Positions 1 to 59,852 of a stretch of 59,852 bases of DNA are shown here, in pieces. The notes under the pieces were generated by a model that was not told the origin of the DNA, made no database searches, and worked only from the letters and a program-made list of their open reading frames with translations. Positions within the stretch are counted from its first letter, which is position 1. The number at the start of each line of letters is the position of its first letter. A program made the position numbers and the translations under genes. The stretch comes from a virus (lineage: Duplodnaviria; Caudoviricetes), in the IMG/VR virus record IMGVR_UViG_3300008107_000220, positions 1 through 59,852 of that record; one strand, given 5' to 3'.

Positions 1-21
1 AAGTCATAGCGATGTTTAAAA

Positions 22-216
22 TTAATTAGATCCATTTAATACCTTCTCAATAGCGATTAAAGTTTCGTAAGGAATCCATGCTGGGTCCTCATCAGCAAAT
101 TGGACCTGAACTTCTCTAACTTTTTGTTCCAGAAATTTTGAGTATATTACACGTGTATTTTTCACGTAAGAAATGGGATTATTCATTGCAGTTATCCTCA
201 AATTCGAACCATTCAT
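22..216 (-). CDS. hypothetical phage protein
   Basis: ORF co-oriented and packed with neighbours; true start may be the internal Met (MNNPIS). Confidence 0.6.
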   Translation of the reverse strand: MNGSNLRITAMNNPISYVKNTRVIYSKFLEQKVREVQVQFADEDPAWIPYETLIAIEKVLNGSN

Positions 217-361
217 ATATAGAATTCATCGCAGCATCAACCACACAATCAACTACAGCATCTTGGTGTGGATTCTCTACGTGTTTATGAGCACGGGAAT
301 ATCCATACCTGACACCTTCTTCCAGTGCCATTTCCAATACCTTACGGAAGTTGGGTTTCAT
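179..361 (-). CDS. hypothetical phage protein
   Basis: 60-aa ORF directly downstream of the 363..566 ORF. Confidence 0.7.
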   Translation of the reverse strand: MKPNFRKVLEMALEEGVRYGYSRAHKHVENPHQDAVVDCVVDAAMNSIYEWFEFEDNCNE

Positions 362-362
362 A

Positions 363-566
363 TCAATAAGGAAGAGATTTCAGACCATCCAGAACTTCCT
401 GAAAGCGTTCGGCACGACTTTTATGGTGCTCTACATTTTCTTCAAGCACACCAACAATATCGTCCAAGACAACATCCAGAGACGCATCAGTATCAAAGTA
501 TTGTTGGATTGCTTCGGCAAGATACCGCCGCCGACTCCATTCCATACTATAGGGTTTGTAGTCCAT
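363..566 (-). CDS. hypothetical phage protein (start revised to MDYKPYS)
   Basis: The longer track ORF (to 617) spans a consensus promoter, so the internal ATG at 566 is preferred. Confidence 0.7.
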   Translation of the reverse strand: MDYKPYSMEWSRRRYLAEAIQQYFDTDASLDVVLDDIVGVLEENVEHHKSRAERFQEVLDGLKSLPY

Positions 567-588
567 AATAATGGGTGTATATGGGTGT

Positions 589-617
589 ATTATAGGGTAT
601 CTAGGTCTGGTTGTCAA
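589..617 (-). promoter_or_regulatory. sigma70-type promoter TTGACA-N17-TATAAT
   Basis: Perfect consensus on the minus strand upstream of the ATG at 566. Confidence 0.8.
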
Positions 618-822
618 GATCTAAACATTTCTCAAACTTATCTCTCAACTCATTGAGTTTAACTTGATGTTGAAACTCCATAATATGATCCTTTATTTCT
701 TTCTCAACATCGGTCAGTTCTAAACGATACTTGAGTTTAATATCAACAAGACGCACCATTTCCATATAGAATTCTGTGCCCTTATGAATAAACTCCTCGT
801 ATTTCAATCTCTTGTTCTCCAA
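601..822 (-). CDS. hypothetical phage protein
   Basis: 73-aa helical ORF in an operon-like run. Confidence 0.7.
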   Translation of the reverse strand: MENKRLKYEEFIHKGTEFYMEMVRLVDIKLKYRLELTDVEKEIKDHIMEFQHQVKLNELRDKFEKCLDLDNQT

Positions 823-1121
823 TCAGTCTCATCGTCATCACGCTTAAACCAATCGTGAAGTTCATCAGGACTATCAAATCCTCTTCTACCAAATCTTTCG
901 TGACCCAGACCACCAATATCCATTGAGTTCAGGAAGTCATCCATCTCATCCATATCAGGATTTTCTGCTCTTCTTCTTGCCTGACGAAGTATTGTAGCAG
1001 CAGAACGATTTGCTTTCGCAAGTTTCTCTGCCCAAATCATATCTTCCAAACTCACTTCTTCGTGAAGTACAATCTTCTCACAGATTGCTTCCAACCGAAG
1101 ACGATATTGTGTAGACAACAT
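804..1121 (-). CDS. cyanophage-type hypothetical protein
   Basis: 105-aa ORF (MLSTQYRLRLEAIC...), with GGAG SD upstream. Confidence 0.8.
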   Translation of the reverse strand: MLSTQYRLRLEAICEKIVLHEEVSLEDMIWAEKLAKANRSAATILRQARRRAENPDMDEMDDFLNSMDIGGLGHERFGRRGFDSPDELHDWFKRDDDETDWRTRD

Positions 1122-1141
1122 ATCTTTCTCCAGATATAGGG

Positions 1142-1375
1142 TTATTTATTTTTCATTTCGTCCATTAACTCTTTTGCGAGTTTCATAGAACGACGCCACA
1201 TTAGATATTTTACCACAGGATTACGTGGATTGTTCAACAACCACCACTTCTGCTTCTCATAGTTAGACTTTGCTAACTTAAGCACATAATAAAAAGCAGC
1301 AGCGACACTTTCATCCGTTGCGATGAAGTATGCCACTACTGCGAATACGATAAACCAAGCGTAATAAGTCATCAT
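1142..1375 (-). CDS. hypothetical membrane protein
   Basis: N-terminal hydrophobic helix YYAWFIVFAVVAYFIA. Confidence 0.75.
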   Translation of the reverse strand: MMTYYAWFIVFAVVAYFIATDESVAAAFYYVLKLAKSNYEKQKWWLLNNPRNPVVKYLMWRRSMKLAKELMDEMKNK

Positions 1376-1397
1376 CTAGGTCTCATAGTTTTATTAT

Positions 1398-1643
1398 TTA
1401 ACCAAGAAATTGATCCAGACTGGAGACCGATACGCCTTTTGCGGACTTTTGAATGTAGGTTTTGGCGGACTTGTAATTGTTTGCTAGATGAACCTGCTGT
1501 CCGTTATGAATAATCATAAATTTTTTACCAAATGGAACAGCAGCCCACATTCCATCTTTAGTTATATAACCTTGTGGATCTGATGGTTTTGGATTTAAGA
1601 TTCCTGGACGGTCAACAAAGGGTTTTTGAAAATGTTCAGTCAT
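1398..1643 (-). CDS. hypothetical phage protein
   Basis: 81-aa ORF; ATGA overlap with the upstream ORF. Confidence 0.75.
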   Translation of the reverse strand: MTEHFQKPFVDRPGILNPKPSDPQGYITKDGMWAAVPFGKKFMIIHNGQQVHLANNYKSAKTYIQKSAKGVSVSSLDQFLG

Positions 1644-1783
1644 CCGAATACCGCAGTCACACCAACAACTTTAGCACTTGGGTTACGTGCCAGAGCAGTC
1701 CGCTTGGCATCATCATAATCACGTGCCTCAACGATCTCATCAAAGACTTTACCGGCGACATAGAGTTGAACTTTGCAACGCAT
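1640..1783 (-). CDS. 47-aa hypothetical protein (not in ORF track)
   Basis: Translated by hand: MRCKVQLYVAGKVFDEIVEARDYDDAKRTALARNPSAKVVGVTAVFG; SD AAGGAGG at 1793-1799. Confidence 0.8.
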   Translation of the reverse strand: MRCKVQLYVAGKVFDEIVEARDYDDAKRTALARNPSAKVVGVTAVFG

Positions 1784-1809
1784 TGGGGGATTCCTCCTTG
1801 TGTATGAGT

Positions 1810-1818
1810 ATTATAGCA
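1810..1818 (-). promoter_or_regulatory. extended -10 promoter TGCTATAAT
   Basis: TGnTATAAT upstream of the SD and 47-aa ORF; the same element occurs at 3537-3545. Confidence 0.6.
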
Positions 1819-1820
1819 GA

Positions 1821-2345
1821 TTAGATGGATTTTAGGAAGGAGAGGTCAAAATCTTCAGATTCTCTAAAGTAATCCTTTGTTTCCAGAGCACCCTCCAGTA
1901 AATTGTATCCAGTTAGAAAGAAATCGGATAGATCTGGATCGGCACTGGCAGTCATAACAGCACCGGTGTCTTTGAAGTTGTAAAGTTTTGACGATGGTAT
2001 ACAACACATTTTACCTTTTTTTACATCGGTAATAATGAAATAATTTGCCAATTTATCATCATAATCTTTTGCGGCACGACGATTTTTAAGAATCATCCCA
2101 CGAACTGCCATTTGTGATTTATTTAAAAATTGAGTAATCTTTGACTCATAGGTTGTGTTGTTTGGACCAATTAAATCAACACCAGGAAGATTAACTCGGG
2201 TAAGCAGTCCATTGCTATATTCAGCAAGTGCTTTCTCCACAAGTTCTCCTGCTTTTGGATATCTTAGGTTATTATCGGTATAACCTCTGATTGACATCAG
2301 AAGTTTAGAGAAACGTTCTAGTTGAAAAGTAGTAAAATCAATCAT
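1821..2345 (-). CDS. putative PD-(D/E)xK (restriction-endonuclease-like) nuclease
   Basis: GELVE...PGVD...YESK pattern; ATGA overlap with the helicase. Confidence 0.5.
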   Translation of the reverse strand: MIDFTTFQLERFSKLLMSIRGYTDNNLRYPKAGELVEKALAEYSNGLLTRVNLPGVDLIGPNNTTYESKITQFLNKSQMAVRGMILKNRRAAKDYDDKLANYFIITDVKKGKMCCIPSSKLYNFKDTGAVMTASADPDLSDFFLTGYNLLEGALETKDYFRESEDFDLSFLKSI

Positions 2346-3523
2346 CGGCGGACCACTGAGATGGCAGGTTGACCCTGACGGAAAACGGTGTCTACGACCG
2401 CCTGAACGCTCTTGGCGGTGCTGATGCCCACCTTGTCATAAATGGGCACACAGACCAGTCCAAAGGTCTTCTGGGTGCCTCCCAGACGGATCACCCGCCC
2501 GATGCTCTGAGAGATACCAATGTAGTCCATATTCCGCATAAACAGAACTGCTTCCAGACCCTGAACATTGATTCCTTCAGACAGAATGCTGTGATGAAGA
2601 ACCACAAACTTCTTGGAGGAGTCTTTGCCCCAGGCATTCAGAGTGTCAAAGAACACCTCACGGTTGACCTTCTGACCATCAATCACAGCACCAGTCTTGG
2701 CAGTAATATACATCCAAGAATAACCACGCTCCTTGAGGTCAGAGCAGAAGTCAGACTGTGAAACAAGGTTGACGATTTGTTTGGTGGAACGAGCACAGAT
2801 CAGGATTTTGTCCAGACCATTATCATCAATAGTCTCCAGTAGGTTAGCAGAGTCACGGTCAGCAATCATCTGCTTGTCCTGAACCATCTCCAGTTGCTTG
2901 ACCACAACTTTAGGGGGCAGGATGTAACCTTGCTCCACCAGTTCAGGGGCAGGAACATTACAGATGACCTGACCATAAACCTCTGGCATATTCATACCAG
3001 GTTTAGAAATAGTGACAGAATGCTTAGGAGTAGCAGTGAAGAAATAGCAGCGGTCAGCAACAGCAGAGAAGTGCTCCGTAGCAGGGAAAAAGTTACGCTG
3101 AACAGAGTTGTGTGCCTCATCAAAGTAGATGGTATCAACGTGAATATCTGCTTGCTGAAGACGCTGAAGAGAATTATAAGTAGTGAAGATTAGTTTGTGA
3201 CCTTGAGTTGCTTCTACCCAAGTACGAATCACATTGGGACGAGTGCTGCTGAAGTGGTGAGTCTCACCACTGTGACAATGGAGAACTTGTGCGTTTGTGA
3301 TAAACTCAAGAAACTCACTGGACAACTGCTCTGCCAGGATGATGCGCGGGCAGCAGACTACAATCGTCTGAGGAATATCTTTCAGAAACTGACGGATGGC
3401 ATCAAAGATCATCGTGGGGGTCTTGCCAGCGCCAGTCGGCATGATCAGTTGACCGAGTTGATACTGTTCCATAGCATCAAGACCACGTTGCTGGTGAGGT
3501 CGGAGTTCAAACACAGGTCTCAT
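2342..3523 (-). CDS. SF2 DEAH-box helicase (ResIII-like)
   Basis: Motifs Q (LRPHQ), I (PTGAGKT), II (DEAH), III (TAT), V (LSEGINV), VI (QSIGRVIR). Confidence 0.9.
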   Translation of the reverse strand: MRPVFELRPHQQRGLDAMEQYQLGQLIMPTGAGKTPTMIFDAIRQFLKDIPQTIVVCCPRIILAEQLSSEFLEFITNAQVLHCHSGETHHFSSTRPNVIRTWVEATQGHKLIFTTYNSLQRLQQADIHVDTIYFDEAHNSVQRNFFPATEHFSAVADRCYFFTATPKHSVTISKPGMNMPEVYGQVICNVPAPELVEQGYILPPKVVVKQLEMVQDKQMIADRDSANLLETIDDNGLDKILICARSTKQIVNLVSQSDFCSDLKERGYSWMYITAKTGAVIDGQKVNREVFFDTLNAWGKDSSKKFVVLHHSILSEGINVQGLEAVLFMRNMDYIGISQSIGRVIRLGGTQKTFGLVCVPIYDKVGISTAKSVQAVVDTVFRQGQPAISVVRR

Positions 3524-3536
3524 CGCGTATGAAACT

Positions 3537-3590
3537 ATTATAGCAGAAAACCGCCCCTGGTGCGACCCAGTGGACGGTTCTTAAAGTGTC
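3537..3590 (-). promoter_or_regulatory. extended -10 promoter with GC-rich inverted repeat over the -35 region
   Basis: GACACTTTAAG-AACCGTCCACTGG-GTCGCA-CCAGGGGCGGTT-TTC-TGCTATAAT. Confidence 0.55.
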
Positions 3591-3646
3591 TTAGACTCTG
3601 ATCTTCAACCCAGACAAAGGTAGTCTAGTGGTATTTAAGGATTATG

Positions 3647-5542
3647 TCAAGCATAGAAATCATTCCAAGCAGATCCATCATAACCTTGATGTTTGCCAGT
3701 GCTGGAGTTAAATATAATCGCACCAGCGGCAACAGATGCTGGGGTAATTGCGTTTCTTTGTGCTGTTGTAAGAACTGGGGGATAGAATACACCTCTTAAC
3801 GATGCTGTAAGATTCGCAAAACGTAAGTCAATTGGACCAATAGGAAGATCAGAGTTAATACCAACGGCACCGATTCCACGAATAATCAGATTATTATTGT
3901 AGATATTTGCTTGACCAAAGACTTGAAGAGCACCAGCATTCAAAGTACCATTCGCTGGATCATTAATTTGTCCTAATGGAGCCGTGGTTCCGATACCGAC
4001 CTTTTCAGTAATACCTACAGTTCCACCCACATAAAGTCTTGGGTCAAAATTAGGACTTGTGGTAAGAATACCAATTCTGCTAAAGAAACCAGTTTGTCCT
4101 CTTGCGTCCAAACCAACAGCTGGAGTTGTAAGTCCAATACCGACTGAAGAAACACCAGTTACATTCAGTTGAGAAAGTGTGGTAATACCCGATGTATTGT
4201 TGAGATTGACATTCGCAAGAACACCGCCAGAACCACCTAGAACTGCTTTGTTAGCACCAGAACCAACTGTAAGAGTATTAGGAATCTCAACGTTTCCACC
4301 AAAGAAAGCATTTCCAGTGACTGTAGAGGTTCCTACAACGTGTAAGGTATTGTCTGGATTTGTTTTAGCAATACCCAATCTACCGCCGTAAGTTAAGGTC
4401 ATTAACTCAGCATTAGTCTGACCATAGATCCAGTTAAAGTTCCCTGTTCCTACACCAGCACCACCAGCGTGAATATGTTGATTAAATGCTCCAGTGGATC
4501 TGTTCAGAACATCAAAAGTCCCTTGTGAGTTACCAAATCTTAGGACAGTAGAACTATTTCCAAGACCTACAGATTGACCAATACTGATTCTTGATTCACC
4601 GGTGTTGCTTAAGACTTCAACTGTTGTGGTTCCATCCTTACGAACTTGAATTTCTGATGTGGGATTTGCTGTTCCCACTCCAATTAAACCAGCACCAGTT
4701 GCTGTGAATCCAGTTCCGCCAGTTCCAACATTTAGAGTATTAGCAATTGTAGTAACACCAATTGGAGACTGAATAACTTCAATCGTATCTGTTACAATTC
4801 TCGTAGCCGTAATAACACCAACATTAATATTTGGTGTGCCTGTCAGTGAAGAAGCACTTTGAGCAGTTCCAGTTACGTTTCCAGTTACGTTTCCAGTAAC
4901 TGATCCAATGAATCCACCAGTCGCAGTGATGATTCCAGAGACACTGATATTTGCTGGAAGTTTGGCATTATCAATGGTTGGAAGGACCGTATTAAGAATC
5001 GTTCCGTTTGTAATATTGTCAGCATTTAAGTTGGTTATATTTGTTCCAAAACCAGCAAAAGCGTATGCTGTAACGACTCCAGATGCCCTTATATCGCCCG
5101 TTGAGTTGAATCCAACTCCTCTACCACTGCTTGGATTCGCACCCACCTGGAAGGTGCTACGGGGATCTGTGGTAGCGATACCAACGTTACCTGCGGCATA
5201 AATTGAAGTAAAACCAAGACCTACATCAATATCAACCCATTGTGATGTTGGAAGATTAGAAAGAGTCGCACCATTACCATAAAAAGCAGTGGCTGTAATG
5301 ATGCCACTGCTTGCCGAAGCACTGATATTATTACCAACTCTAAGTTCTGTGGTTGTTGATACACCAGTTACAAAAAGATTTCTAGAAGTAACAAGTCCTA
5401 CCGAACGAATATTTCCATTTACATCTAATCTTTCGGTTGGAACTGTGCTACCAATTCCAACCTGACCACCACGAACGACTAGATCGTCATCATCAACTTG
5501 AACTCCATCCCTAAAGTTAAAAGTCTTTCTAATATTAGACAT
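3647..5542 (-). CDS. tail-fibre-like virion protein
   Basis: Repeated VGIG(T/S)T.P...L.V motifs; G/T/S/N-rich. Confidence 0.75.
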   Translation of the reverse strand: MSNIRKTFNFRDGVQVDDDDLVVRGGQVGIGSTVPTERLDVNGNIRSVGLVTSRNLFVTGVSTTTELRVGNNISASASSGIITATAFYGNGATLSNLPTSQWVDIDVGLGFTSIYAAGNVGIATTDPRSTFQVGANPSSGRGVGFNSTGDIRASGVVTAYAFAGFGTNITNLNADNITNGTILNTVLPTIDNAKLPANISVSGIITATGGFIGSVTGNVTGNVTGTAQSASSLTGTPNINVGVITATRIVTDTIEVIQSPIGVTTIANTLNVGTGGTGFTATGAGLIGVGTANPTSEIQVRKDGTTTVEVLSNTGESRISIGQSVGLGNSSTVLRFGNSQGTFDVLNRSTGAFNQHIHAGGAGVGTGNFNWIYGQTNAELMTLTYGGRLGIAKTNPDNTLHVVGTSTVTGNAFFGGNVEIPNTLTVGSGANKAVLGGSGGVLANVNLNNTSGITTLSQLNVTGVSSVGIGLTTPAVGLDARGQTGFFSRIGILTTSPNFDPRLYVGGTVGITEKVGIGTTAPLGQINDPANGTLNAGALQVFGQANIYNNNLIIRGIGAVGINSDLPIGPIDLRFANLTASLRGVFYPPVLTTAQRNAITPASVAAGAIIFNSSTGKHQGYDGSAWNDFYA

Positions 5543-5555
5543 CTTGGTTTTTTAG

Positions 5556-8500
5556 TTATTTATCGTTCAGTTTTTGCTGAAGGTCATCAACTTTATGTGA
5601 TAACTCTTTAATCGCTTCAATCAGAAGTGGAGTGATCTTTTCATACTGAACTGCCTTGAAACCATTCTCTCTAGTCGTCACAATCTCAGGAAGAACTTTT
5701 TCAATTTCTTGTGCGATGACACCAATGTCTTTACCAGTATGTGAGGACTGATCATTCCAATCAAAACTGTTTCCACTGAGGGAGAGAACCTTTGCCAGTG
5801 GATCTTCAATTGGAGTGATGTTGTCTTTCAGTCTTTCATCAGAACTGAAGAATGCGGTAATATCATCAGTGACGCTCAGAATGCCAGTGATAACCGTGTT
5901 GTCATTGATGTTCAGTTGTCCACCATTGCTATCCAGAGTCAGTTGTCCAGTTGAAGTGTCAATTGTATTGTCATTAGCAACACCAATTCTAATATTGTCA
6001 ATCGTGGCACCACCGTTAGCGTCAACGAGATTATTAAATGTGGTGACACCAGTGATCGTTATACCTTGAGAGACACCAAATGTTCCTGCTACAGAAACAT
6101 TTCCACCAACATTCAGATTCTTCTCAAGTCCAAGTCCACCATCAACAATCAGAGCACCACTATCTTTGCTGGTTGATTGTGTTGTATTGGTGATCTCAAC
6201 GGTGTTATTAACCTTCAGAGTTCCGTTAATGATGGTGTCATCGTTAATTTTAATTTCCTTATTGAATGTAACAGGACCATCAAACTGTGACAGAACTGTT
6301 CCAGAGTTTCCACCTTCAACAATCAGTCTTTCTTTAATGACAACTTCATCAAATACAACAGACAATCTTGAAGGATCTTGTCCTGTAATTGTTGGTGTTG
6401 GAATATCAAATGTTTTTTGAGTTCCTGAAGATGATGAATACTTAGTATTACCAATGAAGAAGTCACCATCGCTGTTCATACCAGTATAAACAACGGTTCC
6501 ACAAGATCTTTCTTGTGCCTGGACAAGAAAGTCCTCTCTTTCGGTCAGAGTCTTGACTTGAACTTGTGGTAAACCAGTTGAATAGTTACCAGGACCATAT
6601 CCAAGATATTCAAATGTATGTCCAGAAGCACGAATAATGGATGGTCTACGGAATTCAATTGCCAGTGGTTTGATCTTCTTAATCAATGATCCACCAGAAT
6701 GATTCTGTTTTCTTGTTCCCAGAACACCACGAATGACTGTAATTTCATTAAGACTTGATCCAGTCAATGTAGAACTGGTGATTCTCATAATCTCATTATC
6801 AATCTGAATATAAGATCCAAGTGGGAATCTTGTTACTGTTCCAATTCCAGAGTTAGTTGTCTGAACATGGAATGTAGTATCATTTGTAACATTTGAAAGC
6901 AGAGTCAGGGTCTCTCCAGCATAGAAAGAAATACCACGAGCACCTAGACTCTCTGTTGAAGAATCAGATGTTCCTTCATTTGCCGACAAACCGTGTCTTA
7001 GAATATAAAGTGGAGATAGGGAACGATTAGTCGTTGCCGAGAATGTATTAACACCGACTCTCTCTTTAACCAGGAAGTCTCCAATGTTATTATTAGAACT
7101 GTCTAGAACTCTAAAACGATTTCCAGATACAAGAGCGTGACCTGAAGAACAATTGAAGGTTGAGACTCCACTGACTGAATCGTAAGAACTTGTAGAGACA
7201 CGAATTGATGGTCCCAAATCAATCGCATATTGATTTGTGGCGATTCTTGGATCACCATTTGTAATCGCAATCGCAACTGTTGTGGTTGAAGGAACCGACG
7301 AGATTCTGTAGTATCCGTCTGAAGTGGTTCCAATACCAGTGATTTGGAGAACATCACCGATATTTGTAGAAATACCAGCAGTTGTGACTGTAAGACCAGC
7401 ACCAGCACCAGCCCCGATCAGTGATGTATCAAAGTCAAGTTGTTCGTTGTTTGTATATCCTGAACCACCATCAATGATCTCTGCAGATCTAATACTTCCA
7501 CCAGCGATAGTGACTTTTGCTGTGGCACCATCCCAATTGCTGGTTCCATCATTGAACAATTTAACATTATAGAAGGTTCCGTTTGTATATCCAGAACCAC
7601 CAGTTAGAGCATTGTATGTGATGATACCACTGAATCCATGCTCTCTTTCAAATGTAATTGTGGCAATACCAGCAGTAGTGCTTGTGAATGAAGTAGAAAC
7701 TCCAGAAATCTTAAGACCAACGCCAAAGTCCTTGACAAATTGGTCTGTTGCTTCTCTGGTAATACTCTTCTTTAGATCATTAGTTGAGACATCACCAAGA
7801 GGACTTCTCTTCGCAAATGTCTTTGCTGATCTTGGATTATCATCTATATTGTCCTTATCAAGTTGTGGATACAAATCTACAACATTCTGACTATACTTAA
7901 GGCCAGTAAATTCAGTTGAAATCGCATTGTCTGCCTTCAGAACATACAGATGGTAGATTCCATCTTGAGTGTTGAAGATATAAGGACTGACGACTTCACT
8001 TCTATAAACAAAGTAGTTAGACTTAAGATCATTTCTCTCAAATCTTGGCAGTGATGTATTTCTTGTGGATACATTGTTTGTAAATGTTCCGACGCTATGA
8101 GTGACTCCATTAACATCAGTAGTTGAATATTGAAATCTCTTGTCGTCAACAACTGCTGTGACTTCAAAGGTTCCGTTGTATCCAATGTCATTTGTTCCAG
8201 CAGTATTTGTTGTGCTGGTTACATTACGAACAATGATTTGCTCACCAACATTCAAGTTGTGTGGAAGTTCTGCGAGAACTGTTACTGTGTTGGTAGAAAC
8301 AGAACAAGTACCAATGAATCTTGGATTTCTATTATACGCATAATCCGTATCACTGATTGATGTGAGTGTAAAGTCAGTATTGGTTCTAGCACCAGTGCTG
8401 CTAGATTCTTGAATGATAAATCCATCGCTAGGATTTTTTCCGTTAATGGATTCTTTTGGAATAACGACACGAACCTTATAGAGTTTTTCGTCCAGAGATC

Positions 8501-10844
8501 TTGGATCGTCCTTTCTCTTGACAAAAGATACATTGGTTCTTGAAGTCAGATTTGCGACACCTTGAGAGGCAATCGCACTATAGATTTGATTGCTTGATTG
8601 TGTTTTTACGAACCAATTTGATCGTAAAGTATCCCATTGAACTGGAGATCCAATGTCTCCTGCTGCTTTGTCTGATACTCTACTGACGATTGTGAGTTTT
8701 GCTCCACCATAAACAGTAACTGCTGATCCATTTTCTGCGTTTGTTTGTGATGAAGCAAGTTTAATTTCAGTGGATGATTGGCGAATCGCATAGTAAAGAG
8801 TATTATCAAGAATGTTTTCTGGCAGATCGCCATCATCACTGAAGATTCTGACTGTTTCACCAGTTTGAATCTGATGAGTTCCAAGAGTAAAGATATTAGA
8901 TGAAGGTCCAGAAAGAACAGGATAGTTCTTTTCCGATACGCTTGTACCCTGAGCAATGGTTGTTCCTGATCCAAGAACATTGTCAAGCATACAGATTGAT
9001 GCTTCACTGGTTCCAGAACCGATGTTTACATACAGTTTATCGTTCTGTCTAGCACCAATACGATAACCTTGAATGATGATTGGTGGAGCATCGTCTTGGT
9101 CATTATAACCAAACAGATACAGGTGACTTGAAATGCCGACAGAGGTTGTTAGTCCAACATCAAGCGAGATCCAGTCAATGTTGACTTCTTCCTCTACATT
9201 TGCTCTTGGAGTAATAATAGAAGTCACATAGGCATTATTGTCTTTCGCAAATGCTTCTTTTTTGAATCCATCTGCTGATAGCGAGATCTGACCAAAGTTG
9301 GAGTTGGAGTTGGTAATAGATCCGTCACCACCAGATTCAGAATCAAAGTGCTTGTTAAATCCAATCGCAAATACAGAAACGATCTGAACGAACGAATCAT
9401 TTGTCATTTTGACGTGACTGGTTTCCCAACCGTGTCTGTAAATCGCATCGGCATCTAGGTGATAGACTGTTGCTGGATCAAGAGATGATGCTGCCGCAGA
9501 AAGAGCAGCACCTTTTGCCAGACTAACAGTTATACCTTCATAAAGTCTAGAGGTCTTGTTATATTTTACAAATGAACGGTCGTCTTTTTGTAGAGAAACG
9601 GCGGTGAACTGTGCCACGACCATTGAACGGAAACCAGATGCCTTGCTACCATCAGCAAGCATTCCATTCATACCCCATACGGATCTCAGAGATACGTTGA
9701 AAATGTATGGAGAAGCACCAGAAACCGTATCAGTTTCAATGGTTACGGTTCCAGAAGCAACACCAGGAGAAGCAGGGAGATTATCTCTTACAAAAGGAAG
9801 GAGATAAGTGAATTGTGTCGCACTGATAACATTCTGAACTTTTGTTGAGATGTTATAATCTAGTGTGCTGATTCCATTAATCTTAATTGGAGTTCCAGCA
9901 GTAAATCCGTGTGCCGATGTGGTTGTTACGGTGATAACGGTTCCTGGAGTTGATCCATCTCCAGAAATAATCGCAGAAATATTAACTGGATCGGGAGCAA
10001 AAGCACCAACGATTTCCCATTCTGGACGCTGCTTGGCAAATCCAAGAGTATCGGATGGGTACTTTTGATCAATATCTCTACCAGACGCACTATTAAATGC
10101 GTTTGATAGTTTGCTATAATACATATCAAGATCGGTGATCGCATATCCCTGTGGGATATTGACACCATCAGCATACTCAAAGCAAGTCAGTTTATGGTGA
10201 GAGAATGTTGGTTTTGACTGATTATTCGCAGAGAAATCAGCATCATCCGTATAAACTAGACCAGTTTCATCACCATCAAACAGAGAGAACTGCCAGAAGT
10301 AACAAGCACCAGTGATTCTAAAGATCGCTGACTTTTCTACGCTTGTATCAGTTGGGTTTGGAACATACTTTGGACGCAGTTTGGTCTTTCTTAAGTCAAG
10401 ACCAACGATAGATGTACCTCTTGGAACAACAACACCACCATTAATACTGTTAAACTTGTAGAGAATGTTGTCGTTTTGTGTGATATCAAAGTTAGAGGAT
10501 AATGTCAGAGTCAGAGTATCTTGTGCTGCCGTCTCTGCTCCTGATGGTGATACCGCAGTCGCAACACCACCTACATCTTTGATCGCAAAACCAGGTCTGT
10601 TATCAATGACGTGCTCGCCAGGAAACAGAAGAATGGTTGTTTTTTCTGTAATATCGTTATTGCTGCCTCTCAAGTATGAGAATCTTGCCGACTCAATAAG
10701 AGCTCTTTGAATTGTTTTGAAAGGTTGGGTTAGGGAGTTTCCCTGATTTGAAATACTATCAGTTGCGTCAATGTCATTTGGATTAACGTAGAGAATTCTT
10801 CCCTCTGTGTTTTTAACAAAATTCTCTAATTTATTAAGAGGCAT
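5556..10844 (-). CDS. large virion/tail-fibre protein with C-terminal intramolecular chaperone (peptidase S74-type)
   Basis: 1762 aa; N-terminal PFKTIQRA motif; C-terminal SSDERLKDNI...GVIAQEIEKVLPE...AIKEL plus coiled coil. Confidence 0.85.
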   Translation of the reverse strand: MPLNKLENFVKNTEGRILYVNPNDIDATDSISNQGNSLTQPFKTIQRALIESARFSYLRGSNNDITEKTTILLFPGEHVIDNRPGFAIKDVGGVATAVSPSGAETAAQDTLTLTLSSNFDITQNDNILYKFNSINGGVVVPRGTSIVGLDLRKTKLRPKYVPNPTDTSVEKSAIFRITGACYFWQFSLFDGDETGLVYTDDADFSANNQSKPTFSHHKLTCFEYADGVNIPQGYAITDLDMYYSKLSNAFNSASGRDIDQKYPSDTLGFAKQRPEWEIVGAFAPDPVNISAIISGDGSTPGTVITVTTTSAHGFTAGTPIKINGISTLDYNISTKVQNVISATQFTYLLPFVRDNLPASPGVASGTVTIETDTVSGASPYIFNVSLRSVWGMNGMLADGSKASGFRSMVVAQFTAVSLQKDDRSFVKYNKTSRLYEGITVSLAKGAALSAAASSLDPATVYHLDADAIYRHGWETSHVKMTNDSFVQIVSVFAIGFNKHFDSESGGDGSITNSNSNFGQISLSADGFKKEAFAKDNNAYVTSIITPRANVEEEVNIDWISLDVGLTTSVGISSHLYLFGYNDQDDAPPIIIQGYRIGARQNDKLYVNIGSGTSEASICMLDNVLGSGTTIAQGTSVSEKNYPVLSGPSSNIFTLGTHQIQTGETVRIFSDDGDLPENILDNTLYYAIRQSSTEIKLASSQTNAENGSAVTVYGGAKLTIVSRVSDKAAGDIGSPVQWDTLRSNWFVKTQSSNQIYSAIASQGVANLTSRTNVSFVKRKDDPRSLDEKLYKVRVVIPKESINGKNPSDGFIIQESSSTGARTNTDFTLTSISDTDYAYNRNPRFIGTCSVSTNTVTVLAELPHNLNVGEQIIVRNVTSTTNTAGTNDIGYNGTFEVTAVVDDKRFQYSTTDVNGVTHSVGTFTNNVSTRNTSLPRFERNDLKSNYFVYRSEVVSPYIFNTQDGIYHLYVLKADNAISTEFTGLKYSQNVVDLYPQLDKDNIDDNPRSAKTFAKRSPLGDVSTNDLKKSITREATDQFVKDFGVGLKISGVSTSFTSTTAGIATITFEREHGFSGIITYNALTGGSGYTNGTFYNVKLFNDGTSNWDGATAKVTIAGGSIRSAEIIDGGSGYTNNEQLDFDTSLIGAGAGAGLTVTTAGISTNIGDVLQITGIGTTSDGYYRISSVPSTTTVAIAITNGDPRIATNQYAIDLGPSIRVSTSSYDSVSGVSTFNCSSGHALVSGNRFRVLDSSNNNIGDFLVKERVGVNTFSATTNRSLSPLYILRHGLSANEGTSDSSTESLGARGISFYAGETLTLLSNVTNDTTFHVQTTNSGIGTVTRFPLGSYIQIDNEIMRITSSTLTGSSLNEITVIRGVLGTRKQNHSGGSLIKKIKPLAIEFRRPSIIRASGHTFEYLGYGPGNYSTGLPQVQVKTLTEREDFLVQAQERSCGTVVYTGMNSDGDFFIGNTKYSSSSGTQKTFDIPTPTITGQDPSRLSVVFDEVVIKERLIVEGGNSGTVLSQFDGPVTFNKEIKINDDTIINGTLKVNNTVEITNTTQSTSKDSGALIVDGGLGLEKNLNVGGNVSVAGTFGVSQGITITGVTTFNNLVDANGGATIDNIRIGVANDNTIDTSTGQLTLDSNGGQLNINDNTVITGILSVTDDITAFFSSDERLKDNITPIEDPLAKVLSLSGNSFDWNDQSSHTGKDIGVIAQEIEKVLPEIVTTRENGFKAVQYEKITPLLIEAIKELSHKVDDLQQKLNDK

Positions 10845-10879
10845 CGGATTATATTCGCCAAAATATTTCTATCTTTTAT

Positions 10880-11185
10880 TTATCCCAGTAAATCCTCTTC
10901 ATTATATTCATATTCAATGTCATCTGGCATATCTTCAGGGTTCTCTAACTCAACTGGAAAGAAGCAAGGATGAACCTCCTCATCTATCAGATAGAAGGAA
11001 CTTCTGTATAAATCGTCTGGTTCAAATGTGCGATTCTTATCTGCTGCTCTACAAAGATCTAAATCATACAAATGGCCATCAGGCATTTCATCAAACGTAA
11101 AAGGAACGTGATTGATGAAATACATTTTCACAATCATACTGCCATCATTGTACCAGCAATATGCGTGATCTATACGATAAGACAT
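10880..11185 (-). CDS. acidic hypothetical protein
   Basis: 101-aa ORF. Confidence 0.75.
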   Translation of the reverse strand: MSYRIDHAYCWYNDGSMIVKMYFINHVPFTFDEMPDGHLYDLDLCRAADKNRTFEPDDLYRSSFYLIDEEVHPCFFPVELENPEDMPDDIEYEYNEEDLLG

Positions 11186-11208
11186 AGGGGTTTTCCCATA
11201 TATCTTAT

Positions 11209-11670
11209 TTATTTTCTATTCTTTGATCTGTAAGTATCAGTTTGTGCGTGACAGTTGGGGCACAAGATACGAAGATTTTCTAAACGATTATCGTGGTGGT
11301 TGCCGTTTATATGGTCAAGTTCAATGGGTGCTGGTTGTCCGTTCCATTCAGTTATACCACAACATTCACACTTATGTTGTTTGAAACCTTCTGCTAATAA
11401 ACGATTTTTAAGTTTATATGATTGGTGATATGAATTTTCAGTCAAATAGTATTCAATTGGTTTTTTAGTATAATCGTGAGTTTTTCCTTTTAAGTGTGCC
11501 TGACCAGTGAAATGTGAATCATCAAGATTTAGATCTTTTATTCTTTTTTGAGCAACAGTGTAATTTCCACCTGCTTCTTTCAAATTAAGTTTAGATAAAA
11601 CTTGTCTAATACTTGTAGAAGTTTTTACAGCTTCTATAAATTGCTCATCAGTATATTTACGATTAGACAT
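11209..11670 (-). CDS. HNH endonuclease, probably free-standing homing type
   Basis: CECC...ELDHINGNHHDNRLENLRILCPNCH; adjacent to the tRNA cluster. Confidence 0.9.
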   Translation of the reverse strand: MSNRKYTDEQFIEAVKTSTSIRQVLSKLNLKEAGGNYTVAQKRIKDLNLDDSHFTGQAHLKGKTHDYTKKPIEYYLTENSYHQSYKLKNRLLAEGFKQHKCECCGITEWNGQPAPIELDHINGNHHDNRLENLRILCPNCHAQTDTYRSKNRK

Positions 11671-11693
11671 AACTTAAACGGAAAACTCATTAT

Positions 11694-11701
11694 TATTTAT
11701 A
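11694..11701 (-). promoter_or_regulatory. T4-type late promoter TATAAATA
   Basis: Exact match upstream of the HNH gene. Confidence 0.65.
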
Positions 11702-11718
11702 TTGCTATGTCTTTTAAG

Positions 11719-11793
11719 TAGCGGTGGCGAGATTTGAACTCGCACTGTATTGATTTTAAGTCAACTGCCTGCTGCCGATTGGGCTACACCGCC
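11719..11793 (-). tRNA. trnL: tRNA-Leu(UAA), short variable region
   Basis: Acceptor GGCGGTG/CACCGCT; anticodon arm GTTGA-CTTAAAA-TCAAT; T-loop TTCAAAT; no encoded CCA. Confidence 0.9.
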
Positions 11794-11832
11794 AATAAGA
11801 CCATCATAACTCATAGAGTTGTAGTGGTCAAG

Positions 11833-11906
11833 TGCTCGTTGTCAGGATTGAACTGACCTCTGCCGATTTATGAGATCGGTCCCTTCAACCAGATGGGTAA
11901 ACGAGC
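11833..11906 (-). tRNA. tRNA-CAU (elongator Met or Ile2)
   Basis: Acceptor GCTCGTT/AACGAGC; anticodon arm CCGAT-CTCATAA-ATCGG; paired G1-C72, so not an initiator. Confidence 0.9.
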
Positions 11907-11935
11907 ATTCGCTATTCGCAAATAACGAATAGCAA

Positions 11936-12007
11936 TGGGAATACTGGGAGTTGAACCCAGACTAAGCCCTTATAAGGAGCCCGCTCTAACCATTAAGCTA
12001 TACTCCC
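11936..12007 (-). tRNA. trnI: tRNA-Ile(UAU)
   Basis: Acceptor GGGAGTA/TATTCCC; anticodon arm GGCTC-CTTATAA-GGGCT; T arm CTGGG-TTCAACT-CCCAG. Confidence 0.9.
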
Positions 12008-12016
12008 CTACAAATA

Positions 12017-12190
12017 CTACTGTGCCTCGTTGTTTAACTCAGTGTGTATTCGTATGAGTTCGTCATCAACGGGCATCATCACTGCTGCCTGCCCGTCCTC
12101 ATTAACGATTCCTATGTGCTCGCCGTTCTCTACACGACTCATAAGTTCATCAAATCTTTCTTGAAACTCTTCCACAGTGAAAACTTCCAT
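12017..12190 (-). CDS. Phd/YefM antitoxin-like 57-aa protein (not in ORF track)
   Basis: MEVFTVEEFQERFDELMSRVENGEHIGIVNEDGQAAVMMPVDDELIRIHTELNNEAQ follows the Phd N-terminal beta-alpha-alpha-beta-beta pattern. Confidence 0.65.
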   Translation of the reverse strand: MEVFTVEEFQERFDELMSRVENGEHIGIVNEDGQAAVMMPVDDELIRIHTELNNEAQ

Positions 12191-12193
12191 TTT

Positions 12194-12385
12194 TCAAAGA
12201 GGGTTAGCGTAGGCAAGACAATCTTCGCTTACTTGATTCCTGACAACATCCAGGACACTCATAAACTGATCAACAGTCTCACATTCTACGATTCGCTCGT
12301 CACCTTCATTAGAATACAAATAAAACTTACGTGCCAGAGTATCCACGACACAGCGGGACAGAAACTCTTCGGTGTTGGCAGTCAT
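12194..12385 (-). CDS. cyanophage-type hypothetical protein
   Basis: ORF from MTANTEE, downstream of a consensus promoter. Confidence 0.75.
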   Translation of the reverse strand: MTANTEEFLSRCVVDTLARKFYLYSNEGDERIVECETVDQFMSVLDVVRNQVSEDCLAYANPL

Positions 12386-12411
12386 GGGGTGGTTTCGTTG
12401 ATTACCCACAT

Positions 12412-12440
12412 ATTATAGGGCATCTGGGGGCGCCTGTCAA
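12412..12440 (-). promoter_or_regulatory. sigma70-type promoter TTGACA-N17-TATAAT
   Basis: Perfect consensus upstream of two small ORFs and the tRNAs. Confidence 0.85.
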
Positions 12441-12443
12441 GGG

Positions 12444-13304
12444 TCACTGGAAGTCGGGAACGGAATTGATAGAATTCATTAAGGATGTGGTACTGGTTTT
12501 GAGAGCGTCTATTCTCCCATCAGCAGACTTCTCCCCCCATAAAATAATTTCTTCTCCTAACTTTCCATCTTTTACGGTGCTTACATTAGTCAAATATGAG
12601 TCTCTTTGAGATCTTAAAGATGTAAGTTCAGCAGCAATACTACTAATTGAGTTTGCGTATCCTACACAAGTCGCACTAATTCCTCCAGGATGCCCTGTTG
12701 TAAAGACTGTTCTATAAGTTCCTACATTAGATCCATCATTATTTGATGTTATGGACGCATACCCATCACCAACATTAGAAGATGATAATGTAACTGTAGA
12801 GTCTGATGTAAATGGGTTTCTAGCAGTGTAGTCCGTAAGACCACTATAAACTTTATTTTTTGCCTGATCTTGATAAACAGTGCTTCCAAATCCAATCTGA
12901 ACACTATTGACGATGAGGGCAGCAGAACTCGTAGTTGTTAAACCGACAGAGCAACCAAGACCAACCGCAGAAGATACCAAACTTACAATTTGAGACTTCT
13001 TAAAATTGATTTGATTATTCAGATCTAGAATTTTATTGTCAAGAATCGCAGCACTTTCTTTAAAACTGGTGATCTTATTTTCTAAATCTAGTATGTCTGC
13101 TCTTTTTTGATCAAGAGGAAGTTTAACAGGATTTTCTACAATATTATCGTTCTGTGTCCAAGTTCCATCATCATTTTGACTAATCTCTTTGTAAGTCAGA
13201 GTTTCTGTAGGAGTTTCTTGAATTTGATTTGTGTTATAAGTATTCAGAGAATCTAGATCCTCTTGAAGATACTTAAGAACTTCTTTGGGTGCTCCTGTTG
13301 TCAT
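12444..13304 (-). CDS. baseplate-region coiled-coil protein
   Basis: 286 aa; heptad segments; last gene of the hub operon. Confidence 0.6.
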   Translation of the reverse strand: MTTGAPKEVLKYLQEDLDSLNTYNTNQIQETPTETLTYKEISQNDDGTWTQNDNIVENPVKLPLDQKRADILDLENKITSFKESAAILDNKILDLNNQINFKKSQIVSLVSSAVGLGCSVGLTTTSSAALIVNSVQIGFGSTVYQDQAKNKVYSGLTDYTARNPFTSDSTVTLSSSNVGDGYASITSNNDGSNVGTYRTVFTTGHPGGISATCVGYANSISSIAAELTSLRSQRDSYLTNVSTVKDGKLGEEIILWGEKSADGRIDALKTSTTSLMNSINSVPDFQ

Positions 13305-14164
13305 AGTCTATTCATCTGATAGTTAATATAGTCGCTATTGTTGCCTGGATAATCCTCATAACCACCTTGATATTCTGGGATATTTCTTTCAACATCCTTT
13401 CTTTCAGCACATACAAGGTAATAACAATGTGTTGAGGTGTCTAGATGATTTTTAATATATATCCGATTGTCTTCAATTGACTCCACAAACAGTTGCTGAT
13501 ACTCACCGATTGGAGTCAGAGTGACTGTAATTGTCTCTTCATCAACTAATCCTTTCCAATAATCTGGAAGTTCAATGATATTCCCTGATACTTTTCCTCT
13601 ATAGTATACATCCGCAGTTGGTCCTTCTATACAAACGTGCCTTAATCTCCATCCATCTTTCGTAGGGTGGGGAATGTCAAAATCTTTTTTTGCTGATAGA
13701 ACATCGTCTCCGATGCGAAGACTTCCAGAAAAAGCGTCTATATTGATTGTTGGTCCACCCATATAGATGTCTTGTCCACCAATGTTGACATTTTTACCAA
13801 CAATATTAGTGTTTTTTCCAATGAGTGAGCTTTCTTTTGCTTTAAGAGAATTTGAAACAACAGCAGATCTTAATTCAATGCCAAGTGTGACGTTTTCTCC
13901 AGATGTAATATGAGCACCAAGTTGTGTTGTGACTCCATTGTGTAAATTCAATCCTAAAGTATTCATTGTCAATGGTTTATCTGGAGCAGGTCCAGCACCA
14001 ATAACTGTTGTTCCTAAAGTAGGTAAGGATCCTGTACCAAAATATCCAGCATAAATTGATGCAGTTCCTGGAAACAAACTCCGAATAAAATCTGGAATCG
14101 GCAAAGCCGTATCAAAAACTGGATGAATGACTGATAGATTAAACGAATCTGAATTAGCAAACAT
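13301..14164 (-). CDS. baseplate/spike-associated protein
   Basis: beta-repeat middle and C-terminal KDFDIPHP...LRHVCIEGP...VYYRG domain seen in virion proteins. Confidence 0.6.
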   Translation of the reverse strand: MFANSDSFNLSVIHPVFDTALPIPDFIRSLFPGTASIYAGYFGTGSLPTLGTTVIGAGPAPDKPLTMNTLGLNLHNGVTTQLGAHITSGENVTLGIELRSAVVSNSLKAKESSLIGKNTNIVGKNVNIGGQDIYMGGPTINIDAFSGSLRIGDDVLSAKKDFDIPHPTKDGWRLRHVCIEGPTADVYYRGKVSGNIIELPDYWKGLVDEETITVTLTPIGEYQQLFVESIEDNRIYIKNHLDTSTHCYYLVCAERKDVERNIPEYQGGYEDYPGNNSDYINYQMNRL

Positions 14165-14165
14165 T

Positions 14166-14762
14166 TTACTTACAACTCTGTCCTACACCTTTGAGTAAAT
14201 CAGCAAACACTGAGGGAATAAAAGCACTGAGTAATTCAGAAAGTGGAGATCCTCCCTGCTGAATCTCACCAACAATATTAATGAAGTGATCCGTGACTAA
14301 ATTAATCTCTGCCTGCCCTCTGACACAGACTTTTGTACCTGATAGTGTCAGTTGCTCACCACTATCTATGGTGATTCCACCGTTTGCCTTAAGTAAAAAA
14401 GAACCATCATCAGTATCAAAACCACGAGATTCAATATAGATGTTTCTGGCAAGAATCTTTAAATTACCTGATGGGGCACATAGAACTAGATCTCCGTTTT
14501 CACAGTAGACACCGTATCCTACTGCCTCATCTTCTGCCTTGTCTCTTCCCTTTAGAGCATTATGTCCACAAGTAACGATGTTACTACCTTGAATATGTTC
14601 AGTCTTACCCCCATCACTTGTGTATTTGCAGGTTGAATTAGAAGGAACAGCAAGTCTAAACTCTGTTCCATCATCAACTTCTTTTGGACCACCTGGACCA
14701 AAGAAAGCTGAACCATGTGCTCCATCATAAAGTATATACTCTGGTGGTCTTTTCTTTGTCAT
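14166..14762 (-). CDS. gp5-C-like beta-helical spike protein
   Basis: Short beta-repeat pattern; position downstream of the gp5 pieces. Confidence 0.5.
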   Translation of the reverse strand: MTKKRPPEYILYDGAHGSAFFGPGGPKEVDDGTEFRLAVPSNSTCKYTSDGGKTEHIQGSNIVTCGHNALKGRDKAEDEAVGYGVYCENGDLVLCAPSGNLKILARNIYIESRGFDTDDGSFLLKANGGITIDSGEQLTLSGTKVCVRGQAEINLVTDHFINIVGEIQQGGSPLSELLSAFIPSVFADLLKGVGQSCK

Positions 14763-17203
14763 TATTTTAATACACAGTCAATAACTTTAATGAGTCTTGT
14801 GGGATTAAAGTCAGGTTGTTCTTGGAGATATTGATCTCTATTCACAAATCTCATTACAGGACGAACCTTTAATCCTGCTCCAGTATCACTATTTATTGTG
14901 ATCTCTGGAACTTCACCAAATCCGCATCCAGAAGAAAGAACTTCCATCGCAACAATCTGTCCAATTTCTGTAATCTGCACTTTGACTTGTAATCCAGCAA
15001 CATCAGGAGTAATGGAAACACTATCAGTCAGAGAGTATCCAATACCTGTATCAAGAATCTGAATTTCATCCAGACAAGTCACATATTCTCTTGTGACAAC
15101 TTCTTCATTTGGTAGAAGTTGCTCTGTTGGTTGCCCAAATTCTGTGAAACCAGAAGGTGTATTTAAATATCTTGTCCCACCGTTGACCATTATGACTTGA
15201 ACAACTTCACCATCATTATTAATAACTGTATATCCTGATGCTCCATACCCACCACTTCCAGATGGACTGTTATCAGAACAAGTATCTTTAAAGGTCACAA
15301 ATGGTGGAGCAGTGTATCCTCTACCACCATAAGATAAATCTACGCCAACGACTTCACCAACAGAGTTAATAACAGCATTTCCAACTGCTCCTACCCCATT
15401 ACCACCAAAGAATTCAACTTTTGGTGGACCACAACGGAAAGCACCTGGAAAACACTGAACTCCTGGCGGAACATTACCGCTGACAAGATCGCTTCCTTCA
15501 ATTCTTTCATCTCCAAAAATTGAAACTCCTGGCAGAAGTCCACCAATGGCAGAATCAACACCACCTAATATAGTCTCTTCAATTTGACCAGCATCTGGAA
15601 TTGGTAAGAAGTTATTACTAAAATCTTCTATTGCTGATGGTGTGACTCCAGTGCCAGGAATCCAAGACTTAATTTGTGGGCACTTTGGTTTGGCACAAAG
15701 GAATGCTTCAAATCCAAGAATAAAGTCAATTGCTTCAAATACTTTTCCAGCAATTTTAGCAACACCACCGAGCACATCATTAATCGCAGAAACGATTGGT
15801 TGAATTGCCTCATCAATTTTAGCAGATAGATTATTGATCAGAGCATTTGTGAATTGCTCAACAGCACATATAGGAGCATTGATCACATTACCGATCATCG
15901 CATACAAGAAATCAACAACGAGATTTGATAATCCCTTGATAATCTCATTGAACTTACAAATAATAGCGTCAATGATTGCTTTGATAAATGTGTTCTTCAG
16001 TGCCTTTGATAGTTTGTTAAGGATTCTATCAATTGTTTTTTCAATCAATTTACGAAGAAGATTCATAATATAATTACGCATTCTTTGAACAAGTAGTTTC
16101 AAGATTGATGCGATAATCTGACTTGTCCTGGCAACAAGATTGGTGATGTTCTGTATTCTATTTACTGCTCCCTTCACATAAACATTATAATACTTCTTGA
16201 TTGTCTTTAATGTTTCAAAGAAATTCAATAAAGCATTATTGATTCCAGATAGAGTGCTTTTTCCACAAGGATCTGGTAATTCTTGTATTTGCTTTTCAAG
16301 TTCCGCTTCTAATGCTCTCAGTGCTGTATAGTTATATCCATCTCTACACTTCTTTTCTTCGGGAGACCAAGATGTAGTTGTCTCAGATGCTACAGGACAA
16401 TCTTCTCTTGCCCAGTCTTGTCTTTTTCTTATTTCTGCTAATAGTTCTGCCTGATAAGTCTTTATCTTTTTTAGTTTTTCAAGTTCTTCGGGTGTTAGAT
16501 CAAGATTTTCTGCCTCTCTTTGCTGATATTGGTTTTCTAATTGAGTGTATTGATCTTCTAGGAATTTAAATTGATCTTGAAGTTCATTGAACGTAAACTC
16601 TGAGTAATCAACATTATAAGTTATTGTTGGTTCCGTGCTTCCTGGTGAAGTTGATGTACTATCTTCTAAACGTACAGCATTTGGTGGTAAGTTGTTGGTT
16701 GAATATGGAGTTCCATCTGGTGGTGTGACAATATATAAAGGTTGCCCGTTAGGACTTGTACCACTCTCCACATAAGTTGGGTTTTGAGTGTCTGTTGTTT
16801 CTGGTGGATTTGCTACTTCTTCTGCGTTTGCCCTTTCTTGTAAAGCAGTCAAATTTGGTCTATCAAGTTGCCTCACTGTGCCAGTTCTTGTATTTTTAGC
16901 AACTTCTGTAGTTAAAAGAGATCCTGTTCCTGATCTTGGTCCTGTTTTAAGACCAATCAGTTCTGCTGCTTTTTCAGTTAAATCATAATCTCTACCAGAG
17001 ATAAAAGGACCCCTATCTTTTACAGTAAGAACAATTGATTTTCCGTTTTGGGGATTAGTAAATCTTATTTTTGTTCCAAATGGTAGAGTTTTATGTGCTA
17101 CCCATAGACTGTCTTTTGTTAAGACAGTGCCATCCGCTGTTCTATTACCATAAAATCCAGGACCATACCAACTGGCAACACCTCTTGGTCTTACATCTGC
17201 CAT
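14762..17203 (-). CDS. baseplate hub protein with N-terminal RlpA-like (DPBB) lytic transglycosylase domain
   Basis: GVASWYGPGFYGNRTADG...AHKTLPFGT...VKDRGPF...DLTEKAA, then a helical region and G.GY repeats. Confidence 0.8.
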   Translation of the reverse strand: MADVRPRGVASWYGPGFYGNRTADGTVLTKDSLWVAHKTLPFGTKIRFTNPQNGKSIVLTVKDRGPFISGRDYDLTEKAAELIGLKTGPRSGTGSLLTTEVAKNTRTGTVRQLDRPNLTALQERANAEEVANPPETTDTQNPTYVESGTSPNGQPLYIVTPPDGTPYSTNNLPPNAVRLEDSTSTSPGSTEPTITYNVDYSEFTFNELQDQFKFLEDQYTQLENQYQQREAENLDLTPEELEKLKKIKTYQAELLAEIRKRQDWAREDCPVASETTTSWSPEEKKCRDGYNYTALRALEAELEKQIQELPDPCGKSTLSGINNALLNFFETLKTIKKYYNVYVKGAVNRIQNITNLVARTSQIIASILKLLVQRMRNYIMNLLRKLIEKTIDRILNKLSKALKNTFIKAIIDAIICKFNEIIKGLSNLVVDFLYAMIGNVINAPICAVEQFTNALINNLSAKIDEAIQPIVSAINDVLGGVAKIAGKVFEAIDFILGFEAFLCAKPKCPQIKSWIPGTGVTPSAIEDFSNNFLPIPDAGQIEETILGGVDSAIGGLLPGVSIFGDERIEGSDLVSGNVPPGVQCFPGAFRCGPPKVEFFGGNGVGAVGNAVINSVGEVVGVDLSYGGRGYTAPPFVTFKDTCSDNSPSGSGGYGASGYTVINNDGEVVQVIMVNGGTRYLNTPSGFTEFGQPTEQLLPNEEVVTREYVTCLDEIQILDTGIGYSLTDSVSITPDVAGLQVKVQITEIGQIVAMEVLSSGCGFGEVPEITINSDTGAGLKVRPVMRFVNRDQYLQEQPDFNPTRLIKVIDCVLK

Positions 17204-17234
17204 TTATCAATTTACCTCCTTGTTCTGATATTTA

Positions 17235-17912
17235 TTAGACACCACGAACTTGCCCACCAACACCATTGATACGATTAATAATGGCATCAATCTGTTCTCT
17301 TGGAACTGGTCCAAGTTCTCCCCTCTGAATAGATCTGAGAAGTAATTGGTCTTCTGCTTTATCTTTTGCTGTATAATCTCTTGCTATCTCTGTTGATGTG
17401 GACAACTTACTAGCATCAAATGTCATAGAGTCTTTTGCTTGTTCAAACTCCTGCTTTGTTGGTTGTGCTGGTGTTACTGGTTTATTTCCACCTCTCATTT
17501 GACCACTATAAGGAGCAAAAGAATTGAATCTTGTGATGTTCTCAAATTCAGTTGACTTTCTTTCTTTGACTATTTGTAATGATACATTGTTTTCGTAGGT
17601 TCCTCTACCTAATACCGAAGTAATTACAGGTACTTGGTTAAATGGATCTAAGAAATATCCACGCACCCATTCACCACCCGTAAGTCCAGTTGATCCTCTA
17701 CTAGCATTTCCTTGAGATGTTGGTCTCTCTACAATCGCCCAAGGTAGTTGTTCATCTGGTGTGATTGCTCCTGCTTTATTATGCATTCCAACAATTCTGA
17801 CTTTAACTCTATCACCCCAACCATCAGGATCAGTCTTATCTAGAGTTTGGTTTGGAGGAACTTGTCCAATAAACCACTGATAGTTAATTCCAGCAAATCC
17901 TATATTTTCCAT
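17235..17912 (-). CDS. gp5: gp5 N-terminal OB-fold baseplate hub subunit (stand-alone)
   Basis: WFIGQV...RVKVRIVGMH...LPWA...GEWVRGYFLD. Confidence 0.8.
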   Translation of the reverse strand: MENIGFAGINYQWFIGQVPPNQTLDKTDPDGWGDRVKVRIVGMHNKAGAITPDEQLPWAIVERPTSQGNASRGSTGLTGGEWVRGYFLDPFNQVPVITSVLGRGTYENNVSLQIVKERKSTEFENITRFNSFAPYSGQMRGGNKPVTPAQPTKQEFEQAKDSMTFDASKLSTSTEIARDYTAKDKAEDQLLLRSIQRGELGPVPREQIDAIINRINGVGGQVRGV

Positions 17913-19192
17913 TACTTTGTATACTTCCCGTAAGTGTCTCTCACTAAAGTTAACGATGTAATTGATTTACCACCGGCACTTAAATCAAAACTATGACACA
18001 AATGTAATATTAAGTATTTACCACTTAGATGTTCGTCAAAAGGAGAAATATTTTTATCTCCAAGAGTGACATATTGAAAATCACAATTAATAACATCTCC
18101 TGCTACAAGATTTGGATTACAAGGAACATTGATTTGAACAACTTGATTGAATAGTAAATTATATCTCGTTGTTGCCTCTGCTTGCCATCTTTTTGGATCA
18201 TTATTTGTTCGGATAGAAATACCATCATCCAAAGATCCAATGTCTAAGATATGATAATGAGTTCTTGTAAAATCATCAAAGTCTTCAGCAATTTCTGCTT
18301 GTTTTCCAAGATACTTATTTAATTTTTTTTCTCTCAATCTAATAATTACTTCGTCATACTTAAAAGTTCTTGGATCAAAAAAGATATTTCTAGAAGAATA
18401 AACACCTGACTTTAAGGCACTCAAAATACTTTGGTTTTTTGTCTGAGTCATTGATAAAATTTTAAAGTCAGATTGTGGATCATCATCTCTTAAAACCGAA
18501 GTTTGTCTATAAGTATATTGAGGAGTTTTGGATATCAAGCTAGAAATTGATCTAAAGTTAAATCCATTCTGAGTTTCATAAAAAAAGTATCCAGGATCCT
18601 TTTCATTTAATGAAACTGATTTTGCTGCTAAGTTAAATAAAATAAAAAATGGATTTTTACTATTTCCATTGAAGTTATAAGTATTTTCTGTTGGATCTAT
18701 ATTGATTCTACTTTGAGGAACTTTAAGTTGTTCTCTTAAGATTTTAAGCACAGATTCAGAAATAAGATGTGTATACTTTTTGTATACCGCTGTTTTTTCA
18801 TTCACAAATGAATATGGTGATATTAATGATATTGCATAGGATTCTCTATTAGATTCTTTGGCAAATCCTGGTGCACCATCAACACGTAGAGGAAATTTTT
18901 GGAAGTCTAATTTTCCAAGTTTAGTGGTAAATTTAAACTCCATAATTTCATTACCAGTTATAGGTAAAGAACTCAATAAAGTTCCGGAAATTTGTTGTTT
19001 ATTCTGACTGGATGATACTGAATTTCCAGCAGGAATACCAGTATCAACAACAAGTAAGTTTGCGGTAACGACTGGAGAAAATAAACTCTCATAATATTGA
19101 AAAGCAATCGTTCTAGGTGGAGAAATATCTACACTATTTCCATTTTTTACGATTGTTAATGCGTCTACCTGAGATCTTTTTAATGCTGACAT
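17912..19192 (-). CDS. baseplate hub protein (gp27/gpD-like)
   Basis: YYESLF, YFFYETQNGFNFRSI, LSGKYLI...LVRD; directly upstream of gp5. Confidence 0.7.
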   Translation of the reverse strand: MSALKRSQVDALTIVKNGNSVDISPPRTIAFQYYESLFSPVVTANLLVVDTGIPAGNSVSSSQNKQQISGTLLSSLPITGNEIMEFKFTTKLGKLDFQKFPLRVDGAPGFAKESNRESYAISLISPYSFVNEKTAVYKKYTHLISESVLKILREQLKVPQSRINIDPTENTYNFNGNSKNPFFILFNLAAKSVSLNEKDPGYFFYETQNGFNFRSISSLISKTPQYTYRQTSVLRDDDPQSDFKILSMTQTKNQSILSALKSGVYSSRNIFFDPRTFKYDEVIIRLREKKLNKYLGKQAEIAEDFDDFTRTHYHILDIGSLDDGISIRTNNDPKRWQAEATTRYNLLFNQVVQINVPCNPNLVAGDVINCDFQYVTLGDKNISPFDEHLSGKYLILHLCHSFDLSAGGKSITSLTLVRDTYGKYTK

Positions 19193-19195
19193 ATA

Positions 19196-20866
19196 TTACA
19201 CGTTCCAAATATCTGGGAGAGGAGCAAGATTAGGAGATGATGATGGAAATGGATCTTTTCTACTACTATTTACCACAACAGTTCTTGTTTTACCTTGTTG
19301 AATAATTTGTTGGGTTGTATTGACCATCACAATCTGAATATCCTCTTCTTCTTCCAAAAGGAAGGATGTCTCTGGTGAAATTGTTGGGCCCTGTTGTCCA
19401 GGTTGAACTTGATAAGGTGATACTGGTGCTTGTTGAATTTGCTGTTGTTTTTTCTGTTGTTGTAAAAGTTGTTGTAGATTAGCAGGACCAGAATTTAAAT
19501 GGTTTAAAGTATATTGTGATCCATCTGGTGCTTGGATATAAACTTGATTACCATAACCACTACCAGAATCTGGCATAAATTTCAAGAATTTTAATCCACC
19601 TGTTAGAGTAATTCTCTGATCGGGATTTCCAGCATAATCTTCACCCTTATGAATTCTACCCCATCTAGGACCAATTCCAGAAGTAAATCTCAATCTACTT
19701 GTCATTGGAATACCTTCTACTAATATATTCTTTTTTACATTACCAGGTATGCCAAGATTATAATCACCAACTCTTTCAATATGAAGGTGTGATCCATCTG
19801 GTCCTATAGGATCAGTGTAACCAGTATACCCAACTGTGCCAATCACTTCACTTGTATCAATAGAAACTGTTCCTGTCTGACCTGTTGTTGGAATTGGTTG
19901 TTGTGATTGTGGGGAGGTCATCGGAGTTGTTTTAAATGGTTTAGTCAGTTGTAAATCTCTTAATTGTGTTAAGAAAGTTTCAAAAGATTTATTCACCCCA
20001 TTAAAAGTATCACTAGATGACTCAAGTAGTAGGTAATTTTCTTTATTTTCTTTTGATAGATTAAAGAATTCTCCAAAAGCATTATATGATTGTCTTGCTT
20101 GTCTAAGTTTTGGAGATCCACCAGGTCTTGCGTATGGTGAAGAAGTAACTTTTGTATCAGTAGTTCCTCTTGAAACATTCACTCTGTCTGTCGGACTACC
20201 TCTACCAGTTCCTTTTTGTGATGGAATATTTGAAATCGTTCCACCTTTTGCCTTTCCTTGTGGGTTTTCCTGTGATTGGGGATTGGATTGACCTGGCTGA
20301 TTTGAACTGGGTGTACTACTAGATTTGGAATTTAAGTCTTTATTAAACTTTGTATATTGTTCATTCAGTGGATCAATAATTTTATTCATATCTAAAATCA
20401 ATTGTTCTAATTGATTTTTTCCTTCAATTAATTTGTTTTTTGTTGCTTCTGGTAAACTTTGAATAATACTAATAAATCCGTTGACACCATTTACTGTCGC
20501 AGTAATAACACCAACAATTGAATTAGCAACATCAATTAATGTTTTTCCAACTTCGGTAACTTTGTTAACAATCGCAGGTAGATTGTTAATTGCTATACCA
20601 ATTAAAATAATTCCAAAAAATTCTTTGACTTTATCAAAGAAACTCATTGGACCGGCAACAATTCTAGATTTTATATTTTCAATCAGTCCTTTTCCAGGTG
20701 CTTCTAATTTTTTTTCTTTGTCTGATAATTGTGACTTTTTCTCTCTATCAACCAATAACTTATTTTCATCAAGTCTTAGTTTTCTTAACTGCTTATTGTA
20801 ACCAATTAAAGAACTTTTGATATTGGTAGAATTTAATTTTAGTTGATATAACTGTTGTGTTTCCAT
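19196..20866 (-). CDS. tail-associated coiled-coil protein with M23-like peptidase domain in permuted motif order
   Basis: HLHIE, HKGED and YGN...NHL motifs at about 19490-19855. Confidence 0.7.
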   Translation of the reverse strand: METQQLYQLKLNSTNIKSSLIGYNKQLRKLRLDENKLLVDREKKSQLSDKEKKLEAPGKGLIENIKSRIVAGPMSFFDKVKEFFGIILIGIAINNLPAIVNKVTEVGKTLIDVANSIVGVITATVNGVNGFISIIQSLPEATKNKLIEGKNQLEQLILDMNKIIDPLNEQYTKFNKDLNSKSSSTPSSNQPGQSNPQSQENPQGKAKGGTISNIPSQKGTGRGSPTDRVNVSRGTTDTKVTSSPYARPGGSPKLRQARQSYNAFGEFFNLSKENKENYLLLESSSDTFNGVNKSFETFLTQLRDLQLTKPFKTTPMTSPQSQQPIPTTGQTGTVSIDTSEVIGTVGYTGYTDPIGPDGSHLHIERVGDYNLGIPGNVKKNILVEGIPMTSRLRFTSGIGPRWGRIHKGEDYAGNPDQRITLTGGLKFLKFMPDSGSGYGNQVYIQAPDGSQYTLNHLNSGPANLQQLLQQQKKQQQIQQAPVSPYQVQPGQQGPTISPETSFLLEEEEDIQIVMVNTTQQIIQQGKTRTVVVNSSRKDPFPSSSPNLAPLPDIWNV

Positions 20867-20869
20867 ACG

Positions 20870-22465
20870 TTATACAAAAATCCCATATATTTTTGAAGTT
20901 ATTCTCATATAAGGATTCATCGTATTAACAGATCCAATCGTTGGTTCTTCTGTTGCCGTTCCACCAGAAGGTTGAACTAACTCATCTCCACCACCTTGAA
21001 CTATTGGTGGAGCGGTCATAGGAATTATAATTGGTGCCTTTGGAGTTCTCTTTGGTTTTCTAATACTCTGTGCTTTAATTTCTTTTACTACAGGACGCAG
21101 TATGTCAGTTGGTTTTTTTGGACTACCTTGATCAAGCGAAGATACTTGTATTTGTTTTGTTCTATTTGTTGTAGAAAAACCTCCACCAGTAGCATCATCA
21201 ACTTTTTTAAACTTAACATCATTGATAAATTGATCTAGTTGATCTTTAAATTTGGTCAATTGTTGTTGAAGGTCAATAATAACAATCTTTAAAGTCTTAT
21301 TACCATCAAGCATCTCACGGACACCTTGACTAAAAGATGCCCAAAGTCTTCCAGAGTTATCATTAATATCTTTCAATAGTGGTCTGAATAAGTTTGCTGC
21401 TGACGAACGAATAACTTCTTCACCAGGAGCCAACATTGCTCTCACACTATCAACCAATCCAGAACCTTTACCACCAACGGATCCACCACTAGAAAATCTT
21501 TGAATGATATTTGGATACTGTTTAATTACACTCGCTCTAAAGTTATATGAAGGTAAATTAGGTATTGTACCACCAGAAGAATACATTGCACCTGGAATTG
21601 GCAATGTCAATGGATCTTGTGGTCCTCCAGGTTTAGTTAATTGTTCTTTGGCAAAATATGCTCCAAGTTTTTCATAAAAGGGAGAATCTTTTTTATTTAA
21701 AGTTTCCTCAGCCGATTTTAAATCTTTTCTTACATAAGGTTTGATTCTTTCTATTTCTCTATTTCTTGCTGCAAAACCAATAATAGTTGTTAATGCTCCT
21801 AACAGAACAGGATTTAATAAAACTGCTGAAACTACTTGTATAGCTGCTATTAATTTGGCAACCACAGAAATCAGTTGAAGTCCAACCAAGACCCCAACTA
21901 TTTCTTTCCAATATTTTCCTACAAAACTAAGAGTTTCTGACAATTTCTTTTGATTATTCTTATCAGATAACCAAGTAAATGCCGTGTTAATGGCAATACC
22001 AGATACAATAATTCCAAAGAAGTCAATTAACTTTTGGAATATATTTTTGGCAGGAGCAGTGACCTTATCAAAGAAATTACCAACTCCTTGATTAAATTTG
22101 TTTATTGATTCAATTGATGCTTCTTTTTTACTTACTCTTTCTTTCTCAGTTTGTTTTTTGATACCACGAATTGCTTGCTTTCTTTCTGCAATTCTTGTAG
22201 CAAAATCTATTGCTAGTTGATTCTGAATTTCTACAAGAATTCTATTCGTCTCTTGTAATGCGTCTAGTTGATTTGTCTCAAGTTTAAGTGAACCTTGAGT
22301 TCCTTGTAGTTTTGGTCTTTGTAAAAATCTAAAACTTGATCTTCTAAGTCTTGGAGTAGCAGCACTTGAAACAGCTTCAGCACCACGAATTACCGAAGAT
22401 GAAATGTTCCTACTACTAATCTTCGGTATTGATGGTGCCTTATAGATGGGACTTTCAAATGCCAC
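20870..22465 (-). CDS. tape-measure-like tail protein
   Basis: Coiled coils, hydrophobic helices and GGSVGG...DSVRAMLAPGEEVI motif. Confidence 0.6.
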   Translation of the reverse strand: MAFESPIYKAPSIPKISSRNISSSVIRGAEAVSSAATPRLRRSSFRFLQRPKLQGTQGSLKLETNQLDALQETNRILVEIQNQLAIDFATRIAERKQAIRGIKKQTEKERVSKKEASIESINKFNQGVGNFFDKVTAPAKNIFQKLIDFFGIIVSGIAINTAFTWLSDKNNQKKLSETLSFVGKYWKEIVGVLVGLQLISVVAKLIAAIQVVSAVLLNPVLLGALTTIIGFAARNREIERIKPYVRKDLKSAEETLNKKDSPFYEKLGAYFAKEQLTKPGGPQDPLTLPIPGAMYSSGGTIPNLPSYNFRASVIKQYPNIIQRFSSGGSVGGKGSGLVDSVRAMLAPGEEVIRSSAANLFRPLLKDINDNSGRLWASFSQGVREMLDGNKTLKIVIIDLQQQLTKFKDQLDQFINDVKFKKVDDATGGGFSTTNRTKQIQVSSLDQGSPKKPTDILRPVVKEIKAQSIRKPKRTPKAPIIIPMTAPPIVQGGGDELVQPSGGTATEEPTIGSVNTMNPYMRITSKIYGIFV

Positions 22466-22640
22466 TAGATTGCTTTGCCTTTAGGTTTTCTTCTTCAATA
22501 TAAGTTTGAAGTAATGAGACATAAACTTCACGCTCCCAAGGCATCATATTTTCAAGCTCAGTTAATGAATATTTATGGTGTTGCATCAACTGAAAATTGA
22601 CATTATAGTATGACTCAAGACTAGTATGAGCCATACTCAA
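22455..22640 (-). CDS. gp51: baseplate hub assembly catalyst
   Basis: NFQLMQHHKYSLTELENMMPWEREVY; follows gp26. Confidence 0.85.
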   Translation of the reverse strand: MSMAHTSLESYYNVNFQLMQHHKYSLTELENMMPWEREVYVSLLQTYIEEENLKAKQSSGI

Positions 22641-23359
22641 GTGAAAAAACTCGCCAGACCCTCCAGGACTACATCACTTTCAACCTTAGTCTTTGGATTC
22701 TTAACTTTGATTGTGTGAGAAAGTTTAGGCATCGTCGTAAAGAAAGTCTCAATTTCTTTGAACTGTTTAGTATTCATCTGTTCAATAAATTCTTGAAGTT
22801 CTTTCTTTGTACAGTCAGAGGCACTCCACGACTCTTCTTGATCATAAACCGCATCAATACAAGACGTAATCATTGCTAACGACTTATCAACATCACCACC
22901 TACTTCATTGATTTCAAAGTTATTCTCAACAAATTGTTCCAATGATGGATACTTAAGTTTCATTGAGAGAGAATCATCCAATTTAATAATGTTGCTGTGA
23001 TTTGAATCCTTTTGAACCTTAATATCATCAATATTGATTTCCATCTGAACTTGAGTCTCACCATCATCAGGACAAGTTACATTGACTTCAACAGTTTCAC
23101 CAACCGATTTGGCACGAACGTTAAGGAACAAATACTCAATATCAAACGTAGATAGTTCAGAAATTTTTACATTTTTGGTCAGAAGACAATCTGACAAAAT
23201 CTGAACAATAGCACCTGAAATTTGCTTCATATCTTCTGATTCTAGTGCCATAATCAGAATTTTTTCTTCTCTAACTAGAAATGGTCTGTATCTAACTTTT
23301 TTTCCAGTAGAGGGCAAGTCCAACTCATATGTTGGTGTAGAGATCTTTGGTAAAGGCAT
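22637..23359 (-). CDS. gp26: baseplate hub subunit
   Basis: MPLPKI.TPTY...YRPFLVREEKIL...FDIEYLFL..RAKSVGE. Confidence 0.9.
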   Translation of the reverse strand: MPLPKISTPTYELDLPSTGKKVRYRPFLVREEKILIMALESEDMKQISGAIVQILSDCLLTKNVKISELSTFDIEYLFLNVRAKSVGETVEVNVTCPDDGETQVQMEINIDDIKVQKDSNHSNIIKLDDSLSMKLKYPSLEQFVENNFEINEVGGDVDKSLAMITSCIDAVYDQEESWSASDCTKKELQEFIEQMNTKQFKEIETFFTTMPKLSHTIKVKNPKTKVESDVVLEGLASFFT

Positions 23360-23392
23360 AATAACCTATAGAAATTCAGTTGTGATTATTTA

Positions 23393-24211
23393 TCATGGAT
23401 TTGTTAGTCCTCTTAATTCCCTTTCTTCAGCAGGAGTGATATTACCTTTTGCTTGTTTTACTCTCAATACTCCTACTCTTCCGGAGTTTGAACTTGGTCT
23501 TCCGCTAGTTGTATTTGTTACGGATGTTTCTGTAGATGATTGTTGTGATGACCCAGAACTTGAACTACCTGTTTGATTTTCTCTAATAATTGTATATCTA
23601 TCATAATTAAATGTCACTGTGATTTTTAAAATGTCAGCTGGACCATATGAAATAGGTACAGAAGCAACTGATTTTGGAAAAGCATTAACTAAATTATAAG
23701 TTCTTGATTTATATTCTTTACCAACAAGTCCATAATCTCTTTCCATTTTAGCGATCTGAACAGAAGTTTTATAATCGTCAGGAAATCTAAATCTTCTATA
23801 AAATCCCTTATCTTGTGAATTTTGTCCTACTTTCCCGCCAGAACCACCAGATATAAAATCCATCCAACCTTGAAATAATTCCAATACTCTATATTTTCTA
23901 TCAACGTAAAACGTCGCATCAATATCAGTATACAGTCTAGTGTGAGCAAATTCTTGAGTAACTCCTAAGAAATTATCTTTAACTTCGGATGTAGCAAAAG
24001 TTGATCCTGGTAAAGATATATCGGAGCAAAGAACACCATATGCTCTCGTATCTAAACTAACACCAGATTCTATATAACCCTCTCTACCTAAAAATTGTAT
24101 AAGATCTGATGGTAGACCAAATTCAACTACATATTCATTACTCAAGGAAAGATCACTGTATAATTTACGTTGATCTTGAGTTAGTATGGTGTATACAGGC
24201 GTACCAGCCAT
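23393..24211 (-). CDS. tail-tube-fold protein (gp19/gp54-like)
   Basis: LCSDISLPG...FYVD...W...YNLVNAFP.SV...VTFNY. Confidence 0.7.
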   Translation of the reverse strand: MAGTPVYTILTQDQRKLYSDLSLSNEYVVEFGLPSDLIQFLGREGYIESGVSLDTRAYGVLCSDISLPGSTFATSEVKDNFLGVTQEFAHTRLYTDIDATFYVDRKYRVLELFQGWMDFISGGSGGKVGQNSQDKGFYRRFRFPDDYKTSVQIAKMERDYGLVGKEYKSRTYNLVNAFPKSVASVPISYGPADILKITVTFNYDRYTIIRENQTGSSSSGSSQQSSTETSVTNTTSGRPSSNSGRVGVLRVKQAKGNITPAEERELRGLTNP

Positions 24212-24254
24212 CTAAATATCTCTTATGGAGTCTTAATTATAAAGTATTTAGATG
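24209..24254. promoter_or_regulatory. overlapping late-type promoters (CTAAATA on each strand) for the divergent genes
   Basis: 10-bp inverted repeat CATCTAAATA...TATTTAGATG including both start codons. Confidence 0.55.
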
Positions 24255-24686
24255 TCATATAAGGGAAAATACCAACCATCGTTTCCACAAAAATACAAAG
24301 GAGATCCAACGAATATCATCTATAGATCTCTTTGGGAACGTAAATTTATGGTTTATTGTGATATAAATGAAAAGATTTTGGAATGGGGATCAGAGGAAAT
24401 GTTTGTATGGTATCGGTCTCCAGTAGATAGCAAACCTCACCGATATTTTCCAGACTTTTATATCAAAGTTCAGGAATCAACAGGACAAATTAAAAAGTAT
24501 TTGATTGAGATTAAACCAAAAAGACAAACTGCTCCTCCACAAAAACCAAAAAGACAGACTAAACAATATCTTTATGAAGCGTATGAGTATGCCAAAAATC
24601 AGGCAAAGTGGAAAGCAGCAGAAGAATGGTGTGCTGATCGTGGTTATGAATTCAAAGTTCTTACCGAAAACGAATTAGGTATTTGA
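24252..24686 (+). CDS. gp4: head completion protein (TnsA-like nuclease fold)
   Basis: KYKGDPTNIIYRSLWE...HRYFPDF...EIKP...NQAKW. Confidence 0.92.
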   Translation: MSYKGKYQPSFPQKYKGDPTNIIYRSLWERKFMVYCDINEKILEWGSEEMFVWYRSPVDSKPHRYFPDFYIKVQESTGQIKKYLIEIKPKRQTAPPQKPKRQTKQYLYEAYEYAKNQAKWKAAEEWCADRGYEFKVLTENELGI

Positions 24687-24687
24687 G

Positions 24688-25089
24688 ATGCCTAGAAAGA
24701 CACTCAAGCAAAGACAAGAAAGTAATCCAACCGATGATAATGACAATCGGGTTCGTTCGGTTATTGATGGTGTGATTGGTAATGAAGATCCCGATGATTT
24801 GATGCTTGAGATTTTAAATGTTTTACAAGAAAGTGGACGAGTTCCAAGAGCAGGTAAATATTATACTTTTGTCTACCGACCAAAGACACCATATATAACT
24901 TACGATCAAAATCCTCTAGTTGCGGTCACTGAAGTTTTCCGATGGGGATTTAAGGGTATTAATTTTCACTGGGGAGAGTTAAGACAATATACTTATGATG
25001 AAGTTGCTGGGCAATTGTATGAGGTTTATGCTGACGAACTTGCCGACTTAAGAGAGATTCCTTTTGCCAACATCCGTCTAAATAGTTAA
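24688..25089 (+). CDS. gp2: DNA end-protector-like protein (short form)
   Basis: GKYYTFVY.PKT...YDQNPLV...GINFH. Confidence 0.6.
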   Translation: MPRKTLKQRQESNPTDDNDNRVRSVIDGVIGNEDPDDLMLEILNVLQESGRVPRAGKYYTFVYRPKTPYITYDQNPLVAVTEVFRWGFKGINFHWGELRQYTYDEVAGQLYEVYADELADLREIPFANIRLNS

Positions 25090-25100
25090 AAAATAGCCAA

Positions 25101-26090
25101 ATGGCAGAAGTATTAAGATATCCATACGAAGCACTAACGGATAGTACAGATTATCTACAGATAAATCTGATAGAAAAAAATGTAACTAATTTTGGATCAG
25201 AAAATACTTTAGAAAAGTTGTCTTTGATCAATCGTGGGAAATTTGCTCCAAGAGCAGAAAATAAAAATGTAAATATAAACAAAAAAGAAGCAAATCGTGG
25301 ATTATCTCGACAGACATTAACATCTGGTGGGGTCATTCTATTACCAATGCCATCAAGTATTAATGATACTAACCAAGTTAGCTACTCTGATGATAGTCTT
25401 GATGCCATTACTGCCACTATTGCTAAAGGAGTTGGTGGATCTATAAAGACACCACTATTTGACGCAAAAGGACAATTAAATACTACAGAAATTTTATCAA
25501 ATATAAATAAATTCTTAATTCAACCTACTGTAGAGAACCAAGGACTGATAAAAAATCTAATATTGACGAATCTAGCATCTCAAGCAGCAAGTCTTGCTGG
25601 TATAGGAAACTTAAGCCTCAACCAAGCAATAGCAAGATCTTCTGGTCAAATTATTAATCCAAATATGGAGCTTTTGTTTAATAATCCAACCATTCGTAAT
25701 TTTAGATTTTCATTTAAAATGACTCCTAGAAATACCGCAGAAGCAAATCAAATAAAATTAATTATAAGAAGTCTTAAAAAACACATGTCGCCCAGAGACT
25801 CTGCTAGTTTTGCCGATGCTAATCAACCAAATAGTAATATTTTTCTAGCTGCTCCAAATATTTTTGAGTTAAGATATAAAACTGGTAATGCCAATCACAA
25901 GTATTTGAATAGATTTAAGCGTTGTGTTCTTGAAAATATGTCTGTTAACTACACAGGTGAAAATGTTTATGCAACTTATCCAGATGGTCAACCAGTATCA
26001 ACAGTAATGGATTTGTCATTTAAAGAACTTGAACCAATTTACGCATCAGATTATGGAACTGATGAAGGACAAATAGGAACAGGATACTAA
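25101..26090 (+). CDS. gp48: baseplate tail-tube cap
   Basis: ILLPMP...INPNMELLF...RNFRFSFKMTPRN..EA...LSFKELEPI. Confidence 0.85.
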   Translation: MAEVLRYPYEALTDSTDYLQINLIEKNVTNFGSENTLEKLSLINRGKFAPRAENKNVNINKKEANRGLSRQTLTSGGVILLPMPSSINDTNQVSYSDDSLDAITATIAKGVGGSIKTPLFDAKGQLNTTEILSNINKFLIQPTVENQGLIKNLILTNLASQAASLAGIGNLSLNQAIARSSGQIINPNMELLFNNPTIRNFRFSFKMTPRNTAEANQIKLIIRSLKKHMSPRDSASFADANQPNSNIFLAAPNIFELRYKTGNANHKYLNRFKRCVLENMSVNYTGENVYATYPDGQPVSTVMDLSFKELEPIYASDYGTDEGQIGTGY

Positions 26091-26740
26091 TGGGATACTT
26101 CAGAGAACTACCAGATCTAGCATATCAATCGTTCTTGCCAGGAAAGAACTCATCGCAGGATTATGTGATTGCGAAGAACCTTTTCCGTAGAGTCAAATTT
26201 CGTGATGACTTATATAATGTATTCACCATCTTTGACAAGTATCAAATCAAAGATGGTGCTCGTCCAGATACCGTTGCCGACGAGATCTATGGAAGTCCAG
26301 AACTAGATTGGGTTGTTTTGACCACTGCTAACATCATCAATGTCAGAGATCAGTGGCCTCTATCAGACTATCAACTTTATAATTATGCCGAGAACAAATA
26401 TGGCAATGATCTTACGAAGATCAGATTCTATGAGACTACAGAAGTTAAAGATTCTTCCAACCGCCTGATTCTTCCTGCTGGTAAAGTTGTAACCCAAAAC
26501 TTTACAATACCAGATCCAGATGATGGAACAAAAACTCTGAGTCCTGTGACTGGTATTACAAACTATGAGTATGAAACCAGAAAGAATGATGAAAAAAGGT
26601 CCATCTATCTTCTCAAACCAGCGTATCTACAACAGTTTCTGAATGATATGAGAAGAGAGATGTTATATTCAGAGTCTTCAGAATACATTACAGACACTCT
26701 GATTCAGACTCAAAATACTAACATTACACTACCACAATAA
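26090..26740 (+). CDS. gp53: baseplate wedge subunit
   Basis: YFRELPD...RPDTVADEIYG..ELDWVVL..ANI...QWP. Confidence 0.88.
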   Translation: MGYFRELPDLAYQSFLPGKNSSQDYVIAKNLFRRVKFRDDLYNVFTIFDKYQIKDGARPDTVADEIYGSPELDWVVLTTANIINVRDQWPLSDYQLYNYAENKYGNDLTKIRFYETTEVKDSSNRLILPAGKVVTQNFTIPDPDDGTKTLSPVTGITNYEYETRKNDEKRSIYLLKPAYLQQFLNDMRREMLYSESSEYITDTLIQTQNTNITLPQ

Positions 26741-27316
26741 CTCTAAGTTCTTATCAAAAACCATCACATATCGGTGCTTGCGGGAGCGGTCTTTCCATTC
26801 TCCTTCAGCACCTTTAATTTTGCCTCTAGAGTGTTTAGTTCCGTCTGCATAGTAGAAATCTTTCTTTGAGTCTGTGAGTCCGCAATATTTAAAGTTACAA
26901 GCCCGATAGATTGTACCACTATGGAAATCACTATCAGCGTAAGAGATGATTGCTTTAACTTCAGTATCCTTCCGTAACTGTCTAATCGCTCTTGAAACAA
27001 ACCAAGAAGTGATATTATGCTCACTAGATTGGGTGTCTGGATGGATGCAGAGACGGGAAAGTTCAAATAGTCCTTGTTGATCATTTCGTTCAAGTCCAAA
27101 TGCTCCTTGTGCGACTTCTGGAACAGGGAGTCCAGTGAAAACACAGACTCCCTGAATACCACCAATATTCAAAGGGCAGAAGTCATTACCCTTATACAAA
27201 CCGTAGTTGTAACCACTCTTAAAGGATTTAGAAAAGTCCTTAAGATAATGAAACCGCAGAAGTAACTCTGCGGCTTCGGATTTACTTACACGGTCAATGT
27301 AGTAATCAGTCTTCAC
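26729..27316 (-). CDS. Mom-like GNAT-fold DNA modification protein
   Basis: HYL...ELSRL...SWFVSRAI...ISYAD...GTIYRACNF...KHRY; GTGA overlap with gp32. Confidence 0.75.
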   Translation of the reverse strand: MKTDYYIDRVSKSEAAELLLRFHYLKDFSKSFKSGYNYGLYKGNDFCPLNIGGIQGVCVFTGLPVPEVAQGAFGLERNDQQGLFELSRLCIHPDTQSSEHNITSWFVSRAIRQLRKDTEVKAIISYADSDFHSGTIYRACNFKYCGLTDSKKDFYYADGTKHSRGKIKGAEGEWKDRSRKHRYVMVFDKNLELLW

Positions 27317-28233
27317 TCCTCAGCAAGACGGGCGAAGTACGACAGGGCATCATCATCCTCATCTTCTTCCACTGCGGGACGGCGAGTGGGTTTCAGAGAA
27401 GACAGTTCCTCACGGAGATCTTCGGTCAGTTCACGAGTAGAACCACGAGTGTTGTCTTCATCAAGATCTTCAGGATCTTGATAACGGGGAGTGCCTTTGG
27501 AACCAAGCACATAGTCCAGACGCTTCTTCAGTTCATCATAAGACTTAAACTGATCAGCAGCAACCAGTTCAGCAAGCGAATACTGCTTCTTCCAGATTGC
27601 TTCCATTGCGTCATCGTCGTCCAGAAGGGATTCAGGACGGGCAAACTCACTGGAATCATAGTTACGATAACCAGCAACATTCTTTGCCTTCAGTTTGAAG
27701 TTAGCACCCTGCCAGAAGTCAAACGGATCAATTGCTTCCTCATCTTCAAACTCAGGTTGCATCGCAGCAGTCAGTTTGTCAAAGATCTTCTTACCGTACT
27801 TGAACAGGAAGACTTTGCCTTCGTTGGCGGGATTGGCAGGATCCTTCACCACATAGATGTTGCTCACATAGGTCAGTTTACGCTTCTGCTTACGTGCCAG
27901 TTCCTTACCAGCATCAGTGCCGTTGTTCCACAGTTCAGAGTTCAGTTCGGACACAGGATCCTTCTGATTCAGAGTGGTAAGACTGTTCTCAATGTACCAA
28001 CCACCAGGACCTTGGAATGCGTGACTGTAGAGTTTCACGAACGGCAGGTCTTCGCCGTTGGGAGCAGGCAGGAAACGGATTACGGCATAACCATTACCGC
28101 TTTTATCTACATCCAGTTTCCACAGACGGTCATCACTAGAACCGCTGCTAGTATTCATTTTTTCAACTTCTTTGACCAGTTTAGCGGTCAGATTACCCAG
28201 TTTGGATTGCTTTTTAAGATCCGAAAAGGACAT
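27313..28233 (-). CDS. gp32: single-stranded DNA-binding protein
   Basis: GNGYAVIRFLPA...WYIENSLTTL...GANFKLK...NYDSSEF, with acidic tail. Confidence 0.95.
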   Translation of the reverse strand: MSFSDLKKQSKLGNLTAKLVKEVEKMNTSSGSSDDRLWKLDVDKSGNGYAVIRFLPAPNGEDLPFVKLYSHAFQGPGGWYIENSLTTLNQKDPVSELNSELWNNGTDAGKELARKQKRKLTYVSNIYVVKDPANPANEGKVFLFKYGKKIFDKLTAAMQPEFEDEEAIDPFDFWQGANFKLKAKNVAGYRNYDSSEFARPESLLDDDDAMEAIWKKQYSLAELVAADQFKSYDELKKRLDYVLGSKGTPRYQDPEDLDEDNTRGSTRELTEDLREELSSLKPTRRPAVEEDEDDDALSYFARLAEE

Positions 28234-28276
28234 TTGGATACCTCAGATAGTTTGGATTCGGGGGATTTACTTAGAT

Positions 28277-28305
28277 AGTATAGCGAAGATTGAGTCACCT
28301 GTCAA
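28277..28305 (-). promoter_or_regulatory. sigma70-type promoter TTGACA-N17-TATACT
   Basis: Near-consensus match upstream of gp32. Confidence 0.75.
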
Positions 28306-28627
28306 TGAATTGCTTGAGAGACTCAATGGTCTTGTTCATACTACTGAATAAAACTTGCATATCAGTCTCTGGTGGGAATCCCATCAGAGCCACTGATTTG
28401 CGTAGGTTCTCTTTCATCTCAACCGCTTGTGGGTCATCTGAAAGGGACAACCTAGTATACATCACTCTCTGCTTTTCTAGCAAGAGCTCAAGTTTCTCAA
28501 TGTGTTCCAGTTTGGTCTCACGGGGCATCATACCGAAAGTCAGAATGCTTCCGTAGATTTCCTCTTGTAACTTGTTGATTTCTCTCAGTTCGTCTTGAAT
28601 AATATCGGAGTCAAAAAAGTTACTCAT
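28295..28627 (-). CDS. DUF1825-like protein
   Basis: FFDSDIIQDE...EKQRVMYTRLSLSDDP. Confidence 0.75.
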   Translation of the reverse strand: MSNFFDSDIIQDELREINKLQEEIYGSILTFGMMPRETKLEHIEKLELLLEKQRVMYTRLSLSDDPQAVEMKENLRKSVALMGFPPETDMQVLFSSMNKTIESLKQFIDR

Positions 28628-29216
28628 CTATGATTTCCCTTAAAATCTTCTTGAATTGAAACACATCTGTATTTAGAAATGGAGAATATTTTTTAATTTT
28701 TAAGCTGACGGTTTCCCACACAGGGTCCAGAAGTTTCTTATCAAACATCTTCCCGAACAGGAATATTTTATCATATATGACTAGAGTTTCCAGGCTAATC
28801 TTCCCGCTCAGGAACTTTTTAAGAACGGGTGGATGACCTTTGGAACAGTTCAAGGCATCGTCTAATTTTGTCTCCGAGAACAATTCGTTGCTTTGTTCTT
28901 TGAACAAGTAAGTCAAACTCTGTTGTCTCCGCATCCAATCTGCGTAAGTCCTTTCTCCAGAACTGATAATTTCTCCAATCCATAAGTTCTGTGGGTTGTC
29001 TGATGCTACAAAGTTTGATACTAGAAAATCTAAAACTTCTTTATCGTTGTATTTGCGACTTGTCTTCTCAAACCAGTATTTGTCCTTGCGTTTGTTGAAG
29101 GATGTCATACTGGCACGAGTCTTCGCACCGTACTTAAAGAAGTCGTATTTTGGATTTGTGAAATGATTTTTGAGTGACAAATAATGTTGATAAGTTTCAA
29201 AGGGTGTCACGATCAT
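28620..29216 (-). CDS. gp59: helicase loader
   Basis: YLSLKNHF...YDFFKY...SFNKRKDKYWFEK...ISLETL. Confidence 0.9.
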   Translation of the reverse strand: MIVTPFETYQHYLSLKNHFTNPKYDFFKYGAKTRASMTSFNKRKDKYWFEKTSRKYNDKEVLDFLVSNFVASDNPQNLWIGEIISSGERTYADWMRRQQSLTYLFKEQSNELFSETKLDDALNCSKGHPPVLKKFLSGKISLETLVIYDKIFLFGKMFDKKLLDPVWETVSLKIKKYSPFLNTDVFQFKKILREIIDE

Positions 29217-29473
29217 AAAGGCAATCTTGCTCTTGATGTTTTCTTCATAAAGTTAAGACGAGTGGCATCCCACTTGAGTCTTTCTTTTAAAGGTTTTGAA
29301 ATGAGTTTCGTAACTGATTCTACCTCAAGACTATTGACTTCGCAATAGTGACAAATAGCATCAATATAATTCAGATTTTCTTCAGCAACAATTTTCTCAA
29401 TCTCAAGAGCAAACTTGGAAGGGGTTAAAAATTTACTTTCTATTGCCTGTTCTAGTTCTTTATTTGGTTCCAT
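29213..29473 (-). CDS. gp33: late-transcription coactivator (start revised to MEPNK)
   Basis: KFALEIEKIV...YIDAI.HYC...KLISKPLKERL; T4 synteny with gp59. Confidence 0.85.
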   Translation of the reverse strand: MEPNKELEQAIESKFLTPSKFALEIEKIVAEENLNYIDAICHYCEVNSLEVESVTKLISKPLKERLKWDATRLNFMKKTSRARLPL

Positions 29474-30143
29474 AGAGCTCCAGTTTATCTCCAACAAACT
29501 TTCTAATGTATTTGCCGAGTAGTTTGATGTACTTTGATTTGTCTCTTTCTTCATAGACGACGCATTCTCCATTTTCACAAGCCATAATGATTACAAGTTT
29601 TTTGACTGAAATACCAGTCAGTTCGTATAGCATACAACCGTAAGCCATACATTGAACAAAATAGTGTTCAATCCACTCGCGTGGTTTTGGTTTTTTGGAA
29701 GTCTTAAAGTCAATTATTGCTAACTCACCGTCATATTCGGCAATACAATCAACTGTCCCAGCAATTCCCAGTTGTTTACTATATAGGGACCCTTCAAGGG
29801 CGTAAATATTATTTATGCGATTTAGATTCGTCTTCGCAATTTTAAACAGAAAATCCGCCATCGGCGCAACAGACGGGAGATCTTTATTGTCCAGATAATT
29901 TTCCACGAGAGAATGCATATCCGTGCCACGAGAAGTAGCTGCCTTAGTAATCTTCTCCGCTTCCTCCTCACCAACCTTTTTACGCCAATTGATGAAAATT
30001 TCACGATTAAAATGGCTGGTAATAGAAGTAATGGAAACAAGTTTTAAAAGTTCTTCTTCCGTAGGAACTTTATAATAACGAACACCATCTATAGTCTCCC
30101 TTTCAAGTTCGGGGAGCGTCACATCAATATGCTTGAACATCAA
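29460..30143 (-). CDS. PD-(D/E)xK exonuclease (Cas4/lambda-exo-like)
   Basis: SITS...RGTDMH...AGTVDC...IIDFKTS...Q..AY. Confidence 0.85.
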   Translation of the reverse strand: MMFKHIDVTLPELERETIDGVRYYKVPTEEELLKLVSITSITSHFNREIFINWRKKVGEEEAEKITKAATSRGTDMHSLVENYLDNKDLPSVAPMADFLFKIAKTNLNRINNIYALEGSLYSKQLGIAGTVDCIAEYDGELAIIDFKTSKKPKPREWIEHYFVQCMAYGCMLYELTGISVKKLVIIMACENGECVVYEERDKSKYIKLLGKYIRKFVGDKLELYGTK

Positions 30144-30898
30144 AAACCTGCTTCCATTTTAGCAATAATGTATTCCTTGACAAGTCCAGAACGAACAATA
30201 TCATCTACACCAAATTCAATTATATCAAAAGATGGCATTTTACGCAATACTGACATAAAATCTACAATACCATTACGCTCGTTTGTTTTCTGTAAGTCTG
30301 ATTGAGAAGCATCGCCACAGAAACAAATCTTGGTATTCTCACCAACACGAGTAATGATTGAATCAAGTTCGTGGAAGTTTAGGTTTTGGAACTCATCAAC
30401 AATAATGATAGCATTATCAAGCGTAGTGCCTCTTAGGAATGAAGTACTCCAGAACTTAATGGTTTCTTGTGACTTGAGATTTCCATAAAGCATCTCAAAG
30501 TCAGCATCAGAAGGCATCTGGAACATATACTTCACCATATTCTTATAAGGAATCTGGTAAATATCTGCCTTATCTTCGTGAGAACCAGGCAAGAATCCAA
30601 TTTCTCTTGTAGCAACTAATGAGCGAACCAGATAGATTTTCTCATAAGGTGTTGATTCATCCAAAACATCTGCAAGAGCATTGTAGAGTGTAATGAAAGT
30701 CTTACCAGTTCCAGCACAACCATAAGCAACTAAGTGTTTACCTGCCGCATATGATTCAAAAAGACGCTTTTGATTGTCTGTAAGTGGATCAATATCAACC
30801 AAATAGTCAGAACTCAGAGGTTTTCTCCTCTTCATCTGTTTTGCCGTCAGACCAACGCCGATTGGTTGCTCTACATTTCCTCTTTTTCTTCTTGCCAT
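30140..30898 (-). CDS. phoH: PhoH-family ATPase
   Basis: GCAGTGKT, IGFLPG, FLRGTT, DEFQN, GDASQSD, VRSGLVK. Confidence 0.95.
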   Translation of the reverse strand: MARRKRGNVEQPIGVGLTAKQMKRRKPLSSDYLVDIDPLTDNQKRLFESYAAGKHLVAYGCAGTGKTFITLYNALADVLDESTPYEKIYLVRSLVATREIGFLPGSHEDKADIYQIPYKNMVKYMFQMPSDADFEMLYGNLKSQETIKFWSTSFLRGTTLDNAIIIVDEFQNLNFHELDSIITRVGENTKICFCGDASQSDLQKTNERNGIVDFMSVLRKMPSFDIIEFGVDDIVRSGLVKEYIIAKMEAGF

Positions 30899-31146
30899 TA
30901 GATTTTCTTTACGTAAGAGCCAGGTGCTTTGGATGCCTTGTGAAGAACATCATTCCATCCAGGGTTGCGATTGATGAGTCTATCTTTCCACTCACCAACC
31001 TCACCAGAACCAGGACAGGTAGATGGATCACTCCAATCCCTATCCCAGTCTGGATTATCTAACTTCCACTGAGACCAGTCGTGAACACTCATGTTCACTT
31101 CTTTCTGTTCACCAGTGGTCTTATGAATAACGGGGTATGTCGCCAT
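30898..31146 (-). CDS. cyanophage-type hypothetical protein
   Basis: 82-aa Trp-rich ORF coupled to phoH. Confidence 0.8.
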   Translation of the reverse strand: MATYPVIHKTTGEQKEVNMSVHDWSQWKLDNPDWDRDWSDPSTCPGSGEVGEWKDRLINRNPGWNDVLHKASKAPGSYVKKI

Positions 31147-31172
31147 AAAGTTACGAATTCAAGATAAAATAT

Positions 31173-31808
31173 TTAGACCCACTCAAGGGCTTCTGCGACT
31201 GTTGGGAATTGTTCGGAAAAAACTTTCTTACATTCCAGAGCAATGTCCATATGCTCTTTCTGGGTGCCATTTTTTTCTCTAAGTTGAATGTAATGAATCC
31301 AGTTGCGGCAAGATCCACTCATATAGATGCGTGTGGGCGTCGCTAAGGGCAGTACAAACCGAGCACACTCCTTTGCGACTCCTGCCTCCAGAAGACGCTT
31401 GTAGAGGTTGTTAGAGTGGGCAAATAGTTCAGCAATTTCTGCTTGAAATTTAAGTTTTACATAGTCACCAAGATCATCAGTAGAATTCTGACGATTCTTA
31501 GTATCTTGACGACGAAGATCTGGAACAGGAATATTTTCAGTAATCAGATTTGTATCAGCATAACGCTGGGAAAACTCTTGAAATGTAAAACTACGGTGCC
31601 TTAATATTTGAGCCGCGATACCACGATTTGTTTCAATCTCAAGAGTCATAAATGCCTGCTCAAAAACAGACCAATGATTGTGCTTAATACAATAACGTAA
31701 CAGACCTGCATAGTTTTCAGAATCCTGATTTGCTGGATTAGAAACTCTCGCAACATAGGCCATTGTTTGTTCTGCATCGGGAGTCACACTGATGAGTTTT
31801 ACTGTCAT
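31173..31808 (-). CDS. thyX: FAD-dependent thymidylate synthase
   Basis: HWSVFE, QILRHRSFTFQEFSQRY, KECARFVLP. Confidence 0.97.
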   Translation of the reverse strand: MTVKLISVTPDAEQTMAYVARVSNPANQDSENYAGLLRYCIKHNHWSVFEQAFMTLEIETNRGIAAQILRHRSFTFQEFSQRYADTNLITENIPVPDLRRQDTKNRQNSTDDLGDYVKLKFQAEIAELFAHSNNLYKRLLEAGVAKECARFVLPLATPTRIYMSGSCRNWIHYIQLREKNGTQKEHMDIALECKKVFSEQFPTVAEALEWV

Positions 31809-31975
31809 TTCTTTCCAAATCCTTTTGATGTATGTGCTTCTAGTTTAGCGATTTCTTCCTCTGCTTCACGAAGTCTTTTTTTCATTTCATGAAGTTCTTC
31901 TTCGGAATACATATGATTTTGAGCGACTAATCGCTTCATTAATTTTAGCAGTTCTTTTGCTTTTTTAGTCTGCAT
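31805..31975 (-). CDS. small coiled-coil hypothetical protein
   Basis: MQTKKAKELL...SKGFGKK; ATGA overlap with thyX. Confidence 0.7.
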   Translation of the reverse strand: MQTKKAKELLKLMKRLVAQNHMYSEEELHEMKKRLREAEEEIAKLEAHTSKGFGKK

Positions 31976-32135
31976 ATCCATCGTCATCGTCATAAAGTTC
32001 GTCGTAATCTACAAATCGTTCTGTTGTTTTCTCTGGTGCCTTGTAAGCAGAAACATCAGAGTACACTTCTGCTTTGAGAGAATCTACAAGAAGTTCTAGA
32101 TTACGGACGATTAGTTTGAGTTTGTCTCTGTCCAT
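31965..32135 (-). CDS. 56-aa acidic-tailed protein (not in ORF track)
   Basis: MDRDKLKLIVRNLELLVDSLKAEVYSDVSAYKAPEKTTERFVDYDELYDDDDGYAD. Confidence 0.75.
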   Translation of the reverse strand: MDRDKLKLIVRNLELLVDSLKAEVYSDVSAYKAPEKTTERFVDYDELYDDDDGYAD

Positions 32136-32156
32136 AAGTTACTATTCTCTTTAGGC

Positions 32157-32193
32157 ATTTTACCATAAAAAAAGAGGGGCAGTCAACCCCCCC
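32157..32193 (-). terminator. intrinsic terminator overlapping a promoter
   Basis: GGGGGG-TTGACTG-CCCCTC-T7; also reads TTGACT-N18-TAAAAT with an extended -10 TG. Confidence 0.6.
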
Positions 32194-32199
32194 GTTTCA

Positions 32200-32332
32200 T
32201 TATGACTTGCTTAACAACTCCCTACAAATTCTTTTACAAGTTTGTTTTTCATCATCACACTCAATCAAACAATTAAAATAATCATTAACTAAGTCGTTCT
32301 GCTAGTTGATTGTAAGAGATTAGGTTGTGCAT
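32200..32332 (-). pseudogene. frame-disrupted small Cys-rich protein gene
   Basis: GGAGG SD, then MHNLISYNQLA; continues in another frame as QNDLVNDYFNCLIECDDEKQTCKRICRELLSKS*. Confidence 0.6.
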
Positions 32333-32441
32333 AATAACCTCCATGCACATAGAATAACATAACAAAGGGGTTTTCATTCATACGCTTCACCTCTATATTC
32401 TACTACTATCTAGGTGTTTTGTGTTGATTCCTTAACAATAA

Positions 32442-32479
32442 TTTATACCTACGAGTTTATACCTACGAGTTTATACCTA
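32442..32479. repeat. 14-bp tandem repeat, about 2.7 copies
   Basis: TTTATACCTACGAG TTTATACCTACGAG TTTATACCTA. Confidence 0.9.
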
Positions 32480-32480
32480 T

Positions 32481-32504
32481 AAAAAAAGGAGGGTTGCCCC
32501 TCCC
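32481..32504 (-). terminator. intrinsic terminator of the peptide operon
   Basis: GGAGGG-GCAA-CCCTCC-T7 (GNRA loop). Confidence 0.85.
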
Positions 32505-32510
32505 AGTGAT

Positions 32511-32596
32511 TTACTTATAAAGCCACTGAATGTATGATGACAGTAATATGGTCATCAACGAATCGCAGCAGTTGAAGATATGATGACTTGTCCCAT
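32511..32596 (-). pseudogene. 28-aa membrane peptide gene with apparent 1-nt deletion
   Basis: Restoring one base after GCGATT gives MGQVIISSTAAI(A)LMTILLSSYIQWLYK*. Confidence 0.55.
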
Positions 32597-32694
32597 CACT
32601 TTGCTCCAACTAGTTGTGCTAGTTGTGCCTGATGACGACGCTCTTCTTTTTGCTTTTGCTCTTTAATGATTTGAAGGAAGTTAAGTTTTTTCAC
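32596..32694 (-). CDS. 32-aa basic helical peptide
   Basis: GTG start, SD AAGGAGG, overlap with the DUF4278 stop; (M)KKLNFLQIIKEQKQKEERRHQAQLAQLVGAK. Confidence 0.65.
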   Translation of the reverse strand: MKKLNFLQIIKEQKQKEERRHQAQLAQLVGAK

Positions 32695-32828
32695 TTATGC
32701 CCCTCCTTTACAAACTTAACACCACGATAGGTTTCGTTGTATTGTTGGGATTGTTGTTGCATTTGCTGTTGATATTCAATACGCTTTTGCGTATCGTACT
32801 CAACACCTCTATACACTACACGACTCAT
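32691..32828 (-). CDS. DUF4278-like small protein (45 aa)
   Basis: MSRVVYRGVEYDTQKRIEYQQQMQQQSQQYNETYRGVKFVKEGHK; twin YRGV motifs; SD AAGGAG. Confidence 0.85.
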   Translation of the reverse strand: MSRVVYRGVEYDTQKRIEYQQQMQQQSQQYNETYRGVKFVKEGHK

Positions 32829-32860
32829 TGGTTTTCTCCTTAGTTTTTTAGGTTAAAGAG

Positions 32861-33029
32861 CGTTCCTTCAGTCGGCTTTTGCGTCTATGGGACAAGTTTT
32901 TGGAGAAATCTGTTTGATCTCCCAAATAATATCATTCTTTGCTTGATTGGGAATGTCCTGTTTAAGAACTCTTCCTGCCATTAATTGTGCCTGTAAACAA
33001 GTAAGAATGATTGCTTCCATAGATGAACG
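32861..33029 (-). ncRNA. glutamine-riboswitch-like aptamer 2, with P2 loop expanded by an ORF
   Basis: CGTTCATCTATGG...CCATAGACGCAAAAGCCGACTGAAGGAACG; same flanks as aptamer 1. Confidence 0.7.
32868..33020 (-). CDS. 50-aa ORF nested in the riboswitch aptamer
   Basis: MEAIILTCLQAQLMAGRVLKQDIPNQAKNDIIWEIKQISPKTCPIDAKAD*. Confidence 0.6.
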   Translation of the reverse strand: MEAIILTCLQAQLMAGRVLKQDIPNQAKNDIIWEIKQISPKTCPIDAKAD

Positions 33030-33050
33030 ACCTATAAGTAGGTTTTGATC

Positions 33051-33093
33051 CGTTCCGAGTCGGCTTACTTCCGTCTGGTTTTCCAGATGAACG
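33051..33093 (-). ncRNA. glutamine-riboswitch-like aptamer 1 (glnA/Downstream-peptide class)
   Basis: CGTTCA-TCTGG-AAAA-CCAGA-CGGAAGTAAGCCGACTC-GGAACG: P1 CGTTC/GAACG, P2 hairpin, GGAAGTA element. Confidence 0.8.
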
Positions 33094-33100
33094 TAGAGGC

Positions 33101-33129
33101 ATTATACCTCGTTACGATAATTTATACAA
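33101..33129 (-). promoter_or_regulatory. sigma70-type promoter TTGTAT-N17-TATAAT
   Basis: Predicted start site falls at the 5' end of aptamer 1. Confidence 0.7.
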
Positions 33130-33136
33130 GTTTTTT

Positions 33137-33152
33137 TGTAAAATGTGATACA
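33137..33152. promoter_or_regulatory. NtcA-box-like palindrome TGTA-N8-TACA
   Basis: TGTAAAATGTGATACA just upstream of the -35 element. Confidence 0.65.
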
Positions 33153-33212
33153 ATTTTAAAAAACTTTAAGAACTCAAAATTTTGCCGGAAAAATTGTTGG
33201 CGATCTGGGGAA

Positions 33213-33560
33213 TCACTTCCGCTTTTTGGTTTTGGGTGCTTGATAACCCCACATCTTTGGATTCACTCTCCCATATCCAAATCCAATACTCTTTAAATTT
33301 TCACGAAACTTATCCCAGTACATATCAAATAATTTAGTTCTTGTACCTCTGGTAAGGTCAAAACAAATCTTTTCACCCACCACATACTTGACAATATGAG
33401 CATCATTAGGTGCATCCTTTGTACAAACATCAGCATACGAACCATTCTCAACGAGAATCTCACAACCGTAACGAGTCTTACAGGTTTCTTTTTCTGATGA
33501 TGTCCAATGATCCATATGCTTTTCTATACTTTGTTCTTTCTCAATTACCTCACGACTCAC
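33213..33560 (-). CDS. cyanophage-type hypothetical protein
   Basis: 115-aa ORF with GTGA overlap. Confidence 0.75.
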   Translation of the reverse strand: MSREVIEKEQSIEKHMDHWTSSEKETCKTRYGCEILVENGSYADVCTKDAPNDAHIVKYVVGEKICFDLTRGTRTKLFDMYWDKFRENLKSIGFGYGRVNPKMWGYQAPKTKKRK

Positions 33561-34171
33561 GAACGATTACCCCACTGAATATCGGGATATGCCTCCATTA
33601 CAACTTCTTTTGTAAGATTATATTTTTCCGAAAGTTTCTTGTCTTTGATCAGGCAAAGGATCTCTGATTCCAGTGGATGAAGTCCTTCTAGAATATTGAT
33701 GAACATTGTCTCACGACGAATGTTATTCAGAGCATCATTACCACCTTTAACAAAGTGATACAGGTTCACATACTCTCTACGAAGTGTGGTATGTCCCTGC
33801 TTATCAGTTGCTCCAAGAGAGAATGATCCAGTCTCGTGCATTCTACGAATCTCTTCGGTGATCTTCGTAGAAAGACTGCCACTATAAGAAGTCTGATCAG
33901 CATATCCAGAATAAGGAACTGGTCCCTCTGGAAGAACTGAAATCACAGTCTCATCAAAGTTCCAGAGCAGAATCACCTTCAGTGAAATGTGCTCATATTT
34001 TTTGAGAACTTCTACCTTCTTAACATTAGATTTTTGCTTTGATACAAGGTCTAGAACCTCAAAAGCAAAAGGATTGGTAGGTAGTTCTGGAATTGGAGTG
34101 ACCTTAACAGTCTTGGGAGTTGTTTTGGTCTTAGTCTTCGTCGTCGTCGTTGTCATAATTTTCGTCGTCAA
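33557..34171 (-). CDS. T4-like phage hypothetical protein
   Basis: LPEGPVPY...RRETMFINILEGLHP.E motif. Confidence 0.8.
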   Translation of the reverse strand: MTTKIMTTTTTKTKTKTTPKTVKVTPIPELPTNPFAFEVLDLVSKQKSNVKKVEVLKKYEHISLKVILLWNFDETVISVLPEGPVPYSGYADQTSYSGSLSTKITEEIRRMHETGSFSLGATDKQGHTTLRREYVNLYHFVKGGNDALNNIRRETMFINILEGLHPLESEILCLIKDKKLSEKYNLTKEVVMEAYPDIQWGNRS

Positions 34172-34367
34172 AATAATCTGGATTAAATGAAATAGCTAAA
34201 ACTTCATCGGGAATTACATTACCATTCTGATCATAGAATTCTGGATGTAACTTTGGAATTTCCCGATAGTTCATCATATATTCTCTTGCCACCCAACCTG
34301 CCATTACTCCCACTATAAGAAACAATACTGTTAGAAAGGAACCAAAAACTAAACTAACTGCGAGCAT
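34131..34367 (-). CDS. small membrane protein
   Basis: N-terminal TM helix; HPEFYD; acidic tail. Confidence 0.75.
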   Translation of the reverse strand: MLAVSLVFGSFLTVLFLIVGVMAGWVAREYMMNYREIPKLHPEFYDQNGNVIPDEVLAISFNPDYFDDENYDNDDDED

Positions 34368-34605
34368 TTCTTTTACCTCGGGAAACTACTTTTCTTTTCC
34401 TTGACTTAAAGGAAAACTCAAAATAGATGGTTACTTCCCGATTCAGAAAGCAAACCATCTTCTCAAAGATGATGTGGAACGGTTGAGTTTGCTTTCTTTT
34501 TCCTCCATTAAGTATAAGTTCAACGCCACGATTAAAGTGGTCTTCATTTTTATTTATGTCAGGACTTGATAATTTGTTGTTCCTTGAGGAATTTGATTGT
34601 GTCAA
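34354..34605 (-). CDS. hypothetical protein
   Basis: ORF filling the operon gap; start uncertain. Confidence 0.55.
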   Translation of the reverse strand: MTQSNSSRNNKLSSPDINKNEDHFNRGVELILNGGKRKQTQPFHIIFEKMVCFLNREVTIYFEFSFKSRKRKVVSRGKRNARS

Positions 34606-34801
34606 CGGATCCTCCTAATTTCTGGTCATCACAAACGACCTGTGGGAAAGTAGAACCCTCACCAAACTCGGCATAGAATTCTTCTTTAGTAAAATGTTCT
34701 CCTAAATTATAAACCACAAAGCTATTTCCTGTCAATTCAAGAACTTGTTTAACTTTATAGCAATATGGGCAATCCTCTTTTGAGTAGATAGTGAAATTCA
34801 T
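34559..34801 (-). CDS. glutaredoxin (start revised to MNFTIY)
   Basis: CPYC active site; TFPQV and LGG motifs. Confidence 0.92.
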   Translation of the reverse strand: MNFTIYSKEDCPYCYKVKQVLELTGNSFVVYNLGEHFTKEEFYAEFGEGSTFPQVVCDDQKLGGSVDTIKFLKEQQIIKS

Positions 34802-34833
34802 AAGGCATTGAGATTTATAGTAATTTATAATAG

Positions 34834-34859
34834 AAAAAAAGGAGGGTATAAAACCCTCC
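34834..34859 (-). terminator. intrinsic terminator
   Basis: GGAGGGT-TTTAT-ACCCTCC-T7. Confidence 0.85.
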
Positions 34860-34936
34860 CCATTATACCACCAACTCACCTCTCCCACCACAGAGAAGTG
34901 GTCTTCATTCCCAAAGTTACAAGGATATTGAAGACT
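34834..34936 (-). ncRNA. candidate ~100-nt structured sRNA or attenuator leader
   Basis: Lies between a perfect promoter and a terminator; three hairpins. Confidence 0.55.
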
Positions 34937-34941
34937 TGAAT

Positions 34942-34970
34942 ATTATACAGGGTTTTGTTGTTGTTGTCAA
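34942..34970 (-). promoter_or_regulatory. sigma70-type promoter TTGACA-N17-TATAAT
   Basis: Perfect consensus. Confidence 0.85.
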
Positions 34971-34999
34971 GATGGATAAGCGATAATAAAGTTTTTACT

Positions 35000-35422
35000 T
35001 TATTCTATAGTTGGTATTTCTTCAATATTATCAATTCCTATTATACCATTAACTTTGTCCATATACCAATCTGGCACATTTCCGTTTTTAACATCTTCTG
35101 CACTATAATGTGGCACATACCTTTGATTTTTATCATCCCAAGCTGTTAATATTTGCGTTTGATCTGTTTTTTCAAATGGTGGTTTCCATAATGATCCATT
35201 TTCATCAAAAATATATGATTCAAATGGTTTGGGACGATAGAATAGATCTTTTTCACGGTCATATATATCCCCTATTGCTGCGTATTTTTTATTTCCTGTA
35301 TTGTTATATGAAGTTTGAATCCAATCCTCACTATCCTCAAGAGAATATATGAATAATCGTGTTGCACTAATAACATCTATAACAATATTAGTTTGTTTAT
35401 CTATTTTTGCAAAATAACTCAT
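35000..35422 (-). CDS. fibre-associated small protein, paralog family A
   Basis: M.(H/Y)FA...W.QTSYN...YA..G..Y...D.F..P.P. Confidence 0.75.
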   Translation of the reverse strand: MSYFAKIDKQTNIVIDVISATRLFIYSLEDSEDWIQTSYNNTGNKKYAAIGDIYDREKDLFYRPKPFESYIFDENGSLWKPPFEKTDQTQILTAWDDKNQRYVPHYSAEDVKNGNVPDWYMDKVNGIIGIDNIEEIPTIE

Positions 35423-35454
35423 ATACTTCTAACAATTTTAGAACTATTTATTTT

Positions 35455-36567
35455 TTAATTTGTATACTTAATAAGCACCACGCCAGTGCCACCATTACCT
35501 TTATAATTGCCACCACTGTTGCCGCCTCCGCCTGCTCCAGTATTGGCTGCTCCATTAGTACCAGTAGCAGTTTGACCTCTGTTAGTAATACCACTAGTAC
35601 CCCCTCCACCACCATAGTAGGTAGATGGTCCAAATTGAGTAAATTGCAATCCAAAACCACCAGTAGATGAGGGATCACCATTAAGAGGACCTGATCCAGG
35701 AGCTCCTGCTCCTCCTGCTCCACCTCCTCCAGCAGCACTAGTAGATGGTCCTGTTCCGCCTCCAGGATTTCCAAACTGTGAAAAATTTGGATTTGGAGTA
35801 AATGGGGAATTTTGAGAAGGTTGAGTTCCCGGACCACCAGCATTTCCTGAGTTATCTCGTGACGCTCCTCCACCAGACCCACCCGCATTACCATTTGCAG
35901 TTAAAGTGGCGCCACCACCTCCACCACCAATAGCAGTCATTCCAAATGCACTTGAATTTCCACCATTACCACCACTACACCCAGAAGAACAACTATTTTG
36001 TCCCCCACCACCTCCACCAACAACAATAGGATATGCTCCAGGAGTAAGAGTATAAGAAGCATGTCTTACAACACCGCCACCGCCTCCACCACCGCCGCCA
36101 TGGCACCCGAGTTGACCCCCGCCGGCGCCGCCTCCACCAGCAACAATAAGAACTTCAACATCAGCAAGTCCACTATTTACTACAAAAGTATCAGATGTTG
36201 TAAATGTATGTACAATATATCCAGATATTGTTGTTTTTGTTCCGCCAGTAGCTGTGATTGTACCCTTTGCAACTTCAACCCAAGAAGTTTGATTATAGTA
36301 TTCAATAACACCCTTAGTGCTATTATAAATTACAGTGCCAGCAGCAGTTCCAACACCAGCATTTCTACCAGTCGTTGTTGTTTGTCCTAAACCAACACCA
36401 GAAGAACTAATGAACTTATTACTAACAGTAATACTGTTACCAACACTTACATTTACATTTCCTAGAAAAGTCGTGACACCAGCAACTGTAATACCAGTAT
36501 CAGTGACCGTGACCGTTCCTAATCCACTGCGGTTTTGTATCTGATTTACACGAACTTCTGACGCCAT
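35455..36567 (-). CDS. glycine-rich (polyglycine) adhesin-like fibre protein
   Basis: ATGG..HTFT..VAGGGG...GGGGG...GVVLIKY. Confidence 0.8.
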   Translation of the reverse strand: MASEVRVNQIQNRSGLGTVTVTDTGITVAGVTTFLGNVNVSVGNSITVSNKFISSSGVGLGQTTTTGRNAGVGTAAGTVIYNSTKGVIEYYNQTSWVEVAKGTITATGGTKTTISGYIVHTFTTSDTFVVNSGLADVEVLIVAGGGGAGGGQLGCHGGGGGGGGGVVRHASYTLTPGAYPIVVGGGGGGQNSCSSGCSGGNGGNSSAFGMTAIGGGGGGATLTANGNAGGSGGGASRDNSGNAGGPGTQPSQNSPFTPNPNFSQFGNPGGGTGPSTSAAGGGGAGGAGAPGSGPLNGDPSSTGGFGLQFTQFGPSTYYGGGGGTSGITNRGQTATGTNGAANTGAGGGGNSGGNYKGNGGTGVVLIKYTN

Positions 36568-36586
36568 TGTTTAGCAGACTTTTGAG

Positions 36587-36594
36587 TATTTATA
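36587..36594 (-). promoter_or_regulatory. T4-type late promoter TATAAATA
   Basis: Exact match. Confidence 0.7.
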
Positions 36595-36940
36595 GTTCAG
36601 GAGGATCCCCTTCTGGTTTTGGATGCTTTTCTTTAACTGCTTCTACCATCTGAACCCATTTACCATTCTCCAAATTACCAGACTTGATATCATCATAGAG
36701 AAGGTTCAGTTGGTCTTTCCAATCTCCATACTCCGTTTCACGATTACGAGCATAGAGATAGTAATTATAAGTTTCTACATCCTTTTGAATTTGTGCTTCT
36801 ACTTCTTCCCATTCAGGTGGTTCAGATCCGTGGGGGCAGGACCAGCGCGTAAAGGTCCTGTTATAGAGATCAAATGTAGCATCAGGACGAAGATATTTAA
36901 TAGCAGTATCTACGCCAGGCAATCTCGGTGCATTTTTCAT
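36590..36940 (-). CDS. fibre-associated small protein, paralog family B (XkdW/chaperone-like)
   Basis: AI..LRP.A...PP.WEE...Y...R..EY....DQL..LY.D...VK..HPKP. Confidence 0.75.
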   Translation of the reverse strand: MKNAPRLPGVDTAIKYLRPDATFDLYNRTFTRWSCPHGSEPPEWEEVEAQIQKDVETYNYYLYARNRETEYGDWKDQLNLLYDDIKSGNLENGKWVQMVEAVKEKHPKPEGDPPEL

Positions 36941-36974
36941 TTCAAGTTTCTCCTAAAAAATTATAAGTGTTTTA

Positions 36975-37382
36975 TCACTCTGCTGCTGGTGCTTCTGGGG
37001 TAACGAGATCCCACTGGGTATTCTCTTCGTCCCACTGATAACGTGAACCAGCAGCGACTTCTGCTTCGGTCAGTTCAGGTGCAGGTCCAACTGGCGACTC
37101 CCAGTCAGCAGTTTCGTTATTGAGAACCCAAGACTCAAAAGGTTTTGGTGCGACGAAGGCATCCAGTCCAGCATTGTATGAATAACCAACGCCAGCATAA
37201 CGCTTTCTGATGCTGCTGTTATAAGAGGTCTGAACCCACTTGCCACCTAGAAGCTTCTTACAGAAAGCAATGCCTAGAATCTCATCCTCTTCGCCAGTGT
37301 GAGGATCCGTAATATCTTTGTTATCTACTACGATAACTTGTGTGACGACGTTGTTTTCGTCCAATCTCGCAAAATGTGCCAT
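36975..37382 (-). CDS. fibre-associated small protein, family A
   Basis: MAHFA...WVQTSYN..IRKRYAG.GY. Confidence 0.8.
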   Translation of the reverse strand: MAHFARLDENNVVTQVIVVDNKDITDPHTGEEDEILGIAFCKKLLGGKWVQTSYNSSIRKRYAGVGYSYNAGLDAFVAPKPFESWVLNNETADWESPVGPAPELTEAEVAAGSRYQWDEENTQWDLVTPEAPAAE

Positions 37383-37428
37383 AAGTCTTTATTCGTGAAT
37401 ATAATAAATGAATGGTATGCTTTATTTA

Positions 37429-39351
37429 TTATGATGGGTAAGCAATGATGACGATACCGGAACCACCGTTGCCACCATTTCTCCAAATGGGATATCCACC
37501 AGCACCACCACCACTGCCAGTATTTTGAGTTCCTGCTCCAGCAACAGGTCCATTGCCTGCACTTCCTACTCCACCACCGCCAGGACCACCAGAACCAGCA
37601 GTTCCATTATAAGTGCCTCCACCACCACCACCAGCATATGTTGTTGCTGTTCCAGAAATAGTATATTGAACTCCATTACCACCCGGTCCGCCAGTTGATC
37701 CAGAAGCGTTACTACCTGCACCACCAGCACCGCCGCCTCCGCCACCTGACCCATAATTATCTCCACCACCAGTATTACTTCCAGTGCCGCCAGGATATCC
37801 CCATCCTGATGCTGGTGATACGGTGTCTGGAGAAGCACCAGTAGCACCTGATCCAGTTCCTCCTGGTTGAATTGTTCCACCAGGTCCAGGAGCTCTACCA
37901 CCTCCACCACCAGAACCACCAGGAAGACCAGTGCTTCCATAGTTTGGAGAACCTGCTCCACCACCAGTAGCAGTTATGGATCCAAATGAAGTGTCACTAC
38001 CATTTGTAGCCTGAACTCCTAAATCACCATTTCCCGTATTTCCACCAGAACCAATAGTAACAGTGTAAATTCCTGGAGATAATGATACTGGTGATGAAGT
38101 AGCATAACGAATTGCGCCAGCACCGCCGCCGCCAGAAATAGTACCTCCACCTCCTCCACCACCAGCAACTGCAAGGTAATCAACAGAAGTTAATGATGGA
38201 CTTGTGATTGTAAAAGTTCCTGATGATGTAAATGTATGAATAGTTTTTCCACTGGCATAAGAAATTGTTCCCCCAGATGCTTTAACCGCTTGTTGTCCTA
38301 TTTGATATCGGAGAATAACAATTCCAGATCCTCCTGAACCACCAACTGAAGCGCCTGCAGTGCCACCACCACCGCCAGTATTAGTAGTTCCATTACCTCC
38401 AGGTCCGCTTCCACCACCTCCTGCTCCACCAGATCCTTGACTTCCACCGTTTGATCCGCCGGCACCACCACCAGCATAAGTTACTGATGCACCAGAAATA
38501 GATGAAGATTGACCAGCACCACCAGGTCCACCAGAAGCTGGTCCACCGTTTGAACCAGCAGTACCAGCACCACCACCACCACCGCCGCCGTTTGTTGTAT
38601 TTTGAGAAGCACCAGTACCACCTGGATTTCCTTGTGGTGGTGATGCTGGTGGAGTGTTTCCTGTGCCAGCAGGTGCTAGAGGTCTTCCAGAATCTGAACC
38701 GCCGTCGCCGCCGCCAGATCCACCAGGTTGTCCAGCATTTGCATTACTATTTGAGAAGCTTCCTCCGCCGCCGCCACCAGTAGAAGTTATTGTTGAAAAC
38801 ACTGATGGATTTCCATTAGTGCCCGGAACACCTACCGGTCCAGTATATCCACCACCACCAGCACCTACAGTAACCGTATAAGAACCAGGAGAAGTACTTA
38901 CTTGTAATCCGATACCAGTTCTAAATCCACCAGCACCACCACCACCATTATTACTACCAGCTCCGCCACCGCCAGCAACTACAAGATATTCAATAGTATT
39001 ATTGAGTGGTGTGGTGTTTAATACTGTAAAAGTTCCTGATGAGGTAAAAGTGTGTGCCTGATATAATACTCCATTACTAACATAATTAGTAATTGTTCCA
39101 CCAGATGCTTGTATAAATGAAGGACTACTAGAAGCATTCCAAGCAGTTCCATTGTAAACTTCTATTTGTCCAGTAGAACTATTGTAAATGATAGTTCCAG
39201 TTGCAGTTCCTACACCAGCATTGCGTCCAGTGGTTGTTGTAGCACCTAACCCAACACCAGCATTACTAATAAACTTATCACCAACAGTAATTGACGTACT
39301 TGCCGTAATCGTACTAACACCAGAAATACTGTTGAAATTAATGATTGCCAT
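37429..39351 (-). CDS. adhesin-like protein with two tandem glycine-rich domains
   Basis: Two ASGG..HTFTSSGTF...VAGGG...GSGIVI units. Confidence 0.8.
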   Translation of the reverse strand: MAIINFNSISGVSTITASTSITVGDKFISNAGVGLGATTTTGRNAGVGTATGTIIYNSSTGQIEVYNGTAWNASSSPSFIQASGGTITNYVSNGVLYQAHTFTSSGTFTVLNTTPLNNTIEYLVVAGGGGAGSNNGGGGAGGFRTGIGLQVSTSPGSYTVTVGAGGGGYTGPVGVPGTNGNPSVFSTITSTGGGGGGSFSNSNANAGQPGGSGGGDGGSDSGRPLAPAGTGNTPPASPPQGNPGGTGASQNTTNGGGGGGGAGTAGSNGGPASGGPGGAGQSSSISGASVTYAGGGAGGSNGGSQGSGGAGGGGSGPGGNGTTNTGGGGGTAGASVGGSGGSGIVILRYQIGQQAVKASGGTISYASGKTIHTFTSSGTFTITSPSLTSVDYLAVAGGGGGGGTISGGGGAGAIRYATSSPVSLSPGIYTVTIGSGGNTGNGDLGVQATNGSDTSFGSITATGGGAGSPNYGSTGLPGGSGGGGGRAPGPGGTIQPGGTGSGATGASPDTVSPASGWGYPGGTGSNTGGGDNYGSGGGGGGAGGAGSNASGSTGGPGGNGVQYTISGTATTYAGGGGGGTYNGTAGSGGPGGGGVGSAGNGPVAGAGTQNTGSGGGAGGYPIWRNGGNGGSGIVIIAYPS

Positions 39352-39381
39352 CTATCTTATAATAAGACTTCCAGTTTTGAA

Positions 39382-39389
39382 TATTTATA
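39382..39389 (-). promoter_or_regulatory. T4-type late promoter TATAAATA
   Basis: Exact match. Confidence 0.7.
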
Positions 39390-40380
39390 CGACGACCCAA
39401 ACGCCATCAATTCCCAAAGATCCATTTACAGTCACTGGACCTGCCATCAGACCATTAAAAGCAGTGCCAATATAATGATTGCCGTTCAGAGTATTATCCA
39501 TCACCACCATTCCGTTTGAAATGTAAAGTCCCTGGAATGAGTTACCGACACCAGTGAGTGCTGTTCTATTTAATGTTGTCGTATTAATTCCAACTTCACT
39601 CGTCGTTGAAATACCAGCAGCAGAAGTTTCCCAGAAGATATTACCAATGGTTCCCTGTACACCCTGTCGTCCCTGAATACCTTGAATACCTTGTGTTCCA
39701 GTTGCTCCTTGAGTACCCGTTGCTCCTTGTGTTCCAGTAGCACCTTGAGTGCCTGTTGCTCCTTGTGCTCCGGTAATTCCTTGAATACCTTGTGCTCCAG
39801 TAGTACCCTGAGTACCTTGTGAACCTAAAGTACCATTAAATCCTTGAGCACCTTGTACACCTTGAATACCTTGAGTACCTTGTGAACCTAAAGTTCCATT
39901 GAAACCTTGAGCACCTTGAACACCTTGGATGCCTTGTGTTCCATTCGTACCTTGAGTACCTGTTGTTCCTTGAGTACCCTGTGTTCCTTGTGTACCTTGC
40001 GTTCCAGTAGTACCTTGTGTTCCAGTAGTTCCTTGTATACCTTGAACTCCTTGGATACCCTGAGTTCCTTGGATACCCTGAGTACCCTGGACTCCTTGAA
40101 TACCCTGAGTACCTTGGATTCCTTGAGTTCCTGTAATGCCTTGAATACCCTGGACTCCTTGAGTGCCTTGAGTTCCTTGAGTACCTAGTATTCCTTGAGT
40201 TCCTTGAACACCTTGCCTTCCCTGAACTCCTTGAGTACCTTGAGTTCCTTGAACACCAGTGACACCTTGTACGCCCGTGTTAATTCTTACCCAAGAGTTG
40301 CCATTAAACTGCCAAGTCGTATCGTTGGCGACGTATGTATCGTTTACAGCAGGATTATTGGGAAAATTAAGGGCTGCCAT
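39385..40380 (-). CDS. collagen-like fibre protein
   Basis: MAALNFP...W.FNG.SW N-domain, about 70 G-X-(Q/T) triplets, C-terminal AGPVTV...WVVV. Confidence 0.85.
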   Translation of the reverse strand: MAALNFPNNPAVNDTYVANDTTWQFNGNSWVRINTGVQGVTGVQGTQGTQGVQGRQGVQGTQGILGTQGTQGTQGVQGIQGITGTQGIQGTQGIQGVQGTQGIQGTQGIQGVQGIQGTTGTQGTTGTQGTQGTQGTQGTTGTQGTNGTQGIQGVQGAQGFNGTLGSQGTQGIQGVQGAQGFNGTLGSQGTQGTTGAQGIQGITGAQGATGTQGATGTQGATGTQGATGTQGIQGIQGRQGVQGTIGNIFWETSAAGISTTSEVGINTTTLNRTALTGVGNSFQGLYISNGMVVMDNTLNGNHYIGTAFNGLMAGPVTVNGSLGIDGVWVVV

Positions 40381-40397
40381 TATGTGTTTTTAGTTAT

Positions 40398-40709
40398 TTA
40401 TTCTGTCTTTGGATACTTATCTTTGATTGCCTGAATTTGTGCTGCCATTTCTGGAGGGAAAACTCCAGCGTGAAACAGAGCATCAAGTTGATCTGTGATT
40501 GCTGGGTATTCTGGTGCTCTTTGGCGTTGGTATTCTGTATTTTGATAATATTGCTTTACTCTCTCAAACTCTACTATAACATCATCTTCAGATGGCAATG
40601 GAGTTCCATCCAGAGTATGAATATTATCATATCCAGTTCCATCAATATGTATTGGAACATTGGGGAGAAGATTTTGTACTGCTTCTGTAAGAATTCTAAT
40701 AGTTTTCAT
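40398..40709 (-). CDS. family B small protein
   Basis: EYQRQRAPEYPAITDQLD...IKDKYPK. Confidence 0.75.
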   Translation of the reverse strand: MKTIRILTEAVQNLLPNVPIHIDGTGYDNIHTLDGTPLPSEDDVIVEFERVKQYYQNTEYQRQRAPEYPAITDQLDALFHAGVFPPEMAAQIQAIKDKYPKTE

Positions 40710-41215
40710 TATCCTGCTATCTCCATTGCTGTAAATGTTGTTACACTTGTTGCATCATCAACTGCTACTCCGGATGGGGTATCATTCCAATAAACCGTTC
40801 TTCCACTATCATAAGGAAGAAATTGAATTTTATAAGAAAGTGCTGAAGTTGTTGCTGGACTGTCTAAATACTCCCAACCAATTGCCTCTCTCCAAGAATC
40901 GTTACCTGTACCACCAATACAAAAACTTCCATTATAAGCATCACCACTTCCACCAACTACTGTCCCATTTCTGGTAAATCTAAAAAAGCAACTTGTACTA
41001 CCAATTATCCCAAATTGAAAAGTAGTACTTAACAGTATTCTACTTGATGTGCTTGATGGAGTAATTGTTAAAGTTCCAAATGGGGTATCAGTAAAAGCAG
41101 AAATACCAGTGCTAGTAGATTTTGAAGAGTAAACAACTTGAACTACCTGTAAAACCCTTCCTCTATTAGGGGTTCCAGTGGTAGTTTGAATATCGTTAAC
41201 CTTAATTAAACTCAT
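40709..41215 (-). CDS. beta-rich fibre-tip-like protein, paralog family C
   Basis: VLQVVQ...TITPSSTSSRIL...LDSPATTS..SYK...TAMEIA. Confidence 0.75.
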   Translation of the reverse strand: MSLIKVNDIQTTTGTPNRGRVLQVVQVVYSSKSTSTGISAFTDTPFGTLTITPSSTSSRILLSTTFQFGIIGSTSCFFRFTRNGTVVGGSGDAYNGSFCIGGTGNDSWREAIGWEYLDSPATTSALSYKIQFLPYDSGRTVYWNDTPSGVAVDDATSVTTFTAMEIAG

Positions 41216-41520
41216 CAGTCTTCTCCTGGTTTTGGATATTGATTTTTCACTTCATCAACCATTGCTTTCCAACCATCATAACCTTGATGATATAAAGTAT
41301 CTAGTTGGTCTTGAATAGAAGGGTAAGCAGTAGCACGATCTCTTTGATATTGATTGTTTTCATATTCTGCTTGGAGTCTTTCTATTTCTTGATTAATTTC
41401 TTCTTCTGTTGGGGGAGGAAGTTCGTTTTCATTAGACCAAACAAGATTTTCATAATCTTCACCTAATATTGACCAACTTGCACCCGGTCTTAATGATTGT
41501 AATGCATGTGTGATATCCAT
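41215..41520 (-). CDS. family B small protein (start revised to MDITHAL)
   Basis: LRPGASW...YQRDRATAYPSIQDQLD. Confidence 0.75.
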   Translation of the reverse strand: MDITHALQSLRPGASWSILGEDYENLVWSNENELPPPTEEEINQEIERLQAEYENNQYQRDRATAYPSIQDQLDTLYHQGYDGWKAMVDEVKNQYPKPGED

Positions 41521-41525
41521 AAAAA

Positions 41526-42056
41526 TTAAGCGGTAAATTCTAAACAAGTAATAGTAGATATTGATCTTTTTCCAATGGCGTTATCCGCATCAGTTGAAGA
41601 TCTATTTACAAAAAGAGTGCCAGTATTATCATTATTTACATAAACTCCATAAGTAGTAGCAGATGTGGTGGCAGGACTATCAACAACAGACCAAGCAAAA
41701 GCGTTGTGTTGATTTGCATCTCCTGCCCAAGTCAATGGAACATTACATTGCTGTCTAGATCCAGAAGCATCTCCTAGTTGAATGTTAGTAGCACCATTTC
41801 TTCTAACAGTTGCTCCATAAGTTGTGCTTGCTTGAGATACAGAATGTGATATACTAACCATCACCAATATTTTACTAGAAGTTGATGTTGGTGTAATAGT
41901 TGCTGTTAAACCAGTTATAGCAGTTACTGTTCCATTAGCAACACAAGTGAATGTTGAAGTTAAAATTCCTTGAACAACCTGTATAATACTACCAGTACTA
42001 TTCAGAATAGGTTTTCCAGCAGTAGTTTGAATTGCGTTGGTTTTAATGGTACTCAT
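41526..42056 (-). CDS. family C fibre-tip-like protein
   Basis: MSTIKTNAIQT..GSIIQVVQ...DSPATTSATTY. Confidence 0.75.
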   Translation of the reverse strand: MSTIKTNAIQTTAGKPILNSTGSIIQVVQGILTSTFTCVANGTVTAITGLTATITPTSTSSKILVMVSISHSVSQASTTYGATVRRNGATNIQLGDASGSRQQCNVPLTWAGDANQHNAFAWSVVDSPATTSATTYGVYVNNDNTGTLFVNRSSTDADNAIGKRSISTITCLEFTA

Positions 42057-42385
42057 TATTCAACACCCTCTGGTTTAGGATACTTTGCTTTCACAGCAAG
42101 ACACGCATCTATATATGCCTGTATTTGCTCAGTATCTCCTTTTACAATACCATCAAGATATTCTTTAAAATCTGGGTATTCTTTTGCTCTTAGTCTTTGG
42201 TATTCAGTGTTTTCCCATTCTTGTTGAAGTCTTGCTACTTCTGCTTCAACTTCTTCTTTTGTTGGCTTCTTCTGACCACCTTCCCATACTGGTTTTTCTA
42301 ACCACTGAATACCCTCATACTCATCCCCCCTCAAAGTCCACTCTGCTCCTGGTCTCAGAGATTTAAGTGCTCTTGTAATATCCAT
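42056..42385 (-). CDS. family B small protein
   Basis: MDITRALKSLRPGAEW...EYQRLRAKEYP. Confidence 0.75.
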   Translation of the reverse strand: MDITRALKSLRPGAEWTLRGDEYEGIQWLEKPVWEGGQKKPTKEEVEAEVARLQQEWENTEYQRLRAKEYPDFKEYLDGIVKGDTEQIQAYIDACLAVKAKYPKPEGVE

Positions 42386-42921
42386 TATGCCGAAACCTCC
42401 ATTGCTGTAATTGATGATGACCCTCTCAATTGTGTCGTGTCATTGGTATCAACGAAATTGCGATTAAGAGTTATTGTTCCACCATTCGTAACTCTCCATT
42501 GTATTTTATAAGTAGTCGCAGAAGTAGTCGCTGGGGAGTCAAGAAACATACGCATACAAGTAAATAATTGATAATCGTAAGCAGTAGAAACACTTGATTC
42601 AATTTCAAATATCCCACTCTCTTGACTTCCTGCCGCACCCTTTCCATATATTACAGTTCCTCCACGAAGCAATCTAAACATATAATTTACACCCAATCCT
42701 CCATCACCACCACAAAGAATATCAGGGATGATCAAAACTTTACTAGATGATGAACCTGGAGTAATTGTTACAGATAAAGAACCAGTATCATTAAAAGTTC
42801 CACTTGTCGTAGTAGAAACTACATTATCCACAGTTTGAACAACCTGTAAAATACTACCAGTACTATTCAGAATAGGTTTTCCAGCAACTGTCTGAATTGC
42901 GTTGGTCTTAATGGTACTCAT
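42385..42921 (-). CDS. family C fibre-tip-like protein
   Basis: MSTIKTNAIQT..GSILQVVQ...LDSPATTSATTYK. Confidence 0.75.
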   Translation of the reverse strand: MSTIKTNAIQTVAGKPILNSTGSILQVVQTVDNVVSTTTSGTFNDTGSLSVTITPGSSSSKVLIIPDILCGGDGGLGVNYMFRLLRGGTVIYGKGAAGSQESGIFEIESSVSTAYDYQLFTCMRMFLDSPATTSATTYKIQWRVTNGGTITLNRNFVDTNDTTQLRGSSSITAMEVSA

Positions 42922-42945
42922 ATCACTTCACATTTCCTCTATTTA

Positions 42946-44670
42946 TTATACCACAGTCCAAGTGGCACCCGAGTCAACTGTAACCGTGATGCCAGAATTC
43001 ACGGTGATGGGTCCAATACTCATTTCATTATAAGTCGTTGTGACCGTGTAGTTAGATGCGATAGTCGTCGTGTTGCGGAAGAATGGTACTGTCTCAGCAT
43101 TGAAACCATTATAAGCACTAATCGTTCCACTGGTCTGTAAGTTACCAGTTGATGGATTAATCTGAAATGCTTGTGATGTAGTTCTTACACTTGCGGTTTG
43201 ATTAGAACCTGCTGCCGCAACAAACACTGGATAGAATGTTGAGTTGGTTGTAACAGCAGTCGCATTAATGGTCGTAGATGGACCAGCAATACCTTGAATA
43301 CCCTGAGTTCCAGTGGTTCCTTGTGCTCCAGTTGTTCCTTGAGTACCAAAAGAACCTTGAGTACCTTGAGCACCAGTCGCACCTTGAGCACCTGTAGTTC
43401 CTTGTGCTCCAGTCGTACCTTGTGTTCCCAAAATACCTTGAATACCTTGAGTCCCCTGAACACCTTGAGTACCTTGAATGCCTTGTGTTCCCAGAATACC
43501 TTGAATACCCTGTGTTCCCTGAACTCCTTGAGTACCTTGAATGCCTTGTGTTCCTTGTGTTCCTTGAGTGCCGTTAGTTCCTTGCCTTCCTTGAACACCT
43601 TGTGGACCAGCAGAAGCAAAGGTCGTAATATCAACAATCTCACCACCAGAAGCAGCAACACCTAAGACAACAGCAGTTCCACTTGTCGCAGTGTATTCGG
43701 CAGGAGTCAGACGAACACCATTGACATAAACATCAATGTCTGTTCCATCGGCATAAGTCGCACTGAATGATGTCTGACCATTCGTAGCAGTATAATTATA
43801 TTCTGTTCTACTAAAGTTAGTTCCCTGAAGACCTTGAATACCTTGTGTTCCTTGAGTACCTTGAGTACCCTGAACACCTTGAGTACCCTGAGTGCCTTGC
43901 GTACCAGTGATTCCTTGAATGCCTTGTATTCCTTGAGCACCTTGAGTTCCCTGAATACCTTGAATGCCTTGAGTACCCTGTGTTCCCTGAACTCCTTGAA
44001 CACCTTGAGTACCCTGAACACCTTGAGTACCTTGTGTTCCTTTGTCACCAGTTCTTGCGAAAGTAATAATGACATCCTCGTTATTTGAGAATGATGAAGC
44101 ACTAGCAGTACTGATACCACAAGGAACCGTAAAGTATCCAGTGTTTTCTAAACTTGCTCCAATGATTGCAAAGAGAGCAAAGTCTGATGGATTGGTTCTA
44201 TTTGAAATCTTAAAGTGACCCTTGATCGTAGAAGTAGAGTCGTCAATGGATCTTAAGTAGTCCTGAATATCAGTTCCATTGTCATCCTGGTCATCAATAT
44301 AAAGTTCAAAAGCACTGGATACTAAAGCATTGTTTAATTTAAGTCTTCCAATACCAGGGTCTGAACTTGTGGTATTGCTGTCAAAAGTATAGTCAAATGT
44401 GGCACCACCAAAGTTTCCTTCTGTTCCTTGAACGCCCTGAACACCTTGTCTACCTTGAATTCCTTGAGTGCCCTGAACTCCTTGAACACCTTGAATACCC
44501 TGTGTTCCTTGAGGTCCTTGAACACCTTGAATACCTTGAATGCCTTGAGTACCTTGTGCTCCAGGGTCAGGTATTCTTATCCAGCTGCTTCCGTTCCACT
44601 GCCATCTTTTACCATTGGCATTGTAGAGTTGGTTTAAAGACGGACTAGTTGGAAAGTCTAATGCTGCCAT
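42946..44670 (-). CDS. collagen-like fibre protein (three G-X-Q blocks)
   Basis: MAALDFP N-domain; G-X-Q runs separated by globular domains; C-terminal IGPITV...WTVV. Confidence 0.85.
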
Positions 44671-44681
44671 TATCTACTTTT

Positions 44682-45152
44682 TTAGTTATTTATTTGAGTT
44701 TCTACAACCCATCCAGTTGTATTATCTGCTTGATATGCTGCCTCATCCCAACGATAATAAGATCCTGCTTCTTTTTGTTCTACAGTCATTTCTGGTTGAG
44801 GAATTGGAGAATCCCACATACCAGTTGTGGTATTCAGTGTCCAAGAATCACAACCTTCTGGTTTTGCTGGATGGAAGATATCGTGCTCTGAATTATAATA
44901 CCAACCAATACCAGGATAGTTAGCACGGAAAGCTGGTTTGCCACTTGGTTCATTCGTTTCAGCATCATAATGAATACCAGCACGACTATTATAAGAACAC
45001 TGTTTCCAGTTCTCGTGCCCGTGATGTTTTACAAGGTGCTCTACACCAATCTCTTCTTTTTCAATGCCGCCACGAGTCATAGCATCAACAGTATCCATTG
45101 CTAAAACAGCAAGAACAATATTGTCAATTCCTATTTTTGCGAAATGTGCCAT
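44682..45152 (-). CDS. family A small protein
   Basis: MAHFA...WKQCSYN...FRANYPGIG. Confidence 0.8.
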   Translation of the reverse strand: MAHFAKIGIDNIVLAVLAMDTVDAMTRGGIEKEEIGVEHLVKHHGHENWKQCSYNSRAGIHYDAETNEPSGKPAFRANYPGIGWYYNSEHDIFHPAKPEGCDSWTLNTTTGMWDSPIPQPEMTVEQKEAGSYYRWDEAAYQADNTTGWVVETQINN

Positions 45153-45160
45153 CTTTATAA

Positions 45161-45523
45161 CTACGGTTGTGGTCCTTCTGGTTTAGGATGAGTTGTTTTA
45201 ACTGCCTCAATCGCAGTCATCCATGTTCCATTATTTAGGTTTCCTGCCTTTAAATCGTGATAGAGCATATCCAATTGATCCTTTACACTTGGATAGTCTT
45301 TTTCACGATTTCTTTCGTAGAGATAATAATTATAAATCTCTACTTCTCTTACAACTTCTTCTTGGATTTCTTCCCAGGTCGGTGGTTCCCTTCCTTCATC
45401 ATCTTCCCACCCAACAAAAGTGGTATTTGATAAATCCCAACGGGCACCAGGACGAAGAGTATTAATTGCGGTATCTACACCAGGAACAGGGTATTGGATA
45501 CCCTTAAACTTTCTATAAGCCAT
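45161..45523 (-). CDS. family B small protein
   Basis: PGVDTAI..LRP...YNYYLY.RNRE; close paralog of 36590..36940. Confidence 0.8.
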   Translation of the reverse strand: MAYRKFKGIQYPVPGVDTAINTLRPGARWDLSNTTFVGWEDDEGREPPTWEEIQEEVVREVEIYNYYLYERNREKDYPSVKDQLDMLYHDLKAGNLNNGTWMTAIEAVKTTHPKPEGPQP

Positions 45524-45554
45524 AAAGTATCAAATAAGTGATATACAGGAGTAT

Positions 45555-46118
45555 TTATTCTGTAAAATCAGCAAATATAGTTGCGACTAAAATTATTCTT
45601 CTATCTCTCAATGGTCTTTTTAAATAATGTGCATTTTTACCAAATAAAATAGCGTCATCTTCTTTAGGAATATATTCATAATTATTTACAACGGTACTGC
45701 CACCAGAACTTGTAAGGTACACAATAATATTTTTATGTGGAAATCTATGGTCAACATGAGGAATAGAGCACTGTGGACCTAGATTTGAATGGATACAATT
45801 TGCGTTCATTCTGAGATAAAAATAATCACTATGAAAATCATTATATTTTAAAATTTCTTCAAAGACTTCATGAACCAAATCAAAATATTGTGATTTTATA
45901 GATGATGTTTTTTTACCATACTTTGCTGGACCATCAGGTCGGTCAAGAAAAGTATGCCCATAAAAAGACAAATTTGAGTATTTCTCCGATTCTAAGTAGT
46001 CCTCATCTCCACATAAAGTTGATACGTCGTGATAATACCAACCAAATTCATCGGACAAAATGATATTTTTTAAAAGTTTATAATTATCAGTTTTTGGATT
46101 AATTAAAGATAAAATCAT
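45555..46118 (-). CDS. 2OG-Fe(II) oxygenase-like protein
   Basis: PHVD (HxD)...IIVYL...H...RRII. Confidence 0.7.
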   Translation of the reverse strand: MILSLINPKTDNYKLLKNIILSDEFGWYYHDVSTLCGDEDYLESEKYSNLSFYGHTFLDRPDGPAKYGKKTSSIKSQYFDLVHEVFEEILKYNDFHSDYFYLRMNANCIHSNLGPQCSIPHVDHRFPHKNIIVYLTSSGGSTVVNNYEYIPKEDDAILFGKNAHYLKRPLRDRRIILVATIFADFTE

Positions 46119-46142
46119 AATTAAAATAGAATAATAAATTTA

Positions 46143-47546
46143 TTATGTTATGTATGGATAAGATATAATTACTATACCAGACCCTCCAGACCCGCCAGAT
46201 CCACCTTCACCCGATCCTCCGCCGCCACCGCCAGTATTTACTGTACCATTTCCTCCGGATCCATTTCCATTAACACCAGTTCCACCACCACCTAAACTGG
46301 GAGCTGGACCATTATTACCGCCACCGCCGCCGCCGGCGTAACCAGAACCATTGTATAATATACCAACTCCACCCGCTCCAGGAGCGGGATTACCAGGACC
46401 TCCGGCGCCGCCGCCGCCGCCAGAGCTCCATGCGTCACCAGATCCATTTCCTCCAGGAAATCCTTGACCTACAATTCCAGATCCCCCAGATCCAGAATAA
46501 TGTCCTCCTCCACCACCAGATCCACCAGGTCCGCCATTAGCACCGCTGCTGAAGTTGCCACCACCTCTACCACCACCGGTGCTAGTTATAGGTCCAAATG
46601 ATGAAGGGCTTCCATTACTTTGTTGTCCGCCGCCGGCGCCGATGGTAATGGGTTGTGGTGATGATATAGAAAGAGATCCCATGAGAGCACCTCCGGCGCC
46701 TCCGCCAGCTCCCCTATTTTGTCCTCCGCCGCCACCTCCAGCAACAACAAGATAATTAACGTTAGCCAGTCCAGAAGATAATGTAAAAGTTCCAGGAGAA
46801 GTAAAATAGTGATATCTAGAACCACCTGACGTTGTTACTGTTCCCCCACTCGCAGAAATTAAACCTAAAGTTGTAGCCCAAACAGTTCCGTTATAAACTT
46901 CTACTCTCTGATTAGTGCTGTTATAAATTATAGTTCCAGTAGCAACACCAGTCAAAGCATCTCTTTGAGTAGTCGTAAAAGTTCCTAATCCAAAACGATG
47001 TTGGTCTCCAACTTGAATAACATTTGTTGAATCATTAAACGTAAACCCAGCATCACCAGACGTTACATTAGATCCATTCTTATAAACAACTTGGTTTGCC
47101 GTTCCACCAACAGTGGCACCAGAAGCACCTTGAGCTCCAGTTGTTCCCTGAGTTCCAGTAGCACCTTGAGTACCTGTGGTTCCCTGAGAACCAGTGGCAC
47201 CTTGAGCTCCAGTTGTTCCCTGAGTTCCAGTAGCACCTTGAGTACCTGTGGTTCCCTGAGAACCAGTGGCACCCTGAACTCCTTGTCCCCCCTGAATACC
47301 TTGAACTCCCGTCGTACCCTGCACCCCAGTTGTTCCTTGAGTACCACCAGTTCCTTGTGTACCAGTAGCACCCTGAATACCAGCAGAAGAACCACCCCAA
47401 GTACCATCAGCACGAATTGCTTGGACAGCACCAACAAACAATCCGCCAGAAGTAATTCTAACAGTTGTAGCGATACCTACGTTCCTAGTGGTATCATCTA
47501 CGTTAACAAAAGAACCAAATTGCGACAGTTCTCTATTATTAGCCAT
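46143..47546 (-). CDS. collagen-like plus glycine-rich adhesin fibre protein
   Basis: G-X-(Q/T) run, linker, then polyglycine domain ending GSGIVIISY. Confidence 0.85.
   Translation of the reverse strand: MANNRELSQFGSFVNVDDTTRNVGIATTVRITSGGLFVGAVQAIRADGTWGGSSAGIQGATGTQGTGGTQGTTGVQGTTGVQGIQGGQGVQGATGSQGTTGTQGATGTQGTTGAQGATGSQGTTGTQGATGTQGTTGAQGASGATVGGTANQVVYKNGSNVTSGDAGFTFNDSTNVIQVGDQHRFGLGTFTTTQRDALTGVATGTIIYNSTNQRVEVYNGTVWATTLGLISASGGTVTTSGGSRYHYFTSPGTFTLSSGLANVNYLVVAGGGGGGQNRGAGGGAGGALMGSLSISSPQPITIGAGGGQQSNGSPSSFGPITSTGGGRGGGNFSSGANGGPGGSGGGGGHYSGSGGSGIVGQGFPGGNGSGDAWSSGGGGGAGGPGNPAPGAGGVGILYNGSGYAGGGGGGNNGPAPSLGGGGTGVNGNGSGGNGTVNTGGGGGGSGEGGSGGSGGSGIVIISYPYIT
47125..47273. repeat. perfect 72-bp tandem duplication in the collagen block
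   Basis: Units starting at 47125 and 47197 are identical. Confidence 0.85.
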
Positions 47547-47570
47547 CCGCCATCAAATAGTTTTAGTTAT

Positions 47571-48164
47571 TTATTCAGTATCAAAAAAGAACATATGAAA
47601 CAGTCTTGAATCATACTTATCATAACCAAAATATTTAGAAGCAGTGTGAGGGCACTTGGCATCCCATATCACCAGACGATTGAACACATTCGCAACAACA
47701 TCAATGTGGTCCCAAGGTGTCGGGTCTAAATGCTGCTTCTCCCAGATGACATCAGATCCTTCTGTATTCACATGACGAATACCAGTCTTCTTATGAGCAA
47801 GCAAGGAAGTGCCACACTCATAAGGAGCACCTGGTGTGAGATAGACAGTCGCAGCCCAGGTCTGAGCATCAGCGTGATAGACCAGAGCATCTTCACAGGT
47901 ACAATGCTGAAAGCGTCCACACATACCGTGAGTCTCCATCCAGTGAGACACTTTCATTCCCATAATATTCTCAAATGCTTCTTTGGTTCCAGGAATCTCA
48001 AACTGATCTTCAGTTCTTCTACCACGATGATAGTCACTGAAATTAAAGTCTTGAGTTAGAGCAAACTCACGAACCGCCATTGGGTCTTGATAGAAATTAT
48101 CAATGACCCAAAGTGTTGGGCTTGGTTGCGAATTAATCGTTTGATTGTCTAGTGTATATCTCAC
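47571..48164 (-). CDS. 2OG-Fe(II) oxygenase-like protein (DUF6445-like)
   Basis: VIDNFY.DP..VR, HAD, VYLTP, FNRLVIWD...H...RL. Confidence 0.75.
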   Translation of the reverse strand: MRYTLDNQTINSQPSPTLWVIDNFYQDPMAVREFALTQDFNFSDYHRGRRTEDQFEIPGTKEAFENIMGMKVSHWMETHGMCGRFQHCTCEDALVYHADAQTWAATVYLTPGAPYECGTSLLAHKKTGIRHVNTEGSDVIWEKQHLDPTPWDHIDVVANVFNRLVIWDAKCPHTASKYFGYDKYDSRLFHMFFFDTE

Positions 48165-50314
48165 GGTTCTACAGCGTTTTCACAAAAACGGCAAAGTTCA
48201 AAGCACTGATTATTCTCAGGAACAATGTCCCCATAATCTTGCTCATAAAGATTTCCAAGAATATGCTTCAGACCATAATCCATACAACACAGAGAGACAT
48301 CTCCGTTGGGTAGCATTACATTATGATACATCTTCTCAAGACAACCACAGGTCATTTGTTTTTCTCCGTGATTGGCAATCTTCCATTCTGCTTTTCTTTC
48401 AAGCAGTTCAGGTTTCATAATCATCTCACCGACAAGATTACCTGCTCTTGACCACATATCATAAACAGGAGCAGTTGGAAACACGTGACGTACATCTTCG
48501 TGAACCGTACCCATACACATTGTGGTGAAGTTATGAATCTGATTTTGAATCTTACCAATGTGCTCAATCACTTCAATATAACGCTTGGTGATTGGGTGCT
48601 TTGCTTTACGCTCTTGGTCTGGAAGATGTAGTGTAAAACAACCATTTGGATTTCCAGCAAAAGGAATGTGTTTGATTCTTTCAATGTCTTCAATACTCAT
48701 ACCAATTCCAGTCGTAAAGATTGAGATTGGATGACCTTTTTCGTGAGCATAAAGAACCATATCCGTACATTGCTTATTCAACCAAGGCTCAGTGAATCCA
48801 GCAAAGGTCACTCTGACCTCTTGTGGGAGTTTATCTACTGCCTTCTTGAAGTTATCAAGAGTCATAAAACGCTCGCCCTTGTAGGACTTCTGAAGCGTTC
48901 TCTGTGGGCAGAAGACGCAATCAACTACACAACCATTTTGAGTATCAATGGATGTGGTAAATTCCATTGTAGGTGCGGTAGAGTTTCTCCAACGATCCTT
49001 TCCACCAAAACGATTATCAATATAAAGATTGATAGTCGTATAGTAATCTAAGAACCAAGCACCATTATCAGTACCATAAAGATGCTGCTTGATATTCACA
49101 TAATCAGCAGAGTAAATCTCATAGTTTTGAAGTGCTTTTAGATAAGTGTCTCTGAAATGACGAAACTTTTCTTTGAGTTCTGGTGTGCCCAAATGAAACT
49201 CACCAGCAATCTTCTTCACATTATTCTTGACCCAAGAAAGATTCTCATCATTGAACATATCATACTCACCACCTTCACAGTCAGTCTTTAGAAAATCAAT
49301 CTGTGAGATATTATTTTCTTTCACAAAGGTACTGAACTTAACTGAAGGAGCAGTCTGAAGATTCTCATGCTCACAAGTTTCAAGTAGAGTCTCATTGAAC
49401 AAACCAGCAGTCTCATATTCACCATCAACTGAACCGATGGCTTTGTTCACACAGACTACATTATCATCAGATACATTTTCCACCAGAGTTTGATAAAGTT
49501 CTGAGTGTGGTTCAAAGCAATAGATTTTACCTGGTTTCTGATCCTTAATGTAATGTGTAAAGGGACCAGCACTTGCTCCCACATCAAAGACAATATCTCC
49601 TTCTTCTACCTTGAAGAACTTCTGATAGACATTATCAATGAAGACTTCTTTCTCTACGGTCTTGCGGAACCATTCATTCTCTGCGGCAATACCCCAATCA
49701 AAGTCACGATACTTCTTAGGCAGATAAACATTATGAAGACCCTTTGAAGTCTCAGTCAGTCGTTGAAGATTGTTTTCAACTGCCTGCTTGTGAATCTCAT
49801 CCAGTTCATAATTCTCTAGCAAATCTTCAAGCAGGTTACGACTTTCGTGGCACAGACCAACCCACCAAGAAGACACTGCCTTCTCAAATAGAATTCCATA
49901 GAAACCAGGATACTCTACATTCAGAATCAGTGGTTCTGGGTTTTGTTCTGCTACCTTTTCACCAATTGAAGCGATCAAATAGGCATCGTGATAGTTCTCT
50001 TCTCTCTCATAAAAACGACTCAGCAGGAAGTATCCTTCTGGACGCTTTGGTTGAATCGCAAGAGCGTGTTGAAAGAGTCCCTTAACTGTAGTGTTTCGGC
50101 ATCCTTGTACACTGAAGCAAAGTCCAGCACGAAGAATACACTGATACTTAATTAAATCTGATTGAGATCTTTCTGCGGTTCTCAAATAATAAGAAACAGC
50201 AGAAGCAGACTGACCAAGATTGTCATAATAAGTTCCAAGATAAAAGTTATTTTCTGGACTCTCTGGATCTTGAATAAACTTATGAAGCAAATTTTGTAGG
50301 TTATAATCAATCAT
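48161..50314 (-). CDS. TPR / FkbM methyltransferase / radical SAM-SPASM-like fusion
   Basis: N-terminal TPRs; DVGASAG, FEP, KTDCEGGE; CVVDCVFC (CX3CX2C); C-terminal CGC...CC...CELC. Confidence 0.85.
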   Translation of the reverse strand: MIDYNLQNLLHKFIQDPESPENNFYLGTYYDNLGQSASAVSYYLRTAERSQSDLIKYQCILRAGLCFSVQGCRNTTVKGLFQHALAIQPKRPEGYFLLSRFYEREENYHDAYLIASIGEKVAEQNPEPLILNVEYPGFYGILFEKAVSSWWVGLCHESRNLLEDLLENYELDEIHKQAVENNLQRLTETSKGLHNVYLPKKYRDFDWGIAAENEWFRKTVEKEVFIDNVYQKFFKVEEGDIVFDVGASAGPFTHYIKDQKPGKIYCFEPHSELYQTLVENVSDDNVVCVNKAIGSVDGEYETAGLFNETLLETCEHENLQTAPSVKFSTFVKENNISQIDFLKTDCEGGEYDMFNDENLSWVKNNVKKIAGEFHLGTPELKEKFRHFRDTYLKALQNYEIYSADYVNIKQHLYGTDNGAWFLDYYTTINLYIDNRFGGKDRWRNSTAPTMEFTTSIDTQNGCVVDCVFCPQRTLQKSYKGERFMTLDNFKKAVDKLPQEVRVTFAGFTEPWLNKQCTDMVLYAHEKGHPISIFTTGIGMSIEDIERIKHIPFAGNPNGCFTLHLPDQERKAKHPITKRYIEVIEHIGKIQNQIHNFTTMCMGTVHEDVRHVFPTAPVYDMWSRAGNLVGEMIMKPELLERKAEWKIANHGEKQMTCGCLEKMYHNVMLPNGDVSLCCMDYGLKHILGNLYEQDYGDIVPENNQCFELCRFCENAVEP

Positions 50315-51281
50315 TCAGAAATTCCTCTAGTACACTATCATCAAATTTAAGCAGATAAGCGGCGTTATCTTGAAACCCGAACGTAGCCAACATACTACCA
50401 TTATGTATTGCCAGTCCAACACAGAACTCCACATGACCACCCATAATAAAAAACTTCTTAGACCACTTTTGTAGTCTGAACTTTTTATCCCAGAACAGAA
50501 CTCGGTGATAATACACTGCGTCCTTACGACCGACTTCACTGTTAAACAAATCTACTTCGTGAGTGATCGCAACATACCCATCCTTCCAGGGAATGACTTG
50601 TGATCCTCCTCTTGGATATCCGTCTATTGGATTCTTCTTATCTGTAAAGATTTGTTCTGAGGTTCCAGTATTTGGATTAATCTTCACCACTTCAGTCGGA
50701 TTACTCCACTTAATATAATGATATGGTTTATCCAGGATCGGCATCCAATTCTTTTCACAATAGGAATTAGGATCCAGTGGTGGTTGAATTCTTAATTGGG
50801 AGACTTGCTTTACAGTATTAGAATCTACAACAATCTCACACAACTCCATACGACCAGTGCCTACAGTGTCCTCATCTCTACGAACACCCGACAGATAAAG
50901 TTTACCATCCCAACGAAAAATACGAGCATCCTCTAGACCCACAAAGTCCCAGAGTTCTTTATCAGGAAATGCAGAAGTATCTACCTGACAATACCGTTTA
51001 ATCTCATAGGCATCATTGAGTTCCAGATAATAGTTCCAGGTTCTTAGGTGAATATCATTCTCTGGATGAACATACGTCAGAGGACCATATGGATGCTGAA
51101 ATAACTTCTCTTCCGAATGATAGAAAGTATAGTTAACCTGACGGAGATTAACTAGTACCTTTCCATTATCAATGAGAATGGATGGATTCATCAGTCCAAG
51201 TCCACCCGTGAACTTTGGATCAATAATTAATGGATGTATTGAACCACCTTTATCAAAGGCGACTTGTGCGAATGTTTTCAT
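50307..51281 (-). CDS. GH130/beta-mannosyltransferase-like beta-propeller glyco-enzyme
   Basis: NPSI, GLEDARIF, EKNWMP, RGGSQ and VEFCVG motifs. Confidence 0.65.
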   Translation of the reverse strand: MKTFAQVAFDKGGSIHPLIIDPKFTGGLGLMNPSILIDNGKVLVNLRQVNYTFYHSEEKLFQHPYGPLTYVHPENDIHLRTWNYYLELNDAYEIKRYCQVDTSAFPDKELWDFVGLEDARIFRWDGKLYLSGVRRDEDTVGTGRMELCEIVVDSNTVKQVSQLRIQPPLDPNSYCEKNWMPILDKPYHYIKWSNPTEVVKINPNTGTSEQIFTDKKNPIDGYPRGGSQVIPWKDGYVAITHEVDLFNSEVGRKDAVYYHRVLFWDKKFRLQKWSKKFFIMGGHVEFCVGLAIHNGSMLATFGFQDNAAYLLKFDDSVLEEFLND

Positions 51282-51808
51282 TTAACTAACATATCCCAAG
51301 ATGTAATAACTCTCTCTTTATTAGAAGAATTGGATTGAGCGTAATGTAAAAGAACGCTTGGAACAATATACATTATACCTTCTTTAGCGTCTGGAGCAAA
51401 TGCCAGTTGTGTTGTATCACTTACTGGATCGTTCCAGGGACCAACAAAAACCGTTGGTTTATGAACCTTTTCATCATACTCAACATATAGTATACCACTA
51501 TATCCATAAGAACGATGATTATGAACGGTCTGATAGTCTTCTTTCTTATATTTGATAGTCCAGATGTCGGTGATTTGATACTCTGAAACACCAGACTCTT
51601 CACAGAACTTTTTTAGTTCCTCATTGAAGAGCATATCAAAGTCCAGAGCATAACTTCTACCGTCCTTCTGGCGGTCTGTGTAAAAGTGTTGAAGACCCTT
51701 TTTCTCAAAGTTTTTTCTTTCAATCTTCTTATACAGTGCCGCCTTTTTTCTGGACCAGTCTTCTACCTCATAACGGTAGATAGGTACGAAGAATAGGGGA
51801 TGTATCAT
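51278..51808 (-). CDS. putative 2OG-Fe(II) oxygenase (TIGR02466-like)
   Basis: HNH...SGILY...PS.LLH...RVITSW. Confidence 0.8.
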   Translation of the reverse strand: MIHPLFFVPIYRYEVEDWSRKKAALYKKIERKNFEKKGLQHFYTDRQKDGRSYALDFDMLFNEELKKFCEESGVSEYQITDIWTIKYKKEDYQTVHNHRSYGYSGILYVEYDEKVHKPTVFVGPWNDPVSDTTQLAFAPDAKEGIMYIVPSVLLHYAQSNSSNKERVITSWDMLVK

Positions 51809-52513
51809 TCAGCGAACTGCGTCAAAACTACAATGTACGAATGGACCATTGGCATCAACATAATGAAGGAACACCTGATGGTGTGTTTGTACTATTTCTT
51901 TACCTCTGATCTTTGCGACTTTCTTTTTCCACCAGGGAACTTCATCGGGCATTGCGTCTCTCCAATGTTCTCGTTCACACCCCTTATAAACCGCAGCATC
52001 ACCATTATTCATTAATACATAAGACTCGCTACCATCAGGACGCTCAAACCAAATGGGCCAAGGATTTTTAAGTGTAGTGCTAATTTGTAATGTTACACTC
52101 ACTTCACAAGCAGGACGATCGCTATGCCTTTTTAAGACTTGTCCTGGACTATAAAATCTGTCGTAAAAATAAGTTGGATGTAAGTCCATACCAAGACGCT
52201 TTTCAATTTCCTTCTTTACAAGAAAATGAAGTTCCCGATAGATGGGAATATTATATCTTGCTAACGAACCTGGAACTTGTTTTTCATCGGGACAATAATC
52301 ATACTTATCCATTCTATTGTTGTAGTATGTGTATTGTCCAGACTCATTTGGTCTTGGAACATACAGATTTTCAGGGTCGGCAATGAGATTTGGAATGAAT
52401 AAGTATCCATTCTTCTCAAAGGACTCATTCTTGGACATCTTACGGGTCGGCATCGCACAACGCTGATACCCTTCCTCATAGACACCGCCTGTGGACTTAT
52501 ATTCTTTACTCAT
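51809..52513 (-). CDS. 2OG-Fe(II) oxygenase
   Basis: LKRHSDRPACEVSVTL...GDAAVYKGC..EHWR...QVFLHYV. Confidence 0.8.
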   Translation of the reverse strand: MSKEYKSTGGVYEEGYQRCAMPTRKMSKNESFEKNGYLFIPNLIADPENLYVPRPNESGQYTYYNNRMDKYDYCPDEKQVPGSLARYNIPIYRELHFLVKKEIEKRLGMDLHPTYFYDRFYSPGQVLKRHSDRPACEVSVTLQISTTLKNPWPIWFERPDGSESYVLMNNGDAAVYKGCEREHWRDAMPDEVPWWKKKVAKIRGKEIVQTHHQVFLHYVDANGPFVHCSFDAVR

Positions 52514-52527
52514 AACTCACCTCCAAA

Positions 52528-53145
52528 TTATTTGAACCTGGGACCAACTATCCAACCTACAAGACTCTTACGCATACCAGACTTGACTTTACGGACTCGG
52601 TGAGGAGTGCGTGAGTCAAACATAATCAAAGTGCCTCTCTGCTTGGGAGCAAAATAAGTCTTGCGACTATTATCCATAAACTGAACTTCACCACCAGTGT
52701 AGTCTTCTGGGTCTGATAGTTGAAGTGAGAAGGAAAGTTTTCTTACATACTCACCCTGAACCGTCATCAGATCTTGGGCAATGTTTGTGCCTGAACTGAC
52801 AATTTGTTGGGGTTTATAAGCAGTATCAATACCAGCATCAATGTGCCAGTCATAAAACTGTCCAGCACCATATTGAGTATATTGAATACTTTCGCCGTCA
52901 ATAGCAGTCAGATCATACAGAAAGTTTTCTCTGTTGGTTCTCTGAATATAATGCCAGATGAAACCACCGACCCAGTGAGAAGTTGGAATCCAAGCATTCT
53001 TGCTATCACGGATGACCTTATCTACTGCGTCTCCGTGAAGTCTGGACTCTTGTGCGATGGGATCAAACTTCTTGATATCTTCTTCAAGAATTTCTACAAT
53101 ATCTTTGGGTAAATCAGTCGTGTACCACGTCGTAAGAAATGACAT
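52528..53145 (-). CDS. PKHD/prolyl-hydroxylase-type 2OG-Fe(II) oxygenase
   Basis: YDWHID...RKLS..LQLS...Y.GGE...FDS..PHRV..V.SG.RKSLVGW. Confidence 0.9.
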   Translation of the reverse strand: MSFLTTWYTTDLPKDIVEILEEDIKKFDPIAQESRLHGDAVDKVIRDSKNAWIPTSHWVGGFIWHYIQRTNRENFLYDLTAIDGESIQYTQYGAGQFYDWHIDAGIDTAYKPQQIVSSGTNIAQDLMTVQGEYVRKLSFSLQLSDPEDYTGGEVQFMDNSRKTYFAPKQRGTLIMFDSRTPHRVRKVKSGMRKSLVGWIVGPRFK

Positions 53146-53167
53146 AAAGGAATAATGTTTTCATCAC

Positions 53168-53196
53168 ATTATATATCAAAGTATCAGATACGTCAA
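53168..53196 (-). promoter_or_regulatory. sigma70-type promoter TTGACG-N17-TATAAT
   Basis: Upstream of the oxygenase/glyco/radical SAM operon. Confidence 0.75.
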
Positions 53197-53291
53197 TAAG
53201 AACCTAGTTAAGAGAAGATTAATTCTTATTCTCTCGCTTCTAATCCCAACAAGTTCTCTTCGGTATCTAATTTTATTTCAATATTAACCTA

Positions 53292-53936
53292 TTAATTAAT
53301 TAAAATGTCTATTGAAGAATCTCCACTTCCAATTTTTCCTTCTGGAAAAAAATTGAACGCTAAAGAGTATCTAGTGACATCCGAATCATTCACAGTAACA
53401 CCATGATAAAGGTAACTCGGAAAAAATATAAGTTTATTTTTTTCTGGTTGTATTGTCCAAGAGTTAGAATTATACAAGTTCCATTCTGATGGTTCTCCCA
53501 GTAAAATTTGTCTGGGAATAATACCAGTGTTTTCAAATTTCAAATTTCCACCTCCTATATTATCAAAATAAAGAATTCCACTAAAAGCAGAATTATTGTG
53601 ATTGTGAAATTGTGAAAATCCCCCCTTTTCAGTTTTTGTTGCCCAAGAAGTTGTGATCTTAAAATTAAGATCATCAAATTTTAATAACGTTTTTATATAA
53701 AAATAAAAATATTTTAAAATGATTTCTTTTTCGGTAGGAAATTTATCAAGTATTTGTAAACTATTTGTGCTATATGATTTAATGGATCCTGCAGATTTAG
53801 TTTTAACAAATTCACAATCTTTTTTAATCGCTAATAAGGGAGACAAATCTTCTACTAAACTAAAAATAGATATTGGAGAAGAAAACAAGGGTAAAAGTTC
53901 ACATGTTGTGTCATTCATTTTAAATTTAAAATACAA
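53292..53936 (-). CDS. putative 2OG-Fe(II) oxygenase (TIGR02466-like)
   Basis: HNHNNS.FSGILY...FFPSYLYHGV...RYSLAFN. Confidence 0.85.
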   Translation of the reverse strand: MYFKFKMNDTTCELLPLFSSPISIFSLVEDLSPLLAIKKDCEFVKTKSAGSIKSYSTNSLQILDKFPTEKEIILKYFYFYIKTLLKFDDLNFKITTSWATKTEKGGFSQFHNHNNSAFSGILYFDNIGGGNLKFENTGIIPRQILLGEPSEWNLYNSNSWTIQPEKNKLIFFPSYLYHGVTVNDSDVTRYSLAFNFFPEGKIGSGDSSIDILIN

Positions 53937-53969
53937 GTTAAAAGTTTTATTGGTTTTATTTTTTATAAT

Positions 53970-53998
53970 ATATTACAACAGTTAAGAATAATAGTCAA
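53970..53998 (-). promoter_or_regulatory. possible sigma70-type promoter TTGACT-N17-TAATAT
   Basis: Upstream of 53292..53936 in an AT-rich context. Confidence 0.45.
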
Positions 53999-54005
53999 GT
54001 TAAAA

Positions 54006-54383
54006 TTATTCTTCTATTTTTTCTTCTATCCAATTTTTCATTTCTTCATTCCATACATATTTTTTACCATCAGTTGGATATTTTATTGGAGCTTCCCACA
54101 ACCAAGTCGTTGTACTTAATACCCAACTAGGATATGGAGAATTAGGATAAAAAACATCATTGATTGGATCATAATTGTATCCTTTAGCAGCGTAATTTCC
54201 TCTCAATGGACTATTTCCTGATGGTGTATTACTATCGGGAAGATAATGTACGTTACCACGAGTATTATAACTGGTTTTTATCCATTGTCCAGGACTAGAA
54301 TCTATAAATGTTTCAAAAAAGTCTTCTTCTGCAACAATAACCTCTACTACTTTATTATTTTCAACTTTAGCGTAGTGACTCAT
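54006..54383 (-). CDS. family A small protein
   Basis: MSHYA...WIKTSYN...LRGNYA..GY. Confidence 0.8.
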   Translation of the reverse strand: MSHYAKVENNKVVEVIVAEEDFFETFIDSSPGQWIKTSYNTRGNVHYLPDSNTPSGNSPLRGNYAAKGYNYDPINDVFYPNSPYPSWVLSTTTWLWEAPIKYPTDGKKYVWNEEMKNWIEEKIEE

Positions 54384-54660
54384 TTTTTTCTCCTTGTTTA
54401 AAATATTTCAAAACTTCAGAAATAGTTTTTTGTCTCAAATATTCATCGTGTATTTCATATGATGTTGGAGGATCAATAAAACTTTGTGTAATATCAGACC
54501 ATTGATTATTTGCCCAGTCAATAATTTTAAATTCACCATTACTAACCTCTAAAGAATATAAACAATTTGGCCTTAAAGATTGCATTACAGTATCTATGCC
54601 CCAAATAAATTCACCATCAATTGTAAAATTTTTAATAATATCTTCAGTTGTCATAGTCAT
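54367..54660 (-). CDS. family B-like small protein (N-terminal half only)
   Basis: [11 protein letters not shown]...PPTSYEI. Confidence 0.65.
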
Positions 54661-56396
54661 GCTGTATATGATCCTGATGTTGTATATCTTAAAATTGTTC
54701 TAGTGCCAGAAGTTGTAACTGTAGGAGTTCCTGTTGTTGTACCCGTATAAAATTCAGTTGGTATTGAAAGAATAACAACGCCAGATCCACCAGTTCCAGC
54801 TCCACCACCTCCCCCACCAGTATTTGCTGTAGCCGAAACACCACATCCTCCACCTCCTCCAGATCCACCTGTACCAGTACCTGTTGGATAATTATATGCA
54901 CATGCGCCGCCGCCGCCGCCATAATATACAGAAGATCCTGTTATTGAAGAAAGAAGACCTATTCCCCCAGCCCCAGATCCACTTCCAGACGCATTTCCTC
55001 CTGATGCTGCAGCACCTCCTCCTCCGCCGCCAGCATTACCACCAGCAACATAACCAGATCCACCAGGATTTCCTTGACCAGATGTTCCAGATCCAGCTCC
55101 TCCAGTTCCATTTGAACCTCCCCCAGATCCTCCTGAAGTTCCACCACTACCACTATTATAAGATTGATTACTGCCACCGCCGCCGCCACCTAGTGCGACA
55201 GATACTCCGGTTAAAGTACTATTTCCACCTGTAGATCCAGGTGAATACCCACCTCCTCCAGAAGCTCCCCCACCACCAACAGTAATTGAATATACTTGTC
55301 CACTAGTTAATGTCATTGATCCAGTAATCACTCCACCTGCGCCGCCGCCGCCGCCAGAGTTATATCCACCACCACCACCGCCAGCAACAACTATATAATT
55401 TGCGGTATTGAGTAGTGGTTGCATTGAAACCCAACTCGTACCAGTATAAACCTGTAAAGATGAAGTAGTTGTATTATAAATTACAGTTCCAGTAGCAACA
55501 CTACTCAAAGCATCCCTTTGTGCTGTAGTAAAGTCACCCAATCCTAATCTATGTTGATTACCAATTTGAATAACATTCGTTGAATCATTAAAAGTAAATC
55601 CAGCATCACCAGAAGTTACATTAGATCCATTCTTATAAACAACTTGGTTCGCTGTGCCACCAACAGTGGCACCAGAAGCACCTTGTGCTCCAGTTCCTCC
55701 GGCAGTTCCTTGAGAACCAGTGGCACCTTGAATTCCAGTAGTGCCTTGTGTTCCTGTAGTTCCTTGAGCGCCTGTTGTTCCTTGTATGCCTTGTCTTCCC
55801 TGAATTCCTTGAATTCCTTGAACTCCTTGTGTACCAGTAGTTCCCTGAGCACCGGTGATTCCCTGAGCACCGGTGATTCCTTGTGTACCTGTAGCACCTT
55901 GTGCTCCAGTTGTACCTTGAGTTCCTGTTGCTCCTTGAGTACCTAAAGTTCCATTGAATCCTTGAGCACCGGTGACACCCTGAACTCCTTGCGTTCCCTG
56001 AGTACCAAAAGTTCCTTGTGTACCTTGAATACCCTGGACACCTTGTGTACCCTGAATACCCTGGACACCTTGCGTTCCCTGAACCCCTTGTCTCCCCTGA
56101 ATACCTTGTACACCCTGTAAAGCAGCAGTCGCAATGGGAATCCAACTGACTCCAATACCAGTTGAAATTAGAACTGAAGAACCAGTACCTACATTATTAT
56201 AAGTATCATACAGAGCCCCAATCAACTTAAGTGCTGGAATTGTTGAAATACCAGTATGGTCAGTGACTGTTAAACTTTTTGCCTCAACACCACTGGAATG
56301 AATTCTGGTAGATCCTACCTGATACTCTGTGGCCGTAATTGTGACCGCAGTTCCTACATTTATCCCGTTCTTAACTCTAAAATTCTGTTCCGGCAC
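54657..56396 (-). CDS. collagen-like plus glycine-rich adhesin fibre protein
   Basis: GTG start; NFRVKNG N-terminus; about 50 G-X-(Q/T) triplets; polyglycine domain. Confidence 0.85.
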
Positions 56397-56431
56397 AGGT
56401 TCACTATCCCCCGTTGGTTTTTAGGTATTTA

Positions 56432-59400
56432 TCAAACTTTAATCGCATTAAATGTAACCTTAAAGGTTGTAGCAGAAGCACTTGATGGTGTAGCAAGCAA
56501 TCTGATCTTGCCACCTGATACATCTACATCATAAGTTGAGACTCCAACATTATTAAAGATTGATCCATACTCCGTATGATAAGCAGTGGATCCATCATGA
56601 ATAGCAAGAAGCTTCTTAGTATGGAAGTTAGTTCCCTGAGTTGCCTGGATTGTGTACTCTACAGAACGATAAGTCGCTATTGCCAGAGCGGAGTGAATAC
56701 CAACCGGAGAAGTGGATGATGTTGTAAATATCGTGGTTCCATAAGATACATTACCATCAATAGAGAGTTGACCGTTGACTTGCAACTTCTCTGTTGGATT
56801 TGTGGTTCCTACTCCAACATTACCCAGAGTATGAATTCCAGCAGAAGTTCCTACCCAGAAGTTGATATAAGCACCAGAGTTTGCGTCAACCCATTGATTT
56901 GAATCTCCATCATCATAATAAACTTTCAGAACACCAGATGTACTGTCCCACCAAAGAGTACCAGAAGATGTGACACCATATCCAGCAGGTGAAGACTCAC
57001 TGACGATTGCCAGTGCTTGTGATCCACCGTTCGCATCAATCCACTGTTGTGAATCTCCATCATTATAATAGATCTTAAGGTCTCCATTGTTACTGTCCCA
57101 CCATAGACTTCCAGCGGATGTTGAAATTCCTGGAGGTGTAGTAGAGATTGAAATGTTTGCTCCACCACCACTGATATTACCAAAGTCAACAATGATGGTG
57201 CTTCCATATCCAGTGACACTTAATCCAGTTCCAACAAAGTTAATATCAGTGAATCCAACACCAATTCTTGCCTCTGGTGTGATGAGACCTGACTGAGGAT
57301 TTGTGGCAGTGGATCCAATACCAATACCAGCAGTGAAGAGTTGTCCATTCTGATACAGATTTCCTTTAAAGAACAGATCATCACCAACATAAAGATCACC
57401 ACCTGTTGTTGTGATACCACCAGCAGAAGCAAGAGTTGTAATACCAGTGACTGATAATCCGCCACCGACAATAACATCACTACGAGCAGTAACAACTCCA
57501 ATTGAATCAACGTTGACTACATCCTCATAAGTCAGAGTACCACCGATGCTTACATTGCCGCTGAATGTCGCAGAGGTTGCGGTAAGGAATCCAGAAATAT
57601 TGACATTATCTAGTTCTGTATGACCAGTAACATCAAGACCACCATTAGAATCAATGAGTCCAGTGAATGTAGAAACACCAGATACATTCAGATTGTCTAA
57701 CTCAGTATGACCAGTAACATCAAGTCCACTACCAGCACTAATAAATCCATTAAACGTTGAAACACCAGAAACTAAGAGACTTGTAGCAGTCGCAAATCCA
57801 AGAGAAGCATTAGAGGCGCTGACAGTTCCAAAAGTTGGAGTGCTGGACAGTGTGATTGTCGCAATGTTTCCACCAGCAAATCCAGTGACTACAATGTTTG
57901 ATGTTGGAGTGCTTTGGAAATCTAGAGTTGTAATGCTTCCAGAAGTTCCAACTACAGAACCATTATCTCTAACTTCAATACCATCAAGAGTACCAGCACC
58001 AGCAGCAGTAACAGGTTGCCAACTCCATCCACCAGTACCATCAGCAACGACAACCTGATTTATGAGACCAGCGGAGTTATTGAGGTTATCATAGATGCCG
58101 CCACGAACACGAAGATCACCTAAAATGTCTAGATCATATGCTGGATTTGTGGTGCCGATGCCAACATTTGAGAATGTATGAATTCCAGCACTTGTCTTAA
58201 CCCAGTTAGAAGCAATGAACTCCTGTCCATTTTGGAAGAGAAGACCATTAAAGTTAATATCACCATTAACATCTAATAGTCTGGATGGATTAGCAGAATT
58301 GATTCCAACTCTTCCAGAATCGGTTGTGTTGATAACGGTTCCACCAATTCCAACATTCAGTCTTACTGTTGTTGTGATTCCAGAAACATAAAGTTGTGTA
58401 GCAGTGACAATACCAAGAGTCGTGATGCCACTTGAATTAATATTTGTCAGTGTGGCAGCAGTGCTTGTAAGGTTGGTAACGATTCCAGTGTTTACAAATC
58501 CATTCGTAGCCGTCAGATTTGTAAAGTTACCATTGATATAGAAGAGATTCGTACCAGAGATTGTGGTAACAACACCTGTTACAATGTTGCCAGTTCCAAG
58601 ATTGCCAGTTGTATAGGTTAAGTTAGATCCAGAGATTGTGGTAACAACACCTGTTACAATGTTGCCCGTTCCAAAATTACCAGTCGTATAAGTTACATTT
58701 GTTCCATTAAGTGTTGTAATTGTACCAACACCAGCGTTCACTTGACCATTGAATGTTGTGGCAGTAACAACACCAGCAACATTAAGATTCGTTAGAGTTC
58801 CAACAGAAGTCAGTGAAGAGTTGACAACTGTTGGTCCTAGCGTGGTTCTGTTCAGTACAGAATCAGTTCCAGTCTTAAAGTCTCCACCAGTAGTAACACC
58901 AAGACCGATTGAAGACTCTAGAGTATTCGCACTATTATTATAAGTAAAGGTCTTGACAATATTTGCCGAACCAATTCCAATACCAGCACCATCAAGAAGT
59001 AAATTAGTTCCTACAGTTGTGGCAATACCGACTCTATAATCGGCAAGTTCAATCGTTGTGGAGTTGACAACAAACTGTGTACCATCTACATAGAAGTCAC
59101 CTTTGATTCTGACTGCTCCAGTATTATCACCAACTCCAGCAGGATCAATAACAATACTTGAGGGACCAGTAATTGTATTGTTGCTGATATTGATTCCAAC
59201 TCCAGAATCACCAGTTGAGAAGTTCTGAGCATAAACAGTGCCAGTGACTGTAACACCAGTTCCAAGAGTTTCAAACTTTTTAGCATTATCATAGTAGAGA
59301 CTTACTGCTCCGTCACCAACAAAACTAGCGAAGGTTTCTGTTCCAGCAGCATTCTCAAAGAAGTGTTGACCAGATCTGTAGAAGAGAATACCAGTGTCAT

Positions 59401-59851
59401 TATCAATATATGCTGCTCCACCATCGTGGAAGATACGCATATCATCATCAGTTCCAAAGTAAGCAATGTCTCCATCACCAAGATGAATGTCACTTTGGAA
59501 TGTTGATACACCAGATACAACCAGACGAGTCGCATTTAGATTGGTAATATTTGCCGTCGTATTCTGAATCGTGGTGATCGTAGCGACACCAGTTACATTC
59601 AGTTGTGGTGTTTGTAGCGTGTTGTAAACAGTAACGCCATATCCAGTGGTCTCAAATTTTTTGATGTTGTCGTAATAAAGTTCTGCTGAACCATCTCTGT
59701 TAAAGTAAGCAGCAGTTTCTGTATCATTAACTCTTATGGCAACATCATCCCAGTTTGATATACTTAATAGTCCCTGATTATTTGTATATCCAATTCCAGC
59801 AGTAAATGCACCATCAACGACTCTGTATAGTGTGGTCGGACCGAAAGCATT
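56432..59851 (-). CDS. long tail-fibre-like protein, 5'-truncated by the window edge
   Basis: Frame stays open 137 codons upstream of the track's Met (59440) to the window end; V(S/T)G(V/I)(S/T)T repeats, VGIGTTNP motifs, two LWWDS...YY.DGDS.QW.DA domains. Confidence 0.85.
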   Translation of the reverse strand, partial: NAFGPTTLYRVVDGAFTAGIGYTNNQGLLSISNWDDVAIRVNDTETAAYFNRDGSAELYYDNIKKFETTGYGVTVYNTLQTPQLNVTGVATITTIQNTTANITNLNATRLVVSGVSTFQSDIHLGDGDIAYFGTDDDMRIFHDGGAAYIDNDTGILFYRSGQHFFENAAGTETFASFVGDGAVSLYYDNAKKFETLGTGVTVTGTVYAQNFSTGDSGVGINISNNTITGPSSIVIDPAGVGDNTGAVRIKGDFYVDGTQFVVNSTTIELADYRVGIATTVGTNLLLDGAGIGIGSANIVKTFTYNNSANTLESSIGLGVTTGGDFKTGTDSVLNRTTLGPTVVNSSLTSVGTLTNLNVAGVVTATTFNGQVNAGVGTITTLNGTNVTYTTGNFGTGNIVTGVVTTISGSNLTYTTGNLGTGNIVTGVVTTISGTNLFYINGNFTNLTATNGFVNTGIVTNLTSTAATLTNINSSGITTLGIVTATQLYVSGITTTVRLNVGIGGTVINTTDSGRVGINSANPSRLLDVNGDINFNGLLFQNGQEFIASNWVKTSAGIHTFSNVGIGTTNPAYDLDILGDLRVRGGIYDNLNNSAGLINQVVVADGTGGWSWQPVTAAGAGTLDGIEVRDNGSVVGTSGSITTLDFQSTPTSNIVVTGFAGGNIATITLSSTPTFGTVSASNASLGFATATSLLVSGVSTFNGFISAGSGLDVTGHTELDNLNVSGVSTFTGLIDSNGGLDVTGHTELDNVNISGFLTATSATFSGNVSIGGTLTYEDVVNVDSIGVVTARSDVIVGGGLSVTGITTLASAGGITTTGGDLYVGDDLFFKGNLYQNGQLFTAGIGIGSTATNPQSGLITPEARIGVGFTDINFVGTGLSVTGYGSTIIVDFGNISGGGANISISTTPPGISTSAGSLWWDSNNGDLKIYYNDGDSQQWIDANGGSQALAIVSESSPAGYGVTSSGTLWWDSTSGVLKVYYDDGDSNQWVDANSGAYINFWVGTSAGIHTLGNVGVGTTNPTEKLQVNGQLSIDGNVSYGTTIFTTSSTSPVGIHSALAIATYRSVEYTIQATQGTNFHTKKLLAIHDGSTAYHTEYGSIFNNVGVSTYDVDVSGGKIRLLATPSSASATTFKVTFNAIKV

Positions 59852-59852
59852 A

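Follow-up and report, generated by a model that had tools for sequence, protein, structure and literature searches.

The window, by which we mean the whole 59,852-base IMG/VR viral record analysed here (estimated completeness 29%), contains a cassette of riboswitch aptamers and small genes that reads entirely on the minus strand (Table 1). Positions 32861–33029 are exactly the second of the two aptamers, and this aptamer encloses a complete protein-coding gene. Taken together, the elements are best explained as a ~615-nt phage transcription unit composed of a promoter, two glutamine aptamers, three small genes and a terminator.

Table 1. Features of the cassette in the window, in the order of transcription
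Feature	Position	Strand	Basis or remark
GTA-N8-TAC motif, NtcA-box-like (putative)	33138..33151	-	8 nt upstream of the -35-like hexamer
Promoter-like TTGTAT, 17 nt, TATAAT	33101..33129	-	read by eye from the sequence
Aptamer 1, unsplit, glnA-type	33047..33095	-	Rfam RF01739, 37.2 bits (gathering score 35)
Linker between aptamers, with hairpin potential ACCUA/UAGGU	33030..33046 (hairpin entry to 33050)	-	minimum-energy fold
Aptamer 2, 5′ half: P1 CGTTC (33029-33025), A (33024), P2 TCTATGG (33023-33017)	33017..33029	-	
Nested gene, 50 codons	32868..33020	-	ORF list, conservation, dN/dS
Aptamer 2, 3′ half, start: P2 3′ strand CCATAGA (32890-32884), then CGCAAAAG	32861..32890	-	
Aptamer 2, 3′ half, rest: small hairpin AG-CCGA-CU, GAAG, P1 3′ strand GAACG (32865-32861)		-	
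Predicted expression platform: CUCUUUA (32860-32854) pairs with UAAGGAG (32842-32836)	32836..32860	-	minimum-energy fold
DUF4278-like gene, 45 aa, two YRG motifs (IF17-like)	32691..32828	-	
Third small ORF, 32 aa, GTG start overlapping the previous stop	32596..32694	-	weak match to PHROG 545, E 6e-4
Intrinsic terminator ending the unit	32487..32504	-	7-pair stem with 5 G-C pairs, then T run

The promoter-like hexamers are absent from the output of a consensus scan because the first of them, TTGTAT, matches TTGACA at three of six places, while relatives carry TTGACT-17-TATAAT at the promoter position of the window. From this promoter, the transcript would start at ~33094, the first base of aptamer 1. 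Among 120 related cassettes, 114 have a GTA-N8-TAC motif in the 100 nt that precede the first aptamer, compared to 1 of 110 control windows, and the commonest distance of 58 nt is also the distance in the window.

Aptamer 1 aligns to positions 1–53 of the 53 positions in the RF01739 model, and its P2 helix is a short hairpin (TCTGG-AAAA-CCAGA). In aptamer 2, the P2 strands TCTATGG and CCATAGA are separated by 126 bases, and the nested ATG (33020-33018) is located inside the first of these strands. The segment CGCAAAAGCCGACTGAAG (32883-32866) joins the P2 3′ strand to the P1 3′ strand, the nested TGA (32870-32868) lies inside GACTGAAGG, and the 3′ half of the aptamer doubles as the last seven codons and the stop of the nested gene. 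The DUF4278-like gene starts at 32828, which is 42 nt past this TGA, and a strong Shine-Dalgarno site precedes its start.

The protein encoded by the downstream gene scores 18.9 bits against Pfam DUF4278 (PF14105), under the cut-off of 25.3 bits, and matches PHROG 5049 with an E-value of 3.7e-10. Of 16 such proteins from relatives, 15 have DUF4278 as their top Pfam family and 5 exceed its cut-off, and a YRG/DUF4278-like gene follows the aptamer in 231 of 269 split occurrences. Relatives also carry ORFs similar to the third small ORF at the corresponding place. Elsewhere in the window, a 211-aa ORF (31173-31808, minus strand) lies downstream of the cassette, and two tRNA genes occupy 11719-12007 on the minus strand (Rfam scores of 60.1 and 65.3 bits).

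Conservation and recurrence of the nested gene

A preliminary description of this DNA, made from its letters alone, had put forward the open reading frame inside aptamer 2 as a complete gene, and our data supports a conserved protein gene under purifying selection. We performed a protein-guided scan of IMG/VR that returned 154 relatives, of which 80 loci were kept; the conservation set consisted of 83 loci and the window. The nested ORF is intact in all 84 sequences, which encode 39 protein variants. Across 41 distinct 50-codon sequences, the entropies at codon positions 1, 2 and 3 are 0.32, 0.15 and 0.72, respectively, and the median pairwise dN/dS over codons 2–44 is 0.14 (810 pairs, mean dS of 0.89). 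BLAST against phage genomes located the full stretch in three Synechococcus myoviruses from fresh water (DSL-LC02, S-SRM01 and DSL-LC03), whose alignment shows changes at third codon positions. The records of DSL-LC02 and S-SRM01 list the nested ORF as a hypothetical protein, and that of DSL-LC03 has no annotation for it; S-SRM01 also has, downstream of the cassette, a gene labelled thymidylate synthase. Metatranscriptome contigs from four runs in four studies span 32855-33073 with 0–1 mismatches, which indicates presence in RNA libraries where DNA carry-over is possible.

A profile search of 1.84 billion cluster representatives gave 44 matches at E ≤ 0.001, and the resulting family has ~46–60 residues and two invariant cysteines. 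PHROG 504 is matched by 32 of 38 aligned relatives (best E-value of 2.4e-9); the window's protein alone reaches an E-value of 0.022 and is linked to these relatives by the profile search. In Pfam, there was no match for the nested protein or for its 38 aligned relatives. The AlphaFold2 model (47-row alignment) is a two-helix hairpin with helices at residues 8–20 and 25–38 (pLDDT of 85.6), for which Foldseek found nothing in the PDB at E ≤ 0.001, and the ESM Atlas had no usable match for the protein. A weak match (E-value of 8e-3) connects the nested protein to the N-terminus of a 223-aa protein, S-CRM01 g160. At one locus (L086:1-340), a homologue of the nested gene stands by itself outside an aptamer, as the last gene of a DUF4278 operon and immediately ahead of the terminator. 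We also considered a leader peptide or sensor ORF of the mgtL type, which does not fit the dN/dS of 0.14, the two invariant cysteines, the confident two-helix model or the free-standing homologue.

A scan of IMG/VR with the 3′ half alone (ACGCAAA-N4-GACTGAAGGAACG) gave at least 120 matches, listed in unranked order. Among the 120 matches listed, 68 are split by an ORF, with CGTTCA located 143–200 nt upstream, 47 are unsplit, with CGTTCA located 17–27 nt upstream, and 5 loci lie too near a contig end for assignment. The preliminary description had placed the start codon in the P2 5′ strand and the stop in the aptamer's 3′ core, and both placements hold well beyond the window. In every one of the 68 split loci listed, the ATG is in or adjoins the P2 5′ strand, 9, 10 or 11 nt after the C of CGTTCA (32, 21 and 15 loci, respectively), and in 67 of them the stop is the core UGA of GACUGAAGG, the remaining ORF ending in the P2 3′ strand. 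Each of the 68 products contains at least two cysteines, and CGTTCA is kept in all 68 loci despite its position outside the ORF. A Shine-Dalgarno-like motif at -16 to -4 of the inner ATG was found in none of the 68 split loci listed. The sequences fetched by protein similarity all contain CGTTCATCTATG, the 5′ half of aptamer 2 (84 of 84). The split layout is therefore beyond chance, as shown by an ORF that is intact in 84 of 84 sequences, by its coding evolution and by its recurrence in 68 of the 120 matches listed, and it is widespread in T4-like cyanophages rather than unique to the window.

The layout is also present in isolates. A marine member of the nested family matches 66 phage records. 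In S-SSM4, CGTTCATCCCATG...CCATGGGACGCAAACGACTAAAGGAACG flank the nested gene CYXG_00159, and the same layout contains CPPG_00115 in P-RSM1 and Syn19_187 in Syn19, with all three genes annotated as hypothetical proteins. Within a collection of 185,579 prokaryotic species, the 3′-half pattern appears in six contigs, one of which matches an IMG/VR viral contig in length and coordinates; because all six are metagenome-assembled or single-cell contigs, the 3′-half aptamer variant is essentially viral.

Individual relatives carry further variants of the cassette. The 3′ half has decayed and is followed by a terminator at locus L109, the nested ORF is frameshifted at L208, and an 8-codon in-frame insertion precedes the aptamer-encoded tail at L205-L207. 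The cassettes of L151 and L200 have no aptamer 1. At L092 and L093, the core UGA has been lost and the ORF extends to the next Shine-Dalgarno site. In the region corresponding to window positions 32884-33047, an RNA-library contig of a close relative has a 26-nt hairpin that replaces the 162 nt holding the ORF, and thus presents an unsplit aptamer 2 with flanks as in the window.

Aptamer 1, which is unsplit in the window, is itself split in many relatives by a paralogous ORF. At L014 (1236-1490), ACGTTCATCCTATG is followed by a 68-codon ORF and then by ATAGGACGGAAGTA..., and the second family is also found in Syn19 (L336:100-345), where Syn19_186 is a member. We collected 38 distinct proteins of 62–69 aa, and 11 of 15 representatives match PHROG 6471. 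Their ATG is again located at the end of the P2 5′ strand, and marine members stop at a UAA inside CGCAAGUAAG. When compared with hhalign, the two nested families align cysteine to cysteine (probability of 85.6%, E-value of 5.5e-6). These similarities suggest that the aptamer-plus-gene module was duplicated.

Class assignment and the long-range P2 helix

The preliminary description had warned that covariance searches could miss a split aptamer, and this was borne out in the window and at five other loci. The RF01739 model gives no match to aptamer 2 even at E-values up to 10 (361-nt stretch; gathering score of 35), likely because of the 125-nt insert, and Rfam gives none for the split aptamers of L334, L335, L336, L087 and L259, while their unsplit neighbours are found. 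PreQ1 (17.5 bits), freshwater-2 (15.2 bits) and two lncRNA models scored far below their gathering scores and were taken as chance matches. A covariance model built from 38 natural unsplit aptamers assigned 29 bits to aptamer 1 and 26 bits to the 3′ half of aptamer 2, which is the second-best match of the window (E-value of 6.4e-5, the next match having 11.2 bits), although this model does not span the insert and joins the 3′ half to a false 5′ half close by.

The elements of a glutamine aptamer can nevertheless be followed across the insert. The long-range P2 forms a helix directly after CGUUCA and before the CG(G/C)AA junction, and the 3′ core GAAGGAACGC is present at 32869-32860. The junction itself is CGCAAAAG instead of the consensus CGGAAGUA; CGCAAA junctions of the CGCAAAAG type are also found in 38 natural unsplit aptamers, and the one from S-CREM1 scores 33.5 bits against RF01739. 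On these sequence features, the element appears to be a known riboswitch class, that of glutamine, in a coding form of which we found no published account. Its lack of an Rfam match and its non-consensus junction would also be expected if the insertion had destroyed aptamer 2, with nothing left of the two halves beyond their role as start region and final codons of the gene inserted there. We judge such a relic to be very improbable, as the P2 helix, the synonymous sites and the 5′ flank all argue against it.

The preliminary description had drawn P2 as a helix closing over ~125 nt, and we found that compensatory changes preserve its pairing across 145–200 nt in many lineages. Base pairs were counted with the strands anchored on CGTTCA and CG(C/G)AA, as a MAFFT alignment of 45 split aptamers misregistered the P2 5′ strand. 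Pairs 1–5 of P2 are canonical in 99–100% of 82 distinct flank pairs, and this fraction drops to 29–55% when the 3′ partner is slid by 1–3 positions. Each of pairs 3, 4 and 5 occurs as four canonical pair types, and the mean contiguous helix has 6.25 pairs, compared to 3.93 after permutation (2000 permutations, maximum of 4.77). The co-varying flanks are TCTAT/ATAGA (window clade), TCCTC/GAGGA, TCCCA/TGGGA, TCCTTA/TAAGGA, TCCCTA/TAGGGA and TCTTAT/ATAAGA. Inside the window's own clade both P1 and P2 are invariant, and therefore the covariation signal comes from comparison between clades. In the L087 lineage, the junction is the canonical CGGAAGUA and P2 consists of 10 bp whose sequence is unrelated (TACAGTCAAC/GTTGACTGTA); the ORF enclosed by this helix is homologous, has 55 codons and stops immediately ahead of the stem.

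The nested gene bears a second trace of the same constraint. Third-position entropy is 0.25 over codons 45–50, which overlap the aptamer, compared to 0.97 over codons 2–44 (96 distinct sequences), and synonymous sites are nearly frozen only at the codons that overlap the aptamer's 3′ half. As judged from these substitution patterns, the long-range P2 is under selection. A destroyed aptamer would account neither for the maintained helix, nor for the frozen synonymous sites, nor for a CGTTCA that lies outside the ORF and is yet kept in all 68 split loci listed.

The P1 strands CGUUC and GAACG are both present in the window and are kept without variation in all relatives; because P1 never varies, its partner is unreadable by covariation. 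The two aptamers could accordingly be drawn in another way, as an interlocked pair in which the first CGUUC joins the last GAACG and the inner GAACG joins the second CGUUC, forming one large junction with the ORF also enclosed via P2. Several details are consistent with this topology. GAAG is missing before the GGAACG of unit 1, and CGGAAGUA is replaced by CGCAAA in unit 2, so that either unit lacks a consensus element present in the other. The linker between the aptamers, measured from GGAACG to CGTTCA, is 3–6 nt in 187 of 194 distinct cassettes and 20–21 nt with a hairpin in the other 7, including the window (21 nt), and both forms would suit an inner helix that is closed. The minimum-energy fold contains this inter-aptamer helix (GAACG of unit 1 with CGUUC of unit 2) and is more stable than an enforced side-by-side fold by 2.3 kcal/mol. 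The invariance of P1 means, however, that no covariation distinguishes the two topologies, single split aptamers without unit 1 exist (L151 and L200), and unsplit units of the CGCAAA type reach 33.5 bits on their own. We consider the interlocked topology somewhat unlikely. What it changes is the fold and not the nesting, and it can hold together with the main reading set out below.

Proposed competition of translation and glutamine binding on one RNA

The minimum-energy fold of the leader (z-score of -3.74) retains both the long-range P2 and the CUCUUUA/UAAGGAG pairing, a predicted hairpin located directly 3′ of P1. In this prediction, the Shine-Dalgarno site of the DUF4278-like gene has an unpaired probability of 0.01, and the region of the inner ATG is ~40% unpaired until the 3′ half has been transcribed. 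As described in PMC6212724, the Synechocystis gifB leader follows the same logic, whereby glutamine frees the ribosome-binding site, and DUF4278 is linked there to the glutamine-synthetase inactivating factor IF17.

Our main reading is that folding of the glutamine-bound aptamer 2 and translation of the inner gene compete, which would place the inner and outer genes under opposite glutamine control; drawing on the predicted folds and the gifB analogy, we lean slightly towards it. When folded and bound to glutamine, aptamer 2 would hide the initiation region of the inner gene, because the P2 5′ strand carries the start codon at its 3′ end, with no Shine-Dalgarno site. Ribosomes on the inner gene would in turn hold the aptamer halves apart, as they would run through the 3′ core to the UGA. 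If the gifB leader is a guide, the Shine-Dalgarno site of the DUF4278 (IF17-like) gene would become accessible on glutamine binding. The inner protein would then probably be produced at low glutamine and the DUF4278 protein at high glutamine. Counting against this reading, a first ribosome may load whatever the glutamine level, since transcription has to proceed for ~150 nt past the ATG before it reaches the 3′ half, and the ATG region is predicted to be ~40% unpaired over this interval.

Alternatively, the gene could be a passenger. The P2 loop would permit any insert, much as group I introns accommodate ORFs in their peripheral loops, the gene would merely borrow the promoter of the riboswitch, and the aptamer would refold between ribosomes, with no regulatory link between the two. 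The coexistence of split and unsplit forms with near-identical flanks, including the unsplit aptamer 2 in the RNA-library contig of the close relative, is what such an insertion would leave behind, as is the free-standing homologue at the operon end in L086. Moreover, where phage genomes are compact, a loop would be filled by its ORF right up to the stem, and consequently the geometry alone is no proof of regulation. It is harder to reconcile with a mere passenger that the ATG offset is fixed at 9–11 nt with no Shine-Dalgarno-like motif in all 68 split loci listed, and that the second ORF family repeats this geometry in aptamer 1. With the ATG so placed and no Shine-Dalgarno site, initiation must melt P1 and P2, and thus full independence of gene and aptamer is physically unlikely. 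Overall, we find the absence of any regulatory link unlikely.

The position of the stop codon raises a different relationship between the two genes. The anti-Shine-Dalgarno stretch CUCUUUA lies 10–16 nt past the UGA, probably within reach of a ribosome terminating there; by partly covering this stretch, such a ribosome would favour coupling over exclusion. By stopping in the core, the ribosome would melt the anti-Shine-Dalgarno hairpin, the inner gene would turn on the DUF4278 gene, and the aptamer would gate the whole cassette by hiding the inner ATG. The short distance from the UGA to CUCUUUA and the predicted default closure of the Shine-Dalgarno site are in line with such coupling. So are the relatives without the UGA, as the ORF of S-SRM01 continues to a stop in the anti-Shine-Dalgarno stretch and those of L092 and L093 end next to the following Shine-Dalgarno site. 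Under coupling, however, the DUF4278 gene would rise at low glutamine, which is opposite to the gifB logic in PMC6212724, and the sequence after P1 in marine relatives differs from that of the window. We regard coupling as distinctly improbable.

Returning to competition between aptamer folding and inner-gene translation, a broader version of this model may be put forward tentatively, as a possibility that falls short of being probable. The cyanomyovirus cassettes would then constitute a class of coding riboswitches, in which a ligand-dependent aptamer helix surrounds a gene and places inner and outer genes under opposite control, and would act as a three-output glutamine switch with which the phage retunes host nitrogen metabolism while it infects the cell. 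If this is true, the three outputs would be the paralogous two-cysteine mini-protein genes in both aptamers and the DUF4278/IF17-like gene.

The layout matters for how riboswitches are searched and annotated. Riboswitch aptamers are treated as compact non-coding domains, and search models assume so; here, the members of a validated riboswitch class commonly occur in nature with one helix extended across an entire gene, whose start and stop are shared with the sensor core. Because all the split aptamers tested were missed, censuses of glutamine riboswitches in phages undercount them. PHROG 504 (Syn19_187) and PHROG 6471 (Syn19_186), two gene families that have carried the label hypothetical ever since T4-like cyanophages were first sequenced, can now be placed in a regulatory setting linked to the nitrogen status of the host. 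The layout is also a natural test case for translation versus ligand sensing on one RNA, for which cultured phage-host pairs are usable.

Comparison with known systems

The preliminary description knew of no account of this architecture, and our full-text literature searches likewise turned up no report of a glutamine aptamer with an ORF in it, a scope that included PMC6212724, PMC2864571, PMC9964418, PMC12379486, PMC9004378 and PMC7760959 and that did not extend to Ames and Breaker 2011 and Ren et al. 2015. According to PMC6212724 and PMC2864571, the type 1 glutamine riboswitch (RF01739) is found alone or in tandem upstream of cyanobacterial gifB/DUF4278 genes. The cassette shares with RF01739 the core CGUUCA...GAAGGAACGC, the tandem arrangement, the downstream DUF4278-type gene and a stretch after P1 that pairs with the ribosome-binding site. 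It differs in that the first hairpin of aptamer 2 is a long-range helix around a protein gene, aptamer nucleotides supply the start and last codons of that gene, unit 2 has CGCAAA at its junction instead of CGGAAGUA, and the 3′-half variant is almost confined to viral contigs.

The glutamine-II riboswitch (Downstream-peptide motif, RF01704) also has CGUUCA, a hairpin and CGCA, and unsplit relatives of the cassette score 15–32 bits against its model. All of these scores are under the gathering score of 33, however, and the S-CREM1 aptamer scores 33.5 bits with the glnA model compared to 15.3 bits with RF01704.

Two further systems combine structured RNA with coding sequence. Group I and group II introns are ribozymes that carry ORFs in their peripheral loops, and these ORFs encode mobile endonucleases or maturases. 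As in the cassette, their long-range helices close around a coding insert, and forms with and without the insert exist among relatives. The RNA of the cassette belongs to a ligand-sensor class and not to a ribozyme class, and no group I or group II intron is known in which the start and stop codons of the ORF also form part of the catalytic core. The Salmonella mgtA and mgtCBR leaders contain embedded short ORFs, such as mgtL, whose sensor peptides lie between alternative stems. The likeness is an ORF within a ligand-sensing leader, and translation there alters the fold of the RNA. Unlike in those leaders, the ORF of the cassette belongs to a conserved protein family under purifying selection, lies inside a single aptamer helix and is also found free-standing.
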